Source: an uncultured Acidobacteriota bacterium
GTDB lineage: Bacteria > Acidobacteriota > Thermoanaerobaculia > Gp7-AA8
Direction of reading: 5' to 3'
DNA length: 64,000 bases
Assembly (NCBI GenBank): GCA_963741955.1
Contig: CAVUKB010000006.1
Span: 256,001 to 320,000, forward strand
Below are positions 1-64,000 of this stretch, piece by piece. Numbering within the stretch: position 1 is the stretch's first letter; each line of letters opens with the position of its first letter. Both the position numbers and the translations under genes were made by a program. Under the pieces are notes generated by a model. It had not been told where the DNA came from. It saw only the letters and a program-made list of their open reading frames with translations, and did no database searches.

Positions 1-2
1 CC

Positions 3-494
3 TTTCAGACACATCTGGAGATCGATCCGACCGCACAGGGGATGGTCGAAGCGCTGAATCGAATCCTCTGCAGAACCGGCGGATCGCGATCGTTCTTCGC
101 CGGCGCCTATCTTTTGATCGAGCCGGATGGCCGTTTCGAGGCCGTCGTGGCGGGCAATCCGCCGATTCTTCTGATCACTCCGAGCGGCGAGGTCCGAACG
201 CGGATCGGCGCGGGGGCGTATCCGCTCGGAATCAAGACGAACGCCCATTGGCGCACCGAGGCGGCGAGGCTCGGCGAGCGCGAGACTCTCCTTCTTTACT
301 CGGACGGTCTCGCCGAGGCCCGCGATGCAGACGGCCGTGAGCTCGGTTACGGCCGGGTCGACGAAGTGGCGGGGAAGTGCGGCGGCCGTCCAGCGCGCGA
401 GCTCGTCGCGTCTCTCATCGCCGAATGGCGAAATCACTCCGGAGACCGGATCCCCGAGGACGACATTTCCATCGCCGCCATTCATCGCCTCTAA
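3..494 (+). CDS. PP2C/SpoIIE-family Ser/Thr phosphatase, C-terminal part (5' truncated by window edge)
   Basis: Motifs AGNPP, YPLG, LLLYSDGLAEA and EDDISIAAI; frame is open from the window start. Confidence 0.85.
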   Translation, partial: FQTHLEIDPTAQGMVEALNRILCRTGGSRSFFAGAYLLIEPDGRFEAVVAGNPPILLITPSGEVRTRIGAGAYPLGIKTNAHWRTEAARLGERETLLLYSDGLAEARDADGRELGYGRVDEVAGKCGGRPARELVASLIAEWRNHSGDRIPEDDISIAAIHRL

Positions 495-737
495 TGAATT
501 CTTCAGCACTGCAGTGGTCAACCAGCACCGGAAGACCTATACATTTTTCATAGTCCCGGAGTGAAGCAAGACCTCGTAGTGGCCCGATCCCGGAGGTGGA
601 GACGTGTACCGCATGGCCGGGAAGAGGGGTCTCGCCGAGCCCGGTCCCGCTTTCTGCCGTCCGCCCGCGGCCCCGGACCCGCGTCTCGGGAGCGGTCCGA
701 TCGAGAGCGTCTCTCGACGCTGCGGAGGTGTGTCCCG

Positions 738-1376
738 ATGAAAGTGAGTTTCGGCGAATTTACGTTCGACCGTACGCGGCAGGAACTTCGTCACGGGTCC
801 GAGCTCGTCCATCTCACTCCGAAAGCAATGGTTCTTCTGGAGATTCTCCTTCAATGGCGGGGCCGGGTGATACGGCAGCAGGAGCTCGTCGATCTCCTCT
901 GGCCCGACGTCGTGGTCTGCGAAGGGAGCCTGAAGAACCTCGTTTCGATGCTACGCGTCGCGCTCGGCGATCACGATCGGGAGGGACGGTTCATTCGGAA
1001 CATTCACGGCCGCGGGTACTGCTTCAACGAGGCAGAATTGGTGGTGGAGAATCACGGTCGAGCGACGCTTCGCTGCCTCGACCGTATCTTCGTACTCGGC
1101 GACGGCTCGAATCTGGTCGGCCGGGGCTCCGAATGCACGGTGGCGCTGGGCGACGTGAGTGTCTCGAGACGGCATGCGATCATCGAAGTGAATGGCGACT
1201 CCGCCGTTCTGGAAGATCTCGGCAGCACCAACGGCACACTCCTCGACGGCGTCCGGGTGGAGGAGCGCAAGCTGCTGGCCATGACGCACGTGATTCGCTT
1301 CGGCTCCGTCGTGGCCGCATTCCGGCTCGGCGTGGCGGCCGAGGACGAGATCATGGTCACCCCGCGCTCACCGTGA
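738..1376 (+). CDS. OmpR/PhoB-type winged-helix DNA-binding + FHA domain protein
   Basis: FGEFTFD...LTPK...RNIHGRGY (wHTH), then VGR...VSRRHA...DLGSTNGT (FHA); GGAGG precedes ATG 738. Confidence 0.85.
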   Translation: MKVSFGEFTFDRTRQELRHGSELVHLTPKAMVLLEILLQWRGRVIRQQELVDLLWPDVVVCEGSLKNLVSMLRVALGDHDREGRFIRNIHGRGYCFNEAELVVENHGRATLRCLDRIFVLGDGSNLVGRGSECTVALGDVSVSRRHAIIEVNGDSAVLEDLGSTNGTLLDGVRVEERKLLAMTHVIRFGSVVAAFRLGVAAEDEIMVTPRSP

Positions 1377-1398
1377 TCACTCCTCCCTTCGGCCTCTC

Positions 1399-1986
1399 TC
1401 AGTCGTCGCGACTGGTCGAAGCCTCCCATACCTTCCGCCGCGCCTCCTGCGACCGGACGCCAGGCAACGGCTGGGCAATTCTCGAACAGTGATGTTTCTG
1501 GTTCGACACCTCCCGCAGTGTATTCATCATGTCCATGGTGAACGCGGGAGTGGAGATCACGTCCGCCAGATGGGCGCACGTCTGCTCGCGGTCGAATCTC
1601 ATCTCGAGGAATGGTTGCAGAGCCTCCGGAAGCGAGCTTCGGATGTCCTCGAGATGCTGCCTCTCGTGCAGCAGGAACCGCACGTGGACGAGATGGATCA
1701 CCACGCGCAGTTCCGCATGGATGGACAGTTTCCATTGCGAGCCGTCGCGCCGGCAGCGGCAATGGAACCGTTGCAGCACAAAGTCGCTGCAGGCGTACAC
1801 CGCATGCCTGGTGTGGCATGGCGCGGTTGCGACGGGAAGATCGTGGAATCGAATCGTTTCGCTCGACTCGATCTGCAAGGGCTGAATGCCGGCCGCTGCA
1901 CCAGCCGAGCGATCGGCTGCCATGACTCCGGCAGCCAGGACGAACACCTGCGCGATCCACAGAAGCGCCGACCTGAACACGAGCAT
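1399..1986 (-). CDS. Secreted hypothetical protein with HExxH motif (possible Zn peptidase, DUF922-like)
   Basis: Signal-peptide-like N-terminus, LLHERQH motif, several Cys. Confidence 0.5.
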   Translation of the reverse strand: MLVFRSALLWIAQVFVLAAGVMAADRSAGAAAGIQPLQIESSETIRFHDLPVATAPCHTRHAVYACSDFVLQRFHCRCRRDGSQWKLSIHAELRVVIHLVHVRFLLHERQHLEDIRSSLPEALQPFLEMRFDREQTCAHLADVISTPAFTMDMMNTLREVSNQKHHCSRIAQPLPGVRSQEARRKVWEASTSRDD

Positions 1987-2125
1987 GAGCTGCCTCCCGT
2001 GTCACGGTCGGGGGGGATCCCCTGTCCAATCGGCCCGTCCGTCTTCCTGGTCTGTATCTCAGACCTGGACGCGAATATCGGTCGCCGGAGCGAGCGAAGG
2101 TTCATGGAAAAGCAAAGGAATAGCA

Positions 2126-2310
2126 CTAGCCCGCATTTCTCACACCGTCTCGTCGCGAGGAGGCGGAGAGTAGCCTGGATGCAAGGCGCGCGCAGCTTCG
2201 GCGACGAAGGCATAGTGGTGACTATGTTGAGGAGCCGAAGCTGTGCGCAACGTAGCAGACAGGCCGCTATCCGTCTCCGCAGCAGAGACGATGTGAGAAA
2301 TGCGGGCTGG
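2126..2310. repeat. ~185 bp palindromic MITE/REPIN-like element, family A copy 1
   Basis: Terminal inverted repeats GCCCGCATTTCTCACA...TGTGAGAAATGCGGGC; central stem-loop CATAGT-GGTG-ACTATG; near-identical copy at 7039-7223. Confidence 0.85.
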
Positions 2311-2330
2311 ATTGGTCACGCGGACCCGGC

Positions 2331-2458
2331 ATGGAATCCCTTGCATCCGGCCGGATCACTCACGGGATTTCTGCTGCGGGGCGCGATGCGGAGGCATTGT
2401 TGACGACGAGCGACGCCGGGATCGCGCCGCGCCCGCAACCGGATGCAAGGGATTCATG
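2331..2458. repeat. Inverted-repeat element (17 bp IR GAATCCCTTGCATCCGG) enclosing a family C end (GGATCACTCACGGGATTTC)
   Basis: Perfect IR read directly; the internal motif recurs near 15207, 24945 (reverse strand) and 41242. Confidence 0.6.
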
Positions 2459-2506
2459 AAACACTGCATTAGAATGGCGAGCATTCGAGTCCGAGGTTCT
2501 GAACCC

Positions 2507-4435
2507 ATGAGAATGTCTTTTCGTCTCCGTCTCGCGTGTCTCGTCTTTCTCACGCTTGGTCTCGCATCAGCGGCTGCTGCTCGCGAGATGCACTGGAAGT
2601 CGCTCGACGTCGATACCTATCTCGATCGCGACGGCCGTCTCCGCACCACCGAGCGACAGACCATCGTCTTCACCGGCGACTGGAACGGCGGTGAGAGGAT
2701 CTTCAACATCCGCGCCGGGCAGAAGCTCCGCTTCGTCGGAATGAATCGCATCGACCCGGTGACGCACGAAGTGCACCGGATGACCGAAGGCGATCTCGGA
2801 ACGGTGGATCACTACCAGTTCGTGAAGTCGAACACGTTGCGCTGGCGCTCACGCAACCCTTCGGATCCTCCCTTCGACGGAACGGTGATCGAGTACCAGC
2901 TGATGTACGAGCTGTCGAACGTGCTGCAGAACCGGGTACGTGATGCGCTCTCGGGGAAGAACGATCGGTACACTCTCGATCTCGATTTCGTCTTTCCCGA
3001 CCGGAACGGTGTCATCGAGAGCTTTTCCCTCGTCTTCAACGCGGATCCGGTCTGGAGAACCGAGCACCAGCTCCCGTTGCGCGTTCATACCGGTGCAATC
3101 GCACCGGGTGGCGATTACGTCGTCACCATCCCGTTCATCTACGTCGGGAGGGGGACTCCCGTCGGCGTGTTCCACCAGAATGTCGAGGGGAGGTTCGCGC
3201 TGGTCGCGGCGCTTCTGGTTGGCGTGGTGGTTCTCCTGCTGGTCTTTCTCGCATCCGAGCGCCGGATCGGACGGCTCCGGCCGCTCGAGCCGGGAGCTGC
3301 GATGAGCGAACAGTGGCTCGAGCAGAACGTGTTCCGCTATCCGCCGGAGGTGGTCGGTGCGGTGTGGGACGAGAGCATTGGAGCGCCGGAGGTGGCGGCG
3401 GTCCTCGCACGGATGGTTTCCGAGGAAAAGATCTCCACACGCGTCGACCCGGCATCGGGAGTCTTCTCCTCTCCCGAGCTGCACATGACGCTTCTCGTGC
3501 CGCGAGCGTCTCTCAGCGGCTACGAGCTCGAGCTGGTCGACGGATTGTTCGTGGCCGGCGACGAGACCAGTACGTCCACGATCAAGGAGCACTACAAGTC
3601 GACCGGGTTCGATCCGTCGAAGAAGATCTCGCCCCGTCTGACGGATCGCATGAGGGAGGTCCTCGGACCGGAGGCAAAGATCCGCTTCCGTACGCTCCTG
3701 GGCATCGTTCTCTTTCTCGTGGGCGTTCTCCTACTCGCATTTTCGGCGCACTCGGATCCCGGTGCGCGACCGTTCCTGATCATGATTCCCCTCATCGCAC
3801 TGATTGTCGGCCACGGGGTCCTCGCTGCACATTGGCGCTCCCGGATCGACCTCGGGCTCGGTTCTCTCTGGCTGCACCTGATCCCGCAGGGACTTCTGCT
3901 CGCAGCCGCGATCTGGCTGATCCTGTCGCCGCCGTATCCGTTCACACTGGTCGCGCAGGGAGGCTTCGCCTGTCTGGCTCTGATGTTGGTCAACTGGGCG
4001 CTCGTCTCGGCGAGTACTCACGATGCCACCGGAGCCCTGGCGCTCAGAAAACGGCTCGCCGCGGCGCGCAGATTTTTCGAACGGGAGCTGAATAGTGCGA
4101 CGCCGCGACTGAAAGACGCCTGGTTTCCTTACGTCGTCGCGTTCGGTCTGGCGAAGGAAGTCGACCGATGGACCCGAGCGTTCGGCGCGGCGGCCGGGAC
4201 GGCGATGATGCCGATCCTCGGTGGATCCGCCTCATCGTTCTCGTCTTCTTCGTCCTCGTCCTCGTCCGGCGGACCTTCGGTCTGGACTGGAGGCGGAAGC
4301 TCGTTCGGCGGAGCGGGAGCGAGCGCCAGCTGGGCGGCCGCTGCGGGAGGGATCACCGCAGGTGTCTCTTCGCCTTCGAGCTCGAGTGGTGGCGGTGGCG
4401 GGAGCTCAGGCGGAGGAGGTGGCGGCGGCTGGTGA
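2507..4435 (+). CDS. DUF2207-family membrane protein
   Basis: Signal peptide, extracytoplasmic domain, TM helices, PYVVAFG motif and Gly/Ser-rich tail ending GGGGGGGW. Confidence 0.8.
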   Translation: MRMSFRLRLACLVFLTLGLASAAAAREMHWKSLDVDTYLDRDGRLRTTERQTIVFTGDWNGGERIFNIRAGQKLRFVGMNRIDPVTHEVHRMTEGDLGTVDHYQFVKSNTLRWRSRNPSDPPFDGTVIEYQLMYELSNVLQNRVRDALSGKNDRYTLDLDFVFPDRNGVIESFSLVFNADPVWRTEHQLPLRVHTGAIAPGGDYVVTIPFIYVGRGTPVGVFHQNVEGRFALVAALLVGVVVLLLVFLASERRIGRLRPLEPGAAMSEQWLEQNVFRYPPEVVGAVWDESIGAPEVAAVLARMVSEEKISTRVDPASGVFSSPELHMTLLVPRASLSGYELELVDGLFVAGDETSTSTIKEHYKSTGFDPSKKISPRLTDRMREVLGPEAKIRFRTLLGIVLFLVGVLLLAFSAHSDPGARPFLIMIPLIALIVGHGVLAAHWRSRIDLGLGSLWLHLIPQGLLLAAAIWLILSPPYPFTLVAQGGFACLALMLVNWALVSASTHDATGALALRKRLAAARRFFERELNSATPRLKDAWFPYVVAFGLAKEVDRWTRAFGAAAGTAMMPILGGSASSFSSSSSSSSSGGPSVWTGGGSSFGGAGASASWAAAAGGITAGVSSPSSSSGGGGGSSGGGGGGGW

Positions 4436-4482
4436 GACGTCGCGGAGATCGAGGAGATGAAGTGCGTCGGATTCGACGCCGA

Positions 4483-4878
4483 TCATGAATTCTCTCCCCG
4501 ACGAAGAGGTTCGCGAATTCCGGAGAGGCACGCCGCGACCACGAGGGCGTACGTGACGTTCAGAATGACGCCCGATAATCTGGGCGCGCCGTAAAGCACC
4601 CAACCATTCACGAGACCGTCGGCGACGAACAAGACGAGGGCTGCCAGGCCGAGCAGACGTGCGCGCCGCCAGGCGAGGAGGAGTGCGATTCCGGACATGG
4701 CGAGGACGAGCGAGACCAGCAACAACCCCCCTGAAACGAGACGCAGCGCGGCGGGAGATGCGGTGAATTCGGAGACGGCACCGGATGTCATTCGAAGGAG
4801 AACGATCCCGCCGATTCCGCGCGCGATCGCGAGGAGAAAGAGGAGGATGCCCGCGGTCATCTTCGCCGGACTCCGCAT
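4483..4878 (-). CDS. Hypothetical 4-TM membrane protein
   Basis: Four hydrophobic segments; GGAGGAG upstream. Confidence 0.6.
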   Translation of the reverse strand: MRSPAKMTAGILLFLLAIARGIGGIVLLRMTSGAVSEFTASPAALRLVSGGLLLVSLVLAMSGIALLLAWRRARLLGLAALVLFVADGLVNGWVLYGAPRLSGVILNVTYALVVAACLSGIREPLRRGENS

Positions 4879-4929
4879 GATCGAAATCTCCTCCTCGACC
4901 CTCGCGATCCCGTTGAATTCATCGCTTTT

Positions 4930-5616
4930 TCATATTGCCGGTGACGCATCCATCGCGTCGCGACGAGTCCCCGCAAGCTCGCGGTGCGCGTCGATCCAGT
5001 AGCCCCAGGCGACGATCAGCCACTGCGCCTCTCCCAAAATGGCGATCGCCTTCACGCTCGGAGGTGGTGGTCCGACGAGGTTCGAGGCGTATATCGCGAC
5101 GAGCAGGACGATCAGAGACCAGAGGGCGATCGATCCCGTTCTATCCTTCGCGCGGGTGCGATGAAGGTAGAGAGCCACACCTGCAGCGAAGATGGCTCCT
5201 TCGACGATGACCGTTCCGGAAACCGAATTCCACAGGCCGAGCCCGACTTTCGGTCCTGAGGGATAGATCGGAAGGTCGGGGCGGTGGGTCAGGAAATCGA
5301 GTACCCAGTGGCTCAGCACGGCCAGCCCGGCGACGATCGCTCCGGGCTGGTAGTTCCGGAGGAGTCGATACACGATCGCGAAGAGCACCCCCCATCCGAT
5401 TGCCGCTGCGAGGCTGTGAGAGATGGGATACGAGGTGAAGTCGAGCGGAGTGACCGCGGTGTCGCCCGGAGCGATTCGGACGCTCTCCACACCGAGGAGA
5501 AGTAACGTCGGCCAGAGGAGGTCGAGAAACTGTGCAGCGAGAAAAAGTGTCCCTAAGGACGTCCTGGGGGCGGCTTCCTTGGAGGCGAAGCCAACTCCGA
5601 AATGCCCGATGAACAC
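4930..5616 (-). CDS. Membrane-bound metal-dependent hydrolase (YdjM-like)
   Basis: MFIGHFG, DLLWP, SHSL, SHWVLD..H motifs; GTG start after GGAGGAGG. Confidence 0.75.
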   Translation of the reverse strand: MFIGHFGVGFASKEAAPRTSLGTLFLAAQFLDLLWPTLLLLGVESVRIAPGDTAVTPLDFTSYPISHSLAAAIGWGVLFAIVYRLLRNYQPGAIVAGLAVLSHWVLDFLTHRPDLPIYPSGPKVGLGLWNSVSGTVIVEGAIFAAGVALYLHRTRAKDRTGSIALWSLIVLLVAIYASNLVGPPPPSVKAIAILGEAQWLIVAWGYWIDAHRELAGTRRDAMDASPAI

Positions 5617-5875
5617 ACGACCCTCCTCCCCACGATTGTAACTCCCGGGGTGAGGAGCGTGCGCGGCAAGCGTTTCCGTCGCAGCCTTCGAAAGGGCATT
5701 TGCATGTCGCGCAAGACGGTACGCCGATTGCACTCTGATCCGCCGGGCGGCCACAGCCGCGACACTGCAGATCGGGACCACCCACCCCCCTGCCCTGCCG
5801 CGTGGCTGCCGTGCAGTGAAGCCTCGAGCCGGACCCGCGATGGGTGGCGGTCAGGCTGGGCAATCACTGATCGGT

Positions 5876-6496
5876 TCAACTTCTCCGGGGGACGGCCCTT
5901 CTGTTTCTCCGTTTCTTCGGCCGCGACCGCACTGGCGCTTCGGTGCGTGCTTCGGGACCCGGGTCTCGAAGTGCCCACCAGAGTGCGAAGGCGATCGCGA
6001 ACATGCCGACCAGACGATAGAACTGTCGAGCCGCCCCCCAGACCAGTTGTCCACTCGCCCCGTAGTGCACCGCACTCCACGGGCCGAGCTGCGTCGCGTA
6101 CAGCGCCTCCACCTCGATCACCGTCGCCGCGACGTGAGTGACGAACAGAATCGCCGACGAGAGCAGAAATCCGCCGACATTCCGGCTGCTCAGCGGCCGC
6201 GGCCCGATGGCGAACAGCATGAGCAGGAGAATGAAATTGAACGTCAGGTCGCGGACCGCGATCGCAGGACGCGCCGACCGCGGAGGAAAGTCGCTTCTCT
6301 CGATGGTGATTCGATCGTCTTCCGCCTGGTGAAGCCGCGTCACCGACGGGCTCTCGATCAGCCGGAGCACCGGCTCCGCGGATGCCGCGACGATCCGGTC
6401 CCAGGTCGGACTCAGCGCCACCCAGATCGCGAGTCCAGCCACGAACCCGGCGAGGAGCCTAAGGGCGAGCTTCGCGCGGTCCGGCAAACCTGACAC
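5876..6496 (-). CDS. Exosortase-associated membrane protein
   Basis: Multi-TM protein whose start overlaps the exosortase 3' end. Confidence 0.6.
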   Translation of the reverse strand: MSGLPDRAKLALRLLAGFVAGLAIWVALSPTWDRIVAASAEPVLRLIESPSVTRLHQAEDDRITIERSDFPPRSARPAIAVRDLTFNFILLLMLFAIGPRPLSSRNVGGFLLSSAILFVTHVAATVIEVEALYATQLGPWSAVHYGASGQLVWGAARQFYRLVGMFAIAFALWWALRDPGPEARTEAPVRSRPKKRRNRRAVPRRS

Positions 6497-6959
6497 TCCA
6501 GAAGAGGAAAATTGCGATGCTCACCGCGATGATCAGAACCTGCCACACACCGGTGTGAAACATCTGGAAATGCTGCGGGTCGTAACGTCCCAGAAGGTAG
6601 AGCGACACGATCCGGACGATGTTGATCGCCTGAAGAGCGACCGCCCCGATCAGGACCCCGAGTACCCGCGCACGGATCGAAGCAGCGGGAAACGCTCCGA
6701 TCGCCGCGATGAGGATCAGCATCGCTTCGACCCCGTTGCAGCCGTTGTGAATGTCCACCGCGAACCGGGTCGATCCGATCACCGTGCCGGTGATGGTGAC
6801 ATCCTGTCCGATCCAGCGCAGCGCATGCCCGGAAACTTCTGCGACGCCGTGCGTGAATGGAACGATCACTCGATCGTTCACCGGACGGAGCGTAATGATC
6901 ACGTAACCGATCACGAGCACTCCGAAAAACGTGAGGAGAAACCGGGTATTCTTCTTCAT
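6459..6959 (-). CDS. xrtH: Exosortase H (IPTLxxWG-CTERM type)
   Basis: Catalytic-triad motifs GCNGVEA (Cys), NIVRIVSL (Arg), FHTGVWQ (His); short XrtH-like length. Confidence 0.8.
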   Translation of the reverse strand: MKKNTRFLLTFFGVLVIGYVIITLRPVNDRVIVPFTHGVAEVSGHALRWIGQDVTITGTVIGSTRFAVDIHNGCNGVEAMLILIAAIGAFPAASIRARVLGVLIGAVALQAINIVRIVSLYLLGRYDPQHFQMFHTGVWQVLIIAVSIAIFLFWSVRFAGPREARP

Positions 6960-7038
6960 CCGTCCGCCGTCGATCCTGTCACCGGAAGACTATGGTAAGC
7001 GATTACGTTCCGGAAACCTTCCCGCGACGGAATGCGAG

Positions 7039-7223
7039 CTTGCCCGCAATTCTCACACCGTCTCGACGCGAGGAGGCGGAGAGCGGCTTGGATGCAAGGC
7101 GCGCGCAGCTTCGGCGACGAAGGCATAGTGGCGACTATGTTGAGGAGCCGAAGATGTGCGCAACGTAGTAGACAGGCCGCTATCCGTCTCCGCAGCAGAG
7201 ACGATGTGAGAAGTGCGGGCTTG
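7039..7223. repeat. ~185 bp palindromic MITE/REPIN-like element, family A copy 2
   Basis: Aligns almost base-for-base with 2126-2310; central CATAGT-GGCG-ACTATG. Confidence 0.85.
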
Positions 7224-7248
7224 TTCGATCTGGCGTAGACTTTCACCC

Positions 7249-7512
7249 GTGCTCGATGCGCTCCTACTGATGCTTCAATCCGCTCCCGCGCCGCAGGACT
7301 TCGATCGGATGATGCTGACCGTGGCGATCGTCGGAGTGGTCTCGTTCGCCATTTCCGGAGGGATTCTGGTTCTTTTCTGGAGGAGCCTGCAGAAGAATCC
7401 CGATGAGACGAGAAGCTCGACCCGAGGAGTTTCGATCGTTCTGCTGGTCGCGCTCATCGTGGTGCTCGCTGCGATCGGCATCTACTTCATGCACCTCGGC
7501 CTTCAGCCGTGA
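7249..7512 (+). CDS. Small 2-TM membrane protein
   Basis: Two hydrophobic helices; start uncertain (GTG 7249 or ATG 7270). Confidence 0.55.
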   Translation: MLDALLLMLQSAPAPQDFDRMMLTVAIVGVVSFAISGGILVLFWRSLQKNPDETRSSTRGVSIVLLVALIVVLAAIGIYFMHLGLQP

Positions 7513-7538
7513 GGCGGCGCGAAAAGAGAGGCAGGCGC

Positions 7539-8015
7539 TCAGTCCGCGGGAGGTTCGTGCCATCCGGGCGTGAGCGGTTCGACGGCCACGAGCAGCCGGC
7601 GGGGTGCGCAGCGGAAGCGTTCCGCCAACTCGGGAGCGAGCCACCCGCGCACGGAATCTCCTTCCACTTCGTAGAGATTCCAGGAAGCACTCTCGTCGTT
7701 GCCGATCCACGCGAGTCGCGCCGAAGCACGCTTTTCCTTCCCATCGCAGCAGGTGGAGAAGGTGAGCCGGAGCGGACCCCCGCTACAGCCGGCCTCTCGA
7801 GCGAGCGCGTCGATCAGGTGATCGAGTCCTGTCGGAAGGGGCACTTCTCCGTTGTCCCGGAACAGCCATCGATCCCCGTCGCGGTACGGGTAGAGGACGA
7901 GCGTGTCCGCATCGATCATCGAGGCTGTTGCCACGGGCCGGTCCTGCCGCAACTCGGATTCGGAATGGTCACTCTCGAGATTCATCGACTCCCCCTTCGC
8001 ATCATCAGACGGCAA
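7539..8015 (-). CDS. DUF6717-like hypothetical protein
   Basis: LYPYRDGDRWLF...GWLAPEL..RF..APRRLLV pattern resembles DUF6717. Confidence 0.5.
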   Translation of the reverse strand: MPSDDAKGESMNLESDHSESELRQDRPVATASMIDADTLVLYPYRDGDRWLFRDNGEVPLPTGLDHLIDALAREAGCSGGPLRLTFSTCCDGKEKRASARLAWIGNDESASWNLYEVEGDSVRGWLAPELAERFRCAPRRLLVAVEPLTPGWHEPPAD

Positions 8016-8042
8016 GAGGAGTGCCAGTGATTCTCGAGGGCA

Positions 8043-8498
8043 TCAACGGATCTCGGGCGGCGTGCGCGGTTCCTCACTGCGGATCACCGTATCGGAGTCG
8101 TGAAGCCGCGCATTGATCCGGCCCAGCAGAATGCGTGCGACGCGCAGATCGTGCCCCGCATCGATTACCAGAACCACGAAATCGCCTCCGGCCCACATCA
8201 GCCCCGCCACCACGATCAAACGTGTCGCCTCTGCGAGGAGCGTCACGATTGCTCCGGATCCCTCCGTCATCAGTCCGGTGATCACTTCGCCGATCAGAAC
8301 CACCACGATCAGGACTGCGAGGATCTTGAAAAGCCCTGCGATGTAACGGAGCGTGACGTACGGCTCCAGGTCGGAGCTGCGAACGCCCGCCAACCCGTTC
8401 GATCGCTGCTCTTCGAATGGAGGCGCCCCGCACGTCTCGCAGACTTTCGTGGTATCGATGCGCTCCGCTCCGCAGTCGGGACACTCAATCGTCGTCAT
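8043..8498 (-). CDS. Zinc-ribbon membrane protein
   Basis: CPDC...CETC at the N-terminus, then two TM helices; AGGAGG RBS. Confidence 0.7.
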   Translation of the reverse strand: MTTIECPDCGAERIDTTKVCETCGAPPFEEQRSNGLAGVRSSDLEPYVTLRYIAGLFKILAVLIVVVLIGEVITGLMTEGSGAIVTLLAEATRLIVVAGLMWAGGDFVVLVIDAGHDLRVARILLGRINARLHDSDTVIRSEEPRTPPEIR

Positions 8499-8624
8499 TT
8501 CTTTACCTCCTGTGTTGCGCTCGGCAGCCACGAGTGCGGCTTTGCGTCGAACGCGGCCGTTCCCGGATGCTTCGTTCCGCGACGGGTATTGCAACAAAAC
8601 GACCACGGCCTTTCTCTGCCGTGC

Positions 8625-9740
8625 TCAACCGAGCCATCGAGCCCGATAGCCGCGCACGTCGATGTGAACAAATGGACCATGTCCGCAACATGCGTCGTAC
8701 GTCCCGACGCCTCCGATCAGAGCGGGGTATTTCTTTTCCACGCGATCCGCCGCCGCGGCCAGAACCTTCGCATCACGTTCATCGATTTTTCCATCGCCGT
8801 TGAGGTCGTCCATCCAGCCGTTGCGGTCGTTGTCGATGAACACGTCTGACGCATCGCCGTACATGTGACGGCTGAGATTCGCCCGGCCCTGAGTGTTTCC
8901 TCCCGCTTCGTTGTACTGCGGCGTGCGGAATCCGCTCATGATCTCCATGTGCGTCACCGGGTGCCCCTCCGACTGGAGCTCTTCGATCACGAGTTCGAGC
9001 TTGTCGAGAAGCCGCGGCTGGAGAACGAGGTACTTCGGCCAGACGTCGGACTGCCCCTTGGTCAGAAAGTCGCGGAGACGGAAGTGCTCCGAGACGCGGG
9101 TACTCTGATTCTGCGGAGTGACTTCGATGAACCCGGACGGGTTCTCGTAACGCGGCGTCTTCGGGGTGCCGCCGTTCTCGAAGGGCCAGGTTCCGAGAAA
9201 GTACGAGCCGATGTGCCCTTTCGTCTTCGAGGTGAATGGAACCAGGGAGACCACATTCAGGTCCGGGATCGCACGCTGGGCCTCGCCGAGGCCGACCGCG
9301 AGACGGTACAGGCCGGGGTGCTCCGGTATTCTGAAATTCGGGGACGCGAGGCTGATGCCGTTCGGACCGATATAGCGGGCCTCGAGGTTTCCGTGCTCTC
9401 CGACCGGAAGACGCTTCCCGGGCTCACCGATCACTTCATTCACCTTCCCGCTATACCCGCGGAGGGGACTGAGAAAACGGACTGCGGCGTCGTTGAGATA
9501 CGAGACCGACGAGGCTCCGGGATCGAGAAGCGACGAGGCGACTCGCGAGGTCGGCCCGGGAGGTGCTTCGGAGGGGGAGAAGGTGGCCGCATGCTGCGAC
9601 AGATACGTCGCGTGGATCGACCAGCCCCAGGCCGCGGAGAAGACGACCACCAGGATGCTTGCTCCGATCCAGAGGCCTCGGGTCTGCCGGGGAGTGAATC
9701 CCCTGCTGCGCCAGCTCCGCGGTCGGGACCGTGGGAACAT
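8625..9740 (-). CDS. Peptidase M15A-family (D-Ala-D-Ala Zn metallopeptidase-like), membrane anchored
   Basis: SGFRTPQYN, SRHMYGDASD and FVHIDVRG motifs; N-terminal TM helix. Confidence 0.8.
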   Translation of the reverse strand: MFPRSRPRSWRSRGFTPRQTRGLWIGASILVVVFSAAWGWSIHATYLSQHAATFSPSEAPPGPTSRVASSLLDPGASSVSYLNDAAVRFLSPLRGYSGKVNEVIGEPGKRLPVGEHGNLEARYIGPNGISLASPNFRIPEHPGLYRLAVGLGEAQRAIPDLNVVSLVPFTSKTKGHIGSYFLGTWPFENGGTPKTPRYENPSGFIEVTPQNQSTRVSEHFRLRDFLTKGQSDVWPKYLVLQPRLLDKLELVIEELQSEGHPVTHMEIMSGFRTPQYNEAGGNTQGRANLSRHMYGDASDVFIDNDRNGWMDDLNGDGKIDERDAKVLAAAADRVEKKYPALIGGVGTYDACCGHGPFVHIDVRGYRARWLG

Positions 9741-10060
9741 GGTGTGTTCTCGCGAGCTCATCTCCGCGCGTATCAATGCCAGACCGGGGCCAGCGCGAGT
9801 GGTGACGGGCGGCGGTGTCGTTGGCCGAGGCGAAGTCGCGGCGAAGCCGTGCTCGCGAGGATCGTGCATGGCCACCGACGCTTCGCGCAGCGCCACAGTC
9901 TCCGTCTTCCTCGGCTTCGACCAGATCCACGCGGCGGATCAGAGGATCCGCACCCCTCGGGAGAGCTGCAGGTTGTGGGGTGCAGATCCTCCGATCTGCC
10001 GCGCGAATCGAGCTCGGCATCCGTGGAAGGCCGCGGCTTCTCGATGAGGGAGGGATCCGT

Positions 10061-11464
10061 TTACGGAAAATAGCCTCTCGGGTACCGCAGCTGAACTCCC
10101 GGCAGACGGCAGTCGAGTCGTACCGGGTGCCACTGGTCCTTCCCGTTGTCTTCCGTGTAGAACGAGACGAGGTACTGCTGACTCAGCTCTGCCGCGATCC
10201 GGGCATAGACGCCCCCGAGCTCGCTCGGACTCCGAATGATGAAGTACGTGGCGCCGGTGTCGCGGGCCAGATTCGCGAACTGCTTCGCTTTCATCGTGAA
10301 GCCGAGCCCGAACCGCATCAGCCGCGAGAGCATCCGGTTCTTTACGATCGGGTAGATCGGGATGCCGCACGAGCGCGCGTAGTAGACCATGTGATCGAGG
10401 TTGAACTCGCCGCCCTGGTTCATGCCGTCGGTCAGGACCACCAGGGCCTTGCGCCCGGGCATCTTCTGAAGCTGGAACAGCATCTCGATCACCGCGTCGT
10501 AAAGATGCGTCTCCCCCATCGGCCGGAGCTTCTCGACCGCACGATCGACCGCCGCCGGATCCGACGTGAACGGCGTCAACCAGATGGTTCGCTCCCGGAA
10601 CGCGACGATCGCGATCCGGTCCTGCGGCCGGATCAACTGCCGCGCGAAACGCTTTGCGGCCTCTTTCACCACCGGAAGCTCCTCCAGCATGCTCTCGGAG
10701 CTGTCCATCAGCACGATCACATTCAGCGGCTGATCGCTGGCGGAGATCACTTCTTCGATCTTCCGGGGTGTTCCGTTGTCGATGAGGGTCAGGTCTGAAC
10801 CACTCAGTCGATGCGGGCTCTCCCCCATCACCGAGACCGGGAGGTGGTGGATGTTCACCTCGACGTTCTCGGACGGATGCCCACCCATGAATGCAACGTC
10901 GTTGGCCTCCAGCCCCCCGGCTCCGCGCGCAACTGCCCTGACGTAGGAAGCTCTCGGGAAGTGGCCGACGTCGAAGGCGACGTTGTACGGTGGAGTCGCA
11001 TCACTGCCGATCAACGTCTCGCCGAGGTAGAAGTCGACGGCCTGGACGGGAACGTTCGGAGGCGCGGTGACGGATGCGGAGATCTCGGCCATTCCTTCCG
11101 CCGGCTCCTCGGCCGGTGCGACCAGGCGAATCCGGAACGGCGGCTGCGGATCATTGAGGACGATCTCGTCTTCGCCGGCTTCCTTCCCCTCGGCATCGAA
11201 TCCGACCGCTCGGATGCGAAGACGCCTGATGTACTCGCCAACCTCGATCGGGAACACCATCGACCGGCCGCTCTTCTCGGCGTAGCGGACTCCGTTGATC
11301 GAGACGACGACCCTCGCCACCTGCGGCTGCGTGGAGACCGGAAGGACGAAATGGCCGTGGACGAGTCCCTGGGGAGCGAGTGTGATCTCCACCGGATTCT
11401 CCACGCTGAAAAGGGAGCAGGGGACGAGAAGGAGAAGGAGGGAGAGCGAGAGTCGGCGGAGCAT
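10061..11464 (-). CDS. Secreted Ig-like + VWA domain protein (acidobacterial VWFA type)
   Basis: MIDAS DSSESM, GETHLYDA, RKALVVLTDG; signal peptide. Confidence 0.85.
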   Translation of the reverse strand: MLRRLSLSLLLLLVPCSLFSVENPVEITLAPQGLVHGHFVLPVSTQPQVARVVVSINGVRYAEKSGRSMVFPIEVGEYIRRLRIRAVGFDAEGKEAGEDEIVLNDPQPPFRIRLVAPAEEPAEGMAEISASVTAPPNVPVQAVDFYLGETLIGSDATPPYNVAFDVGHFPRASYVRAVARGAGGLEANDVAFMGGHPSENVEVNIHHLPVSVMGESPHRLSGSDLTLIDNGTPRKIEEVISASDQPLNVIVLMDSSESMLEELPVVKEAAKRFARQLIRPQDRIAIVAFRERTIWLTPFTSDPAAVDRAVEKLRPMGETHLYDAVIEMLFQLQKMPGRKALVVLTDGMNQGGEFNLDHMVYYARSCGIPIYPIVKNRMLSRLMRFGLGFTMKAKQFANLARDTGATYFIIRSPSELGGVYARIAAELSQQYLVSFYTEDNGKDQWHPVRLDCRLPGVQLRYPRGYFP

Positions 11465-11547
11465 CAATGAGGAGAACCAGACGGCAGACGGCGCGATTTC
11501 GTCCAGGGTTCGCCTTGACTGCATCGATCCACCGGATCGATGATTCA

Positions 11548-12924
11548 ATGATGAGATCCCTCGTTCCGGCTCTCCTTCTGCTCTTTGCAACGACCGCGGC
11601 GGGACAGCAGTCCATTCAGCCCTCTCTTTCGATCTGGCCTGCTGCTCCCAGCACCAGGGACGCAGTGGCGGTCGATCTACGGGTCGCGCTGAGCGAGTGT
11701 GTCCCTCCAACACGTGACGTATCGATGGAGGGGACGGAGATCACGATCACCCTGCACAGTCGGGGCGGTCTCTGTCCGCCGCCGGCGGGAGGGCTGATCT
11801 ACGCAACCCATATCGCAGTCGGCCCGCTGAAGGCCGGGCATTATGGAGTTCGCGCGGTGATGGCTGGATCGGAACTGATCGTTCGCGAGTTCAACGTGGC
11901 GCCGGCGGCGGTGATCACCTCGATCGAACCGAGGAATGCAACGGTTGCGGGTGGAGCTCCAGTGACGATCAGGGGCATGAACCTTTATCAGGATCCCATC
12001 TGTGGGCCCTTTCCCGGGCCCTGCGCGACGACCACGGTCGCGTTCGGATCCACGGATGTGCCGGTGGTATCGCACTCGAGTGATGCGATCGTGGTCCAGG
12101 CGCCTCCGCACGCAGCGGGAGTGGTGGACCTGACCGTGTACCGCACCGACGGCCGGACCGCAACGGAGGAGCGCGGGTTTCTGTTCGGAGATCGTGCGCT
12201 CGAAAAATGGCTGATCCCCGTGAGCGTGCCGGACGTGGTCGACGGCGCACTCGGCTCTCGATGGGTGACTGAGCTCGAGCTCTCGAACCGAGCGTCGGTG
12301 CCCGCTCTATTCTTCGTCCCTTCGAGCTTTGACCTCGAACCATCTGGGCTCGGCCAGTACACGAATCTCTCCCCCGGCGAGATTTTCGCCACCCCGCCGA
12401 TGCCGAGGTTTCCCGGTGGCGGTGCGTTCGTGTACGTCGATCCGATTGCCGCGCGGTCGCTGGCGAGATCTCTGAGAGTGAGGGATCTCTCGGTCGATGC
12501 CCGTGCCTTCGCGGCGCCCGTGCCGATCGTGTCTGAGCGCGAGGGATTTATCGGCTCTCTGTTGTTTCTCGGCGTACCGACGGACCCGCAGTACCGGATC
12601 AACGTCCGCCTCTACGACTTCGCGGGCGAATTGGGTCACGACTTCTATGTCGAGACGAGGAGTGTATCCGGCCAGCGGCTGGGAATCTTTCACGGATTGA
12701 CCTCTCGAAACGACGCGGAGACCGATCCGCCGCGATGGCCCGGATACGGCGAAGTGGATGATCTCGCGTCCAGGCTTCCCGCCATCCGAAAAGAGAATCG
12801 AGTCGACGTTGTAGTCGGCTCGAGCCACATGCGGAGATGGTGGGCGATGTTGACGATCACGGACAATCGGACCCAGCAGGTGACGATCGTGACGCCGTCC
12901 GGAACCGACTTAGGGGCGAACTGA
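11548..12924 (+). CDS. Secreted IPT/TIG domain protein
   Basis: Signal peptide; ITSIEP...GGAPVTIRG.N...APPHAAGVVDLTV IPT/TIG pattern. Confidence 0.7.
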   Translation: MMRSLVPALLLLFATTAAGQQSIQPSLSIWPAAPSTRDAVAVDLRVALSECVPPTRDVSMEGTEITITLHSRGGLCPPPAGGLIYATHIAVGPLKAGHYGVRAVMAGSELIVREFNVAPAAVITSIEPRNATVAGGAPVTIRGMNLYQDPICGPFPGPCATTTVAFGSTDVPVVSHSSDAIVVQAPPHAAGVVDLTVYRTDGRTATEERGFLFGDRALEKWLIPVSVPDVVDGALGSRWVTELELSNRASVPALFFVPSSFDLEPSGLGQYTNLSPGEIFATPPMPRFPGGGAFVYVDPIAARSLARSLRVRDLSVDARAFAAPVPIVSEREGFIGSLLFLGVPTDPQYRINVRLYDFAGELGHDFYVETRSVSGQRLGIFHGLTSRNDAETDPPRWPGYGEVDDLASRLPAIRKENRVDVVVGSSHMRRWWAMLTITDNRTQQVTIVTPSGTDLGAN

Positions 12925-12947
12925 GGACCAGCGCGAACGAAAGCGTC

Positions 12948-13997
12948 TCACCGCACCTGCTCGAACGTGCAGCTCTTCGGCTTCTTGTCGGTTCTCCAGC
13001 GAAGGAATTTCGTGCCGTGCCGGAAGCGATCGCCGCTGAAGTAGTCGTACTGCACTTCGCAGACGAGCTTCGGCGCGACCGGTATGTATTGATTGTCGTC
13101 CCGCGACCAGCGGCTGCGTCCGGGCGCTTTTCCGTCGAATCCTCCCTTCCCCGAGATCGGTTCGAGAAGTGACTTCAGCTTCTTCTTCTCCGCGGCGTTG
13201 AAGCTCGAGCAGTGGCCGACGTGATGCAGCCGCCCCTCGGCGTCGTAAAGCCCGAGGATGATCGCGCCGACCTGCTTCCCGTCCGACGACAGCCGATACC
13301 CTCCGACCACGCAATCCGCTTCGCGGAGGTGCTTGACCTTCACCATCCCGCGGCGCTCTCCGGAGAGATACGGGAGATCGAGCTCCTTCGCCATCACTCC
13401 TTCGAGTCGGTAGCGGTCGCAGTTGTCGAACCAGTCGACTGCGACCTTCCGGTCCGTGGTGGCCGGTGACAGCTTGACCGGCGAGTCGTCGGCGATCCCG
13501 ACGAAAAAGCTTTCGAGCCGTTCTCTCCGATCACGAAGAGGAAGCTCATGCATCGAGTCGGCACTCTTCTTTTTCTTCCCGGGGGCGACGAGAAGGTCGA
13601 ACACGAAATACTGAGCGGGGGTCTCCTCGGCGAGCTTCCGGATACGCGACTCCGCCGGATGAAGCCGAAGCTGGAGCGAGTCGAACGAGAGGCGGTCGCC
13701 GACCGGAAGGACGATCTCACCGTCGAGGACGAACGGATCGGGCGCAAGCGCCCGAAACGCGTCGACGAGCTCGGGGAAATAGCGTCCGAGAGGCTGTCCG
13801 GACTTCGACTGGATCACGACCTCGTCGCCGCTGCGGAAGACGATTGCCCGGAACCCATCCCACTTCGGCTCGTATTGCCACTGATCGCCGGCGGGAACCT
13901 CCGTCGCCCGGGTCGCCTCCATGGGGGGAAAGGGAATCGGGAGAGGGAGCGAGAGTTTCGGGAACTCGCTCCCTCTTCTTTTCTGCACCGCTCTCAT
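12948..13997 (-). CDS. ligC: ATP-dependent DNA ligase, LigC type
   Basis: YEPKWDGFR (motif I), LDGEIV, FDLL, EGVMAK, FRHG..F.RWR.DK; exact start uncertain. Confidence 0.85.
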   Translation of the reverse strand: MRAVQKRRGSEFPKLSLPLPIPFPPMEATRATEVPAGDQWQYEPKWDGFRAIVFRSGDEVVIQSKSGQPLGRYFPELVDAFRALAPDPFVLDGEIVLPVGDRLSFDSLQLRLHPAESRIRKLAEETPAQYFVFDLLVAPGKKKKSADSMHELPLRDRRERLESFFVGIADDSPVKLSPATTDRKVAVDWFDNCDRYRLEGVMAKELDLPYLSGERRGMVKVKHLREADCVVGGYRLSSDGKQVGAIILGLYDAEGRLHHVGHCSSFNAAEKKKLKSLLEPISGKGGFDGKAPGRSRWSRDDNQYIPVAPKLVCEVQYDYFSGDRFRHGTKFLRWRTDKKPKSCTFEQVR

Positions 13998-14229
13998 GCC
14001 CCAGGCACACTGCGAGGGGAATGCCGGAGCGTGGTGAAGTGATGGGACCTCACTCGTGCGACCCGATGTCGCGAGCTTCAGAGAGCGCGACTCGTTCGCT
14101 GACCGCGTCGCGTTCGAAAGATCGTCGCGATGCGTCCTGGGCTTTGAGCATTTCGAAGCGGACTGGACCTCGAGAGTAGAATGACGAGCCCAGAGGAAAC
14201 CGGAGTCTGGTTTCGGAGCAGGAGGGACC

Positions 14230-15186
14230 ATGCACGTCGTCATCCCGGACGATTATCAGGACGCGGTGAGGAGCCTCGCGTGTTTTGCGAAGCTCGCACC
14301 CCACCGGGTCACGATATTCAACGACTCGGTCAGCGCCGCGGCGGACCTCGCCGGCCGTTTCGCCGAAGCCGATGCGCTGATCCTCATCCGTGAGAGGACC
14401 TGCGTCACTGCAGATCTCCTTTCGAGACTGCCCCGGCTGAGACTGATCAGTCAGACGGGTCGAGGGACCTCACACATCGACGTGGAGGAATGCACGCGAC
14501 GCGGCATCACGGTGTGTGCCGGCACGGGTTCTCCGTGGGCTCCGGCCGAGCTCACCTGGGCTCTGGTTCTCGCAGCCTCGCGTGGAGTGGCGCGCGAAGC
14601 GGACGCGCTGCACCAGGGACAATGGCAGACATCGCTCGGACGGACCGTCCGGGGACGGACGCTAGGAATCTGGGGATACGGAAAGATCGGAAGTCTCGTC
14701 GCGAGTTTCGGTCGTGCCTTCGGAATGGACGTTCTCGCCTGGGGACGCGAAGGATCGAGAACGCGGAGTCTGGCCGACGGCTGCCGCTTCGCCGCGTCGC
14801 GCGAGGAGCTTTTCGACTCGTCGGACGTCCTGTCGCTTCACGCGCGGCTCACACCCGAGACGCGCGGCATCGTGACCTCCGACGATCTCTCGCGGATGAA
14901 AGCCGACGCGCTTCTGGTGAACACGGCTCGGGCGGAACTGATCGAGCCGGGAGCGCTGGTCCGTGCTCTCCGCGCGGGACGTCCGGGATTCGCCGCGCTC
15001 GACGTGTACGACGAAGAGCCTCTGCCCGACCGCAATCCTCTCCTGAAAATGAAGAACGTCCTCTGCACGCCGCATCTCGGCTACGTCGAGCGTGACAGCT
15101 ACGAGCTCTACTTCGGGCAGGCGTTCGACCAGGTACTCGCATTCGCGGCAGGAGAACCGATCAACGTGGTGAATCCTGCCAGATGA
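14230..15186 (+). CDS. D-2-hydroxyacid dehydrogenase family protein
   Basis: GYGKIG Rossmann motif, LVNTAR, DVYDEEP, TPHLG. Confidence 0.9.
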   Translation: MHVVIPDDYQDAVRSLACFAKLAPHRVTIFNDSVSAAADLAGRFAEADALILIRERTCVTADLLSRLPRLRLISQTGRGTSHIDVEECTRRGITVCAGTGSPWAPAELTWALVLAASRGVAREADALHQGQWQTSLGRTVRGRTLGIWGYGKIGSLVASFGRAFGMDVLAWGREGSRTRSLADGCRFAASREELFDSSDVLSLHARLTPETRGIVTSDDLSRMKADALLVNTARAELIEPGALVRALRAGRPGFAALDVYDEEPLPDRNPLLKMKNVLCTPHLGYVERDSYELYFGQAFDQVLAFAAGEPINVVNPAR

Positions 15187-15187
15187 A

Positions 15188-15333
15188 CCGGGAGTCTGCG
15201 TGGTAGCCCGGATCATTCACGGGATTTCGTCGCGAGGAGTGCAAGGCGGGCCTGGATGCACGCGAGACTCGGGATGGATCTGAACCGCTGATCCACCTTC
15301 GCTGGAGGACTGCTTCTACCACGCAGGCCCTGA
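15188..15333. repeat. Degenerate composite palindromic element (family B arms with a family C/A-like insert)
   Basis: GGAGTCTGCGTGGTAG...CTACCACGCAG arms match 41266-41430; CCCGGATCATTCACGGGATTTC follows the TAG. Confidence 0.6.
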
Positions 15334-15427
15334 GGGTCAGATCTTCAGTTACGAGAAGCGGCGCGCCGGGCCGATTCGGGTCGACTCGATTCTGCCCGCC
15401 GGACCTCGATTCGAAACAGCCCGGAGA

Positions 15428-15922
15428 TCACGGCGTGCCGGAGTCGTCCGCCTTCGGCTTCAATGTCCGGATATACTGCACGAGCTCACCGATCTCACGC
15501 TGGCTCAACGTCGGACTCCATGGAGGCATCTCGGCGGAGAGTCCCGCCGCGCCTCCTCCCGTCGAGATCACCGCGACGAGATCATCGTCGGTATGGGAGC
15601 TCTGAAAGGAAGGATCCCCAAGGTCCTGAGGTTTCGGATCGAGGTTGTAAGAATTGAATCCATCTCCATGACCTTCGGTTCCATGGCAGACCTCGCAGTA
15701 ATGCCCGAAGAGCACGTGCCCTTCACGGGTGCGGTACGGAAGGTCCGGCTGCGGCAGCGGGGACCGGGCCGCCATGCCGGCGCTCGGCTCGACCGCGCTC
15801 GTGGTCTCTCTGGAACATCCCATGACTGCAAGAAGACCGAGCGCGATCGTGATGACGACGGTGATGACGATCCCGCGATCTCCACGCGGGAAGGACGAAG
15901 CGAGTCCCATGCAGTGTTTCAC
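15428..15922 (-). CDS. Monoheme class I cytochrome c, probable lipoprotein
   Basis: CEVCH, distal MPPW, lipobox-like AVMGC; GTG start overlaps the upstream stop. Confidence 0.85.
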   Translation of the reverse strand: MKHCMGLASSFPRGDRGIVITVVITIALGLLAVMGCSRETTSAVEPSAGMAARSPLPQPDLPYRTREGHVLFGHYCEVCHGTEGHGDGFNSYNLDPKPQDLGDPSFQSSHTDDDLVAVISTGGGAAGLSAEMPPWSPTLSQREIGELVQYIRTLKPKADDSGTP

Positions 15923-17943
15923 GGCTGACCTCCCGTGGCGGTTCCTGCCGCAGGGGGCTTCGCGGAGAGCAGGTAGGCGGCGAGGTCCGTGGCATCGGCA
16001 TCGCTCAGCTTGAAGTTCGGACATCTCACGTCAGCCCTCCACCGCTGCGGTCCGCCGAGCCACCACGCAATCCATCCGGATTTCAGTTTCTGTGGTGCGT
16101 CATCGAGTGGCGGCCCCACGTATCCACCCCGCCCTTCCACCTGGTGACAGCTCTGGCAGGCGTAACGTTCGAAGAAGAGCTTCCGTCCGCGAGCTGCTTC
16201 GTCCGCCGGTACGCCACCCGGAAAGATCTCGCCCGGGATGTCATTGCGGACGAAGACGTTCTCGATGAAACTGGCGATGAACTGCGCTTCCTCGGGCGGC
16301 ATCTTCAACGGAATCATCCGATCGGTGAGAATCGGGCGGATCGTGGTCGGCAGCAGAAGATATTGCTCGAGCCATTTCCGCTGGACCTTGCTCCCTTCCC
16401 AGGTCAATGGTGCCGTCGAAATGTCCCCTCCGACTCCCTCGATCTGGTGACACGACATACAGCGATAGCGGTCGAGGAGTTGCCCGAACCTTCCTGGAGG
16501 TACGTAATGGCTCTTCGTCGCTTCGACGCGGAGCGGTTCGGGGATCGAGCTGCCGGAGTAGGAGAGGAGCGCCGTCACCAGCGTCTCAACCTGATGCCCA
16601 TCGAACCCGAACTCGGGCATCTTCAGCCCGTGGCGGAACGAGCGCGGCTTCGACACCTTCGCCGCGAGCCACTCCGGAAGACCACGGGGGATATCGGTCC
16701 GATCGCCGAAATCGAGCCGGTCGGTCGGCTTGGCGCCGATGCCGGTCAGGTCGGGTCCGATCTTTCCGTTCTCGTATTTCCCCCCGATCGCGTGGCATCC
16801 GCCACATCCGTACTTGCGGAACAGCGACTCTCCATCATTCACGAGACTCAGAGGCGGCCGGAACGAGGCCGCGCTTCGAGTCGGAACAGTCGTGTCCGTG
16901 AGGTCGTCCATCATGTATTGAGTCAGGTCGATCAGATCCTGGCGGCTGAAATCGTACTGAGGCATGGCGGTCGCAGGCTGAAACGCGTGCGGGTCTGCGA
17001 TGAACGCTGCGAGCCAGGAGCGGTCGACCTTCGAGCCGATGGCTCCGAGTTCCGGCGCACTTCCGTTTCCGCGGCCTCCAATCGTGTGGCAGGAGATGCA
17101 GCGCGACTCACGGAAGAGTGCCTTGCCGTGATCGAAGTCGCCTGGGGGGAGGTTCCGGTACTCGTCGGGAATGGCTTCCTTCGCCGGACGGGTCCAGAGA
17201 TACGCCACCAGAGATTCGATCTCGTTCTTCTGCAGGTGAAAGTTCGGCATCAGCGTCTGCGGCCGCAGCGCTCTCGGATTTGCGAGCCACGCACTCAGCC
17301 ACTCCGGAAAGGTCTGATCCGCCAGACCGTCGAGGTCGGGAGCGGCGCTCTTCCACACGTCATGTCCCTTCAGGTCGTGACATGCGAAACAGCCAGCCCG
17401 CCGCATCAGCGCGCGTCCCTCGGAGAGCATGGATGCCTGGGGAACGCGGTCACCTTCGTGGCAGGTCCCACAGGAAGCTTCCGTATAGCGGATCGGAAGG
17501 ATCGGAGACGACCAGTCCGAAACGCTGCCGTGCGCTTCCGCGACGGTCGTCGCCCGCCCCTGTCCGCGGTGGCATGCGACGCAACCAAAACGCGACTGAT
17601 CGTCCGGCATGTGTGGAACCGCGGGATGGCTCCGGAACGGCTGAGGAGCGCCGGCCATAGAAGCTTCGTCAACCCCCAGATGACAGCTGGTGCAGCGGTC
17701 GACCCGATTCCCGAAATCCGGAATCCAGATCTGCCGGACGTGAACGGTCTCGCTCCTCGCCTTCTTCAACTCCTTCTGCGAGCCTGCCGATGCGAGGAGC
17801 CGCTGCTGATAAGCCTTCTGATAATGCCGGTACTCACTGAAAGCGTCTTTGATCGGCGAGATCGCGAGTACGAGCAGAAACGCGACGCTCGAGATCGCGA
17901 ACCAGATCCAGAGTCGATCGGATGAATGGTCGGTTCGAGGCAT
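15919..17943 (-). CDS. Membrane-anchored octaheme cytochrome c of a Rieske/cyt b complex
   Basis: Eight CxxCH (CTSCH, CVACH, CGTCH, CFACH, CISCH, CGGCH, CMSCH, CQSCH); N-terminal TM; ATG 17943 coupled to the upstream stop. Confidence 0.9.
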   Translation of the reverse strand: MPRTDHSSDRLWIWFAISSVAFLLVLAISPIKDAFSEYRHYQKAYQQRLLASAGSQKELKKARSETVHVRQIWIPDFGNRVDRCTSCHLGVDEASMAGAPQPFRSHPAVPHMPDDQSRFGCVACHRGQGRATTVAEAHGSVSDWSSPILPIRYTEASCGTCHEGDRVPQASMLSEGRALMRRAGCFACHDLKGHDVWKSAAPDLDGLADQTFPEWLSAWLANPRALRPQTLMPNFHLQKNEIESLVAYLWTRPAKEAIPDEYRNLPPGDFDHGKALFRESRCISCHTIGGRGNGSAPELGAIGSKVDRSWLAAFIADPHAFQPATAMPQYDFSRQDLIDLTQYMMDDLTDTTVPTRSAASFRPPLSLVNDGESLFRKYGCGGCHAIGGKYENGKIGPDLTGIGAKPTDRLDFGDRTDIPRGLPEWLAAKVSKPRSFRHGLKMPEFGFDGHQVETLVTALLSYSGSSIPEPLRVEATKSHYVPPGRFGQLLDRYRCMSCHQIEGVGGDISTAPLTWEGSKVQRKWLEQYLLLPTTIRPILTDRMIPLKMPPEEAQFIASFIENVFVRNDIPGEIFPGGVPADEAARGRKLFFERYACQSCHQVEGRGGYVGPPLDDAPQKLKSGWIAWWLGGPQRWRADVRCPNFKLSDADATDLAAYLLSAKPPAAGTATGGQP

Positions 17944-18638
17944 CAATAGACTCCTTGCCACGGCCACACCCAGCTCCAGCCCGGGCCACGGAAAAGGACA
18001 CCAATCAGTGTCAGGACCACCGCGACCACTACGAACCAGGTCATGATCCAGTCCGCCAGAGGAATGTGGCCGAGAACGCTCCGTACTCTCGAGGGGAGCG
18101 TGGGAATCGCGGGGAGCAGCATGAGGAGATATATCGCGACGGTGGGAACCACCACCGGCCATACCTGTTTGAGCGCGAGAACCGCGACGAGGGCGGCCGT
18201 CACGATCGAAATCAGCACCAGAGGCATTTTCCATGGGCGCTCGTAGAGCCCGATCAGATCCACGTTCACCCGGAAGAACGGGATGATGACGAGAGCGAAC
18301 ACCACGCAGGTCGGAATGAGAATTCCAGCGACGATCGGCGGGAAGTAGTGGAGCAGCTCCTGCAGTCCGAGAAAGTACCACGCCGCCTTGGCGGGGTTGG
18401 GGGTGTGGTACGGATCGGCGATCCCTTCGAGCGGAGCGTTCACCAGAAGAGAGATGATCGCCAGTGCGATGACGATGACCTCGATGAGAATGATCTCGCG
18501 CAGCAGCAGATGCGGGGCCGTCGTCACCACTTCGTCGCGGTCCTCGAGAAGCCTCGCGGGAACTTCGCGCCGCACCAGGGCAACCCTCTTCGGCGTCCTG
18601 GCGGCGTTGCTCGACGATTCGATCTCGAGCTTGCTCAT
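17943..18638 (-). CDS. Cytochrome b C-terminal subunit (subunit IV / PetD-QcrC-like)
   Basis: [18 protein letters not shown] (PEWY-equivalent), multiple TM helices, FRGPGW tail. Confidence 0.85.
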
Positions 18639-19384
18639 TGTGCCTCCTCCGCGATCCGATGCTTTCTTCCGCTGGACCCGGCCACCCCACCATCCTTGCG
18701 AACTCTCCAGAGATGAACCGCCAGTGCTCCGAACAGCGCGATCGGAAGGAGTACACAATGGAGTACGTAGAAACGGAGCAGCGCATTCGGTCCTACGATG
18801 TTTCCACCGAGAAGCACGAAACGGAGTTTCGGCCCGAGCAGCGGCATCGCGTTCGCCATGTTCGTTCCCACCGAGACGCCCCAGAACGCGAGCTGATCCC
18901 AGGGGAGAAGATAGCCGGTGTAGCTCAGCAGGAGAGTGAGGAGAAACAGAATCACCCCGACCATCCAGTTCAGCTCACGAGGTGGACGGAACGCGCGGTG
19001 ATAGAACGTCCGCAGAAGATGGAGAAAGACGACCAGCACCAGCCCGTGGGCCGCCCACCGATGCATGTTGCGGAGAAAAACGCCGTTCCCGACGACGAAC
19101 CGGAGCTCCTTCATGTCGTCATACGCCTGCGGGACGGAGGGATGGTAGTAGAGCATCAGCAGGATCCCGGTGCCGACCAGGACACCGAGAAGGACCAGCG
19201 CCGTCCCTCCGAGATAGTAGGTGCTCGAGAACTCGAGATTACGACGCCGTGTTTTCGCCGAATGGAGATGCAGGAAGACGTTCTCCATCACCAGCTGCAC
19301 GCGGTTCCGGTTCGTCGGCTCGACGCCGTGCCGCACGGCCGCGCGCCACAAACGGCTGCGTATGATCGAATCGAGAATACTCAT
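18635..19384 (-). CDS. Cytochrome b6-type N-terminal subunit (PetB/QcrB-like)
   Basis: Four heme His (MHRW...FLH; LHCV...AVH), [16 protein letters not shown]. Confidence 0.92.
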
Positions 19385-19393
19385 CGTCTCTCC

Positions 19394-19918
19394 TCAAAGC
19401 TTGACGACCGTCCCTTCGGGAACTTCGACGCCGGTATCGACCTCGATGTCTCCTTTGGAATCGAGATCGATCTGAAACCACGGCAGGGGTCGTGGTGCGG
19501 GCCCTCCGATCACGTCCCCGTCGAGCGAATAGCGACTGCCGTGACAGGGGCAGGCGATGACGTTTTCGTCGACCTTGTATCGGGTGATGCAGCCGAGATG
19601 AGTGCAGACGGAGGAAAGGGCGTGAAAACCTTCCTTCTGCCGGATCACGTAGGCCCGGTACACTTCGTTCGTCACCACTGCGCCGACATCGATTGCGTCG
19701 GGTGGACCGAGGGTGAACTCCGTCGGCGGCTCGAAGAGGACGCGGGGTTTGAGGAAGTCGACGGAGAGTGCCGCCGCACCTCCTGCAGCAGCCGCACACG
19801 CAGCAACGCCGGTCACCTGAAAGAATCGCCGTCTCGACAGATGGATCTTCCTGATTCGCGCTTCATCCCGTTCTTCCGGATCATGTTCGCCTGGGCGCTT
19901 GCTGGTCGGGTCAGGCAC
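19394..19918 (-). CDS. Rieske [2Fe-2S] subunit
   Basis: CTHLGC and CPCHGSRY boxes; Tat motif SRRRFF. Confidence 0.93.
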   Translation of the reverse strand: MPDPTSKRPGEHDPEERDEARIRKIHLSRRRFFQVTGVAACAAAAGGAAALSVDFLKPRVLFEPPTEFTLGPPDAIDVGAVVTNEVYRAYVIRQKEGFHALSSVCTHLGCITRYKVDENVIACPCHGSRYSLDGDVIGGPAPRPLPWFQIDLDSKGDIEVDTGVEVPEGTVVKL

Positions 19919-21782
19919 TCGAAGCCTCCTTCAACAGAAACTGCTGCATAGTGATGGTTCCGGTCGGGCATCGCTCGGCGCAGAGTCCGCAACGGATACA
20001 GATCGTTTCGTCCTTGATCAGCACCGTCCCGATCGGCTTCGAATCGAAGAAGATCGATGCGGAGTCGCCAAGCTCTGCGATCACCTCGTCGCGCATTGAC
20101 GGATCGACCGCGATCTCCGCCGCCGGAACGAGCTCGATGCACTGCTCGGGACAAACGTCGGCACAACCTCCGCACAGAACGCATTCGGTCCCGAGCTCGT
20201 GATCTTCCTCGAAGACCGTGTTGATCCAGCAACGAAGACATCGGCTCCCCTCCCGTCTCGCTGAGAGCTCCGGCATGCATCTCTCCACTTCGGCGATGCC
20301 AACGCGGCGATCGATGGGAAGGGTTGGAGGCTTCTGCCGAGGGATACCCTCGTAGTCGAACTCCCTGCGGAATCCACGCAACGGCTCGATCAGAACTTCG
20401 ATCTCCTGGTCCGGAGTCGCGCCCCCTCGCAGCCACTCGTGAATCGATCTCGCCGCGCGCCGTCCGTCCGCGATCGCGGTGATCGCGATGCGCGGTCCGA
20501 ATGCCACGTCGCCGCCGGCGTAGATTCCCGGCGCGGTTGTCGCGAGGGTTTCCGGATCGACCTGAATCGTTCCCCGTCGCGTCACTTCGATCCCGTCCTC
20601 CGGCGAGAGGAACGTCAGATCGCTCGCCTGTCCGATGGCGAGAATGACGGTGTCGGCGGCCAGAGAGAGCTCCGTTTCCTCGATCACCTTCGGATTGAAA
20701 CGTCCATCCGAATCGAATACCGACGCGCACTCCAGAGTCTCGATTCCGGTCACTCTCCCCGCACTACCGAGAACTCGCTTGAGCGACCGGCGGGGGTGAA
20801 ACGTCACGCCTTCTTTCCGGGCCTGCTCGATCTCTTCCCGGTCTGCGGGCATCTCGTCCATCGATTCGAGCGAGACGACGTGGATCTCCTTCGCGCCGAA
20901 GCGAACCGCCGAGCGTGCGACGTCGAGCGCAGTGACGATGTTGATGTCGGGTGAGGGGATCGTGTCCGGCGACGCGGTCCTGACCGCCGAGCGTGCCACG
21001 TCGAGCGCGACATTGCCTCCGCCCAGCACCACCACGCGGCGGCCGATGTCGACCCGGTATCCCATGTTCACATTGAGGAGGAAGTCGACCCCCTTCAGGA
21101 CCCCGTCGAGATCGGTGCCGGGGACTTCCAGCGAGCGGCCCTTGTGTGCACCGATGGCGAGGAAGACCGAACGGAATCCCTCCTCGCGAAGGCCCGCCAG
21201 CGAGTAGTCGCGGCCAAGCCGCTGGTTGATGCGGAGCTCGACCCCGAGGCTGAGGATCGCGTTGATCTCGAGCTTGATCAGCTCACGCGGAAGGCGGTAC
21301 TCGGGGATTCCGAGGCGGAGCATTCCGCCCGCGACCGCCTGGGCCTCGAAGATGGTGACCGGATAGCCCAGGAGCGCGAGATCATGGGCTGCGGCGAGAC
21401 CGGCAGGACCGGCGCCGATGATGGCGATCCGATCAAGCGGGTAGCGCATCTCGCGTTTGCCGTAGATCTCCTTGAGCATGTCGAGATCGATCATGCTTTC
21501 CACACCGAATCGCTCGGTGACGAAGCGTTTGAGCGCGCGGATTGCAACCGGCTCGTCGAGCTCTCCACGCCTGCAGGCCGCCTCGCATGGCGCCGCACAG
21601 ATCCGGCCGCAAATGGAGGCGAGCGGATTCGGCTTGCGGGCGACCGCGTACGCCTCGCGATAGCGTCCTTCCGCGATGAGCGAAACGTAGCGACCCGCTT
21701 CCGTGCCCACCGGGCAGGCCGAGTGACAGGGAAAGTTGCTCTCCAGCCACTCGCGATTGACCCTGGTCCGGTTCATGTCCAT
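19911..21782 (-). CDS. GltD/NfnB-like FAD-dependent NAD(P)H oxidoreductase with C-terminal 2x[4Fe-4S] ferredoxin domain
   Basis: PCHSACP/CGRIC..PCEAAC clusters, GAGPAG, GGGNVA, CVLCGGCADVCP, CIRCGLCAERCP; no signal peptide. Confidence 0.9.
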   Translation of the reverse strand: MDMNRTRVNREWLESNFPCHSACPVGTEAGRYVSLIAEGRYREAYAVARKPNPLASICGRICAAPCEAACRRGELDEPVAIRALKRFVTERFGVESMIDLDMLKEIYGKREMRYPLDRIAIIGAGPAGLAAAHDLALLGYPVTIFEAQAVAGGMLRLGIPEYRLPRELIKLEINAILSLGVELRINQRLGRDYSLAGLREEGFRSVFLAIGAHKGRSLEVPGTDLDGVLKGVDFLLNVNMGYRVDIGRRVVVLGGGNVALDVARSAVRTASPDTIPSPDINIVTALDVARSAVRFGAKEIHVVSLESMDEMPADREEIEQARKEGVTFHPRRSLKRVLGSAGRVTGIETLECASVFDSDGRFNPKVIEETELSLAADTVILAIGQASDLTFLSPEDGIEVTRRGTIQVDPETLATTAPGIYAGGDVAFGPRIAITAIADGRRAARSIHEWLRGGATPDQEIEVLIEPLRGFRREFDYEGIPRQKPPTLPIDRRVGIAEVERCMPELSARREGSRCLRCWINTVFEEDHELGTECVLCGGCADVCPEQCIELVPAAEIAVDPSMRDEVIAELGDSASIFFDSKPIGTVLIKDETICIRCGLCAERCPTGTITMQQFLLKEASSA

Positions 21783-21801
21783 CTCTTCCCCGGCTCGCCG
21801 T

Positions 21802-22383
21802 CTACTTGGAGAGCTCGAAATCGAGCTCTGTCTTACCCGAGACTTTCACCGGTCTGGATGTTTGTTTCAGCTTCGGATGCCAGACTTCGACGGTGTATTG
21901 ACCATCGGGAAGGTCCTTGATGGTGTAGCTGCCATCGCTGGCGGTGACCGCGTAATAGGACGTGGGGAGCGCCAGGATATAGGCTTCCATCTCGGGATGC
22001 ACCGCGCACAGCAGCGTCGCCATGCATTGCCGTTTGAACGTGTAACTGCGGGTCTGACCCTTCGGCCAGCTCCCGAGATTGAAACGATCGGCACACTTGT
22101 CGGGAGAGAAGACGTTGTGGAGAAACGGATCGTCGTTGAGGAAGTCGACCGTCGTGCCGACGACGACCGGGAGAACGTGCGGAACGAAGGACATGTCCTT
22201 CTGATTCATGACCGGATGATTCGCAGGCGGCGTGAAGGTCTTTCCTGGAATGGCGTCGATGTAGACCACTGCGTCGGCTGAGTTCCGCAGCCCCTTCGCC
22301 ACCACTTTTCCGTGCAGATCGCCTGCAACCAGTGGCGCAGCCACCATGGCTGCTACAGCAATCAAGAGCGTGAATCTTTTCAT
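21802..22383 (-). CDS. Periplasmic cupredoxin (type-1 Cu) within a carboxypeptidase-regulatory-like beta-sandwich
   Basis: Signal peptide; HNVFS and CAVHPEM give a His/Cys/His/Met set (amicyanin-like C-x2-H-x2-M loop). Confidence 0.8.
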   Translation of the reverse strand: MKRFTLLIAVAAMVAAPLVAGDLHGKVVAKGLRNSADAVVYIDAIPGKTFTPPANHPVMNQKDMSFVPHVLPVVVGTTVDFLNDDPFLHNVFSPDKCADRFNLGSWPKGQTRSYTFKRQCMATLLCAVHPEMEAYILALPTSYYAVTASDGSYTIKDLPDGQYTVEVWHPKLKQTSRPVKVSGKTELDFELSK

Positions 22384-22411
22384 GATCTGACTCCCTTCAT
22401 GTGAACGGCTT

Positions 22412-23830
22412 TCAGAATGCGTAACGGAGGACGGTCGACAGCTGATAGTTCTTCGATTCGTTCAGGTCGCGGCGGTATTCGAGCATCCCTTTCACGTTCG
22501 CATAGGCGAAGTAGCTGAAGCTCGCGTTGAGGAAGCGGAGCGAATCGACGGAGCGGTCGCCCGGCTTGAGGCTTTCGTACCGGAGCGAGGTCTGAAACAC
22601 CGGAGTGATCACGTAATCGGCTTGCACGAACCATGTGTCGTATGTCGGCTCGTTCCGTGAGAGAAGGCTGCCGTCGTCCGCGAACGCGTCGATCGTGTCA
22701 CGACCATTCATCGCGACTCCGAACACGTTCAGGTCGTCGAACCACCATGACGCATAGAGACCAGCACGTGAAAACGTCCGGTCCTGAAGATTGGCCGGCA
22801 TCTCGTCGGCCATCATTCCCATGCCGCTATCGACGGGAAAGTCGATTCCCTTGCCGTTTCCCTGGTATCCGAGGATGCCGACCCGAAGCGAGCGCTCACG
22901 CCAGTTCTGGGGCGGGAGATTGACGCCGGTCGTGTCGCCGTCCAGTCCCATCCCTCCGAACTTGTAGTCGGCACGAGCGTAGAAATCCTTCGAGGCATTT
23001 CCGTCGGCGGTTCCGTCGCCCGGCCCGAGGCCATTCGTGATTCCCGCGGTGTAGAAGAATCGATGGTGTGCGACTCCGTACATCTCGATGCCTTCCACCA
23101 TCATCGGCAGGCTGATTCCGCCCATGTCTTCGGACAGACCAGTGCCGCCCGCGACCCCGATCGGGTTGTAGGAGAAGAGCGTGTCGATCGCGTTGTCCGT
23201 GGAGATCCACATCTCCTGAAAACCGTCTGCGAGATCCGGCGCGAACTTCCCGATCTTGAAGTTCACCATGTGCTCCGGACCGAACGGTGAATTGAAGTGG
23301 AGCTCGGCGTGCTCGATCTCGGTTCCCGTCTCGCCTGCATCCTGCGCCCAGGTCATCTCACCGAAGAAGCTCATGTGGTCGCCCATGGTTCCGGCGGAGA
23401 ATAGATTGACTTCCTGGGGGAACTGAAAGTCGTTCTTGACCACGGTCCGTCCGGTATCGTCGACGGAAGAGAGATAGATGCTGGCCATCTTGATGTTCAT
23501 CGCCAGCGGAACATTGCCGGGGATGTCGCTCGGATAGATCATCTTCGGCCACATCCGCTTGTAGGCGTCGGATCCGAGGCTCGTTTGCGGAACCTTCACC
23601 TGAGCTTCCGTCTCGTTCGGAAAGCGGTATCCGTTCAGCCGGAATGCTTCGCCGAACGCGTTGAGCTTCGGGAATCCGACGTGGCAGGTCTGGCACGATG
23701 TCTTGTACTTCCTCGCGAAGACCGGGACGGCGAAGGCCGGCAGGGAGCCGGCCAGCATGGCCGCCAGAGCGAGAAGTACCGCCCCGAAACCAATCGGATG
23801 TCGCGGTCTTTTCCCGGGTACTTCGTTCAT
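22412..23830 (-). CDS. Cyc2-like fused monoheme cytochrome c-outer membrane porin
   Basis: Signal peptide, AVPVFARKY..SCQTCH..FPKLNAFGEAFRLNGY, long beta-rich C-terminus ending in Phe (LRYAF); GGAAGGAG RBS. Confidence 0.8.
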   Translation of the reverse strand: MNEVPGKRPRHPIGFGAVLLALAAMLAGSLPAFAVPVFARKYKTSCQTCHVGFPKLNAFGEAFRLNGYRFPNETEAQVKVPQTSLGSDAYKRMWPKMIYPSDIPGNVPLAMNIKMASIYLSSVDDTGRTVVKNDFQFPQEVNLFSAGTMGDHMSFFGEMTWAQDAGETGTEIEHAELHFNSPFGPEHMVNFKIGKFAPDLADGFQEMWISTDNAIDTLFSYNPIGVAGGTGLSEDMGGISLPMMVEGIEMYGVAHHRFFYTAGITNGLGPGDGTADGNASKDFYARADYKFGGMGLDGDTTGVNLPPQNWRERSLRVGILGYQGNGKGIDFPVDSGMGMMADEMPANLQDRTFSRAGLYASWWFDDLNVFGVAMNGRDTIDAFADDGSLLSRNEPTYDTWFVQADYVITPVFQTSLRYESLKPGDRSVDSLRFLNASFSYFAYANVKGMLEYRRDLNESKNYQLSTVLRYAF

Positions 23831-23922
23831 CGCGGATCTCCTTCCTCGAATGTTTCTCTTTCCATGCATCGAGGTTAGGAGTCGCGGTGACCGTTTGGAA
23901 TCGGCCGCATACCTCATTCGAG

Positions 23923-23938
23923 TGATGCAAATGCATTA
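23923..23938. promoter_or_regulatory. 7-2-7 inverted repeat TGATGCA-AA-TGCATTA upstream of the Cyc2-like operon
   Basis: AT-rich imperfect palindrome ~95 bp upstream of the start; LuxR/NarL-type regulator adjacent. Confidence 0.45.
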
Positions 23939-23954
23939 TTTCGATGTGGATCTG

Positions 23955-23997
23955 GAAGTCTGCGCGGTAGAAACGTCTGTAGCGAGAAAGCGGAGCA
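23955..23997. repeat. Family B palindromic element, left-arm remnant
   Basis: AGTCTGCGCGGTAGAAACGTCTGTAGCGAGAAAGCG matches 41270-41306. Confidence 0.7.
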
Positions 23998-24001
23998 AGG
24001 G

Positions 24002-24646
24002 TCAGATGAGGCGGTGGCGGAGTGCGATCGACACGGCTTCGAGTTTGCTGTGGACGTCGAGCTTGTGAAGGACGTTCTGCACGTGGTTGCGTACGGTCGC
24101 GACGCTGATGAAGAGCGTGTCCGCGATGGCCTGGCTGCTTGCGCCGTCCGCCACGAGACGGAGTACCTCGAGCTCCCGGGTGCTCAGGTTGTAGGTCTTC
24201 TCCTCGGGCGGATGCTCTGACGTCGAGGCGCGCGTGATCTCGAGAAGCGTCTCGATGGTATGCCGGTCGATCCGATCTTCCGCCTCGAGGCGCTGCAGCA
24301 GATGGATCATGGTGAACTGCGAGCTTCGGGGCCCCGGAATCACGATGATCGAGATGCCAACCCGAACCGGTTCGCCCGGTGATCCGCGGACATCCATCTC
24401 GAACCGGCGGATTGCCTCGTGACGCCGCGCCATCTGAGTCAGAATGCAGTGTTCGTCGCAGAAGCGGTTGCCGAAGAGGTCCTTTCCGCAGAGGATCTCG
24501 TGGCATGGCCGGCCGAGGACATCTGCCGCCTCGTAGCCGAGGAGGCGTTCGGCGGCACGGTTCCAGATGACGATGCGTCCCTCCTCGTCGGTGCCGAACG
24601 CGGCGTCCGCGGTGCTGCTGACGACTTCGAGCGGATCGATCGTCAC
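24002..24646 (-). CDS. PAS + LuxR/NarL-type HTH transcriptional regulator
   Basis: WNRAAERLLGY (PAS); LSTRELEVLRL...LFIS..TVRNHV..KLDV (LuxR HTH). Confidence 0.9.
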   Translation of the reverse strand: MTIDPLEVVSSTADAAFGTDEEGRIVIWNRAAERLLGYEAADVLGRPCHEILCGKDLFGNRFCDEHCILTQMARRHEAIRRFEMDVRGSPGEPVRVGISIIVIPGPRSSQFTMIHLLQRLEAEDRIDRHTIETLLEITRASTSEHPPEEKTYNLSTRELEVLRLVADGASSQAIADTLFISVATVRNHVQNVLHKLDVHSKLEAVSIALRHRLI

Positions 24647-24904
24647 TTCCCTGCCATGGTCGCGAGCTCACCCCGCGACTCCACCGACGAGCCGCCGCGA
24701 TGAGCTCGGATTTTCCCGGTACTTCTACCGTAGACCTCCCGAGCGAGCCCGTCCACTTACAAAACCGTCAGGCGCGGAAGGAGTGCCTGAGTCCGCCACA
24801 CAGACCGAATCAGCCCGGACCGTGAATGGTCCGCGTTAGTGGGTGTGAAGACGGCGTTCACCCGAATAGGCGAAGTCGACAGTACCTCGAGGAGCGAAAG
24901 TGCG

Positions 24905-24968
24905 GTCTGACGCCGCAGACACGCCCGGATCGCGCTCCGCAGTAGAAGTCCCGTGAATGATCCCCGGT
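24905..24968. repeat. Family C element remnant (reverse orientation)
   Basis: Reverse complement GGATCATTCACGGGACTTCTACTGCGGAGCGCGATC matches ~2353-2387; GTCTGACGCCGCAGAC shared with ~41545. Confidence 0.55.
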
Positions 24969-25093
24969 CCGGGTCGATGACGGTCCCGTCAGTTCGACAT
25001 GGGTCAGGTCTGAAGTTTCCCTCTTTCGATTGAAGCAGAGGGTCACGAAGCGTATAACTGAATGCTCATCGCGCCAAGATTGGAGGCCTACCC

Positions 25094-27895
25094 GTGCACA
25101 AACGCTCCTGCATCATTCTGTTACTGTTCGTATTTTCCGTCGGCTCCCTTTATGCCCAGACGCTCCAGGAAGGGAAGTGGATGCAGCTTCCCGGGATGAA
25201 GCTGAAGGGGATGGTGACGCGCGACGCGAACGGAATCGCGCACGTCACAGCCCTCGACACCTGGGATCTCTTCTATCTCCAGGGATACGTCGAGGCGACC
25301 GATCGCTTCTTCCAGATGGATTTCAACCGGAAGGTGGCGAGTGGCCGTCTGGCCGAGATCCTCGGCAGTGCTGCGCTGTCCAACGACGTACAGCTGCGGA
25401 CGCTCGGCCTGCGCCGCGCCGCCGAAGCTTCGCTCGATGTCGCGTCGCCGGAAGCGAAAGACGTCCTGGAAGCCTTCTCCGCCGGAGTGAATCAGTGGCT
25501 CTCGACCCACGCTCTTCCTTCGGAATACGGCCTGCTGCACATCACGAAGTCGGAGCCGTGGTCGCCGGCGGACACGCTGGCCATCGCCAAGCTCCTGGCG
25601 TTCAATCTCGCATTCGATCTCGGAGACATCGACCGGACGGTGGCGCTTCTGACGTACGAAGGCGCGGGTAAGGTCGTCGGGTTCAACGGCGATGCTCTCT
25701 TCTTCGAGGACCTGTTCCGCACTGCGCCGTTCAGCGACGCGGCAACGATGCCCGACGCCGGAGTGCAGCCGCCGTGGGTTCAGGCTCCCGCAACGAACGC
25801 AACACACCGGCTGCGTGCTTCGAAGCGAACCCACGGAGTCACGACCGCTTTCCGCGATTCCGACTCGACCCTGAATCTCGCGCGCGAATACGCGGCGAAG
25901 GTGCGGAACCTTCCTTCGTTCCGCGCGGCATTCGAGAGAGAGAAGCACCCCGGATCCAACGAGTGGGGCATCGCCGGATCGCTGAGTTCGAGCGGCAACG
26001 CACTCCTCGCGAACGATCCTCACCTCTCGCTCGGAACTCCCTCGACGTTCTATCCGATCTACCTTCAGGGAGGCGGGTACGACGTCGCGGGTGAGACCTT
26101 CGCCGGAGCTCCTGCGATCATCCTCGGTCACAATCAGCAGATCGAGTGGGGCGAAACGACGAACTTCTCCGACGTGACCGACGTCTATCAGGAACAGCTC
26201 GTTCCGGATCCTTCGTCGCCGTCGGGTTACAGCTCCATCTACCAGGGAAAGAAGGAACCGGTCGTCCCCATCCCCGAGACGTTCAAGATGAATGCGATGT
26301 CGGGGAGCTCGGACGACATCGTGACGGTCCCGTCGAGTGGCGACGTTCCTCCGGTGACACTCGTCGTTCCGCGGCATGGCCCGATCGTGCAGCTCGATAC
26401 CTCGACCGGCGAGGCGCTCTCGGTCCAGTTCACCGGCCTCTATCCGACGCACGAGATCGAAGCGTTCATCGGAATCGACAAGGCGACGAATCTCGACGAG
26501 TTCCAGAAGGGACTCCAGTATTTCGACTTCGGCTCGCAGAATTTCGCATACGCGGACCGCGCGGGGCACCTCGGGTACTTCACCGCGGGTGAAGTGCCCA
26601 TCCGTGAAGATCTTCAGGCGATGAGCGTCAACGGCGCGCCTCCGATGTTCATCCGTGACGGCATGGGCGGCAACGAATGGATGCCGGTACAGAACCAGCA
26701 GCCGGGACAGGCGATCCCCTACGAGATTCTTCCCGCCAGCGAGATGCCGCACCTCATCGACCCGCCGAACGGATTCTTCGTCAACGCCAACAACGACCCC
26801 ACCGGGGCGACGCTCGACAACAACTCCCTCAATCAGATTCGAGCGGGCGGAGGACTCTACTACTTCGGCCCCGGCTTCGACGGGTTCCGTGCCGGACGCA
26901 TCACACAGCTGATCCAGCAGAAGATCGATGCCGGAGAGAAGTTCGACCTCGACACGCTGAAGAGAATGCAGGCGGACACGGTGCTTCTCGATGCGGAGTA
27001 CTTCGTTCCGAAGATCCTCCAGGCGTGGCAAAAAGCGTCGGCTTCCACCGATCCGGCACTGGCGCAGTTCGCGGCGAACCCGGTGATCTCCGCCGCGATC
27101 CAGCGGCTGCAGGGATGGAATTACGCGACTCCGACCGGCATCCCGCAGGGATATGACGGCACGCCTCTTCCCCCGGACTACAAGACGCGGGACGCGAGCG
27201 TCGCCGCGACGCTCTACACCGCATGGAGAAGCCGTCTGATCGCGAACACCATCGACGCCGTCCTCGACGCCGGAGGCCTGCCGCGTCCCGACAGCGGACT
27301 CACACTCACCGCGCTCGAGCACATCTTCGACGTCTTCGATCAACAGGGAGGTGTCGGTGCGTCGGGCATCAACTTCTTCAACGTGGACGGCGTTTCCAGC
27401 GCTGCGGACCGCCGCGACATCATCGTTCTCGCCAGCCTCGGCGAAGCGATGCAGACGCTCTCCAGCGCGGAATTCGCTCCCGCGTTCGGCGAATCGACCA
27501 ACCTCGACGACTACGAATGGGGAAAGCTCCACCGCCTCTCCCTCGCTCACGTCATGGGATGGCCATTCTCCATTCCAATGGAGTTCGGCTCGTTCCCACC
27601 GCCACTCCCGGGACTCCCGGGCATTCCGGTCGACGGCGGTTTCGAGACCGTCGACGCGTCCTCTTTCAACGTGCGAAATCTTTCGCTCAATGGCTACATG
27701 TACGGAAGCGGTCCGGCGCGTCGCTTCGTCGGCGAAGCCGCCGCGTCAGGAATCAATGCGCAATCGAGTCTCCCGGGAGGAGTGAGCGGAATTCATGGCA
27801 ATCCTCTCTCGACGAATCTCCTCGTGCAGTGGCTGAAGAACGAGACCTACGACCAGTCGCTTCCGCCGGCGTTCTCGCTGCCGTGGATGCCGTAA
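25094..27895 (+). CDS. Penicillin acylase family (Ntn hydrolase, S45), secreted
   Basis: RDANGIAHV, DRFFQMD, GSNEW nucleophile, LANDPHL, NANN; signal peptide. Confidence 0.9.
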   Translation: MHKRSCIILLLFVFSVGSLYAQTLQEGKWMQLPGMKLKGMVTRDANGIAHVTALDTWDLFYLQGYVEATDRFFQMDFNRKVASGRLAEILGSAALSNDVQLRTLGLRRAAEASLDVASPEAKDVLEAFSAGVNQWLSTHALPSEYGLLHITKSEPWSPADTLAIAKLLAFNLAFDLGDIDRTVALLTYEGAGKVVGFNGDALFFEDLFRTAPFSDAATMPDAGVQPPWVQAPATNATHRLRASKRTHGVTTAFRDSDSTLNLAREYAAKVRNLPSFRAAFEREKHPGSNEWGIAGSLSSSGNALLANDPHLSLGTPSTFYPIYLQGGGYDVAGETFAGAPAIILGHNQQIEWGETTNFSDVTDVYQEQLVPDPSSPSGYSSIYQGKKEPVVPIPETFKMNAMSGSSDDIVTVPSSGDVPPVTLVVPRHGPIVQLDTSTGEALSVQFTGLYPTHEIEAFIGIDKATNLDEFQKGLQYFDFGSQNFAYADRAGHLGYFTAGEVPIREDLQAMSVNGAPPMFIRDGMGGNEWMPVQNQQPGQAIPYEILPASEMPHLIDPPNGFFVNANNDPTGATLDNNSLNQIRAGGGLYYFGPGFDGFRAGRITQLIQQKIDAGEKFDLDTLKRMQADTVLLDAEYFVPKILQAWQKASASTDPALAQFAANPVISAAIQRLQGWNYATPTGIPQGYDGTPLPPDYKTRDASVAATLYTAWRSRLIANTIDAVLDAGGLPRPDSGLTLTALEHIFDVFDQQGGVGASGINFFNVDGVSSAADRRDIIVLASLGEAMQTLSSAEFAPAFGESTNLDDYEWGKLHRLSLAHVMGWPFSIPMEFGSFPPPLPGLPGIPVDGGFETVDASSFNVRNLSLNGYMYGSGPARRFVGEAAASGINAQSSLPGGVSGIHGNPLSTNLLVQWLKNETYDQSLPPAFSLPWMP

Positions 27896-27917
27896 CCGGA
27901 AAGGTGGAGGTGAAGAC

Positions 27918-28538
27918 ATGAAGATGATGAAGGTTCAGATACTCGCAGCGGTTCTCGCCATCGCCTCACTCCCCCTTCTGGCGCAGGAAAACCAGGTCAC
28001 GCTGTACGGGTCGAAGGCGATGCTCGGCAGTGGCAGCTCGTCCGGCGCGACGAAGATCGACGTCGGGGACGGCAGCGGATGGGGCATCGCATATTCGCAT
28101 CGATTCGCAGGGCACTTCGGATTCGAGGTTGCGGCGTTCTCCCTCTCCTCGGATGCGAAGGTGGCGGCCGGCGGGCAGACCATCCTCGATCTCGGCTCGC
28201 TCGACTACCGGCCCATCACCGCGGCGGTCCGCTACCACTTCCTCCCACAGGGAGCGTTCGACGCGTATGTCGCTGCGGGCGGCGCGCACGTCAGTGCGGA
28301 CGATCTCTCCAGTTCTGATCTCGATACTGCGGGACTGGGGAAAATCAACGTCGGCAACGACACGACCTGGATGGCCGGAGGCGGCCTGGCGTGGCGCCCC
28401 GGCGCGCATCTGTCGATCGGTGCCGACGCCAGGTACATCCCGTGGAAGCCCGACACGCATTCATCGGTGACCGGCGGGAAGGAGACGCTCGATCTGAATC
28501 CGTGGATCGTGTCGGCCGGAATCGGCTGGCGTTTCTGA
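27918..28538 (+). CDS. OmpW-family outer membrane beta-barrel
   Basis: Signal peptide, RYHFLP, LNPWIVSAGIGWRF terminus. Confidence 0.8.
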   Translation: MKMMKVQILAAVLAIASLPLLAQENQVTLYGSKAMLGSGSSSGATKIDVGDGSGWGIAYSHRFAGHFGFEVAAFSLSSDAKVAAGGQTILDLGSLDYRPITAAVRYHFLPQGAFDAYVAAGGAHVSADDLSSSDLDTAGLGKINVGNDTTWMAGGGLAWRPGAHLSIGADARYIPWKPDTHSSVTGGKETLDLNPWIVSAGIGWRF

Positions 28539-28645
28539 CCCCGGCGATCTCACCGGCGCTTTTTCCGAGGGGCGCGGGCTCGCAGGAGCCTGCGTCCTTC
28601 GGGCGCCGCTTCGACGATTGCAATTTCAAACCGAGACTCGAAGAA

Positions 28646-30985
28646 TCACTGCGCCGGAGTCTCCAGCGATTCGAGCAGACGGCATACGACTTTCTCGCGA
28701 CTCCAACCACCGCGGATCGCACCGAGGTAATACGTCGTCCCGACCCGGTCCGGACTGCGACCGAAGATGCGAAGGTAGACCCGATCGAGAAAGTCGCCAT
28801 CACTCAGGCACTCGGCGGGAGGGAGCGAAGAGAGAACCGCCCTCGCCAGTTCATCGCGGCTTCTGATCGCCGACGCCGTGGCTGGATCTTCGCCGAGCCG
28901 CATCAGGAAGAGCTCCCGTTGCGAAACGGTCATTCGATCCGGCTCGGGACAGGCGGACGGATCTCGATCACGCCCAGGCGGTGAAATGTGATCGGGGACG
29001 AAGACCATCGGCACTTCGCGCTCCGATTCCGATGAAGAGTCGGATGAAGAGTCGGAGCCGGAGACCTGGATCCAGTCGAACGCCGCCGCCAGCTCCCGCT
29101 CGTCGTCGGAGCGGTTGCGGTTCGCAGGAGAGGCGGCGTACGCGAGCTCGAAAGAGAACCTGCCGAATCGATCGCTCACCTGTGCGGCGAACGGAAATGC
29201 GATCACAGTCCGCTCCTGCCCGAGTGTGCGCTCGCCGAGCGGCTTCCCGTCGAGAAGGACGCGCATTCGCTGCTCCCGTCCCTGGAGTGGAAACGCGGAA
29301 GCCCGGACGCGAAGCTCGCGCGAGCCCGCAGGAATGGGCATCGTCACGGTCGCTTGCCTGCCAGACCATCGGAAGTGAGATCCTCCCGCGCTCTCAGCGC
29401 CGAACCACCCGCTCGGAAGAAAGGGATCGCAGCTCGAATCGAGATCGAGGCGTCCGTGGTGAGCGATCCTGAAGCTCTGGAAGAAACGCGCACGCTCGGA
29501 AGGCGTGGCACGGTCGCCCAGGAATCGCAGGAGGTCCGGCGCGTAGAAGAGTCTCACTTCCTCGGTTTCATCCCGGTCGATCGGAAGCATCCCACACCCC
29601 CAGCGCCGGGTCCTTTCCGATTCGTCGAATCCCCCCACCACCACCCACGCCCGAGGACGGCGCTCGACTGCGTACCGTGCGAGCGGAACCGAGTCACGAA
29701 CGCTGCGGACGTCCAGCCCACGCCCTTGCTGGCGGAGATAGAACGACAGCGAGACCGAAGCCCAGTCACCGCCGGCAATCACCAGATCGTCCGGGCGAGC
29801 GTGCATTGCGAGCGTCGACGCGATTCCCCGCCAGTCCGCACGCTGAAACGGCTCGACCCGTGCCGCTTCGATCCCGGTGAAAATCAGAGGCGACACGGCC
29901 ACCGTCGCGACGAGAGCGAAGAAAGCTTCCGACCATCTCTGCCTCTTCGACCGCAGTTCGCTCGCGAACCGCGCGATTCCGCCGCATCCAGACGCGGCCA
30001 GGACCAGCACCGGAGGGAGCGCGGTGATGACGTAGCGAAGGGAGAACCAGTGTCCGAGGAGAGCAAGAGAGAGAAGGGTTGCGGCGACCGGAAAGATCGC
30101 GAGCGTCAGGAGGACGGCTTTCGCCGCCTTCGACCGAAGAGCGACGAATCCGGCGAGCACGAGGATCGCTCCCATCAGAGCGATCGGCGAAGGCGCGATC
30201 ATCTCGTGTGCGGTGACGAAGAACCCGTTCACGATTTTTCCGCCGACAGACAGCAGGGTCTCGGAGAAGGGCGCATGAATTCGCCCCCGCGGATATCGTG
30301 CGTAGAAGAGCGCGAGGAATGCGGCGGCCATCATGAGCAGGCCGGACGCCTGCAGCAGCGTCCGCCTTCGGGACGCCGATGGACCGGCGAAGGCCACCAC
30401 TCCCATGGCTGCAACGACCCCGAGGACGAAAGGTGCTGCGCTCGCGGCGGTCGCGACGGCGATGAAGATGGACCCCGCAAGAAGGGCGATCGTGCGCCTT
30501 CCGCGAGAGCCGAAACCGAGCAGCGCCACCACTGAGGCGAGGACGAGAATCGAATACGTGCGGCCCTCCCTCGAATACGCGACGTGAAAGGGGGAGACGG
30601 CGAGGAATAGAGTCGCGAGCAGCGCAGTGAATCTCCGCTCGGTGAGCCGGACTGCGGCGACGAACATGAGCGGCAGCGTCAGGATACCGACGACCACGTC
30701 GGGGAGCCGCCACGCAGCTTCGACGCCGAGTGGCAGGAAGAGTGACGGGAGGTGCACGAGATAGTAGAGCGGACCGTTCTCATGCTCGAAGCCGATCAGC
30801 CACTGAAGGAAGGATGAATGGATCGCTCGACGCGCAATCTCGACGTTGAGAATCTCGTCCAGCCAGAGTGGCGGGACACCGAGGCACCGCAGGCGCAGCC
30901 ACGCACCAAGGACGATGACGACGAGAAGCGCCGCAAGGAGCGCGCGGTCGTCGAACTTCGAAGCTTTCGGGATCGGTGACGGCAT
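28646..30985 (-). CDS. GT-C (PMT/GT39-like) membrane glycosyltransferase with extracellular C-terminal domains (DUF4214-like end)
   Basis: LWLDE, PLYY, YSREGRTY, many TM helices; FLDRVY..IFGR.PD..G..YY. Confidence 0.75.
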   Translation of the reverse strand: MPSPIPKASKFDDRALLAALLVVIVLGAWLRLRCLGVPPLWLDEILNVEIARRAIHSSFLQWLIGFEHENGPLYYLVHLPSLFLPLGVEAAWRLPDVVVGILTLPLMFVAAVRLTERRFTALLATLFLAVSPFHVAYSREGRTYSILVLASVVALLGFGSRGRRTIALLAGSIFIAVATAASAAPFVLGVVAAMGVVAFAGPSASRRRTLLQASGLLMMAAAFLALFYARYPRGRIHAPFSETLLSVGGKIVNGFFVTAHEMIAPSPIALMGAILVLAGFVALRSKAAKAVLLTLAIFPVAATLLSLALLGHWFSLRYVITALPPVLVLAASGCGGIARFASELRSKRQRWSEAFFALVATVAVSPLIFTGIEAARVEPFQRADWRGIASTLAMHARPDDLVIAGGDWASVSLSFYLRQQGRGLDVRSVRDSVPLARYAVERRPRAWVVVGGFDESERTRRWGCGMLPIDRDETEEVRLFYAPDLLRFLGDRATPSERARFFQSFRIAHHGRLDLDSSCDPFLPSGWFGAESAGGSHFRWSGRQATVTMPIPAGSRELRVRASAFPLQGREQRMRVLLDGKPLGERTLGQERTVIAFPFAAQVSDRFGRFSFELAYAASPANRNRSDDERELAAAFDWIQVSGSDSSSDSSSESEREVPMVFVPDHISPPGRDRDPSACPEPDRMTVSQRELFLMRLGEDPATASAIRSRDELARAVLSSLPPAECLSDGDFLDRVYLRIFGRSPDRVGTTYYLGAIRGGWSREKVVCRLLESLETPAQ

Positions 30986-31078
30986 CTCGGACGGCTCTCC
31001 GGATCGGGAGATGCCGAATGATCGCACGGACCGGAGAGGCCCAGGGGAAACAACAGCCGCACGCGCGGCGCGGGGTCG

Positions 31079-31897
31079 TCAGGGCTTTCTCGCCAGGATG
31101 AAATCCTGAAAGCTCATGAACTCGCTTCGGAATGACCACCCTCCGTAGCGGATCTCGGCGACGGGAACCCCGTACCTCGCGAGAGCCTCCCGTACCGCTC
31201 GTTCGTCGAGGCCGATCGCCCGCTCCGGATCGTCCTCGTCCTGGACCGCGTACTGAGAATCCACCGCGGTCAGCTGCGGAGTGGTGTGACCCATCATCGG
31301 ACGGCTCTGGTCATTGAGGAGAAAGAACGAACCGACGAATCGTCCTCCCGGTTTCAGCACTCGTGCGATCTCGGAGAGATAGTGGTCGCCCGCTCCGGGA
31401 GTCAGGTGCGTGAAGAGAGATGCGGCGAAGACGAGATCGACCGAGCCCGTGGCGTACGGAAAGCGGAGATCTTCGGCTGCGATTGCGCCGCGCGGGTTGT
31501 AGTGACGGTTGCGAACGTCGATCCGGCTGAAGTGAAAGTTCGCGTGTGCGGATTCGATGTGCTTCCGGCACCAGGCGATTCCCCGGCGATCGATGTCGAA
31601 GCCGGCGTACTCGCCGTCTTTCAGGAAATCGAGAAGAGGGACTGCGAGGCGCCCGATGCCGCATCCCGCATCGACGATGCGCTCGTGGGGCTTCAGTTCT
31701 CCGAGCTCGATGGCGATCGACGCGAGCTGGCGTCCGATCTCGAGGAAATCGAATCCGCCGATCCTGTGCACCTCGCGGCGAGGCGGGACCATTGGCGGCC
31801 GGCGCCTCAGAATGGTGTCGGTCAGGTCGAGAACGGCGAGCCGGGTCACGCGCAGGCTCTCGCGTGCACGGGAGAGGGTACTCATGGCGCGAAGCAT
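31079..31897 (-). CDS. Class I SAM-dependent methyltransferase
   Basis: VDAGCGIGR, SLFTHL, RVLKPGG. Confidence 0.85.
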   Translation of the reverse strand: MLRAMSTLSRARESLRVTRLAVLDLTDTILRRRPPMVPPRREVHRIGGFDFLEIGRQLASIAIELGELKPHERIVDAGCGIGRLAVPLLDFLKDGEYAGFDIDRRGIAWCRKHIESAHANFHFSRIDVRNRHYNPRGAIAAEDLRFPYATGSVDLVFAASLFTHLTPGAGDHYLSEIARVLKPGGRFVGSFFLLNDQSRPMMGHTTPQLTAVDSQYAVQDEDDPERAIGLDERAVREALARYGVPVAEIRYGGWSFRSEFMSFQDFILARKP

Positions 31898-31920
31898 AGA
31901 ACGAATCGTCCGTCTGCACG

Positions 31921-32514
31921 TCAGGGCTTACGAAGGCCGGCGCGCGCGAGGCGCCGCGTGTAGTCTCGGATGTCTTCCGGCCATGACCGGGTCAGGCGCG
32001 TGAATCGCGAGCGGTCGCCGGCGAAAAGCGCGCGGCTCGCTTCTTCGAAGCCGGGAAGATCTCCGGCCATCGCGGACATGAAGCGGTACGCCGCTTCGCG
32101 CGATTCGCGGACCGCATCGGTCTCGCGGTTCGCACGCCTCGCTTCGTCGACCAGTTTCCTCAGGGCCACGGATGCGCCACCAGGTTGCTTCGACAACCAT
32201 TCCCAGTGGCGGGGGAGGAGCGTCACTTCACGCGAGACCACACCGAGCCGCGGGCGTCCCGGCCCTTTCTGTCGCTGCGCGACGGGCGGAGCCTCCTCCC
32301 CCGACTTCTCCAGTCGCACCAGGATCTCGCGCATGCTTCCGTGCAGATCGACGTCGATCACCCGTCCGGTGGCGTCGTCGAACACGAGGGCGGCGGATTG
32401 ATGCCTCCGGCCGATCGATTCTTTGATTTTCGCGGCGACATCTGCCAGCGTTCCGGACGCGACGCGGCGTCCCTCCTCGAATGCGGTGTAGCTTTCCTGC
32501 GGTTCTTCGCTCAT
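31921..32514 (-). CDS. DUF2239 family protein
   Basis: GRPRLGVVSREVTLLPRHWEWL..QPGGASVALR, AGDLPGFEEA.RALFAGD. Confidence 0.85.
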   Translation of the reverse strand: MSEEPQESYTAFEEGRRVASGTLADVAAKIKESIGRRHQSAALVFDDATGRVIDVDLHGSMREILVRLEKSGEEAPPVAQRQKGPGRPRLGVVSREVTLLPRHWEWLSKQPGGASVALRKLVDEARRANRETDAVRESREAAYRFMSAMAGDLPGFEEASRALFAGDRSRFTRLTRSWPEDIRDYTRRLARAGLRKP

Positions 32515-32534
32515 CGGTTCATCCTCGGTTCCGC

Positions 32535-32580
32535 TTTATACCCGGGTGAAATGAATTCGTCAATAGACCCGGGTAAAATT
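32535..32580 (-). promoter_or_regulatory. Sigma70-type promoter (TTGACG-17-TATAAA) with two ACCCGGGT palindromic operators
   Basis: -35 at 32563-32558, -10 at 32540-32535; ACCCGGGT at 32540-32547 and 32567-32574. Confidence 0.7.
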
Positions 32581-32584
32581 GCCG

Positions 32585-33031
32585 TCACCGATCGTCGCGG
32601 CGCTTCACGAAGAGATGGGAAGTCTTGGCCTGTCGGTAGCCTTCCCGCAGGTAGAACGCGTGGGCCCGCTCGCGAACCACGTTCGAACGGATGTGGATCT
32701 CTTCCACTCCGCTGCGACGCGCCCACTCCTCCGCTCTGGAGAGGAGATCCACGCCGATGCCGCTTCCGCGGTATTGGCGCGCGACGACCAGCGACGCGAT
32801 CTGAACGAACGGATCGAGCTCCAGCTGTCGCCGGATCGCCGCGTGGATCCAGCCGACCGCGCGGTCGCCCTCATCGACCGCGAGAAGCACGAGATCGTCC
32901 CGCCGTTCGAGAAGTGAGGCGAGACGATCCCGAAGCTGCTCCCCGGTGGACGGATAGCCGAGCTGCCCGCTGAGATCGGCCAGTTCCGGCGCGTCCGTCA
33001 GGCGTGCATTGCGAATCACGATCGCGGCCAA
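32585..33031 (-). CDS. GNAT acetyltransferase (PhnO-like)
   Basis: QLGYP, YRGSGIG, R.RAHAFY..EGY; start uncertain. Confidence 0.8.
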   Translation of the reverse strand: MAAIVIRNARLTDAPELADLSGQLGYPSTGEQLRDRLASLLERRDDLVLLAVDEGDRAVGWIHAAIRRQLELDPFVQIASLVVARQYRGSGIGVDLLSRAEEWARRSGVEEIHIRSNVVRERAHAFYLREGYRQAKTSHLFVKRRDDR

Positions 33032-33134
33032 GATGGAGATTCCCCGGCCGGATTGTACGCCGGAAGACCCGCTCGACCGTTGGCTCCCCGTCGCGTGCCT
33101 CCCCTCCCCCGGCGCGATTCGAAGCAACGCGGCT

Positions 33135-33566
33135 TCACGCCTGTGACGGAGGATTCTCGATCGCCGCCGGATCCATCCAGATGACTTCCCAGTGATGGCC
33201 GTCGGGATCGTAGAAGCTCCAGCCGTACATGAACCCCTGGTCGACCTGATCCTTCGCGTGCGTCCCGCCGGCCGCGAGCGCCTTCTTCACCAGGTCGTTC
33301 ACTTCGTCGCGGCTGCTGCAGGAAAGCGCGACCAGCCCCTCCGTGTGCGTCGTCGTGTCGCAAAGGTTCTTCGAGGTGAACGTCTTGAAGAACTCCTCCT
33401 GCAGGAGCATCACGAATCCCTCCTCGCTCACGACCATGCAAGCGGCCTTCTCGTCCGTGAACTGCGGATTGAAGCCGAAACCAAGTGCGCGGAAGAACTC
33501 CATCGAACGATTGAGATCGCGCACCGGGAGATTGACGAACATCTTGCGAGAACCATTCGTGCTCAT
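33135..33566 (-). CDS. VOC/glyoxalase family protein
   Basis: FVNLPVRDL..SMEFF, FMYG.SFYDPDGHHWE. Confidence 0.88.
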   Translation of the reverse strand: MSTNGSRKMFVNLPVRDLNRSMEFFRALGFGFNPQFTDEKAACMVVSEEGFVMLLQEEFFKTFTSKNLCDTTTHTEGLVALSCSSRDEVNDLVKKALAAGGTHAKDQVDQGFMYGWSFYDPDGHHWEVIWMDPAAIENPPSQA

Positions 33567-34000
33567 CGCTGGATCTCCTCCATCGGTTTGGTGCTGTTGA
33601 ACATCCACTCCACTCCGAACTCGTCCGTGACGGCGCCGAACGTGCCCCAGAACTCCTCGTGGACCGGCACCTTCACCCGCCCCGTCGCCGCGAGCGCCTC
33701 GAACCGCCGGGTCATCTCTTCGGGCGTTTCGAAGTCGATCGCGACCTGGACCTGTGCACCGAGCGGCAGCGGCATCTCGCCCGGGACGTCGCTCACCATC
33801 AGCCGCGCGCCGTCGAGATGGACGATGGCGTGCATCACCATGTCTTTGTTCTCGGGTGTGCACTCGATTGCTCCGGGAGGAGCGTCGCCGAAGTGGAGCT
33901 CCGGTTCGACGCGAGCTCCGAGCGCGTGCTCGTACAGTCGGAGCGCCTTGCCTGCGTTTCCTTTGAAGTAGAGATAGGGGGTGATGCTTCGAACGGCCAT
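33563..34000 (-). CDS. VOC family protein (PhnB/YjdN-like)
   Basis: ITPYLYF.G, VMHA, FWG.FG.VTDEFGVEW. Confidence 0.88.
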   Translation of the reverse strand: MAVRSITPYLYFKGNAGKALRLYEHALGARVEPELHFGDAPPGAIECTPENKDMVMHAIVHLDGARLMVSDVPGEMPLPLGAQVQVAIDFETPEEMTRRFEALAATGRVKVPVHEEFWGTFGAVTDEFGVEWMFNSTKPMEEIQR

Positions 34001-34056
34001 CTTCGTTCTCCTTTCTTGCTGCTGTCGAGAGTTTGGACGGTCATGGCTCCTCGAAA

Positions 34057-34494
34057 TCATCGGCGGGACGCGAGAATGTTGCGGACCCGCGCGTCGCGCA
34101 GCCACAGCCCTCCCCAGATCAGGACCGCGACATACACCGGAGCGAGAACGAACGTGAGCATCGGTGCTCCGACTCGCACATTCGTCGCGACCGCGCCGCC
34201 GAGATATCCCGTGAGGAGGACCGCGCCGAGCGGAGCAGTGCGGGGAATGACGTAAACCACGAGGCACGCGAGAAGGATGAAGCCGATCGGTGCCACGACG
34301 CCGGCGGGGTAGCCGACCTTGACCGTCCCTTCCACGGCCGCCGGCATCCTGAGGATCTTGATCGTGCAGTCGAAGAGAAGAAAGAGCGTCGCGATCGTGC
34401 TGAGTACACGCCCAACCCAGACTGCGGAGCGGGAGAGGTTCGACGATCTATCGAGGGTGTGTGATGGAGGAATTGTCGAGGTCGTATTGGTCAT
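34057..34494 (-). CDS. DoxX family membrane protein
   Basis: PRTA.LGAVLLTGYLGGAVAT.VR, WGGLWLRD. Confidence 0.85.
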   Translation of the reverse strand: MTNTTSTIPPSHTLDRSSNLSRSAVWVGRVLSTIATLFLLFDCTIKILRMPAAVEGTVKVGYPAGVVAPIGFILLACLVVYVIPRTAPLGAVLLTGYLGGAVATNVRVGAPMLTFVLAPVYVAVLIWGGLWLRDARVRNILASRR

Positions 34495-34522
34495 CAGGAG
34501 CTCCTTCCGTGAAGTTCTGATG

Positions 34523-34553
34523 CATAGACCGGTTCAGAGGTGAAACTTCATCG
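34523..34553 (-). promoter_or_regulatory. SigG-type ECF promoter CGATGA-N18-GTCTATG
   Basis: Matches the mycobacterial SigG consensus CGATGA-N18-GTCNNTA with one mismatch, upstream of doxX-VOC-VOC. Confidence 0.65.
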
Positions 34554-34677
34554 GTCGCGCCGCTTCTTTCGTAACCGAATGGGAACGCTCCGCCTGATGC
34601 GCTCGCGCAACGAACCGTGAGTGCGGGGTGGTGCGGGATCCGCGCGCCATCGCCTCTCGACAGGTGGGAGGTTTTCT

Positions 34678-35625
34678 CTACTCCAGCTCGGCAGGCATAC
34701 CGAACCGCGGAAAGAGTGTCTCGGTGTCGAGAAACGCGTTCCAGGCTGCGATGCCGTCGGAACCCATTTCGAAGACGATGATCGCCCATGGCTCCCACGG
34801 GCCGCCGCTCCCGTCCGAGTGGTAATGAGCGAACGCAGGCATTCCGTTGGCGGCGGTCCGGACCAGGCGCGACCCGCGACAGACGGAGCCGCGTCCCAGC
34901 AGCCATCCGCGGATCGAGTCACGTCCTCGCAGCCAGAGCGAGTAAGGCGGCATCGACATCGTGACGTCCTCGCGCAGCAGCCGGACGACACCGTCGACAT
35001 CGTAACGTTCGAATGCGTCGACGAACTGCGCGAGCAGCTCCTCCTGCGATTCGTCGAGTGGCGCGGAGGCGCCGGAGAGATCGCGTGAAGCGAGCGTCGC
35101 CCGGGCGCGCTGCAGTGCGCTGTTCACCGATGCGACGGTGGTGTCGAGACATTCGGCGGTCTCGGCGGCGGACCACCCGAGGACCTCGGTGAGAAGGAGA
35201 GCGGCGCGCTGCTTCGGCGGGATGTGCTGGAGCGCCGCGACGAATGCGAGGCGGATCTTCTCGCGCTGTAGAGCGATTCCTTCCGGATCGCCGTCCGCGG
35301 AGATCGCCACCGCGTCGGGAATCGGTTCGAGCCAGTGCGTACGGGGATGCTCGATCAGCGGCGCGTCGACTGAACCGGCCGGTCCGAAGTCCATGGGGCG
35401 CTCGCGGCGTTTCCGCTCCGAGAGTGCGTCGAGACAGACATTCGTCGCGATGCGGTAGAGCCAGGTGCGGAGCGCCGCCCGTCCCTCGAAGCGGTCGAGA
35501 TTCCGGAACGCGCGAAGCATCGTCTCCTGCACCGCGTCGTCGGCATCGACCACGGAGCCGAGCATGCGGTAGCAATGTCCAACGAGAGCAGAGCGGTGCT
35601 GATCGAGATCGACATCGACGGTCAT
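34678..35625 (-). CDS. ECF sigma factor, SigG-like with C-terminal SnoaL domain
   Basis: [44 protein letters not shown]...W..G. Confidence 0.88.
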
Positions 35626-35913
35626 GGGTCGCCTCACCTTGCAGCGAAGGACGAGATCGAACGGCTCTGAAAAGCCCGGGATCTCCTGCATCCCGGCTGC
35701 GGTCGCTCTCGTCCGCTCCGACTGCGAACGTCGATTGTAGCCGCCCATCCATTCAATGGGCAATCGCCGGCGCCTCGCCGGTGATCCGCTTCACTCTCGA
35801 ACGGAGGAGATCGAGCTCACTCCGCACCGCAGTCGCTTCCGGCCCTCCTTGCTGCCGGGAATGGTATCGTGCGGATCGCGCGTGCGCGACAGACCATTCG
35901 AGGTGATCTCATC

Positions 35914-37305
35914 ATGAGAAGAATTTCCCGTCTCCTGATCGTCCTGATCGTTTTCTCCTTCACTACGACGCTCTTCGGTGCCGACGCACTGGCTCCCGGA
36001 TTGCGCGAGAAGATCGATGACGCCGTGACGAAGGGCCTCGAGAAGAGCGGTGCGCCCTCGGCATCGATCGCGGTCGTACGCAACGGACAGATCGTCTACA
36101 CGAATGCATACGGGCTGGCGCAACTGAAACCACGTCGGGCGGCGACCGCCGGGATGCGTTACAGCATCGGCTCGATCAGCAAACAGTTCACAGCCGCATC
36201 GATTCTGCTGCTGGCGGAGGAAGGGAAGATCTCCCTCGACGACAAGCTGGTCCGATGGTTTCCCGAGCTCACGCGCTCCAATGAAGTGACGGTACGGGAG
36301 ATCCTATCGATGACGTCGGGCTATCAGGACTTCTGGCCCCAGGACTACGTGATGCCGCGGATGATGCATCCCGTGACGCCTCAGGAGATCCTCGACGAAT
36401 GGGCGAAGAAGCCGCTCGATTTCGAGCCGGGGACACAATACCAGTACAGCAACACCAACTATGTGATCGCCGGAGCTCTGGTACAGAAGGTCGCAGGGAT
36501 GCCCATCGGGGAGTTCCTTCAGCAGCACGTGTTCGGGCCTCTGGGGATGGCCAGCGTGACCGACAGCGACCGCGCGGCGCTCGGGGCTGACCAGCCGATG
36601 CGCTACCGTCGCTTCGCACTCGGACCGCTCCGCCCCGCTCCGAAGGAAGGGCCGGGATGGATGTTCGCGGCGGGTGAACTGGCGATGACCGCTCACGACC
36701 TCGCTCTGTGGGACATCGCGATGATGGATCGGAAGATCCTCTCGCCGGAATCGTGGAAGAAGATGGAGACCGAGGTTCGGCTCGCGAATGGTGTCGGTGC
36801 GAATTATGGACTCGGCGTCGGCGTCAGCGAATCGCACGGCCACCGTCTGATCTCGCACGGTGGCGAAGTGTCGGGATTCACCGCGCGGAACTCTGTGTAT
36901 CCGGACGACGCGACGGCAGTGGTCGTGCTGACGAATCTCGATGCGACATCGGCGTCGTCGGACATCGCCTCCAAGATCGCGGAGCTCCTGTTCGAGACCA
37001 CGGACCAGAAAGCGCTCGAACAGGCGAAGGCGATCTTCGCCACCCTGCAGAAGGGAGCGATCGACCGCTCTCTCCTCACCGCCAATGCGAATGCCTATTT
37101 CAGCGACGAGGGATTGCGGGACTTCGCGAGCAGCCTCGGTCCGCTCGGCAAGCCGGAGTCGTTCACCCAGCAGTCGCAATCGCTGCGCGGCGGAATGACT
37201 CTTCGACGATATACGGTGAAGTTCCCGGAGAAGACGCTGCGGATCACCACATTCACTCTCCCGGACGGAAAGTTCGAGCAGTACATGGTCGCCGCGGCCG
37301 ACTGA
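35914..37305 (+). CDS. Secreted serine hydrolase, beta-lactamase/AmpC-like family
   Basis: SISK (SxxK), YSN, HGG; signal peptide. Confidence 0.88.
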   Translation: MRRISRLLIVLIVFSFTTTLFGADALAPGLREKIDDAVTKGLEKSGAPSASIAVVRNGQIVYTNAYGLAQLKPRRAATAGMRYSIGSISKQFTAASILLLAEEGKISLDDKLVRWFPELTRSNEVTVREILSMTSGYQDFWPQDYVMPRMMHPVTPQEILDEWAKKPLDFEPGTQYQYSNTNYVIAGALVQKVAGMPIGEFLQQHVFGPLGMASVTDSDRAALGADQPMRYRRFALGPLRPAPKEGPGWMFAAGELAMTAHDLALWDIAMMDRKILSPESWKKMETEVRLANGVGANYGLGVGVSESHGHRLISHGGEVSGFTARNSVYPDDATAVVVLTNLDATSASSDIASKIAELLFETTDQKALEQAKAIFATLQKGAIDRSLLTANANAYFSDEGLRDFASSLGPLGKPESFTQQSQSLRGGMTLRRYTVKFPEKTLRITTFTLPDGKFEQYMVAAAD

Positions 37306-37425
37306 TCGGGAGTCGAACAGGCGCCATACTGCGATCATCTCGCCCGCAATATGCGCGTGCCGCCCGAGACCGGTGGCCCAACGGAAGGCTCGCGTCGCTC
37401 GCGTGACGCGGCAGAACCGGAGAGA

Positions 37426-39144
37426 ATGAGGGACGTGAAGGCCCCGCGCGTCAAGATCGACCCGAAATCGCTCGCACCGAAGAGCGCTCTCGACTTCGAC
37501 GGGCTCGTGACGTGGGTCGAGAACGTCGTCCCGAAGCTCCGCCAGTGTGGCGTGCCGCGCCCGCGACGCAACCACATCCAGCGAATGTTCGAAATTCTCG
37601 ACCACGCCGGCAGCGAAGAGGTGTTGGCGTACGACTGGATCGCGCTGGCGAAAAAGATCGCGCAACAACTCGGGTTCGACGCGCCGAAGCTCTCCGGTCC
37701 GAGGAAGTTCGCCATCCGCGAACCCCGCATACGTACGCCCGGCGCCGCGCCACCATGGGGCCGCGGATCGCTGCCGCCATCCGGTTCCTCCGCTCCACGG
37801 AAGCGGAGACGCGAGAAGCGCCTCGCCACACGCCCTCGACGCGAGCCGATCGAGATGAACCCGCAGCTCGAGAAGGCCTTCAAAGCGGTTGCGAACGGCA
37901 AGCCGATCATTTTCGTGACCGGCGGAGCAGGGACGGGAAAGTCGACGTTCATCCGCGAGTTGCGCGAGCGATTCAGCGAGAAACAGAGCGTCGTCCTCGC
38001 CCCGACCGGCGTCGCGGCGCTCAATGCCGGCGGCCAGACCATCCACTCGTTCTGCAAGCTTCCGCTGCGTGTGGTGACGCCGGAGGACATCCGGGAGGTC
38101 GATGACCGGACGGTGATCGAAAAGCTCGAACTGCTGATCATCGACGAGATCTCGATGGTCCGCGCCGACATCCTCGACGGGCTCGAAGCGTTTCTCCGGG
38201 TCAACCGGAGATCGAAAGTCCCCTTCGGCGGCGTGCAGGTCGTCCTGGTCGGCGATCTGTTTCAGCTCCCTCCGGTGGTCACACGCAGCGACCGCCCCTT
38301 CCTCGAGGAGCGGTACGACTCACCCTTTTTCTTTTCAGCGCGGTCCCTGAAGGGCCTCTCGTTCGCACCGGTCGAGCTCCGGACCGTCTACCGTCAGCGC
38401 GACCCGGAGTTCGCGACGATGCTCCGCGCGATCCGGGAAGCGGACACTCCACACGATGCGATCGACAGAATCAACCGGCAGTGCGTCGGGCGAGAGCTCT
38501 CCGGTCGATATCTGACGCTCGTTCCCACCCGGAACGCGGCCGCCGCCCGTAACGAGAGGAGTCTCGCGGCGCTGAGCGGTTCTGCAAAAGAGTACAAGGC
38601 GCAGGTCGAAGGGACCTTCGCTACCGGATCCGACGATCGGACTCCGGCACCCCAGACCCTCGCCCTCAAGCCTGGTGCCCAGGTGATGTTCGTGCGCAAT
38701 CATCCGGAGAAGCTGTGGGTGAACGGAACGGTTGGGACGGTCGAGAAGATGAGTCGAGAGTCGATTCGCGTGCGTCTCGACGACGGAGCTTCGGTCGAAG
38801 TCGAACCGGTGATCTGGGAGAACATCCGCTACTCGTGGGACGAGAAGGAACAGCGCATCGTCGACGAGGTGGTCGGCACGTTCACCCAGTTCCCCCTCAT
38901 GCCGGCGTGGGCAGTGACCATTCACAAGGCTCAGGGACTCACGCTCGATCGGGTCGCGATCGACCTCGGCGGGGGCGCGTTCGCGGATGGTCAGATCTAC
39001 GTCGCGCTCAGCCGCTGCCGAAGCCTGGAGGGACTCTCACTCGCGCGCGCAGTACGCCCTCACGAGATTCGCGCCAGCGAGGCCTCTCGCGACTTCTACT
39101 CTCGAATCCGGACCCGTTCGCGACCGGTATCGCAGAGCACGTGA
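37426..39144 (+). CDS. PIF1/RecD-like SF1B DNA helicase
   Basis: GGAGTGKS, IIDEISM, GDLFQLPPV, TIHKAQG.T, YVALSR; start uncertain (37351 or 37426). Confidence 0.88.
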   Translation: MRDVKAPRVKIDPKSLAPKSALDFDGLVTWVENVVPKLRQCGVPRPRRNHIQRMFEILDHAGSEEVLAYDWIALAKKIAQQLGFDAPKLSGPRKFAIREPRIRTPGAAPPWGRGSLPPSGSSAPRKRRREKRLATRPRREPIEMNPQLEKAFKAVANGKPIIFVTGGAGTGKSTFIRELRERFSEKQSVVLAPTGVAALNAGGQTIHSFCKLPLRVVTPEDIREVDDRTVIEKLELLIIDEISMVRADILDGLEAFLRVNRRSKVPFGGVQVVLVGDLFQLPPVVTRSDRPFLEERYDSPFFFSARSLKGLSFAPVELRTVYRQRDPEFATMLRAIREADTPHDAIDRINRQCVGRELSGRYLTLVPTRNAAAARNERSLAALSGSAKEYKAQVEGTFATGSDDRTPAPQTLALKPGAQVMFVRNHPEKLWVNGTVGTVEKMSRESIRVRLDDGASVEVEPVIWENIRYSWDEKEQRIVDEVVGTFTQFPLMPAWAVTIHKAQGLTLDRVAIDLGGGAFADGQIYVALSRCRSLEGLSLARAVRPHEIRASEASRDFYSRIRTRSRPVSQST

Positions 39145-39472
39145 ACGGGTCGCCCTCCGGTTTCTTTGTCGCCTCGATCGGGGAGTGGCTCCGCTTCTCC
39201 CGAGAATGCAGGTGAGGGTCCCTTCGCGCTCGCGCCGTGATCCGCGCGGCGGATTACGAATTCGCACTCCACGGGTGGGAACGTGTCGATTCGAGCTGCC
39301 GCGAGAATCGTGTTGTACGCGATGAAACGTACGCCCTGTTTCGGACACTCGAAGGAGGAAGGGCCAGGTCCTCCCTCTTCGCGAACCGCGAAACCGGGGC
39401 GCCGGAGCAAAGTTTCCGCTCTCGCCGCTTTGACGCTTCCGTCGCGAAGAGGCATGATTGACGTGGGCGGAA

Positions 39473-40648
39473 ATGGCACGTAAGGCTAAGAGCGCCGGCG
39501 GGTCGAAAAGCCCGGCCCGGCGCAAGTCGAGCAAGGGCGCGGGATCCGGACAGAGTCCGGAAATTCGCGGATCGTCGCATCCGGTGGAGGGAAGCGTCGA
39601 CGACGGTCTGCGCCCCGAAGAAGCCGGAGTTGCGTCTGTGGCGACGGACGATTCGACCGTCACCGCGAGGCTTCCGAGAACCGGCAAACCGGCGGGCGAC
39701 CACGATTCCGTTCCCCACATCCCGCTCGACGCCGACGGCGACGAGACATGGATCGCGAATCGCGACGACCGCGAGCGTAGGAGCCCCGCAGGCTCGGAGA
39801 TCTCCGCGCGACGCGCGAGTCTGGTGGTCATCGCGCACCCCGATCGAACCATGCTCGGCAGCTCGTTTTCCATCTTCCCGGGCACGGCAATGACCATCGG
39901 GCGCTCGGCGGACGTCGAGATCGGATTCCCCGACGTGATGGAGGTCTCCCGGCGGCATGCACGAATCATCCGGAACAGCGACGAAACGATCATCGAAGAC
40001 CTCGGTAGCCGGAACGGGACACTGGTGAATGGCGCGTATCTCGACCGTGCGTGCAATCTCGCCAGCGGCGACGTCATCGAGCTCCAGGTGGTGAAACTGA
40101 AGTTCCTCGAAGGGGACGATCTCGAGCACGGTTACCACGAGGCTCTCTACCACCTGACGATCCTCGACGAGCTGACCGGCATCTTCAACCGGCGGCGTTA
40201 CGACGCGGAAGTGGATCGGGATTTCGCACGCTCGCGACGCCATGGGACTCCCCTCTCGCTGATCATCTTCGACATCGACGGGTTCAAGAGCATCAACGAC
40301 GAATACGGCCATCCCGCGGGCGACGCCGTCCTTCAGCAGATGGCCCGTCTGGTCGAGCAGCACATCCGCCGCGAAGAGATCTTCGCCCGCTCCGGCGGCG
40401 ACGAGTTCCTGATCCTCTGTCCCGACGTTCCGCTGTCGGGCGCCACCACGCTCGCAGAGAAACTGCGCGCTCGCGTCGCAGCGAACGAGTTCGATCTCGG
40501 ATCGGGAACGATCCCGGTCACCTGCTCTTTCGGCGTGGCTGGGATCTCGCCGGCGATGAAGTCACCCGAGGAGCTGTACGCTGCGGCCGACCGTGAGCTC
40601 TACCGCTCGAAGCAGAAGGGGCGGAACGCGGTTTCATCGGCCGAGTGA
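39473..40648 (+). CDS. FHA + GGDEF diguanylate cyclase
   Basis: IGRS...VSRRHA...DLGSRNGT; DIDGFK.IND.YGH..GD; GGDEF. Confidence 0.9.
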   Translation: MARKAKSAGGSKSPARRKSSKGAGSGQSPEIRGSSHPVEGSVDDGLRPEEAGVASVATDDSTVTARLPRTGKPAGDHDSVPHIPLDADGDETWIANRDDRERRSPAGSEISARRASLVVIAHPDRTMLGSSFSIFPGTAMTIGRSADVEIGFPDVMEVSRRHARIIRNSDETIIEDLGSRNGTLVNGAYLDRACNLASGDVIELQVVKLKFLEGDDLEHGYHEALYHLTILDELTGIFNRRRYDAEVDRDFARSRRHGTPLSLIIFDIDGFKSINDEYGHPAGDAVLQQMARLVEQHIRREEIFARSGGDEFLILCPDVPLSGATTLAEKLRARVAANEFDLGSGTIPVTCSFGVAGISPAMKSPEELYAAADRELYRSKQKGRNAVSSAE

Positions 40649-40795
40649 GTGAGGCCGGCCCGTTCGCAGAGCTTCACTTCTCCGGGGCACTCACCTTGCA
40701 GCTTTACCTCGTCCGTCTCGCGAGCGAGGGGTAAACCTTTTCCTCACGCCGCCGTATTTTTCTGATGGGGCATTTCGAGAAAGGAGTCGCCGCGA

Positions 40796-40951
40796 ATGGG
40801 ATGTCTTCGTGCAATTCTCTGCCTTCTTCTTCCGCCGCTGGCGGTGGTCGACAAAGGCGTAGGTAATTTCTTCATCGTTTTCGTGCTCACTCTGGTCGGA
40901 TGGATTCCGGGGGTGATCGCGGCGCTGATCATCTGCAACAAGCAGAAGTGA
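40796..40951 (+). CDS. YqaE/Pmp3-family small membrane proteolipid (51 aa, absent from ORF track)
   Basis: Translation MGCLRAILCLLLPPLAVVDKGVGNFFIVFVLTLVGWIPGVIAALIICNKQK; AAGGAG RBS. Confidence 0.85.
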   Translation: MGCLRAILCLLLPPLAVVDKGVGNFFIVFVLTLVGWIPGVIAALIICNKQK

Positions 40952-40996
40952 GAGAAGGGGCCTCCTCCGAGCAATCTGATTGCATCGGAGAGCCCG

Positions 40997-41180
40997 ATGC
41001 CGCGCCCGCTCGAGGGCCACTACACCGCGGCGCTGACCACAGCACTCCGCGCGCTCATTCCGTTCATCGTCACACCACCGCCTCAGCCCTCTTCCGTGAC
41101 GCTCTGATCCGCGATCTCGGGACGGACCGCACCAGCGTATCGGTGGCTCGGGGGCTGGCGACCGCGGGATACGCAATCAG
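40997..41180 (+). pseudogene. Possible frameshifted remnant of an MFS transporter N-terminus
   Basis: MPRPLEGHYTAALTTALRALIPFIV, then in another frame TTASALFRDALIRDLG...GLATAGYA; ends near the repeat cluster. Confidence 0.35.
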
Positions 41181-41265
41181 CCGCCAGCTCGCAGCGCCGC
41201 ACCAGACGCGTCTCCGGACGGAACGGGATATGCTCTACACTGGATTACTCACGGGGCTTCGTCGC

Positions 41266-41430
41266 CAGGAGTCTGCGCGATAGAAACGTCCGTAGCGAGA
41301 AAGCGAAGCAGCGAGGCCAAATTCGTTCGGATTTGAGGTGCGTAGCGGTGGCTACTCGCCGAAAATCGGGGCGGATTTGGACCGCTGATCCGCTTTCGCA
41401 GCAGGACAGTTTCTACCGCGCAGACTCCTG
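41266..41430. repeat. ~165 bp palindromic element, family B complete copy
   Basis: Terminal IR CAGGAGTCTGCGCG(A/G)TAGAAAC...GTTTCTACCGCGCAGACTCCTG; central GTAGC-GGTG-GCTAC. Confidence 0.8.
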
Positions 41431-41431
41431 A

Positions 41432-41562
41432 CCCGCATTTCTCACACCGTCTCGGCGAGGGGGCGGAGAGCGGCTTGGATACAGGACGAGCGCAGCTTCG
41501 GCGACGAAGGCATAGTGGTGACTACGTTGAAGAGCAAAATCGTCGTCTGACGCCGCAGACTC
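41432..41562. repeat. Family A element copy 3 (left arm and centre, divergent right arm)
   Basis: CCCGCATTTCTCACACCGTCTCG...GCAGCTTCGGCGACGAAGGCATAGTGGTGACTA matches 2130-2224. Confidence 0.75.
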
Positions 41563-41609
41563 CCAAGCTGCGTTGCTCCCACCGTCTCGTTGCAAGGAAG
41601 GAGATCTTG

Positions 41610-43250
41610 ATGCCCACGTCAGAGAACGCCGGAACGCTTCCGACGCACGACATGCTGATCAACGTTCCCAGGCTGGTCACGCAGTACTTCGCTCTTCGAC
41701 CCGATCCGGCGGTACGTGAACAGCGCGTGGCGTTCGGCACCTCGGGACATCGCGGATCCGCGCTCAACCGCTCGTTCAACGAGCTTCACATCCTCGCGAC
41801 CACTCAGGCGATCTGCGACTATCGGCGCGATCAGGGAATCGAGGGACCCCTCTTCCTGGGCGTCGACACCCACGCGCTCTCGGAGCCCGCCTTCGCAACC
41901 GCGATGGAGGTACTCGCCGCCAACGGAGTCGAAGTGATGATCGATCACGATCTCGGGACGACGCCAACGCCGGTCGTCTCGCATGCGATCCTCCTGTGGA
42001 ACCGAAATCGTAAGGATCATCTCGCCGACGGCATCGTCGTCACTCCGTCGCACAACCCCCCGGAAGACGGTGGGTTCAAGTACAACCCTCCTCACGGCGG
42101 CCCGTCGGAGTCGGCGGCGACGAATGCGATCGAAGCGGCCGCGAACCGGCTGATGGAGGATCCGAAGCCGATCCGGCGGACGTCGCTCGCGGCGGCGTTG
42201 TCCGCACCGACCACCCGACGCCACGATTACATCGGTGAGTACACCAGCGACCTCGCGAGCGTGGTGGATCTGGACGCCATTCGAGGGTCGGGTCTCCACA
42301 TCGGCGTCGATCCGATGGGAGGAGCCGGCGTCGCGTTCTGGCCGGTGATCCGGGAGCGATGGGGCCTCGACATCGAGATCGTGAACGATGAGGTCGATCC
42401 GACCTTCCGTTTCATCCCCCTCGACTGGGACGGGCGGATCAGGATGGATTGCTCGTCGCCCTATGCCATGGCGGGGCTCATCGCGCTGCGCGACCGTTTC
42501 GATGTCGCGTTCGGTAACGACACCGACAACGACCGTCATGGAATCGTCGTCCCCGGCATCGGACTTCTCGATCCGAACCGCTACCTCGCCGTCGCAATCT
42601 CGTATCTCTTCGCGAACCGTCCGGAGTGGCCGGAGAGCGCCGCGGTCGGGAAGACGGTAGTCAGCAGCAGTCTCATCGACAGAGTCACTGCCGGTCTGGG
42701 ACGAAAGCTCTACGAAGTCCCGGTCGGGTTCAAGTGGTTCGTGAGCGGGCTTCTCGACGGCTCGCTCGGGTTCGGAGGTGAGGAGAGTGCCGGCGCGTCA
42801 TTTCTCCGCCGGAATGGCGAGGTCTGGACCACCGACAAGGACGGAATCATCATGGGTCTCCTCGCCGCCGAGATGACTGCCCGCACGGGACGCGATCCAG
42901 GTGAACTCGCGTCAGAGCTGCTGCAGAAGCACGGCCCGTCGTTCTACCAGCGGGTCGATGCTCCCGCCACGCCCGAACAGAAGGCGAAGCTCGGAAAGCT
43001 TTCGACGGAGTCGGTGACGGCGAAGGAGCTCGCCGGCGATCCGATCGACACGATTCTCACTCATGCGCCTGGTGACGGGAATCCGATCGGAGGGCTGAAG
43101 GTGACATCCCGGAACGGTTGGTTCGCCGCACGCCCCTCCGGGACCGAGAACATCTACAAGATCTACGCGGAGAGCTTCGTCAGTGAAGAGCACCTCTCCC
43201 GGATTCAGGAGGAAGCGAAGGAAGTCGTAGCGGAGGCGCTGGAGCAATGA
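41610..43250 (+). CDS. pgm: Phosphoglucomutase (alpha-D-glucose-1,6-bisphosphate-dependent)
   Basis: FGTSGHRGS, TPSHNPP, DTDNDRH, GGEESAGAS, ARPSGTE. Confidence 0.95.
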   Translation: MPTSENAGTLPTHDMLINVPRLVTQYFALRPDPAVREQRVAFGTSGHRGSALNRSFNELHILATTQAICDYRRDQGIEGPLFLGVDTHALSEPAFATAMEVLAANGVEVMIDHDLGTTPTPVVSHAILLWNRNRKDHLADGIVVTPSHNPPEDGGFKYNPPHGGPSESAATNAIEAAANRLMEDPKPIRRTSLAAALSAPTTRRHDYIGEYTSDLASVVDLDAIRGSGLHIGVDPMGGAGVAFWPVIRERWGLDIEIVNDEVDPTFRFIPLDWDGRIRMDCSSPYAMAGLIALRDRFDVAFGNDTDNDRHGIVVPGIGLLDPNRYLAVAISYLFANRPEWPESAAVGKTVVSSSLIDRVTAGLGRKLYEVPVGFKWFVSGLLDGSLGFGGEESAGASFLRRNGEVWTTDKDGIIMGLLAAEMTARTGRDPGELASELLQKHGPSFYQRVDAPATPEQKAKLGKLSTESVTAKELAGDPIDTILTHAPGDGNPIGGLKVTSRNGWFAARPSGTENIYKIYAESFVSEEHLSRIQEEAKEVVAEALEQ

Positions 43251-43290
43251 CCAGGCGAGACGGACCGAGCAATCCGGCTTTATCGTCTTC

Positions 43291-44337
43291 TCAGCTTTCC
43301 GGCTGGTCGTAGGCCTTCTCGTCACCGGGGGGCGCCGAGCCGGTGAGGGCGGCGACGATCCGCTCGACGTGGATGTGGCTCGTCTCGATGAACTCCTTCA
43401 CGCCGCCGACCTGAGTCCCGGCCGCCGCGGTACCGGCGACGAAGATCCCCGGCACGCTGCTCTCCATCGTCTCGGGCGCGAGACGCGGACGCTTCGCTGC
43501 GCCTTCCAGCACCAGACCCGCGTTCTCGAAGAGTGAAGAATCCTGCACGTATCCGGTGAGGAGAAGGACCGCGTCCGCTTCCACCTCCAGACGATCCTCC
43601 GGATCTTCCTCACTCCGGAGCACCGCCGCGTCGCCGCGGATCTCGCAGAGAGTGGTTCGGGGAAGGAACCGGATCTTTCCGTCACGGATCATGGAACGGA
43701 TCTCGGGAAGAAGCCACGCCTTCACCCGCTCCGGATCGAGCTCGGCGCCGTGATAGGAAAGGGTCACGTCTGCACTTACTCGCGCGCAACGGATGGCGGC
43801 TTCGACCGCAGAATTCTTCCCCCCCACGATCAGCACTCTTCTGCGGAAGTACAGATGCGGATCTTCGAAGTAGTGACTGACGTGCGGGAGGTTCTCTCCC
43901 GGAACGCCGACGATCCTCGGCCGATGCATGTCGCCGATCGCGAGGACGACCTTCCAGGCGCGCCAGGTGCGGTCACCATCGGCCCGTCGGGTGCGAACGG
44001 AGAACCATCCCTCCGCATCGCGTTCGATCGAGGTGACACGTTCGAACGTATGGATCTCCAGTCCGAACTGGAGGACGACCGAGCGGAGGTATGTCAGGTA
44101 CTCCTCCCGGGTCGCTTTCGACTGGTCGAGCGTCTGCAGCGGGACACCGGCGATGGCGATTCTCTCCGGAGAGGAGAAGAAGTGAGTCTGCGGAGCGTAC
44201 CAGGAGATGGTCGATCCGATCTGGTCCGCGTCGAGATGCGCGTAACCGATCCCCGCGCGCTTCAGCGCGACCGCGAGCTCGATCCCGATCGGGCCGGCAC
44301 CGACGATGAGAACGTCCGTGGTCTTTTCTTCGGTCAC
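43291..44337 (-). CDS. YpdA-like FAD-dependent disulfide oxidoreductase
   Basis: GAGPIG, FFSS.ERI, TREEYL.Y, HYF.DPH.Y, GGKNSA, FIE. Confidence 0.8.
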   Translation of the reverse strand: MTEEKTTDVLIVGAGPIGIELAVALKRAGIGYAHLDADQIGSTISWYAPQTHFFSSPERIAIAGVPLQTLDQSKATREEYLTYLRSVVLQFGLEIHTFERVTSIERDAEGWFSVRTRRADGDRTWRAWKVVLAIGDMHRPRIVGVPGENLPHVSHYFEDPHLYFRRRVLIVGGKNSAVEAAIRCARVSADVTLSYHGAELDPERVKAWLLPEIRSMIRDGKIRFLPRTTLCEIRGDAAVLRSEEDPEDRLEVEADAVLLLTGYVQDSSLFENAGLVLEGAAKRPRLAPETMESSVPGIFVAGTAAAGTQVGGVKEFIETSHIHVERIVAALTGSAPPGDEKAYDQPES

Positions 44338-44454
44338 TTCGCCTCCTCCGTCGCGGGAGTGTATCGCGGCGGAAGGGTCAGGTGCGTCCACCTCTCGATG
44401 GATGGGTCGGAGCGTCTTCGCAAGGCCCGGGATGGACGCTATCATTCTCCGGCC

Positions 44455-44955
44455 ATGCCTTCCGAGCTCCACGCATACCTCACCGAAGATCATCAACGGC
44501 TCGATGCGCTCCTGGAGAGAGTGATCCGCCCCGATGGCACCATCGACCACGAAAGCTATACCGCGTTTCGTGCCGGTCTTCTCCGGCACATCGGAATCGA
44601 GGAGCGCATCCTCTTCCCCGAGCTCCGCCGCCAGGGGATCTTCTCGCCCGTCGAGGTGCAGCTCCACCGGGATCATGCGGCACTCGCAGCACTCCTCATG
44701 CCTCCTCCCGACGCGGCGCTGATGTCGACCATCGCCGGAATCCTCGCCGAGCACAACCCCCTCGAGGAGTTTCCCGGCGGGCTCTATGAGCGGATGGAGG
44801 AGCTTGCGGCAGACGAGCTCGGAAACCTGGTGGAGAAGATCCGGAACACTCCTCCGGTGCGCCTGGCTCCGCACATGGACACCGAGATCACGCGCAGCAG
44901 CATCGAGCAGCTCCTGAGAGAGGCGGAGGAGGGAAGGAAAGCATTGCGGAAGTAG
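44455..44955 (+). CDS. Hemerythrin/HHE domain protein
   Basis: DHQRLD, RHIGIEE.ILFP, DH, HNPLEE. Confidence 0.8.
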   Translation: MPSELHAYLTEDHQRLDALLERVIRPDGTIDHESYTAFRAGLLRHIGIEERILFPELRRQGIFSPVEVQLHRDHAALAALLMPPPDAALMSTIAGILAEHNPLEEFPGGLYERMEELAADELGNLVEKIRNTPPVRLAPHMDTEITRSSIEQLLREAEEGRKALRK

Positions 44956-45053
44956 AGCGATGTGGATCCTCCGGGGGCTACCCACCGGCCACCAAATCGG
45001 CTACCCTTCAGTATCCCCGGCAATCCTCAGTTCCTCTCGTGAAGGAGTGACCG

Positions 45054-45890
45054 ATGGCAGGAAAGTCCTGGTCCCGCTCTCTTCGTGTGGTCTCGGCCGT
45101 CGCCTCGAACTCTGTCCCGCTGATCGGCGTACTACGCTTCCAGTGGCCGGCGGCCAACCTCCTCTTTCTCTTCTGGGCGGAGACATTCTTCGGCGGTATT
45201 GCACAGATCATCCGGATCATCATCCACCGAAAACTGACTCATCTCCGCGGTCACTACCGGAGCCACAAAGACGATGCGATCTCCCGCCGCATCACCGGCC
45301 AGCCGGAGTTGAAGACGACGTACCTCGCGGAGTTCTGCGGGACGTACATCCCGTTCACCCTGGCCCACGTCTTTCTCCTGGCGGTCGGTCTCGGCGTCCT
45401 CCGCAACGAAGCCGGCCCGGGCTCCGGATCGCAATGGTACATTCAGCTGCACAGCCTCGTCCAGGGGACGGCCATCATCGCGGCAGTTGCGTTCCTCGAG
45501 CTGGCGGTCGAGCTGCCGTTCCTTGCCAACCGCTCCTTTGCGTCGATCCGTCTCCGTGGGGATCAGTTCCTCGGGCGCATTCTGATGCTGCACATGTCTC
45601 TGCTCGGCGGGATTTTTCTTCTCGTCTGGTTCGGGCAGCCGATCGCCTTCCTCGCGATCCTGGTCGGCCTCAAGCTCCTCTGGGATCTCGGATACGCGTT
45701 CTACGGTGACAAGGCGAATCAGCTGCCGGAGAAGACGCCCGGCTGGATCCGCGCCCTCGGCCGGATGACCGACTTCGATGCCGACGAGGCGTGGAAGGGA
45801 ATCATCCGGGAGCAGGAAGCGGAGCTCGCCGCGGACGAACGCCCGGTCATACCGGACCAAGTCACACCGGTTCTCGGTGAAAATGCCTGA
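45054..45890 (+). CDS. DUF6498-like membrane protein
   Basis: NSVPLIGVL.F.W...LLFLFWAE, RI..LH. Confidence 0.6.
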   Translation: MAGKSWSRSLRVVSAVASNSVPLIGVLRFQWPAANLLFLFWAETFFGGIAQIIRIIIHRKLTHLRGHYRSHKDDAISRRITGQPELKTTYLAEFCGTYIPFTLAHVFLLAVGLGVLRNEAGPGSGSQWYIQLHSLVQGTAIIAAVAFLELAVELPFLANRSFASIRLRGDQFLGRILMLHMSLLGGIFLLVWFGQPIAFLAILVGLKLLWDLGYAFYGDKANQLPEKTPGWIRALGRMTDFDADEAWKGIIREQEAELAADERPVIPDQVTPVLGENA

Positions 45891-45952
45891 TATATAATAG
45901 CTGATATCTACCAACTAATATTTATAATTTATATCAAGACGTAATATCGGTA

Positions 45953-47236
45953 CTATCTTTGACGCACCTCTCGCGTCTGTCGATCGGCGGCGAGACGTTC
46001 GAGCTCGTCGCACGCGTCACCGATTCCGTCCTCCCCCGCCATCCGGTCGCGGATGGCGGCACACGCGGACCTGACTGCTCCGCTCTCCACGATCGACTCG
46101 AGCGCTGCCGAGAGGCGTCCCGGCTCGAACCGGCGCGGTGAGAGCCTCACTCCCACGCCGAGCCGCTCCAGTCGCGCAGCATTGTCGAGCTGGTCGAACG
46201 CCATCGGCATCACCACTTGAGGAGCTCCCGCCGCCAGACCGCTCGCGCACGTGCCGATTCCACCGTGATGAACCAGAGCCGCTGCCCGCGGGAGGAGCTG
46301 GTGCAGAGGCGCGAACGGTTCGTAGCGGACACCCTGCGGGAGCACCGGCGGAATCTGCTCCCGCCACCCGGTCAGCAGGAGAGCCCGCCTCCCGCTCCGT
46401 CCCGCCGTTTCGATCGCGGTGTTGAAAAACCCGGAGGCCTGGCGGTTCGCGGTTCCGGCAGTGAAGACGATCGGTGCGGGTCCGTCGAGGAGCCATGCAT
46501 CGAGTGATGGGGTCAGATCTTCGGAATCGAAGCGCACCAGAGGGAACCCGGTGAGCTTCGTCTGCCGTGGCCATTCCGGCTGCGGCCTGGCGAACCACTC
46601 GGGGAAGAGACCGAGCAGCAGATCGGATCGATGCATCTCATCGCCGAAGAGGCGTGAGACCGGCGGGAGGCCATGATCGGCGCGAAGTCGGTTGTAGGCC
46701 GGAAGGAGCGGCGGGTCGATGACCAGGCGATCCACTCCGCGCCAGAAGAGATCGAACAGCGGCGCGGGGAGCCGCCCGAGTTCGAGGCCTGCGGCGACCA
46801 CGGGTGCGTCGGTTCTGGAGCGGAAGACGCCGGGAGCAAGATGAATGGTTGCCGTGGCGAGCCCGTTCTTTTCGCCGAACGAGCGCGTGGGGAACGAAAG
46901 TGAATGGGCGACGAGGATCGGTCGCGTCTCTCCCACACTTTCGTCGAGCAGCGACCAGGCGCGCTCGAGGTTCCCGGCGACGATCCTGAGTATGGATCGA
47001 ATGCCGCGGCGGGGATGCCAGAGGTCGGGATCGAGAACCTGACGTTCGTACTCTTCCGCCGGCCAGGTGGAAACGAATCGCATTCCCCCTTCTTCGGCGA
47101 ACCGGCGGAACGGCTCCGCAGTCATCAGGGTGACGCGGTGACCGCGACGTACGAGCTCTCTTCCGATACCCGCGAACGGACGTACGTCTCCCCCCGATCC
47201 CACCGGCGTCAGAACGAAGTGCGTGATCGGCGTCAT
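45953..47236 (-). CDS. GT1-family glycosyltransferase (RhlB/sterol glucosyltransferase-like)
   Basis: GSGGDVRP, VHHGGIGT, AFDQ.DNA. Confidence 0.85.
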   Translation of the reverse strand: MTPITHFVLTPVGSGGDVRPFAGIGRELVRRGHRVTLMTAEPFRRFAEEGGMRFVSTWPAEEYERQVLDPDLWHPRRGIRSILRIVAGNLERAWSLLDESVGETRPILVAHSLSFPTRSFGEKNGLATATIHLAPGVFRSRTDAPVVAAGLELGRLPAPLFDLFWRGVDRLVIDPPLLPAYNRLRADHGLPPVSRLFGDEMHRSDLLLGLFPEWFARPQPEWPRQTKLTGFPLVRFDSEDLTPSLDAWLLDGPAPIVFTAGTANRQASGFFNTAIETAGRSGRRALLLTGWREQIPPVLPQGVRYEPFAPLHQLLPRAAALVHHGGIGTCASGLAAGAPQVVMPMAFDQLDNAARLERLGVGVRLSPRRFEPGRLSAALESIVESGAVRSACAAIRDRMAGEDGIGDACDELERLAADRQTREVRQR

Positions 47237-47257
47237 CGGAGGTCGACGGATGCTTTC

Positions 47258-48163
47258 TCAGTGACCCGGAAGATGAGGTGACGGGAGGCTGACCAGAATC
47301 GAGGTGATCGCGAGAACGAGGGCGGCGACGATCAGTTCCGCGGTCGCAGACTTCCTGAGCAGTCGGGTTGCCGGCTCGGCACCGAGCATCGGACGTTGAC
47401 GCCTCCAGTTCCATGCGCCGAGACCGACCACCCCCGCGACGACCACGAGCTTCCCGATCAGCGTCCAGCCGTACGGCGTGGTCCAGAGCGCTGCGACGTA
47501 CTTCAGGTGCAGCCAGGCGGTGGTGATCCCGGACGCCGCCAGTACGGCAGCCGACGTGAGCGCCACCGGCGAAAACGCGTTCACCATCCGCGCACCTGCC
47601 AGTCCACGCGCCTCGGGGGTCAGGCCGCTCCTCGGGATCGAGCCGAGCCCGGCCAGTACCATGATGAACAGCGTCCCGATCCACATCCCTCCCGCCACCA
47701 TGTGAATCGGGTTGGCGAGTCGGTTCCACTGGCCGGTGAACGCGGGACGGAGTGCTTCTGCGACGACCGCGAGACCGGCGAGCCACCATCCCGGCGAGAA
47801 CCGCAGCATCGCGAGAATCAGTCCGACCGCGAGTGCCAGGAGGATCAGAAGCTGAAGCCCGCTCTGCCCCGAGGTGAGTACGTTCGCGATCGTGGTGTGC
47901 TGACGTTCCGCGAGCCCGGGAGCCCTGGTCAGAAACAGCCCCACGGAGACGAGCGCGCCGCAGAGCCCCACCGCCGCGGCACGAAGATTCGCGAGACGGT
48001 GAAGCTCGGCATCCGCACCGCCGGTGGAGACGGGGAGAATCCTCTCCCGCAGCACGGCGAAGCGGAAGCCGACCGCTCCGGTTGCAGCGAAGGATGCGAT
48101 GAAGCCCGCATATGCGACGAAAGGTTCGGTCCAGTCGATCAGGGGTCGACTCTGCAGAATCAA
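47258..48163 (-). CDS. CopD-family copper resistance membrane protein
   Basis: HMVAGGMWIG.L, FSPVA, TTPYG.TL.GK; TTG start after GGAGGAGG. Confidence 0.75.
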   Translation of the reverse strand: MILQSRPLIDWTEPFVAYAGFIASFAATGAVGFRFAVLRERILPVSTGGADAELHRLANLRAAAVGLCGALVSVGLFLTRAPGLAERQHTTIANVLTSGQSGLQLLILLALAVGLILAMLRFSPGWWLAGLAVVAEALRPAFTGQWNRLANPIHMVAGGMWIGTLFIMVLAGLGSIPRSGLTPEARGLAGARMVNAFSPVALTSAAVLAASGITTAWLHLKYVAALWTTPYGWTLIGKLVVVAGVVGLGAWNWRRQRPMLGAEPATRLLRKSATAELIVAALVLAITSILVSLPSPHLPGH

Positions 48164-48338
48164 CTTCAGCCTCCTCCGCCTTTCCCGGACGGCGATATGA
48201 TATGCGATCCGTTCCCGTCGGACCGAGGTCACCCGCCCTCCGGGAGCAACTCCCGTTCCACGGATCCTCGATGCCATCGACCGCGTATATGCTGAGGAGG
48301 TTTTCGTTTCACCCAGGGCGTACCCTCGAGGAAAAACC

Positions 48339-48929
48339 ATGAAGGCTGCCACGCTGCTGCTATGTCTGATGTCGTTTCTCCCCACCGGCGTCGTCGCGCA
48401 GAGGGCCGCGCAGCCTTCCTCCTCCGACGATCGACTCCGGCTCGCAGCCGCCGCACTGGCGCAGGTCGGGATCACCCGTATCTACGATCCGTCATACGTA
48501 CGAATCCCGTATCCCGGCGGCGACGTTCCGCTGGAGAGGGGCGTCTGCGCCGACGTGGTGGTCCGTGCGTTCCGCGCGATCGGCGTGGACCTGCAGGTCG
48601 CGGTACACCAGGACATGATTCGCGCGTTCCACGCCTATCCGCAATCGTGGGGATTGCGAAGACCGGACCCCAACATCGACCATCGCCGAGTGCCGAACCT
48701 GATGCGGTTCTTCGATCGGAAGGGGAAGTCGTTGCCGCTGGATCGCGACTTCCGGCCGGGCGACGTGGTGGCGTGGCGGCTCCCGAACGGCCTCCTTCAC
48801 ATCGGGATGGTCTCTTCCCGAAAAGTGCCGCACGCCGAGCGCTATCAGATGGTGCACAACATCGGGGAGGGTGCACGCCTGGAAGACGTGCTGGAGGAGT
48901 TCACCATCATCGGACATTACCGGTGGTGA
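48339..48929 (+). CDS. DUF1287 family secreted protein
   Basis: YDPSY..I.YPGGDVP..GVC.DVV.RA, NIDHRRVPNL, HNIG.G. Confidence 0.85.
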   Translation: MKAATLLLCLMSFLPTGVVAQRAAQPSSSDDRLRLAAAALAQVGITRIYDPSYVRIPYPGGDVPLERGVCADVVVRAFRAIGVDLQVAVHQDMIRAFHAYPQSWGLRRPDPNIDHRRVPNLMRFFDRKGKSLPLDRDFRPGDVVAWRLPNGLLHIGMVSSRKVPHAERYQMVHNIGEGARLEDVLEEFTIIGHYRW

Positions 48930-48973
48930 GATGAAGCGCCGTCCGGAACACGGCGGCGCTTCACCTGTCCAGG

Positions 48974-49897
48974 TTATCCCTGAATCACGGTCACCTGCTG
49001 CGCGAGATACTGGCCATTGCCGAGGTTCTGCGCCTGGACGCTGATGACGTCTCCACGCTGCAGATTCGTCGGCGTGTAATTCCGGCCCTGGTAGAGAACC
49101 TGGGTGTTGTTGTTGTACTCCACCACGACCGTGCTGCCGTTCGTGTTGGTAGTGAAGCCGTTCCCCCATGAAACCTGATTGAGACCGATGGTATGAGTCG
49201 ACGTGTCGACGTACTGTACGGTCCCCTGCATGGTGTATCCGGTCGTACCGGTGGTCGAGGTCACGCTGCGGAGAACTTCGATCCGCTGCGCTAGGAGCTG
49301 CCCGTTCCCGAGGTTCTGAACGCTCACGCTCACCTGATCGCCCTTCTCCAGGTCGGACGGACGGTAGTTCTGGCCGTTGTAGACGACCGGGGTGTTGTTG
49401 TCGTACTGGACCGTCGTAACGCCGTTGTACGTCCCGTTGTTGATCTGAATGGTCCGGTTCGAGGTGTTCACGTACTGCACGGTGCCCTGAACCTGAGTGG
49501 CGTAGCCTCCCGCCGTCGTTCCACCGCCCGAGATGTCATACGTGACAGTGATTGCATCCGCGACGAGGCGACCGCTCGAGTTCGAGACCGTTGCGTCGAT
49601 CTGGTCGCCCTGTTCGAGATCGGTCGGCCGGTAGTTCTGTCCCTGATAGCTCACTTTGGTCTGATTGTCGTAGTAGACGCGAACGCTGTTCTGGCCATTC
49701 GCGAGGGCCGTCGATGCGTTGGTCAGGAGAATCGACTGGCTGGTCGGATCGACCTGGCTCACCGTTCCGCGCACCTCGTTCGTGGCGTTCGAGGTGCCGC
49801 CGCCGAGAATGTCGCCGATATTCGATGATCCACAGCCGACGAACAGCAGTGTTGCCAGGAAGGCCCCGGCCCATGTGCTCGTCCTTAGAATCTTCAT
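48974..49897 (-). CDS. Lipoprotein with three DUF5666-like repeats
   Basis: Lipobox LFVGC; three GTV..V...Y.GQ/RNY.P..L..GD repeats. Confidence 0.75.
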   Translation of the reverse strand: MKILRTSTWAGAFLATLLFVGCGSSNIGDILGGGTSNATNEVRGTVSQVDPTSQSILLTNASTALANGQNSVRVYYDNQTKVSYQGQNYRPTDLEQGDQIDATVSNSSGRLVADAITVTYDISGGGTTAGGYATQVQGTVQYVNTSNRTIQINNGTYNGVTTVQYDNNTPVVYNGQNYRPSDLEKGDQVSVSVQNLGNGQLLAQRIEVLRSVTSTTGTTGYTMQGTVQYVDTSTHTIGLNQVSWGNGFTTNTNGSTVVVEYNNNTQVLYQGRNYTPTNLQRGDVISVQAQNLGNGQYLAQQVTVIQG

Positions 49898-50105
49898 AGA
49901 AAAACCTCCATTGTTATTCGTATCTTGTGAGCACGAATCATGCCCCGAACCTCCGAAACCTCCCTCGAGACGAGGAGAAGTGTGCCGCTCATCACCGACG
50001 CCGGTCGCACCCGGCACGGTCCTCCCGACCGGGCTGCGATATTTCTCGACACGGTAAAATGACCCGCTCGCCAGACGCCCATCCGGCGAGCTCGAGAGGA
50101 AGCTG

Positions 50106-50720
50106 ATGCCGTCGAGACGTGACACCGAGAGACAGACCCCGCGAGTGATTCTCGAGCAGCCGATCCCGGCCCGGATCGCGGAGATGCGCTGCCTCGTGCT
50201 CGAGCTCGGCCTCGGCGGAGCCAAGCTGGAGCACGAGAAGAGACTGGAAGTGGGCGAGCGCTGCCTCTTCGAGATGGAGTCGATCGCGACAGACACCGTA
50301 GTGCGGCATTCGGTCCTCCTTCCGGCTCAAAGCGGCACCGTCTATCACACCGGGATTTCTTTCGACACACTCACCGAAAATGAAAGACAGCGTGTTTTCG
50401 CCAGGATCATCCGGGAGGCCGAAGTGCAGGTCTCCTCGTGGGAGTCGAATTTATCCGGAGGTCGATCCGCACCGCGACGCCTGAGCACTCGCTCTGCTGC
50501 CATCCAGCAGTTCCTCCGAATCCGGCTCACTCCATCGGGTTGGGATGAAGGCGTCACTCCCGATCCGAATCAGCCGATCGACGGAATTGCGATTCCCGCC
50601 GACACACCGAAGAACGAGATCCAGATGCTGAAGAAGACCTACGCCGCAGCGGACGAGCGGACGCGACTCGCGCTGCGCAATATGGCCATGCTCGCGATCC
50701 TGGAGCGGCTGGAGAAATAG
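50106..50720 (+). CDS. PilZ-like domain protein
   Basis: RQTPR...ELGLGGA degenerate PilZ motifs, TGISF. Confidence 0.55.
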   Translation: MPSRRDTERQTPRVILEQPIPARIAEMRCLVLELGLGGAKLEHEKRLEVGERCLFEMESIATDTVVRHSVLLPAQSGTVYHTGISFDTLTENERQRVFARIIREAEVQVSSWESNLSGGRSAPRRLSTRSAAIQQFLRIRLTPSGWDEGVTPDPNQPIDGIAIPADTPKNEIQMLKKTYAAADERTRLALRNMAMLAILERLEK

Positions 50721-50796
50721 GAGCCTGCGCGACGGAAATGCCGTCGGTGGCGTAGTGTTGCCTGAAACCTTTGCATCTGGTTATGGGCGCCGACGA

Positions 50797-53070
50797 TCAC
50801 CAGTGATAGCGGGCGCGGACGTACTCGACGTGTCCGGTGTAGTCGCCCTGGTTCGCGTCGATCAGGAACATCCCCGGAAAGTAGTTCTGGCGAACGTATT
50901 CATTCCAGACCGGGCTCGCATCGTAGCGCTCGATCCATCCGCCGAAGACGACGTCCCACACCTCGGTCGCGTGAAGCGTCAGATCCACCGTGAGCCGCGC
51001 GAGCTTCGAATCGTCGAACCGGGGGATGTCTGCGGCCGGAATGGTTTCTTCGGCGGAATCGAGAAGCATCGCCGAATCCGTTCGCTCGAAGAGTTGAGAG
51101 ACGTTGACGTCGAGGCGTTCGGGCAGAATGGTCGCCGTCAGCCCGCCCCCGAACGAGAGGACATCGTCGTTCTCCCGTGCGATCCATTCCGCTGATGGAG
51201 CCGCGGCGCTTCCGAGCGCGCTCTCGACTCCGTTCTGCGTCGCATCGATGGAGTCCCTCGAGACGAATCCCCAGACGTTCCATCGCTCGCCGGGGGCCCA
51301 GTCGGCGTCGAGCGACAGCGCCGAGCTCGAGCTCCGAGAAAGTCCGAAGCGTGTTTGCGGATAGTCCTCACGAGCTCCGGTATATCCGAGCGTGACGTCG
51401 AGATCGCCCGAAGGTGGCGTGAGCTGGAGAAGCGCGTTCCACCGCGTGAGATCTCGCTCGGCGAGATCGAACGGCTGCACCCCGTCTGGATTCCGGAACG
51501 CGAGCGGTACGGGACCGACGAAGCTCGCCCCTTCTCCGGTGTTCTGGAGGTCTGACCCCGCGCTCCGGCTCCCGCGCTCGAAACCGGTGCGGAGCGCGAT
51601 CCACCCGCCCGTACGAAGATCCGCCCCGATGCGCCAGGTGTTCTCGGTCGAGCTCTTGACGTCCCGGAAATCGCGCCGTAACGATTCCGATCGAAACCCG
51701 GTCTCGAGGGTCACCGGGCCGGCGTCGTAGCTGATCTCGTTGTCCCAACGGTTCCTTCGCCATCCGTACGGGACGGAGATCCGCGCCACGGGAACCCATT
51801 CGGAGTCGAAGCTCGCATAGCCGGGAAACGTGATTCTGTCGGTTGCGTTCGAGAGATCGTAATCGCGGAAACGGCTGGTGATGGATCGGCCCTTGACCGG
51901 CCGGCTGGTGAAGACGACCGCGAGTGACTGCGTGTCGATCCGGCCACCGAGGCTGGGAGCCGGAAGCTTCGAGAGATCGGTCGCGTCGAATGGTGCTCCG
52001 ATCGCGGAGTTGGTGGTGTACGCGATGAACGGGACGTCCTGCGTCCATCGGCCGGCCGTCACGTCTGCGGTCAGGCGCGACCGCAGCGGAAGCTTGAGCA
52101 CTACTCCGGCGCCCGCGGTAAGTGCCTGGTTGTCGGGGGCGAGCGAGATCCGGCCGGTCGGCGGTCCATCGATGGAGTCCGGACCCGGAGCGAGGATCGC
52201 ATCGGGTCCGCTCGAATCGGAAACGCGGAACGGGTTGTCGAACCGGTAGCTGATCACCACGTCCGCGAAATCGTCGTAACGGAAGGACCCGTGGAGAAGC
52301 CCCGACCGGAACGGAACTTCGATTGTGGCGCTCAGGTCGATGGTCTTGTTGTCGATCGGTTCGGCGGTCTCCACCGCGTTCTCGAGCCCGAAGGAGGTCC
52401 CCGCGGCGCGGGTTCCGCTGCGGTTGATCTCGAAGTAGGTCGCCTGAAGATCGACCGGTGAGTCGGGGGTGGTCTGAAGCGAGAATTGCCCGTGCTTGCG
52501 GTCGAGCGCGAGGTCGATCGGAGGCGTGGCATTGAGCGACGGCGCGACGAGGTCGCGGAAAAATCCGTAGTCGACGCTTCCGGGATCGGCAACGAACTGC
52601 CGGGCAATCACTTCCTGAAAAGTCTGTTGCAGAGTGTCGCTGATCTCCAGCTTGTCACGTGTGGTCTGTGACTCGAGAGAGTGTCCGTTGAATCCGAAGT
52701 GATGAGGGATCCGGTTCGCGTCGACGTCGACGCGGAAGACGCTGAACCCGAGTCCGAGCCGGAGCCGGCGGTCGTGTGCGGTGAGGTCGGTTCCTTCCAC
52801 TGAATAGCGGATGCCGTCTCGCCCCTGAACGAAAAGGAGAGGAAGGACGCTTCCGTCCGGAACGTCGGCGTACTCGGTGAACTTCGCCGATCCTTCTCCG
52901 TCTCCGTCACCCTTCACCCCGGCGGAGTCGAGACCTACGGCCTGTACACCGATGTCGATCAGGCCGGTCTGGAAATCCTTCGACGGCTCCGGTGGAGACG
53001 CCGGCGTCGTCTGGGCGCTCACCGTCGCGGTGACCAGAAGTGCGAGCAGACCGGCCGTGACTCTGATCAT
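50797..53070 (-). CDS. MtrB/PioB-family decaheme-associated outer membrane beta-barrel
   Basis: Signal peptide, KFTEY.DVP, LAPDN, C-terminal aromatic RYHW; immediately downstream of a decaheme gene. Confidence 0.85.
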   Translation of the reverse strand: MIRVTAGLLALLVTATVSAQTTPASPPEPSKDFQTGLIDIGVQAVGLDSAGVKGDGDGEGSAKFTEYADVPDGSVLPLLFVQGRDGIRYSVEGTDLTAHDRRLRLGLGFSVFRVDVDANRIPHHFGFNGHSLESQTTRDKLEISDTLQQTFQEVIARQFVADPGSVDYGFFRDLVAPSLNATPPIDLALDRKHGQFSLQTTPDSPVDLQATYFEINRSGTRAAGTSFGLENAVETAEPIDNKTIDLSATIEVPFRSGLLHGSFRYDDFADVVISYRFDNPFRVSDSSGPDAILAPGPDSIDGPPTGRISLAPDNQALTAGAGVVLKLPLRSRLTADVTAGRWTQDVPFIAYTTNSAIGAPFDATDLSKLPAPSLGGRIDTQSLAVVFTSRPVKGRSITSRFRDYDLSNATDRITFPGYASFDSEWVPVARISVPYGWRRNRWDNEISYDAGPVTLETGFRSESLRRDFRDVKSSTENTWRIGADLRTGGWIALRTGFERGSRSAGSDLQNTGEGASFVGPVPLAFRNPDGVQPFDLAERDLTRWNALLQLTPPSGDLDVTLGYTGAREDYPQTRFGLSRSSSSALSLDADWAPGERWNVWGFVSRDSIDATQNGVESALGSAAAPSAEWIARENDDVLSFGGGLTATILPERLDVNVSQLFERTDSAMLLDSAEETIPAADIPRFDDSKLARLTVDLTLHATEVWDVVFGGWIERYDASPVWNEYVRQNYFPGMFLIDANQGDYTGHVEYVRARYHW

Positions 53071-53083
53071 CGGAATACGTCCT

Positions 53084-54004
53084 TCACCGCCCCAGGTACG
53101 GCCCGGAGGGAGCGTTCGACCCGTGAATGTTCTGATGGCAGTTCATGCACGCTCGCCCGATCATCCGGTTCGACGGACGCGCTCCGCGTATGGTCGACTG
53201 GAATCCGGAGAGAGTGCTCGGGTGATCCGGTTCGAGATGGCACCGCTGACAGAGAAACGGAGGGCGCGCCACGAGAAGTCGGTCATGGACCGATCCGTGC
53301 GGGGTGTGGCAGAGAAGACAGTTCTCGCCGACCGGTGCATGCTCCCAGAGAAAAGGTCCGCGCATGTCGGTATGGCAGCGGTCGCAGAGCTCGTTCACCG
53401 AGTCGGCCTTCAGCAGGTGAGGGCGTGTCGCGTCATGGACGTCGTGACAGCTCGAGCACTCGAGCTTCCCTTCGCGGATCGGATGGTGACTGGTACGCAT
53501 GCTCTGCGCCCGAACGGAGGGATGGCAGCGATAACACGTCTCCCGTTCCGTCGGCGCGTCGAGTGCCGCCCGCACCGACTTCGGATCGTGAACCGAATGG
53601 CAGCTGGTACATGAGAGTCCTCTGCGCTGGTGGATGCTGCCGCTCCAGTGGGCCCGGCTTCGCCGGTCGTGGCACTGAAGACAGGTCCGGTCGACTGCGT
53701 CCGGCGGCGCGGAACGGAGCGACTCCATGGACGCAGATTGCTCGCCCTCCTGTTCGGCGCGAGCGTGGGCCGCCACGTCACCGTGACATCGAGCGCAGCT
53801 CGCAACGAGCTCCGCGTGGGGCGTCCGGTCGAAGTGCGTGAGGGCGGCGGCGTGGCACTGGCGGCAGGTCGCTTCGTCGAAATCGATCTGGTGAAGCGAA
53901 CCACTCCCCTCCGCCCCGGAGCGAGGATGCGCGAAGGCAATGCCTCCGGCGGCGGTCAGCATGAACAGCATGGCGGCGACGATAGCCGCGTGGAGACGGC
54001 GCAC
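53084..54004 (-). CDS. MtrA/DmsE-family periplasmic decaheme cytochrome c
   Basis: Ten CxxCH, RGPFLWEHAPV, CMNCHQNIHGSNAPSG. Confidence 0.92.
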   Translation of the reverse strand: MRRLHAAIVAAMLFMLTAAGGIAFAHPRSGAEGSGSLHQIDFDEATCRQCHAAALTHFDRTPHAELVASCARCHGDVAAHARAEQEGEQSASMESLRSAPPDAVDRTCLQCHDRRSRAHWSGSIHQRRGLSCTSCHSVHDPKSVRAALDAPTERETCYRCHPSVRAQSMRTSHHPIREGKLECSSCHDVHDATRPHLLKADSVNELCDRCHTDMRGPFLWEHAPVGENCLLCHTPHGSVHDRLLVARPPFLCQRCHLEPDHPSTLSGFQSTIRGARPSNRMIGRACMNCHQNIHGSNAPSGPYLGR

Positions 54005-54025
54005 AGAACCTCCCGACCGGAGCGC

Positions 54026-54256
54026 TCACACCATGGATCGAACTGCGGGAATCCGAATGACGCGCGAGGTTACCACAGCACCACCCCGGGAAGAGGCGGT
54101 CGCTGGCGGGGAGGGAGTGACCCAGGAATCTGCGCGGCCACGGCGGGAGCCGTAGCGCCCCTCGGAGAGGGGATCCTTCGCTGCCCAGCAAGCTCGTGCC
54201 GACTCCCGGCTGACACGCGGATTTTGCTCGAGTTCGGGCCATTGGGGCTGGCTCAT
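54026..54256 (-). CDS. Small hypothetical protein
   Basis: ATGA overlap with the upstream small ORF only; no motif. Confidence 0.25.
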   Translation of the reverse strand: MSQPQWPELEQNPRVSRESARACWAAKDPLSEGRYGSRRGRADSWVTPSPPATASSRGGAVVTSRVIRIPAVRSMV

Positions 54257-54435
54257 AGCTCTTCGTCCGGATCCTCCTGGCGAAGAGGTTGTCCCGGCTT
54301 GCGGAAGGGATCGCGTCTCCGTTGCGGCGCTTCTTCGTCCTCCTCGCCCCATGGATCGAAATCGATCTCCTTCGTCTTCTCCATGAACTCCAACTCGCGT
54401 GCGTCGCGGGTCTCGTCGTTTCTCCTATTGGCCAT
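54253..54435 (-). CDS. Small acidic hypothetical protein
   Basis: MANRRNDETRDARELEFMEK...; GGAG upstream; coding-like codon pattern. Confidence 0.5.
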   Translation of the reverse strand: MANRRNDETRDARELEFMEKTKEIDFDPWGEEDEEAPQRRRDPFRKPGQPLRQEDPDEEL

Positions 54436-54648
54436 CGAGGGTCTCCAGTGAAGCTTCATTGCGGGCTCGCCCGTACCCTCGCTTCAGAGCAACCGCCGCG
54501 CCAAAAAGGCGAGAAAAGGTAAAGAGTCGACGGTTGCCTCGTACCGCTCGTCATGCAGGCGTGGGAGCGTCGCGAGCGATTCACCGAGCGGTCGGAGAGC
54601 CGCCGGCGTTGACAACCCCAGGTGTTTCTCCTACGTTTGCGGCGCGCC

Positions 54649-55692
54649 ATGCCCGACATTGCGGAGGATCCGGAACCGAAGCCACGCCGTTCCCGCTTCC
54701 TCTCCGGGATCGGCCGTCCGTACCTCTTCGAGATCGTAATCCTGATCCAGCTCCTCCTGTTCGAGCTGATGCAGATCTCGAGCGGTTTTCTGCTCAGTTC
54801 CCAGCTTGTGCTCATCGCAATCCGCGAATTCGTCCCGGCCACTCTGCTGGATGCCGCAGCGGGCGTTCTTCTCCACATCGGCTGGTCGGCCTTTCGTGGA
54901 CGGGGACGCGAGTATCTGAGGACGGTCTTCAGCGGGAAGTGGCTCCTTCTGACGGCGCGGATCATGTTCGCGGAAACCCTCATGATCTACACGTACGGAT
55001 GGATCAAGCTGCTCCTTCCTCTGACCCGCGACCGGTGGTTCGACGCGCAGCTGTGGCAGGCCGACCGGATCGTGTTCGGCGGGATGTCGCCGAACGTCCT
55101 CTTCCTGACGCTCTTCTCCTGGCCGCCGTTCCTGCGATTGGTCGACCTGAGCTACGGTTATCTCTTCTTCACCGCTTTGACCGTCTCTACCGCACTCTTC
55201 CTCAGTCTTCGCTCCGAGCGGCTGCGTGTCGCCTTCGCCACCGGAAGCATCGCCCTCTGGAGCGTCTCGGCATGGCTCTACTACCTGGTCCCTTCGATGG
55301 GGCCGGCGTACCGGTTCGGTGACGTCTGGTTCGCGTACGAGAAGTATCTCCCGGTGACGCGTTCGCTCCAGCACGCGCTCCTCCGAAGTTTTCTCGGGGT
55401 GCTGAAGCTGCGCGAGCACGTCATCGATCCCGCCGTCCGTTTCACTTTCGGGATCGCCGCGTTTCCCAGCCTCCACGTCGGTTTCACGACGTTCGTGGCC
55501 TTATGGATCGGGGTCTTCTCGCGGCGGATGGGACTCCTCGCCGGCCTGGTCGCGGCGATGATCTTCGTCGGTTCGGTGATCACCGGATGGCACTACTTCA
55601 TCGACTCGCTGGCCGGAGCGGTGCTCGGAGTGCTCTGCTTCGCGTGGACGTACCGGATGTACCGTATCGGCGAGGTCGAGACGCGCGACTGA
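54649..55692 (+). CDS. PAP2 superfamily membrane phosphoesterase/phosphotransferase (Aur1-like)
   Basis: PSMGP, AAFPSLHV, WHYFID motifs; multi-TM. Confidence 0.8.
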   Translation: MPDIAEDPEPKPRRSRFLSGIGRPYLFEIVILIQLLLFELMQISSGFLLSSQLVLIAIREFVPATLLDAAAGVLLHIGWSAFRGRGREYLRTVFSGKWLLLTARIMFAETLMIYTYGWIKLLLPLTRDRWFDAQLWQADRIVFGGMSPNVLFLTLFSWPPFLRLVDLSYGYLFFTALTVSTALFLSLRSERLRVAFATGSIALWSVSAWLYYLVPSMGPAYRFGDVWFAYEKYLPVTRSLQHALLRSFLGVLKLREHVIDPAVRFTFGIAAFPSLHVGFTTFVALWIGVFSRRMGLLAGLVAAMIFVGSVITGWHYFIDSLAGAVLGVLCFAWTYRMYRIGEVETRD

Positions 55693-56789
55693 AGCGGAGG
55701 CCGCGCGCTGCGAAGGACGATGCGCAGAATCTCGTTCGGTGCCCACAGCCGCATCCGCGGCCCCCACGTTCCGGTTCCCCGACAGACGATGACGGTCGTC
55801 GGCCCCGCCTCGTAGCGTCCGGCGGAATACGGATACGCCATCCGGACGAAGAGGCCGAATGGCCAGATCTGTCCCCCGTGTGTATGTCCTGCGAGCATCA
55901 GACCGACCCCGGAAGCCGCGGCCGTGTCGACCTGGGCCGGGATGTGCGAGAGGAGAATGACCGCCGCGGGGTGCGGCCGTCCTTCGAGTGCGCGCGAGAC
56001 GTCGCCACGTCCCGGCTGCGGCCGGTGGCCCGGATTGTCGACCCCTGCGATCACCAATCCCGGCGCTGCCTCGCCCCACTGATCTCTCAGCCACCGGATT
56101 CCCGCCGCGCGCATCAACTCGTCCGTTTCACCACCCGCGTGACGTTCGTGATTTCCCGGCACGGCCCACACGCCGAGCGGCGCGCGCAGTCTCCGTAGTG
56201 AACGGAGAAGCTCTTCTTCGGCCGGACCGTCTCCCTCCACCACATCACCGGCGAGCGCGATGAGATCGGGACGGAGTGCGTTCACCTCTGCCACTCTTCG
56301 CCCGAGCCATCTCTCTCCGGTGAGCGTTCCCAGATGCAGATCGGAAATGGCGACCACCACCATCCCATCCCTCTCGGGCGGAAGATCCTTCATCCAGACT
56401 TCGTAATCCCGGACCACCGGCGGACGGATCGCATTCAGGGTGGCGACGAGCGCGAGGACGACCGTCGCGATCAGCGCGGTCGTGCGCGCCGCATTCACGC
56501 GACTGCGAAGGAGGAAACCGAAGCCGGTGATCAGATCGGCAATGAAGAACATCGCTACGGCGATGAGGAGAAATCCCATCCACTCGACGCCGATCCATTC
56601 CAGAGCGACGGCGCTCAACCCGCGGCTCTCGAGAATGCGCGCAACGAGCCAGGCCGAACCGAGGACGACGCCGGCGACTGCGGTGATCCGGAGAGAGACG
56701 CGGGATCGAATTCCGCGGACGCTGTGGATTCTCGCGAGTACGTAGACGTTCATCAGCGTCCAGACGGCGAGTGCAACGAGAATGAACAT
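55593..56789 (-). CDS. Membrane-anchored metallophosphoesterase (YkuE-like)
   Basis: SDLHLG, GDVVE, GNHE, LSH, GHTHGGQ, GTWGPRMR. Confidence 0.88.
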   Translation of the reverse strand: MFILVALAVWTLMNVYVLARIHSVRGIRSRVSLRITAVAGVVLGSAWLVARILESRGLSAVALEWIGVEWMGFLLIAVAMFFIADLITGFGFLLRSRVNAARTTALIATVVLALVATLNAIRPPVVRDYEVWMKDLPPERDGMVVVAISDLHLGTLTGERWLGRRVAEVNALRPDLIALAGDVVEGDGPAEEELLRSLRRLRAPLGVWAVPGNHERHAGGETDELMRAAGIRWLRDQWGEAAPGLVIAGVDNPGHRPQPGRGDVSRALEGRPHPAAVILLSHIPAQVDTAAASGVGLMLAGHTHGGQIWPFGLFVRMAYPYSAGRYEAGPTTVIVCRGTGTWGPRMRLWAPNEILRIVLRSARPPLQSRVSTSPIRYIRYVHAKQSTPSTAPASESMK

Positions 56790-56997
56790 GCCGCGCGTAT
56801 GGTGACACCGTACCCGAGCGGAGGATGTGCCCGCGGGCACAACATTGCGGTTCGAGGCATCCTCGTCGGGACGTGACAATCTTTGCGCTCGACAGACGTC
56901 CGCGCCGGCTTTACCTATGAGAGTAGTTCGCACGGCGTGATCGAATTCCGGATGGCGGCCGCTCCGGAGTCCGGCGCCTGCTATCCGGGAGCATCCT

Positions 56998-57714
56998 ATG
57001 CAAACTGCGATCTTCTTACGTCGCGTGCAGCAGCTGGGTGGATTGCCAGACTCCACTACGGCACTCGCATGGTCCACCGCAGTCGTCTCGATGCTCGCGT
57101 CGGAGCTCGAAGACGCCGCCATGAGGGATCACTTCGTGTCGCAACTTCCCGCCGCGATCGGATACGCGCTCCTTCATCCCTCCAACGATTCACCCGGCGC
57201 GGGGGAGCCGTTCCGCTCCAGCGCTTCGGGCGCGCGCTCGAGATCGGAAGAAGAACATCCACTGCGGGTGGTGTGGAAGGTTCTCGGGGAGACGATCTCA
57301 CCCGGAGAGATCCTCCATCTCAAGAGCCATCTTCCATCGGACGTCGTGGAGCGGCTGGACCGTTTCGAACGGGAAGCTTCCGAAGAGGAGGAAGAGATCG
57401 TCTCCGCACTCAACGACACCAGAATGGAACGCGACGGCAAAAGCAGTTCGTCGGCGGCCGCCGTGTCACTCGGAGACTTCGACACGCGCTGGTACTTCGC
57501 GGAAGAAGCGGTGGACGAAACGGGCGAACCGACCTCGTTGCTCGGTCTCGCGGAACCGTCGGCCGCGGGGCTCGGAGTCTCCTATCGTGACGGCGAGCCA
57601 CTCGAGCCGGGCGAACATCGAAACCTCGATCGGTGGGAGCTCGACCCCGCGTCCGCGGAGGATTACCGGAGACGCCCCGTTTCTGCGAGGCGCCCCCGGC
57701 GGATCGATCACTGA
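56998..57714 (+). CDS. DUF2267-like protein with acidic C-terminal extension
   Basis: FLRRVQ..GGL, SQLP, ISPGEI..LKSHLP. Confidence 0.5.
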   Translation: MQTAIFLRRVQQLGGLPDSTTALAWSTAVVSMLASELEDAAMRDHFVSQLPAAIGYALLHPSNDSPGAGEPFRSSASGARSRSEEEHPLRVVWKVLGETISPGEILHLKSHLPSDVVERLDRFEREASEEEEEIVSALNDTRMERDGKSSSSAAAVSLGDFDTRWYFAEEAVDETGEPTSLLGLAEPSAAGLGVSYRDGEPLEPGEHRNLDRWELDPASAEDYRRRPVSARRPRRIDH

Positions 57715-57723
57715 AGCTGCGAA

Positions 57724-59067
57724 TCAGAGTGCGGACGAGAGCGTCACGTTGAGCGCCCGCTCGATCTCCTTTGCAAGAAGACCCTCCTCGCTCTCGCGAA
57801 GATCGTAATAGGCTCGCACCATCGGCTGGTCGATCTTCAGCACGCGGGTGAGGTCGATCGGCGTTCCGATGATCACCACGTCACACGGGGTCCGGCGGAT
57901 CGTCTCCTCGAGCTCCGCGATCTGCTCGGCGCTGTAACCCATGGCGGGAAGAATCCCGCACGCGTTCGGATATTTCCTGAAAGTCGCGGCGATGGAGCCG
58001 ACTGCGTATGGTGACGGGTCGACGATCTCGGAGACCGCGCCGTTGCGGGCCGCGACCACGCCGGCGCCGAAGCCCATGCCGCCGTGTGTCAGCGTGGGTC
58101 CGTCTTCGATGACCAGCGCTCGCTTGCCGCGAACCGCGTCGGGGTCGTCGAGCCGGACCGGCGACTCGGCTCGGATCACCCGCGCTTTCGGGTTCAGCTC
58201 CGCCGCGGTCGCTTCGATCAGCTTGATGTTCGCTTCATCCGCGGTGTCGCACTTGTTGATCACGATCACGTCGGCCATCCGGAAGTTCGTCTCCCCCGGA
58301 AAGTAGGACGTCTCGTGCCCCGCGCGGTGCGGATCGGCGATACAGATGTGAAGAGTCGGGAAGTAGAACGGGAGGTCGTTGTTGCCGCCATCCCACAGGA
58401 TGATGTCGGCTTCCTCTTCCGCACGTTCGAGAATGCGGCCGTAGTCGACGCCCGCGTAGACGACGAAGCCGTTGTCGATGTGCGGTTCGTACTCTTCACG
58501 CTCTTCGATGGTGCACTTCTCCAGGTCGAGGTCCGCGTAGCTCGCGAATCGTTGACTCGCCTGCGCTGCGAGGTACCCGTAGGGCATCGGGTGACGGATG
58601 GCGACGACTCTCTTTCCCAGTTGCTTGACGATGCGCGAGATGTAACGCGTGGTCTGACTCTTTCCCGACCCGGTACGGACGGCGGTGATCGCGATGACCG
58701 GGCGCCGGGAGCGAATCATCGTCTGACGGGTCCCGAGAATCTCGAAATCCGCCCCCGCTGCCTGGCAGAGCGCAGCCAGATGCATCACGTGGGAGTAGGA
58801 GACGTCGGAGTAGGAGAAGACGCAGAGCTCGATTCCGAGATCCGGAATCAGGCTTTGAAGCTCGCTCTCCGGGTGGATGGGGATTCCTTCCGGATAGTTC
58901 GGTCCCGCGAGCTCGGCCGGATAGCGGCGAGCATCGATGCCGGGGATCTGGGTGGCAGTGAAGGCGACGACGTTGTAGGAGGGATCGTTGCGGAATACGG
59001 TGTTGAAATTGTGGAAGTCGCGCCCGGCGGCTCCGAGAATCGCGACACGTCTGGGGGTCAGTGACAT
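57724..59067 (-). CDS. Cyclic 2,3-diphosphoglycerate synthetase-like P-loop protein (COG2403)
   Basis: GAAGRDFHNFN, RTGSGKSQT, RHPMPYG, WDGGNND, EDGPTLTHG. Confidence 0.8.
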   Translation of the reverse strand: MSLTPRRVAILGAAGRDFHNFNTVFRNDPSYNVVAFTATQIPGIDARRYPAELAGPNYPEGIPIHPESELQSLIPDLGIELCVFSYSDVSYSHVMHLAALCQAAGADFEILGTRQTMIRSRRPVIAITAVRTGSGKSQTTRYISRIVKQLGKRVVAIRHPMPYGYLAAQASQRFASYADLDLEKCTIEEREEYEPHIDNGFVVYAGVDYGRILERAEEEADIILWDGGNNDLPFYFPTLHICIADPHRAGHETSYFPGETNFRMADVIVINKCDTADEANIKLIEATAAELNPKARVIRAESPVRLDDPDAVRGKRALVIEDGPTLTHGGMGFGAGVVAARNGAVSEIVDPSPYAVGSIAATFRKYPNACGILPAMGYSAEQIAELEETIRRTPCDVVIIGTPIDLTRVLKIDQPMVRAYYDLRESEEGLLAKEIERALNVTLSSAL

Positions 59068-59631
59068 AAATCCTCCGTCGATCTATCTCGGGAGATCGGC
59101 CCTTGCGGACCGGCGCAGCTCGGCCGCCTCGGCGGCCATCGAACATCATGTCAGAGTGGCCGGAGCCTGTACGTGACCCTCTTCACAGAAAGTAGTGACG
59201 ACATCGTCGGAGCTCGCGAGGTGTCGAAGTACCGCGCCATTCTCGTTCCGGCCTGAGAGTGATGATCGCCCCGCCGCCCCTCCCTCGCAGCGGAAAGAGG
59301 TGTTGCATTTTGTTTCGAGCAGGCACTTTCGAGGTGAATGGACGGAGCTCTGCAGCCGGAAACAGCGCAGCAATCGGGTCAGAATGGACCCCGGGCGATC
59401 AGACCCTGACCCGCGTTTACGCGAAATTTCCTGGAATTGCGTTCATTCTGCGACCCATCAATAACGGAGGATATGCCGACAACCTCAGCGCGACGAGAGG
59501 TTTGCGGAGGGCGCGCCCTCGTGGCACCAGCAGAGCCATTGCACGAACCGGACTCGAATCGTTCGCGGGGGCCGTTCTGCGCCCCGCGCCGCTTTTGTGA
59601 ACTCGTATCTATGAAATGAAAGGAAGCATGA

Positions 59632-61704
59632 ATGAAGAAGTTCCTTCTATGCCTCGCTCTCGGAAGTCTGGTCGCCCCGGCAGCGATTCTGGCCGGCCCT
59701 CCGCCCGAAGTCTCGCACTCGGCGCGGAGCGCGACGATCCACACTATTCGTGAACTCCCGATCATTCCTCCGGGACATGGTTATCAGCGCGAGAAGCCGG
59801 AGCCGAAGAAGTTCGGTGGACCGGCAGACGGTCTTCCGGCCGGTCGCCGGGACCCGGCAATCGGAACCGCGACCGTGACGCCTTCCGCCGCGCTGTCGAT
59901 CCCGAGCTCGTTCGCAGGAGTCGGCGTCGAGAACTGGAACGTCCGCTATGCCCCTCCCGACACGAACGGCGCGGCCGGACCGAACAACTACATCCAGTGG
60001 GTCAACGACGCCTACGCGTTCTGGGACAAGAGCGGAAACATGATCTACGGACCGGTCGCCGGCAATACGATCTTTCAGCCCCTCGGTGGATACTGTGCCC
60101 AGTACAATGACGGCGATCCGATCGTGCAGTACGACAAGGCGAACGGCCGCTGGATCCTCAGCCAGTTCGCCGTGAGTCAGGGATCAAGCGCCGGATATCG
60201 CCAGTGCGTGGCCGTCTCGCAGTCGAGCGACCCGATGGGCGGCTGGAATCTCTACGAATTCAACTACGGCACGAACTTCAACGACTACCCGAAGATCGGC
60301 GTATGGCCCGACGGCTATTACGCGACGTTCAACATGTTCCGCCGCGGCAGCTCGTTCAACGGCGGCGAGGTCTGCGCATGGGACGCAGCAGCGATGCGAC
60401 GCGGCGACGCGACCGCGAACCAGGTCTGCTTCAACGTCGGCACGAGTTACGGCGGGCTCCTTCCGTCCGATGTCGACGGTTCCACGGCGCCGCCTGCAGG
60501 GGCTCCGAACTACGTGCTGAATTTCGGCACCAACAGCCTCAACGTCTGGAAGTTCCACGTCGACTGGGCGAATCCTTCCGCGTCCACATTGACCGGACCG
60601 ACCAACATCGCCACCGCAGCGTTCAGCAGAGCGTGCGGCGGCGGAACCTGCATTCCCCAACCGGGAACCAGTAACCAGCTGGATTCGCTCGCCGACCGGC
60701 TGATGTACCGCCTCGCGTACCGCAACCATGGCGGCGTCCAGTCGCTGGTGGTGAACCACTCCGTAACTCCGGGCAACGGAGCTTCGTCCGGAGTCCGGTG
60801 GTACGAGCTGAGAGTGAACAACGGCAATCCCTCTCTCTATCAGCAGGGCACCATCGCACCGGACTCCAACTCCCGCTGGATGGGAAGCGCCGCGATGGAC
60901 AAGAACGGGAACATCGTGGTCGGCTACAGCATCTCCAGCGGCACGACCTTCCCCGACATCGTCTACACCGCGCGCACTCCGAACGATCCGCTCGGCAGCA
61001 TGCCGAACGGCGAGGTCTCCCTCAATGTCGGGCTCGGATCGCAGACGGGAACCCTCCACCGCTGGGGCGATTACAGCAGCATGAGCGTCGACCCGACCGA
61101 CGATTGCACCATGTGGTACACGACCGAGTACCTCACGTACAACGGCACGTGGAACTGGAGCACCCGGGTCGGCAAGATCACTCCTCCCGGATGCGGATCG
61201 ACGTCGACCAACAACCCTCCCGTCGCGAGCTTCACGTACTCCTGCACCGATCTTCAGTGCAGCTTCACCGATACCAGTACCGATTCGGACGGATCCGTCA
61301 CCGGATGGGGATGGACCTTCGGCGACGGCGGAACGTCCGCCGCGCAGAACCCGAGCCACACCTACGGCGCCGCGGGAAGCTACACCGTGACTCTCACTGC
61401 CACCGACAACGGCGGGGCGAGCGCATCGTCCTCGCAGTCCGTCAGCGTCACGGCACCTCCGCCGCCTGGCGGGATCACCCTCACCGCAACGGCATCCAAG
61501 GTCAAAGGCGTCGATACGGCGGATCTCTCGTGGAGCGGTACGACCGGTTCGACGGACGTCTACCGCGACGGCAGCGTGATCGCGACCGTCTCCGGAACTT
61601 CGTACAGCGACAACACCGGAACGAAAGGTAAGGCCTCGTTCACATACCAGGTCTGCAACGCCGGAACGACGACCTGCTCCGCGCAGCTCCCGGTCAGCTG
61701 GTAA
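59632..61704 (+). CDS. Secreted protein with PKD domain
   Basis: Signal peptide, PPDTNGAAG...RWGDYS domain, WTFGDG PKD motif, C-terminal small beta domain. Confidence 0.8.
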   Translation: MKKFLLCLALGSLVAPAAILAGPPPEVSHSARSATIHTIRELPIIPPGHGYQREKPEPKKFGGPADGLPAGRRDPAIGTATVTPSAALSIPSSFAGVGVENWNVRYAPPDTNGAAGPNNYIQWVNDAYAFWDKSGNMIYGPVAGNTIFQPLGGYCAQYNDGDPIVQYDKANGRWILSQFAVSQGSSAGYRQCVAVSQSSDPMGGWNLYEFNYGTNFNDYPKIGVWPDGYYATFNMFRRGSSFNGGEVCAWDAAAMRRGDATANQVCFNVGTSYGGLLPSDVDGSTAPPAGAPNYVLNFGTNSLNVWKFHVDWANPSASTLTGPTNIATAAFSRACGGGTCIPQPGTSNQLDSLADRLMYRLAYRNHGGVQSLVVNHSVTPGNGASSGVRWYELRVNNGNPSLYQQGTIAPDSNSRWMGSAAMDKNGNIVVGYSISSGTTFPDIVYTARTPNDPLGSMPNGEVSLNVGLGSQTGTLHRWGDYSSMSVDPTDDCTMWYTTEYLTYNGTWNWSTRVGKITPPGCGSTSTNNPPVASFTYSCTDLQCSFTDTSTDSDGSVTGWGWTFGDGGTSAAQNPSHTYGAAGSYTVTLTATDNGGASASSSQSVSVTAPPPPGGITLTATASKVKGVDTADLSWSGTTGSTDVYRDGSVIATVSGTSYSDNTGTKGKASFTYQVCNAGTTTCSAQLPVSW

Positions 61705-61727
61705 TCGGCCAACCGACCCCGCATCAG

Positions 61728-61759
61728 AAAGGCCCTGGCGCGCCGCCAGGGCCTTTTTT
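61728..61759 (+). terminator. Rho-independent terminator
   Basis: AAAGGCCCTGGCG-CGC-CGCCAGGGCCTTT hairpin running into a T-tract. Confidence 0.85.
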
Positions 61760-61820
61760 CGTGCAGCGTCACTGAAACTCCCGACGGAGTTGGTCTAAAC
61801 TTGGCGATCTGGAGGAGATC

Positions 61821-62849
61821 ATGTCCCGGAACACCTTCGCCGTCTTCACGTCAGCACTCCTTTTCGCTTCGCTCCTCGCCGCTCAGTCTCTCCCCGATCT
61901 CTTCAAACAGGCCCAGGTCGAGTTCCAGCAGGGAAAACACGAGAAGTCACTCGCGACACTCGACCAGCTCGAGAAACTGAGCCAGGCGCCCGGTCACGAA
62001 GCGGACCGCGAGAAGCTCGTTCCCGTGATCGCCTTCTTCCGTGGCGCGAACGACGCGTCACTCGGCCGCCACGACGAAGGGGTCGAACAGTTCCAGATCT
62101 ATCTGAAGTACTTCCCGACCGCGCGGCTCGATTCGTCGAAGTTCCCGCAGAAGGTGATCGAAGTTTTCGACGACGCGCGAAAGACGGTCGAGGCGGCGAA
62201 CAGCACGGCCGCGAGAACGCTCGAGGGCGCGTACGGGATCTTCCACGTTCCTCCGGGACAGACGATCGCCGCCGACGAGAACTGGGCCAGAACGCCGGTG
62301 CGTTACTTCATGACCGCGGCGGAAACGTCCCAGTGGAAAACCCTGAAGACAGACGACGAGCGCCAGAAGTTCGTGGACGACTTCTGGAAGAAGCGTGACC
62401 CCGATCCCTCCACGCCGGCGAACGAGTTCCGAGCCGAGATCGAGCGCCGAATCCTCTTCTCCGACGCGGCATTCACCGTCGAAGACGAACCGGGACGCTA
62501 CCAGGACCGCGCACTCGTCTTCACCGTGATGGGACCGCCGAACATCGCCACGCGGACCCAGCTTCGCGACAGCGACGATCCGATCGACGCGATGCGCAGC
62601 GGTACTCAGGGACAGAACCTCGGCGCCGGACACCAGACTGCCGGATCGCCGTCCTCTCTCCACAGCGATTTCTCGTACGGGATGATGGACAAGTGGACGT
62701 ACCGCAAGGACCATCTCGCGAAGGTGGTCTCGTTTCCCGAGCTCGAGATCTCGTTCATCACCAAGCGAGGATACGGCGCCGGTGTGATGCAGAAGGACGC
62801 CAAGGCGCTCCAGGCTCTCGATGCGACCGCGGCGCAGTACCGGAAGTGA
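61821..62849 (+). CDS. GWxTD-domain protein with N-terminal TPR-like helices
   Basis: FVDDFWKKRDPDPSTPANEF..E..RR...DR.LV...GPP; signal peptide. Confidence 0.8.
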   Translation: MSRNTFAVFTSALLFASLLAAQSLPDLFKQAQVEFQQGKHEKSLATLDQLEKLSQAPGHEADREKLVPVIAFFRGANDASLGRHDEGVEQFQIYLKYFPTARLDSSKFPQKVIEVFDDARKTVEAANSTAARTLEGAYGIFHVPPGQTIAADENWARTPVRYFMTAAETSQWKTLKTDDERQKFVDDFWKKRDPDPSTPANEFRAEIERRILFSDAAFTVEDEPGRYQDRALVFTVMGPPNIATRTQLRDSDDPIDAMRSGTQGQNLGAGHQTAGSPSSLHSDFSYGMMDKWTYRKDHLAKVVSFPELEISFITKRGYGAGVMQKDAKALQALDATAAQYRK

Positions 62850-62918
62850 GGGCGTAAGCTCGAGATCCCCCGGCTCGGGACTTCCAGACCGCGGGACCTC
62901 CACCGCTCACGACGTGTT

Positions 62919-64000
62919 TCACTCCCGGGGGTAATACCCGCTCACGGTGCGGATCTCGACTCCGGATACCGTCGCCTTCACCTTGACGCGCCGCCAGCGA
63001 TCGGATGGTTTGTCGCTGTGCGAGTGGTAGACGATCAGCTGCTGATTTCGAAGCTCTGTCCGGATCTCGGAGTAGCGTTTTTCGAGCTGATCGAATCCCT
63101 TCAACTCCAGGAACAGGCCTCCCGATCCGCTCGACAGGCGCTTCATGTCGTAGATGCCGCGGCGATTGTCGAGCGCCGAGAAGCCTCCGGATGCACTCCG
63201 TACCGCCACGGTTCTCTCGGTCGTGTCGTGCCAGCCGTAGAGCCCCTGTTCCCCCGGCTTGGAGTTGATGTACACCACGTACACCGGAACGCCGGTCCGT
63301 TTCGCCAGATCCATGCAGGTGTTCAGGCTGTAGACGCTGTTGTTGTCCTGTGCATCGGTCAGGACCACCAGTGCCTTCCGGCCACCGAGCCCCTGGAACT
63401 GCATCAGCGCGAATGCAATCGAGTCCCACACCGCCGTCCGCCCACCGGCGACGGTGTCGATGATCTCTTTCGAGAGAACCTTCAGCTCTCCGGTCGCCGG
63501 CGTGACGAGGTGGGGTCGGGTCTTGAATTCGGCCACGAACGCCTCATCGTTCTCGGTGAGGGTCTGTTCCAGGAATCGTATCGCCGCCTCCTGCATGGGA
63601 ACCATCACGCTCTTCATGCTTCCGGATGTATCGATCAGGAGCCCGAGGGTGAGTGGAATGCTGGCGGCCGGGACGACGCGATCCACTCTCTCCCGGCGGC
63701 GATCCTCTTCCACCACGAGATCCGACGGGGCAATGCTCGCCACCGGGGTTCCGTCCGCATGCTCCACCGTCGCGTAGAGCTCGACCAGGTCGATCTTGAC
63801 ACTCGCGGTAGCCCCTTCCGCGTTGACCATCTTCACGTCTTCGGCGGTCGTCCCGTCGTCGAGGGTCGCGACCGCGCGAAGGTATCCGGGGACGGGCGTC
63901 TCCGGAAGAGCGACGGACCGCCGCCAGGGAGGCCTGGACATGCGGCCCACCAGGAGCTCGTTCCAATAGACCTCGACGCCGGCGACCTTCTTTCCTTCCG
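62919..64000 (-). CDS. VWA domain protein (5' truncated by window edge)
   Basis: DTSGSM MIDAS, GRTAVWDS, RKALVVLTDA; frame is open to the window end. Confidence 0.85.
   Translation of the reverse strand, partial: EGKKVAGVEVYWNELLVGRMSRPPWRRSVALPETPVPGYLRAVATLDDGTTAEDVKMVNAEGATASVKIDLVELYATVEHADGTPVASIAPSDLVVEEDRRRERVDRVVPAASIPLTLGLLIDTSGSMKSVMVPMQEAAIRFLEQTLTENDEAFVAEFKTRPHLVTPATGELKVLSKEIIDTVAGGRTAVWDSIAFALMQFQGLGGRKALVVLTDAQDNNSVYSLNTCMDLAKRTGVPVYVVYINSKPGEQGLYGWHDTTERTVAVRSASGGFSALDNRRGIYDMKRLSSGSGGLFLELKGFDQLEKRYSEIRTELRNQQLIVYHSHSDKPSDRWRRVKVKATVSGVEIRTVSGYYPRE

Follow-up and report, generated by a model that had tools for sequence, protein, structure and literature searches.

One acidobacterial operon combines a predicted Cyc2-like porin-cytochrome and a blue-copper protein with an NAD(P)-linked Rieske/cytochrome b complex

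The 64,000-nucleotide stretch of soil Acidobacteriota DNA analysed here (the window) raises the question of why genes for a putative Cyc2-like porin-cytochrome and a cupredoxin should stand in one operon with a Rieske/cytochrome b complex that carries its own flavoprotein, and which way electrons would run through such a system. Eight co-oriented genes are involved, all on the minus strand (positions 15428 to 23830; the lower figure is where gene 8, for a monohaem cytochrome c, stops). Coordinates follow the most likely start codons (Table 1). From gene 1 to gene 8, the spacing between successive genes was 28, 19, -8, 9, -4, -1, and 8 bp. The gene identities and the tight co-oriented operon claimed in an earlier note on this DNA were upheld by protein families, structural models, motifs, and these gaps of -8 to 28 bp. 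Pfam and NCBIfam agreed with every assignment except those of the Cyc2-like protein and the cupredoxin; these two identities were settled by models and motifs. A regulator gene ends 171 bp upstream of gene 1, and its homologues immediately precede the operon at 17 of 43 related loci (36 to 41% identity) and at loci L048, L049, L054, and L055 (40 to 57% identity).

Table 1. Positions in the window and assignments of the operon genes and the upstream regulator gene, as predicted from the evidence listed
Feature	Position	Strand	Length (aa)	Evidence
PAS-LuxR one-component transcriptional regulator	24002..24646	-	214	Pfam PAS_9/PAS and GerE
Cyc2/Cyt572-type fused cytochrome-porin (gene 1)	22412..23830	-	472	AF2 model, Foldseek, N-terminal motif
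Periplasmic type-1 (blue) copper protein, amicyanin-like (gene 2)	21802..22383	-	193	Pfam, motif, AF2, Foldseek
GltD/NfnB-like FAD/NAD(P) iron-sulfur flavoprotein (gene 3)	19911..21782	-	623	Pfam Fer4_20, Pyr_redox_2, Fer4_7
Rieske [2Fe-2S] subunit, twin-arginine leader (gene 4)	19394..19918	-	174	Pfam Rieske
Four-helix cytochrome b6-type subunit (gene 5)	18635..19384	-	249	Pfam Cytochrome_B, 144.6 bits
Subunit IV-like membrane subunit (gene 6)	17943..18638	-	231	Pfam Cytochrom_B_C, 25.6 bits
Membrane-anchored eight-CxxCH cytochrome c (gene 7)	15919..17943	-	674	Pfam Cytochrom_C, Cytochrome_CBB3, Cytochrome_C7
Monohaem class-I cytochrome c (gene 8)	15428..15910	-	160	Pfam Cytochrome_CBB3

The open reading frame of gene 1 extends to position 23917, but its counterpart in the database, P0001, has its start at 23830. 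Pfam and NCBIfam profile searches gave no family match for its product. The protein carries a signal peptide and a single CxxCH (CQTCH) a few residues past the predicted cleavage site. As the earlier note had supposed, it models as a beta-barrel: the AF2 model (pLDDT 79, pTM 0.79) shows some 16 long strands, starting at residue 109, and Foldseek placed it closest to OprP (2o4v, E 9e-14), with OprO (4rjx/4rjw) also matched. Its mature N-terminus follows the Edman sequence pattern xPxFARKY plus haem motif of Leptospirillum Cyt572, which this motif points to as the best-documented relative tied to the protein. The same signal peptide and single CxxCH opening the mature protein are found in A. ferrooxidans Cyc2, Mariprofundus Cyc2PV-1, and Cyt572, and models of the Cyc2 family give the same 16-strand porin-like barrel with OprO/OprP as the best template. 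Gene 1 is thus predicted to encode an outer-membrane Cyc2/Cyt572-type fused cytochrome-porin, a family likeness based on the N-terminal motif and the modelled fold. At E <= 1e-3 the family comprises 3,820 representative clusters, and three sequence subtypes of porin-cytochrome fill the same slot across related operons. Whereas Cyc2 is encoded beside a terminal oxidase in the rus operon, the window gene is embedded in a Rieske/b operon.

For gene 2, the Pfam Copper-bind match (20.5 bits) stayed below the cut-off of 21.2, and CarboxypepD_reg was matched as well. The residues H89, C126, H129, and M132 were invariant in every sequence of two comparisons (42 of 42, 49 of 49). The AF2 model (pLDDT 93) resembled amicyanin (Foldseek TM 0.73 to 0.76) and plastocyanin (0.73). 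Motif and model together identify the product as an amicyanin-like type-1 cupredoxin domain within a CarboxypepD_reg-like beta-sandwich.

The closest parallel to genes 3 to 7 comes from anammox bacteria. In Kuenenia stuttgartiensis, Kuste4569-4574 and Kustd1480-1485 encode Rieske/b complexes with an NAD(P) oxidoreductase subunit, about which PMC12954380 sums up what Kartal et al. 2013 proposed. The nearest solved relative of the window Rieske protein was Kuste4569 (9rk4, 97.5 bits, E 6.7e-27), followed by Kustd1480 (9rk3, 64.5 bits) and the b6f Rieske protein (63.4 bits). The flavoprotein (NCBIfam PRK12771, 460 bits) is predicted to be cytoplasmic, with a C-terminal 2x[4Fe-4S] ferredoxin domain and without signal peptide or membrane segment. 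Its cysteine sets and GxGxxG motifs were invariant in 25 sequences, and its nearest solved relative was the NfnABC/Bfu large subunit (9bov/9bp5, 318 bits), the structure that Kuste4570 matches too. These matches sustain a specific kinship of the Rieske/b part with the NAD(P)-linked anammox complexes, and by sequence we regard genes 3 to 7 as a homologue of them. In both systems cytochrome b is of the four-helix b6 type and subunit IV is a separate protein; a multihaem cytochrome c stands where cytochrome f or c1 would be, and the cluster itself includes the gene for a GltD/NfnB-like FAD/NAD(P) iron-sulfur protein. Flavoprotein precedes Rieske in the window, whereas the order is reversed in Kuenenia. 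The window operon also differs in lacking an HAO-type octahaem protein, in adding the cupredoxin, the monohaem cytochrome c, and the outer-membrane cytochrome-porin, and in belonging to an acidobacterium, which has no anammoxosome.

The cytochrome b6 scored 248 bits on the NCBIfam ExtP model (cut-off 290). Besides the four canonical haem histidines it has an N-terminal HxH, and H39, H41, H108, H113, H122, H209, and H224 were invariant in 28 of 28 sequences; the genome's three other cytochromes b have no such HxH. H39 and H41 of this flavoprotein-linked subunit would fit the extra b haem that is reported as modelled in the anammox complexes. The haem ci cysteine, which is present in two Kuenenia sequences, is absent from the window protein, so the n-side electron path may differ from that in anammox bacteria. 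Subunit IV is longer than its b6f counterpart, reached 48 bits on ExtQ, below the cut-off, and has the Qo-site motif AAWYF (APWYF in most orthologues). Box II of the Rieske protein, CPCHGSRY, is of the Ser/Tyr kind, and Ser/Phe occurs in 24 of 30 sequences; anammox Rieske counterparts of the two kinds are reported at +303 and +335 mV. Gene 7 had been called an octahaem cytochrome c. Eight CxxCH motifs are indeed present, as they are in all 23 orthologues whose alignment exceeded 600 aa, but the HAO-type sense of the term does not hold: the membrane-anchored protein combines three multihaem-type motifs with five class-I cytochrome c domains. It scored 112 bits on the ExtS model. The monohaem cytochrome c has an N-terminal anchor or lipoprotein-like leader, and a single CxxCH was found in 27 of 28 orthologous ORFs.

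We then have to ask whether the two halves of the operon belong together. Of the 43 related loci that the porin-cytochrome led to, 25 retain the operon order (29 with four loci cut by contig ends). The order also survives in more distant operons, with porin-cytochromes sharing only about 30% identity, and in all 11 further cupredoxin-type operons examined, in which a Cyc2-like gene of another subtype stands at the 5' or 3' end. Finding the same order in dozens of genomes puts the arrangement far outside what chance would give. Co-conservation was confirmed by porin-cytochrome and cupredoxin genes alongside Rieske/b genes in 29 of 40 informative loci, and by the operons with very divergent porin-cytochromes. 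Among 301 sampled Acidobacteriota genomes, 73 have the flavoprotein-Rieske-cytochrome b core, which is thus not confined to anammox bacteria, and 67 of the 89 flavoprotein genes in the 301 genomes lie 0.4 to 1.4 kb upstream of a cytochrome b6 gene (hand collation). The joined operon occurs in at least 20 Acidobacteriota genomes. Each half also occurs alone, in keeping with the view that two separately known modules have been joined here. The porin-cupredoxin pair was without any Rieske/b genes in 11 of the 40 informative loci, adjoining a ferritin, ABC-3 metal transporter permease, or P-type ATPase gene in L004, L022, and L044, and the core was without the pair in 7 of 18 loci inspected (L058, L060-L065). 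These separate occurrences would suit co-regulated neighbours that exchange no electrons, the pair serving metal or redox sensing or envelope iron/copper handling and the Rieske/b-flavoprotein complex having other periplasmic partners. We consider this quite improbable, given the translational-coupling distances between the genes and a pairing that survives both swaps of porin-cytochrome subtype and moves of its gene between operon ends. A second operon in the same genome, in which another Cyc2-like gene is followed directly by Rieske and cytochrome b genes, argues against it as well. One envelope-spanning electron-transfer chain, with nine c-type haems on two membrane-tethered cytochromes among its parts, is the best explanation of the operon.

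As to direction, we tentatively prefer a bifurcating quinol oxidase, by analogy with the anammox proposal. At the outer (Qo) site menaquinol would give up two electrons that part ways. The first would run downhill from the Rieske cluster over c haems, copper protein, and porin-cytochrome and reach an extracellular oxidant of high potential (candidates are chelated Fe(III), Mn oxides, oxidised humics, and shuttles), or else end in the periplasm, for instance at a terminal oxidase. This step would pay for the second electron, which would pass from the b haems, possibly by way of an additional haem bound by the invariant histidines near the N-terminus, through the iron-sulfur chain and FAD to reduce NAD(P)+. 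Tight gaps, conserved order, the kinship to Kuste4569, the flavoprotein gene upstream of cytochrome b6, the Rieske box II kinds, and H39/H41 all speak for it. So do the want of RuBisCO and the presence of the operon in three species of cultured Fe(III)-reducing Geothrix (L013, L021, L037). Against it stand the missing haem ci cysteine, the three haem-copper oxidases encoded in the genome, and the potentials of ferric oxides. At neutral pH, most of these are too low to take electrons from a Rieske cluster at about +200 to +300 mV. Even in anammox bacteria, bifurcation with NAD(P)+ reduction is described as unproven.

The bifurcation reading also has to face the fact that, in the published accounts drawn on here, characterised porin-cytochromes of this family are limited to Cyc2, Cyt572, and Cyc2PV-1, all of them Fe(II) oxidases, which bring electrons inward. 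Extracellular Fe(II) or another reductant might accordingly be oxidised by the porin-cytochrome and its electrons passed over copper and c haems to a Rieske/b complex driven in reverse by the proton motive force, reducing menaquinone, with the flavoprotein as the onward link to NAD(P)+. A single operon would then do the work of the Acidithiobacillus 'uphill' branch (Cyc2, rusticyanin, cytochrome c4, reverse bc1, and NDH-1). In A. ferrooxidans, Fe(II) electrons enter via Cyc2 and rusticyanin and bc1 is run in reverse; the window likewise has a monohaem porin-cytochrome of the outer membrane, a blue-copper protein, cytochromes c, and a Rieske/b complex, and the pet operon is described as having an NAD-related accessory gene too, sdrA. 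However, the A. ferrooxidans parts are divided between two operons (rus and petI), the copper protein is rusticyanin rather than amicyanin-like, and the Rieske/b complex of the window is of the b6 type and includes a large iron-sulfur flavoprotein. The Cyt572 motif of gene 1 favours inward flow, and the three haem-copper oxidases could take the downhill share, making an aerobic Fe(II)-oxidising use possible. The operon itself has no terminal oxidase, though, and occurs in a genus known for Fe(III) reduction. Run in reverse, a Rieske/b complex draws electrons from its b haems and hands none to a flavoprotein, which would thus have no evident function here without NAD(P)H consumption. A search of the genome (99.1% completeness) for carbon fixation, limited to the RuBisCO route, found no RuBisCO; lithoautotrophic iron oxidation is therefore not favoured, and the host is probably a neutrophilic heterotroph. 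Altogether, inward flow appears somewhat unlikely.

The same parts and topology as in the bifurcation reading would also serve if NAD(P)H were the donor. The flavoprotein would then reduce quinone at the inner site by way of the b haems, and a normal Q cycle would carry the electrons on via the Rieske cluster, c haems, copper, and porin-cytochrome until they reach an acceptor outside the cell, giving a self-contained NAD(P)H respiratory chain for high-potential acceptors. Geothrix fermentans reportedly respires best at unusually high acceptor potentials, which would suit such a chain. An outer-membrane porin beside a Rieske/b complex has a precedent in Geobacter sulfurreducens, whose extHIJKLMNOPQS genes are described as one conserved, Fe(III)-responsive cluster with the phosphate-porin-like ExtI, multihaem cytochromes, Rieske ExtO, cytochrome b ExtP, membrane subunit ExtQ, and the cytochrome c lipoprotein ExtS. 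ExtI is haem-free, however, the ext cluster has neither cupredoxin nor flavoprotein, and the window b6 and subunit IV fall below the ExtP and ExtQ cut-offs. An NAD(P)H-fed chain would, as argued in PMC12954380, waste the NAD(P)H-to-quinone energy span that complex I would conserve, and the high-potential Rieske box II types suit the very low-potential bL haem that bifurcation requires. We judge it distinctly unlikely.

On the bifurcation reading, the copper protein and an exchangeable outer-membrane haem-porin would replace the HAO-type octahaem protein, the proposed high-potential sink in accounts of anammox bacteria. No description of a porin-cytochrome and cupredoxin combined with an NAD(P)-linked Rieske/b complex was found in the literature searched. 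What appears to be new here is that an apparent iron-oxidase-type haem-porin and a blue-copper protein are joined to an anammox-type NAD(P)-linked Rieske/b complex in a single operon.

An operon of eight genes preceded by a PAS-LuxR regulator had been proposed in the earlier note. This co-oriented layout of nine genes held over positions 15428 to 24646, with all of the genes on the minus strand and seven of them backed by Pfam and NCBIfam. The intergenic distances between the eight operon genes were 28, 19, -8, 9, -4, -1, and 8 bp, the 8-bp overlap being that between the flavoprotein and Rieske genes. A scan of positions 15000 to 25200 returned no promoter-like sites and five terminator-like sites versus 6.8 expected from shuffles. 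The operon is real and conserved, and it combines components of already known kinds.

Genes of the operon and its upstream regulator
Feature	Position	Strand	Family support
PAS-LuxR regulator	24002-24646	-	Pfam/NCBIfam
Cyc2-like protein, 472 aa, one CxxCH	22412-23830	-	no Pfam/NCBIfam match
Copper-protein candidate, 193 aa	21802-22383	-	Copper-bind 20.5 bits, below cutoff
Flavoprotein, 623 aa	19911-21782	-	Pfam/NCBIfam
Rieske protein	19394-19918	-	Pfam/NCBIfam
Cytochrome b6	18635-19384	-	Pfam Cytochrome_B; NCBIfam
Subunit IV	17943-18638	-	Pfam Cytochrom_B_C; NCBIfam
Cytochrome c with eight CxxCH, 674 aa	15919-17943	-	Pfam/NCBIfam
Monoheme cytochrome c	15428-15910	-	Pfam/NCBIfam

The product of the first gene, which matched no family in Pfam or NCBIfam, has a signal peptide with predicted cleavage at AFA/VP and a lone CxxCH (CQTCH) nine residues beyond. 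The same layout of a single N-terminal CxxCH was found in all 11 operon-linked homologs inspected and in P0121, a paralog from the same genome. An AF2 model calculated from 48 sequences (pLDDT 79, pTM 0.79) contained about 16 long strands, beginning at residue 109. The best solved match to this model in Foldseek was the phosphate porin OprP (2o4v, E 9e-14), and OprO (4rjx and 4rjw) also ranked high, which bears out the beta-barrel anticipated for the first protein. A 2026 review (PMC13741234) names 4RJX as the structure best suited as a template for both Cyc2 and Cyt572, describes the characterized Cyc2 and Cyt572 proteins as Fe(II) oxidases, and reports YPGFARKYNF as the N-terminal Edman sequence of Leptospirillum Cyt572, with CSFCH following it. 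The mature start of the gene 1 product shares xPxFARKY with Cyt572, a comparison that covers the ten-residue Edman sequence and the heme motif only. Judged by its architecture, modeled fold, and N-terminal motif, the product is a predicted cytochrome-porin of the Cyc2/Cyt572 type. A profile search with its family retrieved 3,820 representative clusters at an E value of ≤1e-3 and 322 at ≤1e-30. Named homologs came from Thermoanaerobaculia and other Acidobacteriota, and a distant relative in a Planctomycetota MAG was the one named among 10 of the 150 listed representatives. According to PMC10654088, Cyc572 has its origin in a cluster that comprises homologs of Acidobacteria and Nitrospira.

The product of gene 2 scored 20.5 bits against Pfam Copper-bind, narrowly missing the cutoff of 21.2. 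Its AF2 model (pLDDT 93) matched amicyanin with TM scores of 0.73 to 0.76 and plastocyanin with 0.73 in Foldseek, pseudoazurin also being matched; the cupredoxin domain is set inside a CarboxypepD_reg-like sandwich. The ligand set His, Cys, His, and Met (H89, C126, H129, and M132) was invariant in 42 of 42 sequences and in an alignment of 49 (A4), with the spacing C-x2-H-x2-M, which we take to be that of amicyanin. Since fold and ligands outweigh the narrow Pfam miss, we retained the cupredoxin identity proposed earlier. By its modeled fold and invariant ligands, the gene 2 product is a predicted type-1 (blue) copper protein.

Among 77 solved Rieske matches to the Rieske protein of the window, 9rk4 was the best (97.5 bits, E 6.7e-27) and 9rk3 the second (64.5 bits), both ranking above the Rieske proteins of b6f complexes. 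According to PMC12954380, these entries are Kuste4569 and Kustd1480, the Rieske subunits of two Kuenenia complexes with an NAD(P) oxidoreductase. Like the anammox complexes, the gene cluster encodes an FAD/NAD(P) protein that resembles GltD/NfnB and has several Fe-S clusters, and it has a multiheme cytochrome c where cytochrome f or c1 would be. The eight CxxCH motifs of this 674-aa cytochrome were kept in 23 of 23 orthologs; an HAO-type octaheme protein such as Kuste4574 was ruled out by domain content. The Cytochrome_B and Cytochrom_B_C domains lie on separate genes, i.e., a split arrangement of b6 type plus subunit IV. Kuste4569 as best solved match and the GltD/NfnB-like gene inside the cluster both agree with the earlier assignment, and genes 3 to 7 (flavoprotein to eight-CxxCH cytochrome c) are, as far as sequence comparison can tell, an NAD(P)-linked Rieske/cytochrome b complex of the anammox type. 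The Geobacter ext cluster is a precedent for a porin, cytochromes, and a Rieske/cytochrome b complex encoded together. Against NCBIfam models, cytochrome b6 (248.2) missed the ExtP cutoff of 290 and subunit IV (48.4) the ExtQ cutoff of 150; the ExtS cutoff of 100 was exceeded (112.1) via repeated class-I domains.

Cytochrome b6 carries four canonical histidines and an N-terminal HxH (H39 and H41), all invariant in 28 of 28 sequences. The HxH was absent from the three other cytochromes b of the source genome. In anammox models, each cytochrome b monomer holds an extra b heme at an N-terminal histidine, beside the flavoprotein (PMC12954380), and by analogy we infer that H39 or H41 may correspond to this histidine. 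Being invariant and specific to this cytochrome b6, the HxH lends indirect support to a putative docking of the flavoprotein on the n-side of a cytochrome b dimer. Across the 28 sequences, the position before LGG, which we presume from the b6f motif to be the heme-ci column, held Tyr, Trp, or Gly and never the heme-ci cysteine. The Qo motif of subunit IV also differs from that of the anammox complexes: it reads AAWYF in the window and APWYF in 29 of the 30 sequences, where b6f and bc1 complexes have PEWY, and the acidic residue is therefore missing. The gene order flavoprotein-Rieske is a further difference. Unlike in cytochrome b6 here, the heme-ci cysteine is present in two Kuenenia sequences (Baymann et al. 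2012); the same study placed Solibacter and Kuenenia cytochromes b in one group. Of 30 Rieske sequences, 6 had a box II of the Ser-x-Tyr form, which is also that of the window, and the other 24 had Ser-x-Phe. Anammox Rieske proteins of these two kinds measured +303 and +335 mV (PMC12954380).

To evaluate conservation, one genome per species was scanned for the porin-cytochrome, yielding 43 loci, which were then searched by tblastn with nine window proteins. The cupredoxin gene lay directly 3' of the porin-cytochrome gene in 40 of the 43 loci; in the remaining three, the available sequence ends within 1.5 kb downstream. The other six genes followed, complete and in order, in 25 of the 43, and in four more loci (L006, L010, L012, and L023) the order agreed up to the contig end that interrupts it. 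The porin and cupredoxin genes are thus co-conserved with the Rieske/cytochrome b genes, as the earlier note would require. Eleven loci held the porin-cytochrome and cupredoxin pair without Rieske/cytochrome b genes, its neighbor being a cytochrome c in two of them (L007 and L044). A Thermoanaerobaculia locus (L004:12109-14327) among these, likewise devoid of Rieske/cytochrome b genes, had the pair followed by a ferritin and a shorter, 504-aa GltD-like flavoprotein that has no ferredoxin domain at its C terminus. The operon loci included those of Geothrix terrae SG184, G. oryzisoli SG189, and G. campi SG10 (L013, L021, and L037). Two others (L012 and L028) came from MAGs labeled Acidithiobacillales and Betaproteobacteria in PRJNA957066, a project that also gave two Acidobacteriota-labeled MAGs with gene 1 (L005 and L006). 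Their proteins were 55 to 57% identical to those of the window, as in Acidobacteriota loci, and mis-binning and a genuine Pseudomonadota origin are therefore judged equally probable.

A census of 301 Acidobacteriota genomes detected the porin-cytochrome in 26 at an E value of ≤1e-20 (8 of them with ≥51% identity), the flavoprotein in 73 at ≤1e-80, and cytochrome b6 in 205 at ≤1e-30, the last tally taking in two unpublished genomes (G024 and G049). When the 89 flavoprotein genes were collated by hand, a cytochrome b6 gene was located 0.4 to 1.4 kb downstream on the same strand for 67 and 5 to 7.5 kb upstream for 14; eight were unplaced. Of 27 hand-collated places of the porin-cytochrome gene, 16 were upstream of a flavoprotein gene and no more than 2.5 kb from it. 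Eighteen loci were inspected individually. Seven (L058 and L060 to L065) had the core of flavoprotein, Rieske, and cytochrome b genes without a cupredoxin or Cyc2-like gene, and 11 had a cupredoxin-type operon, each with a Cyc2-like gene encoding a signal peptide and one CxxCH in an ORF of 418 to 570 aa, with an aromatic last residue in 10. This gene was upstream in nine of the operons and downstream of the monoheme cytochrome in two (L056 and L057). Overall, at least 20 of the 301 sampled genomes contained the joined operon.

The position and type of the heme-porin gene varied among loci. In L057 (genome G032), L056 (genome G219), and L031, it lay 3' of the monoheme cytochrome gene and not 5' of the cupredoxin gene, so that in L031 the block from cupredoxin to monoheme cytochrome was upstream of the matched porin-cytochrome. 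The subtype in L057 and L056 has the N-terminus ARQTGLxCxxCH. L048 (genome G117) and L049 (genome G081), the loci closest to the window in four of the proteins, shared 51 to 57% identity in the regulator, 72 to 74% in the flavoprotein, 73 to 74% in cytochrome b6, and 60 to 62% in the octaheme protein, with a porin-cytochrome merely 31% identical to that of the window. Loci with a 47 to 62% identical porin-cytochrome had Rieske/cytochrome b genes less similar to those of the window. From these identities, the outer membrane gene seems to have been exchanged inside an otherwise fixed operon.

The source genome (G000; 5.4 Mb, 16 contigs, completeness of 99.1%), in which the window spans 256001 to 320000 of contig C6, contains further Cyc2-like genes. 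A second operon, outside the window on contig C7 (G000:C7:13531-19156; L047:4531-10156, minus strand), encodes a PRC-barrel protein, the Cyc2-like P0121, directly after it a Rieske protein, and then a fusion of cytochrome b with four cytochrome c domains; it is without cupredoxin and flavoprotein. P0121 is 487 aa long, has its lone CxxCH just after the signal peptide, and is 23% identical to the gene 1 product over 209 residues. A heme-porin gene comes first in two of the four Rieske/cytochrome b loci of the genome. The C7 operon therefore strengthens the link between heme-porin and Rieske/cytochrome b genes. No redox neighbors were found around the third Cyc2-like paralog (C7, about 1.24 Mb). 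Within the window, G+C content was 0.584 over the porin-cytochrome gene (22001 to 24000) versus 0.61 to 0.67 in the other 2-kb bins, and the gene was present in one of five genomes sampled from the same family; both observations are compatible with lateral acquisition.

The 9.2-kb stretch was present in one sequencing run only, a DNA run labeled soil metagenome that may be the source sample. Three heme-copper oxidases were identified in the genome. A heme-porin of the Cyc2/Cyt572 type is a marker commonly taken as "iron oxidizer." That the host is a lithoautotrophic iron oxidizer was considered but given lower weight, because RuBisCO, the one carbon fixation marker searched for in the genome, was not found.

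Our analysis establishes the parts of the operon and their cellular locations. As for electron flow, we favor bifurcation at the Rieske/cytochrome b complex, by analogy with what has been proposed for the anammox complexes. Quinol would be oxidized and its low-potential electron sent via the flavoprotein to NAD(P)+, and the high-potential branch would end in the copper protein and the outer membrane heme-porin. This reading is favored because the role of the flavoprotein is clear only if the low-potential electron goes to NAD(P)+. The Rieske box II types, read by their anammox counterparts, would agree with a high-potential branch. The rivals are outward respiration driven by NAD(P)H, inward flow of electrons from Fe(II) through a complex running in reverse, and mere co-location of the two modules. 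Three points count against bifurcation: characterized Cyc2 and Cyt572 proteins oxidize Fe(II), the anammox mechanism itself is unproven, and the potentials of the common ferric oxides are too low for an acceptor here. Mehta-Kolte and Bond reportedly found in 2012 that Geothrix fermentans respires best with acceptors of unusually high potential and that it releases a shuttle of about +0.3 V. Extending the bifurcating reading, we propose tentatively, and with more doubt than confidence, a single envelope-spanning machine in which an outside oxidant would drive bifurcation of menaquinol electrons at the Rieske/cytochrome b complex and so the reduction of NAD(P)+ or ferredoxin, with the heme-porin as an exchangeable cassette setting the outside partner. 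If true, reverse electron transport would be paid for by an extracellular acceptor and not by proton motive force, and the still-hypothetical anammox mechanism would exist in culturable bacteria (Geothrix).

No account of a Cyc2-type gene and a cupredoxin joined to a flavoprotein-bearing Rieske/cytochrome b complex was found in the literature searched, which included few subscription journals; the statement in the earlier note that this combination was not known as characterized stands to that extent. To our knowledge, no study has demonstrated that the bifurcating NAD(P)H-producing Rieske/cytochrome b complexes proposed for anammox bacteria function, in part for want of pure cultures of their hosts. 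About one in four of the Acidobacteriota species sampled (73 of 301) has the core, through which the anammox mechanism becomes testable, and the full operon occurs in the named Geothrix isolates, so that genetics and biochemistry are within reach. In bacteria that abound in soils and sediments, the operon also ties the heme-porin marker to NAD(P) and the quinone pool and thereby affects the interpretation of metagenomes for iron and humic redox cycling; in the table of a Trout Bog field study, the oxidative extracellular electron transfer genes of Geothrix are entered as 0. Finally, the apparent swapping of heme-porin subtypes while the remaining operon stays constant points to exchangeable outer membrane parts in extracellular electron transfer.
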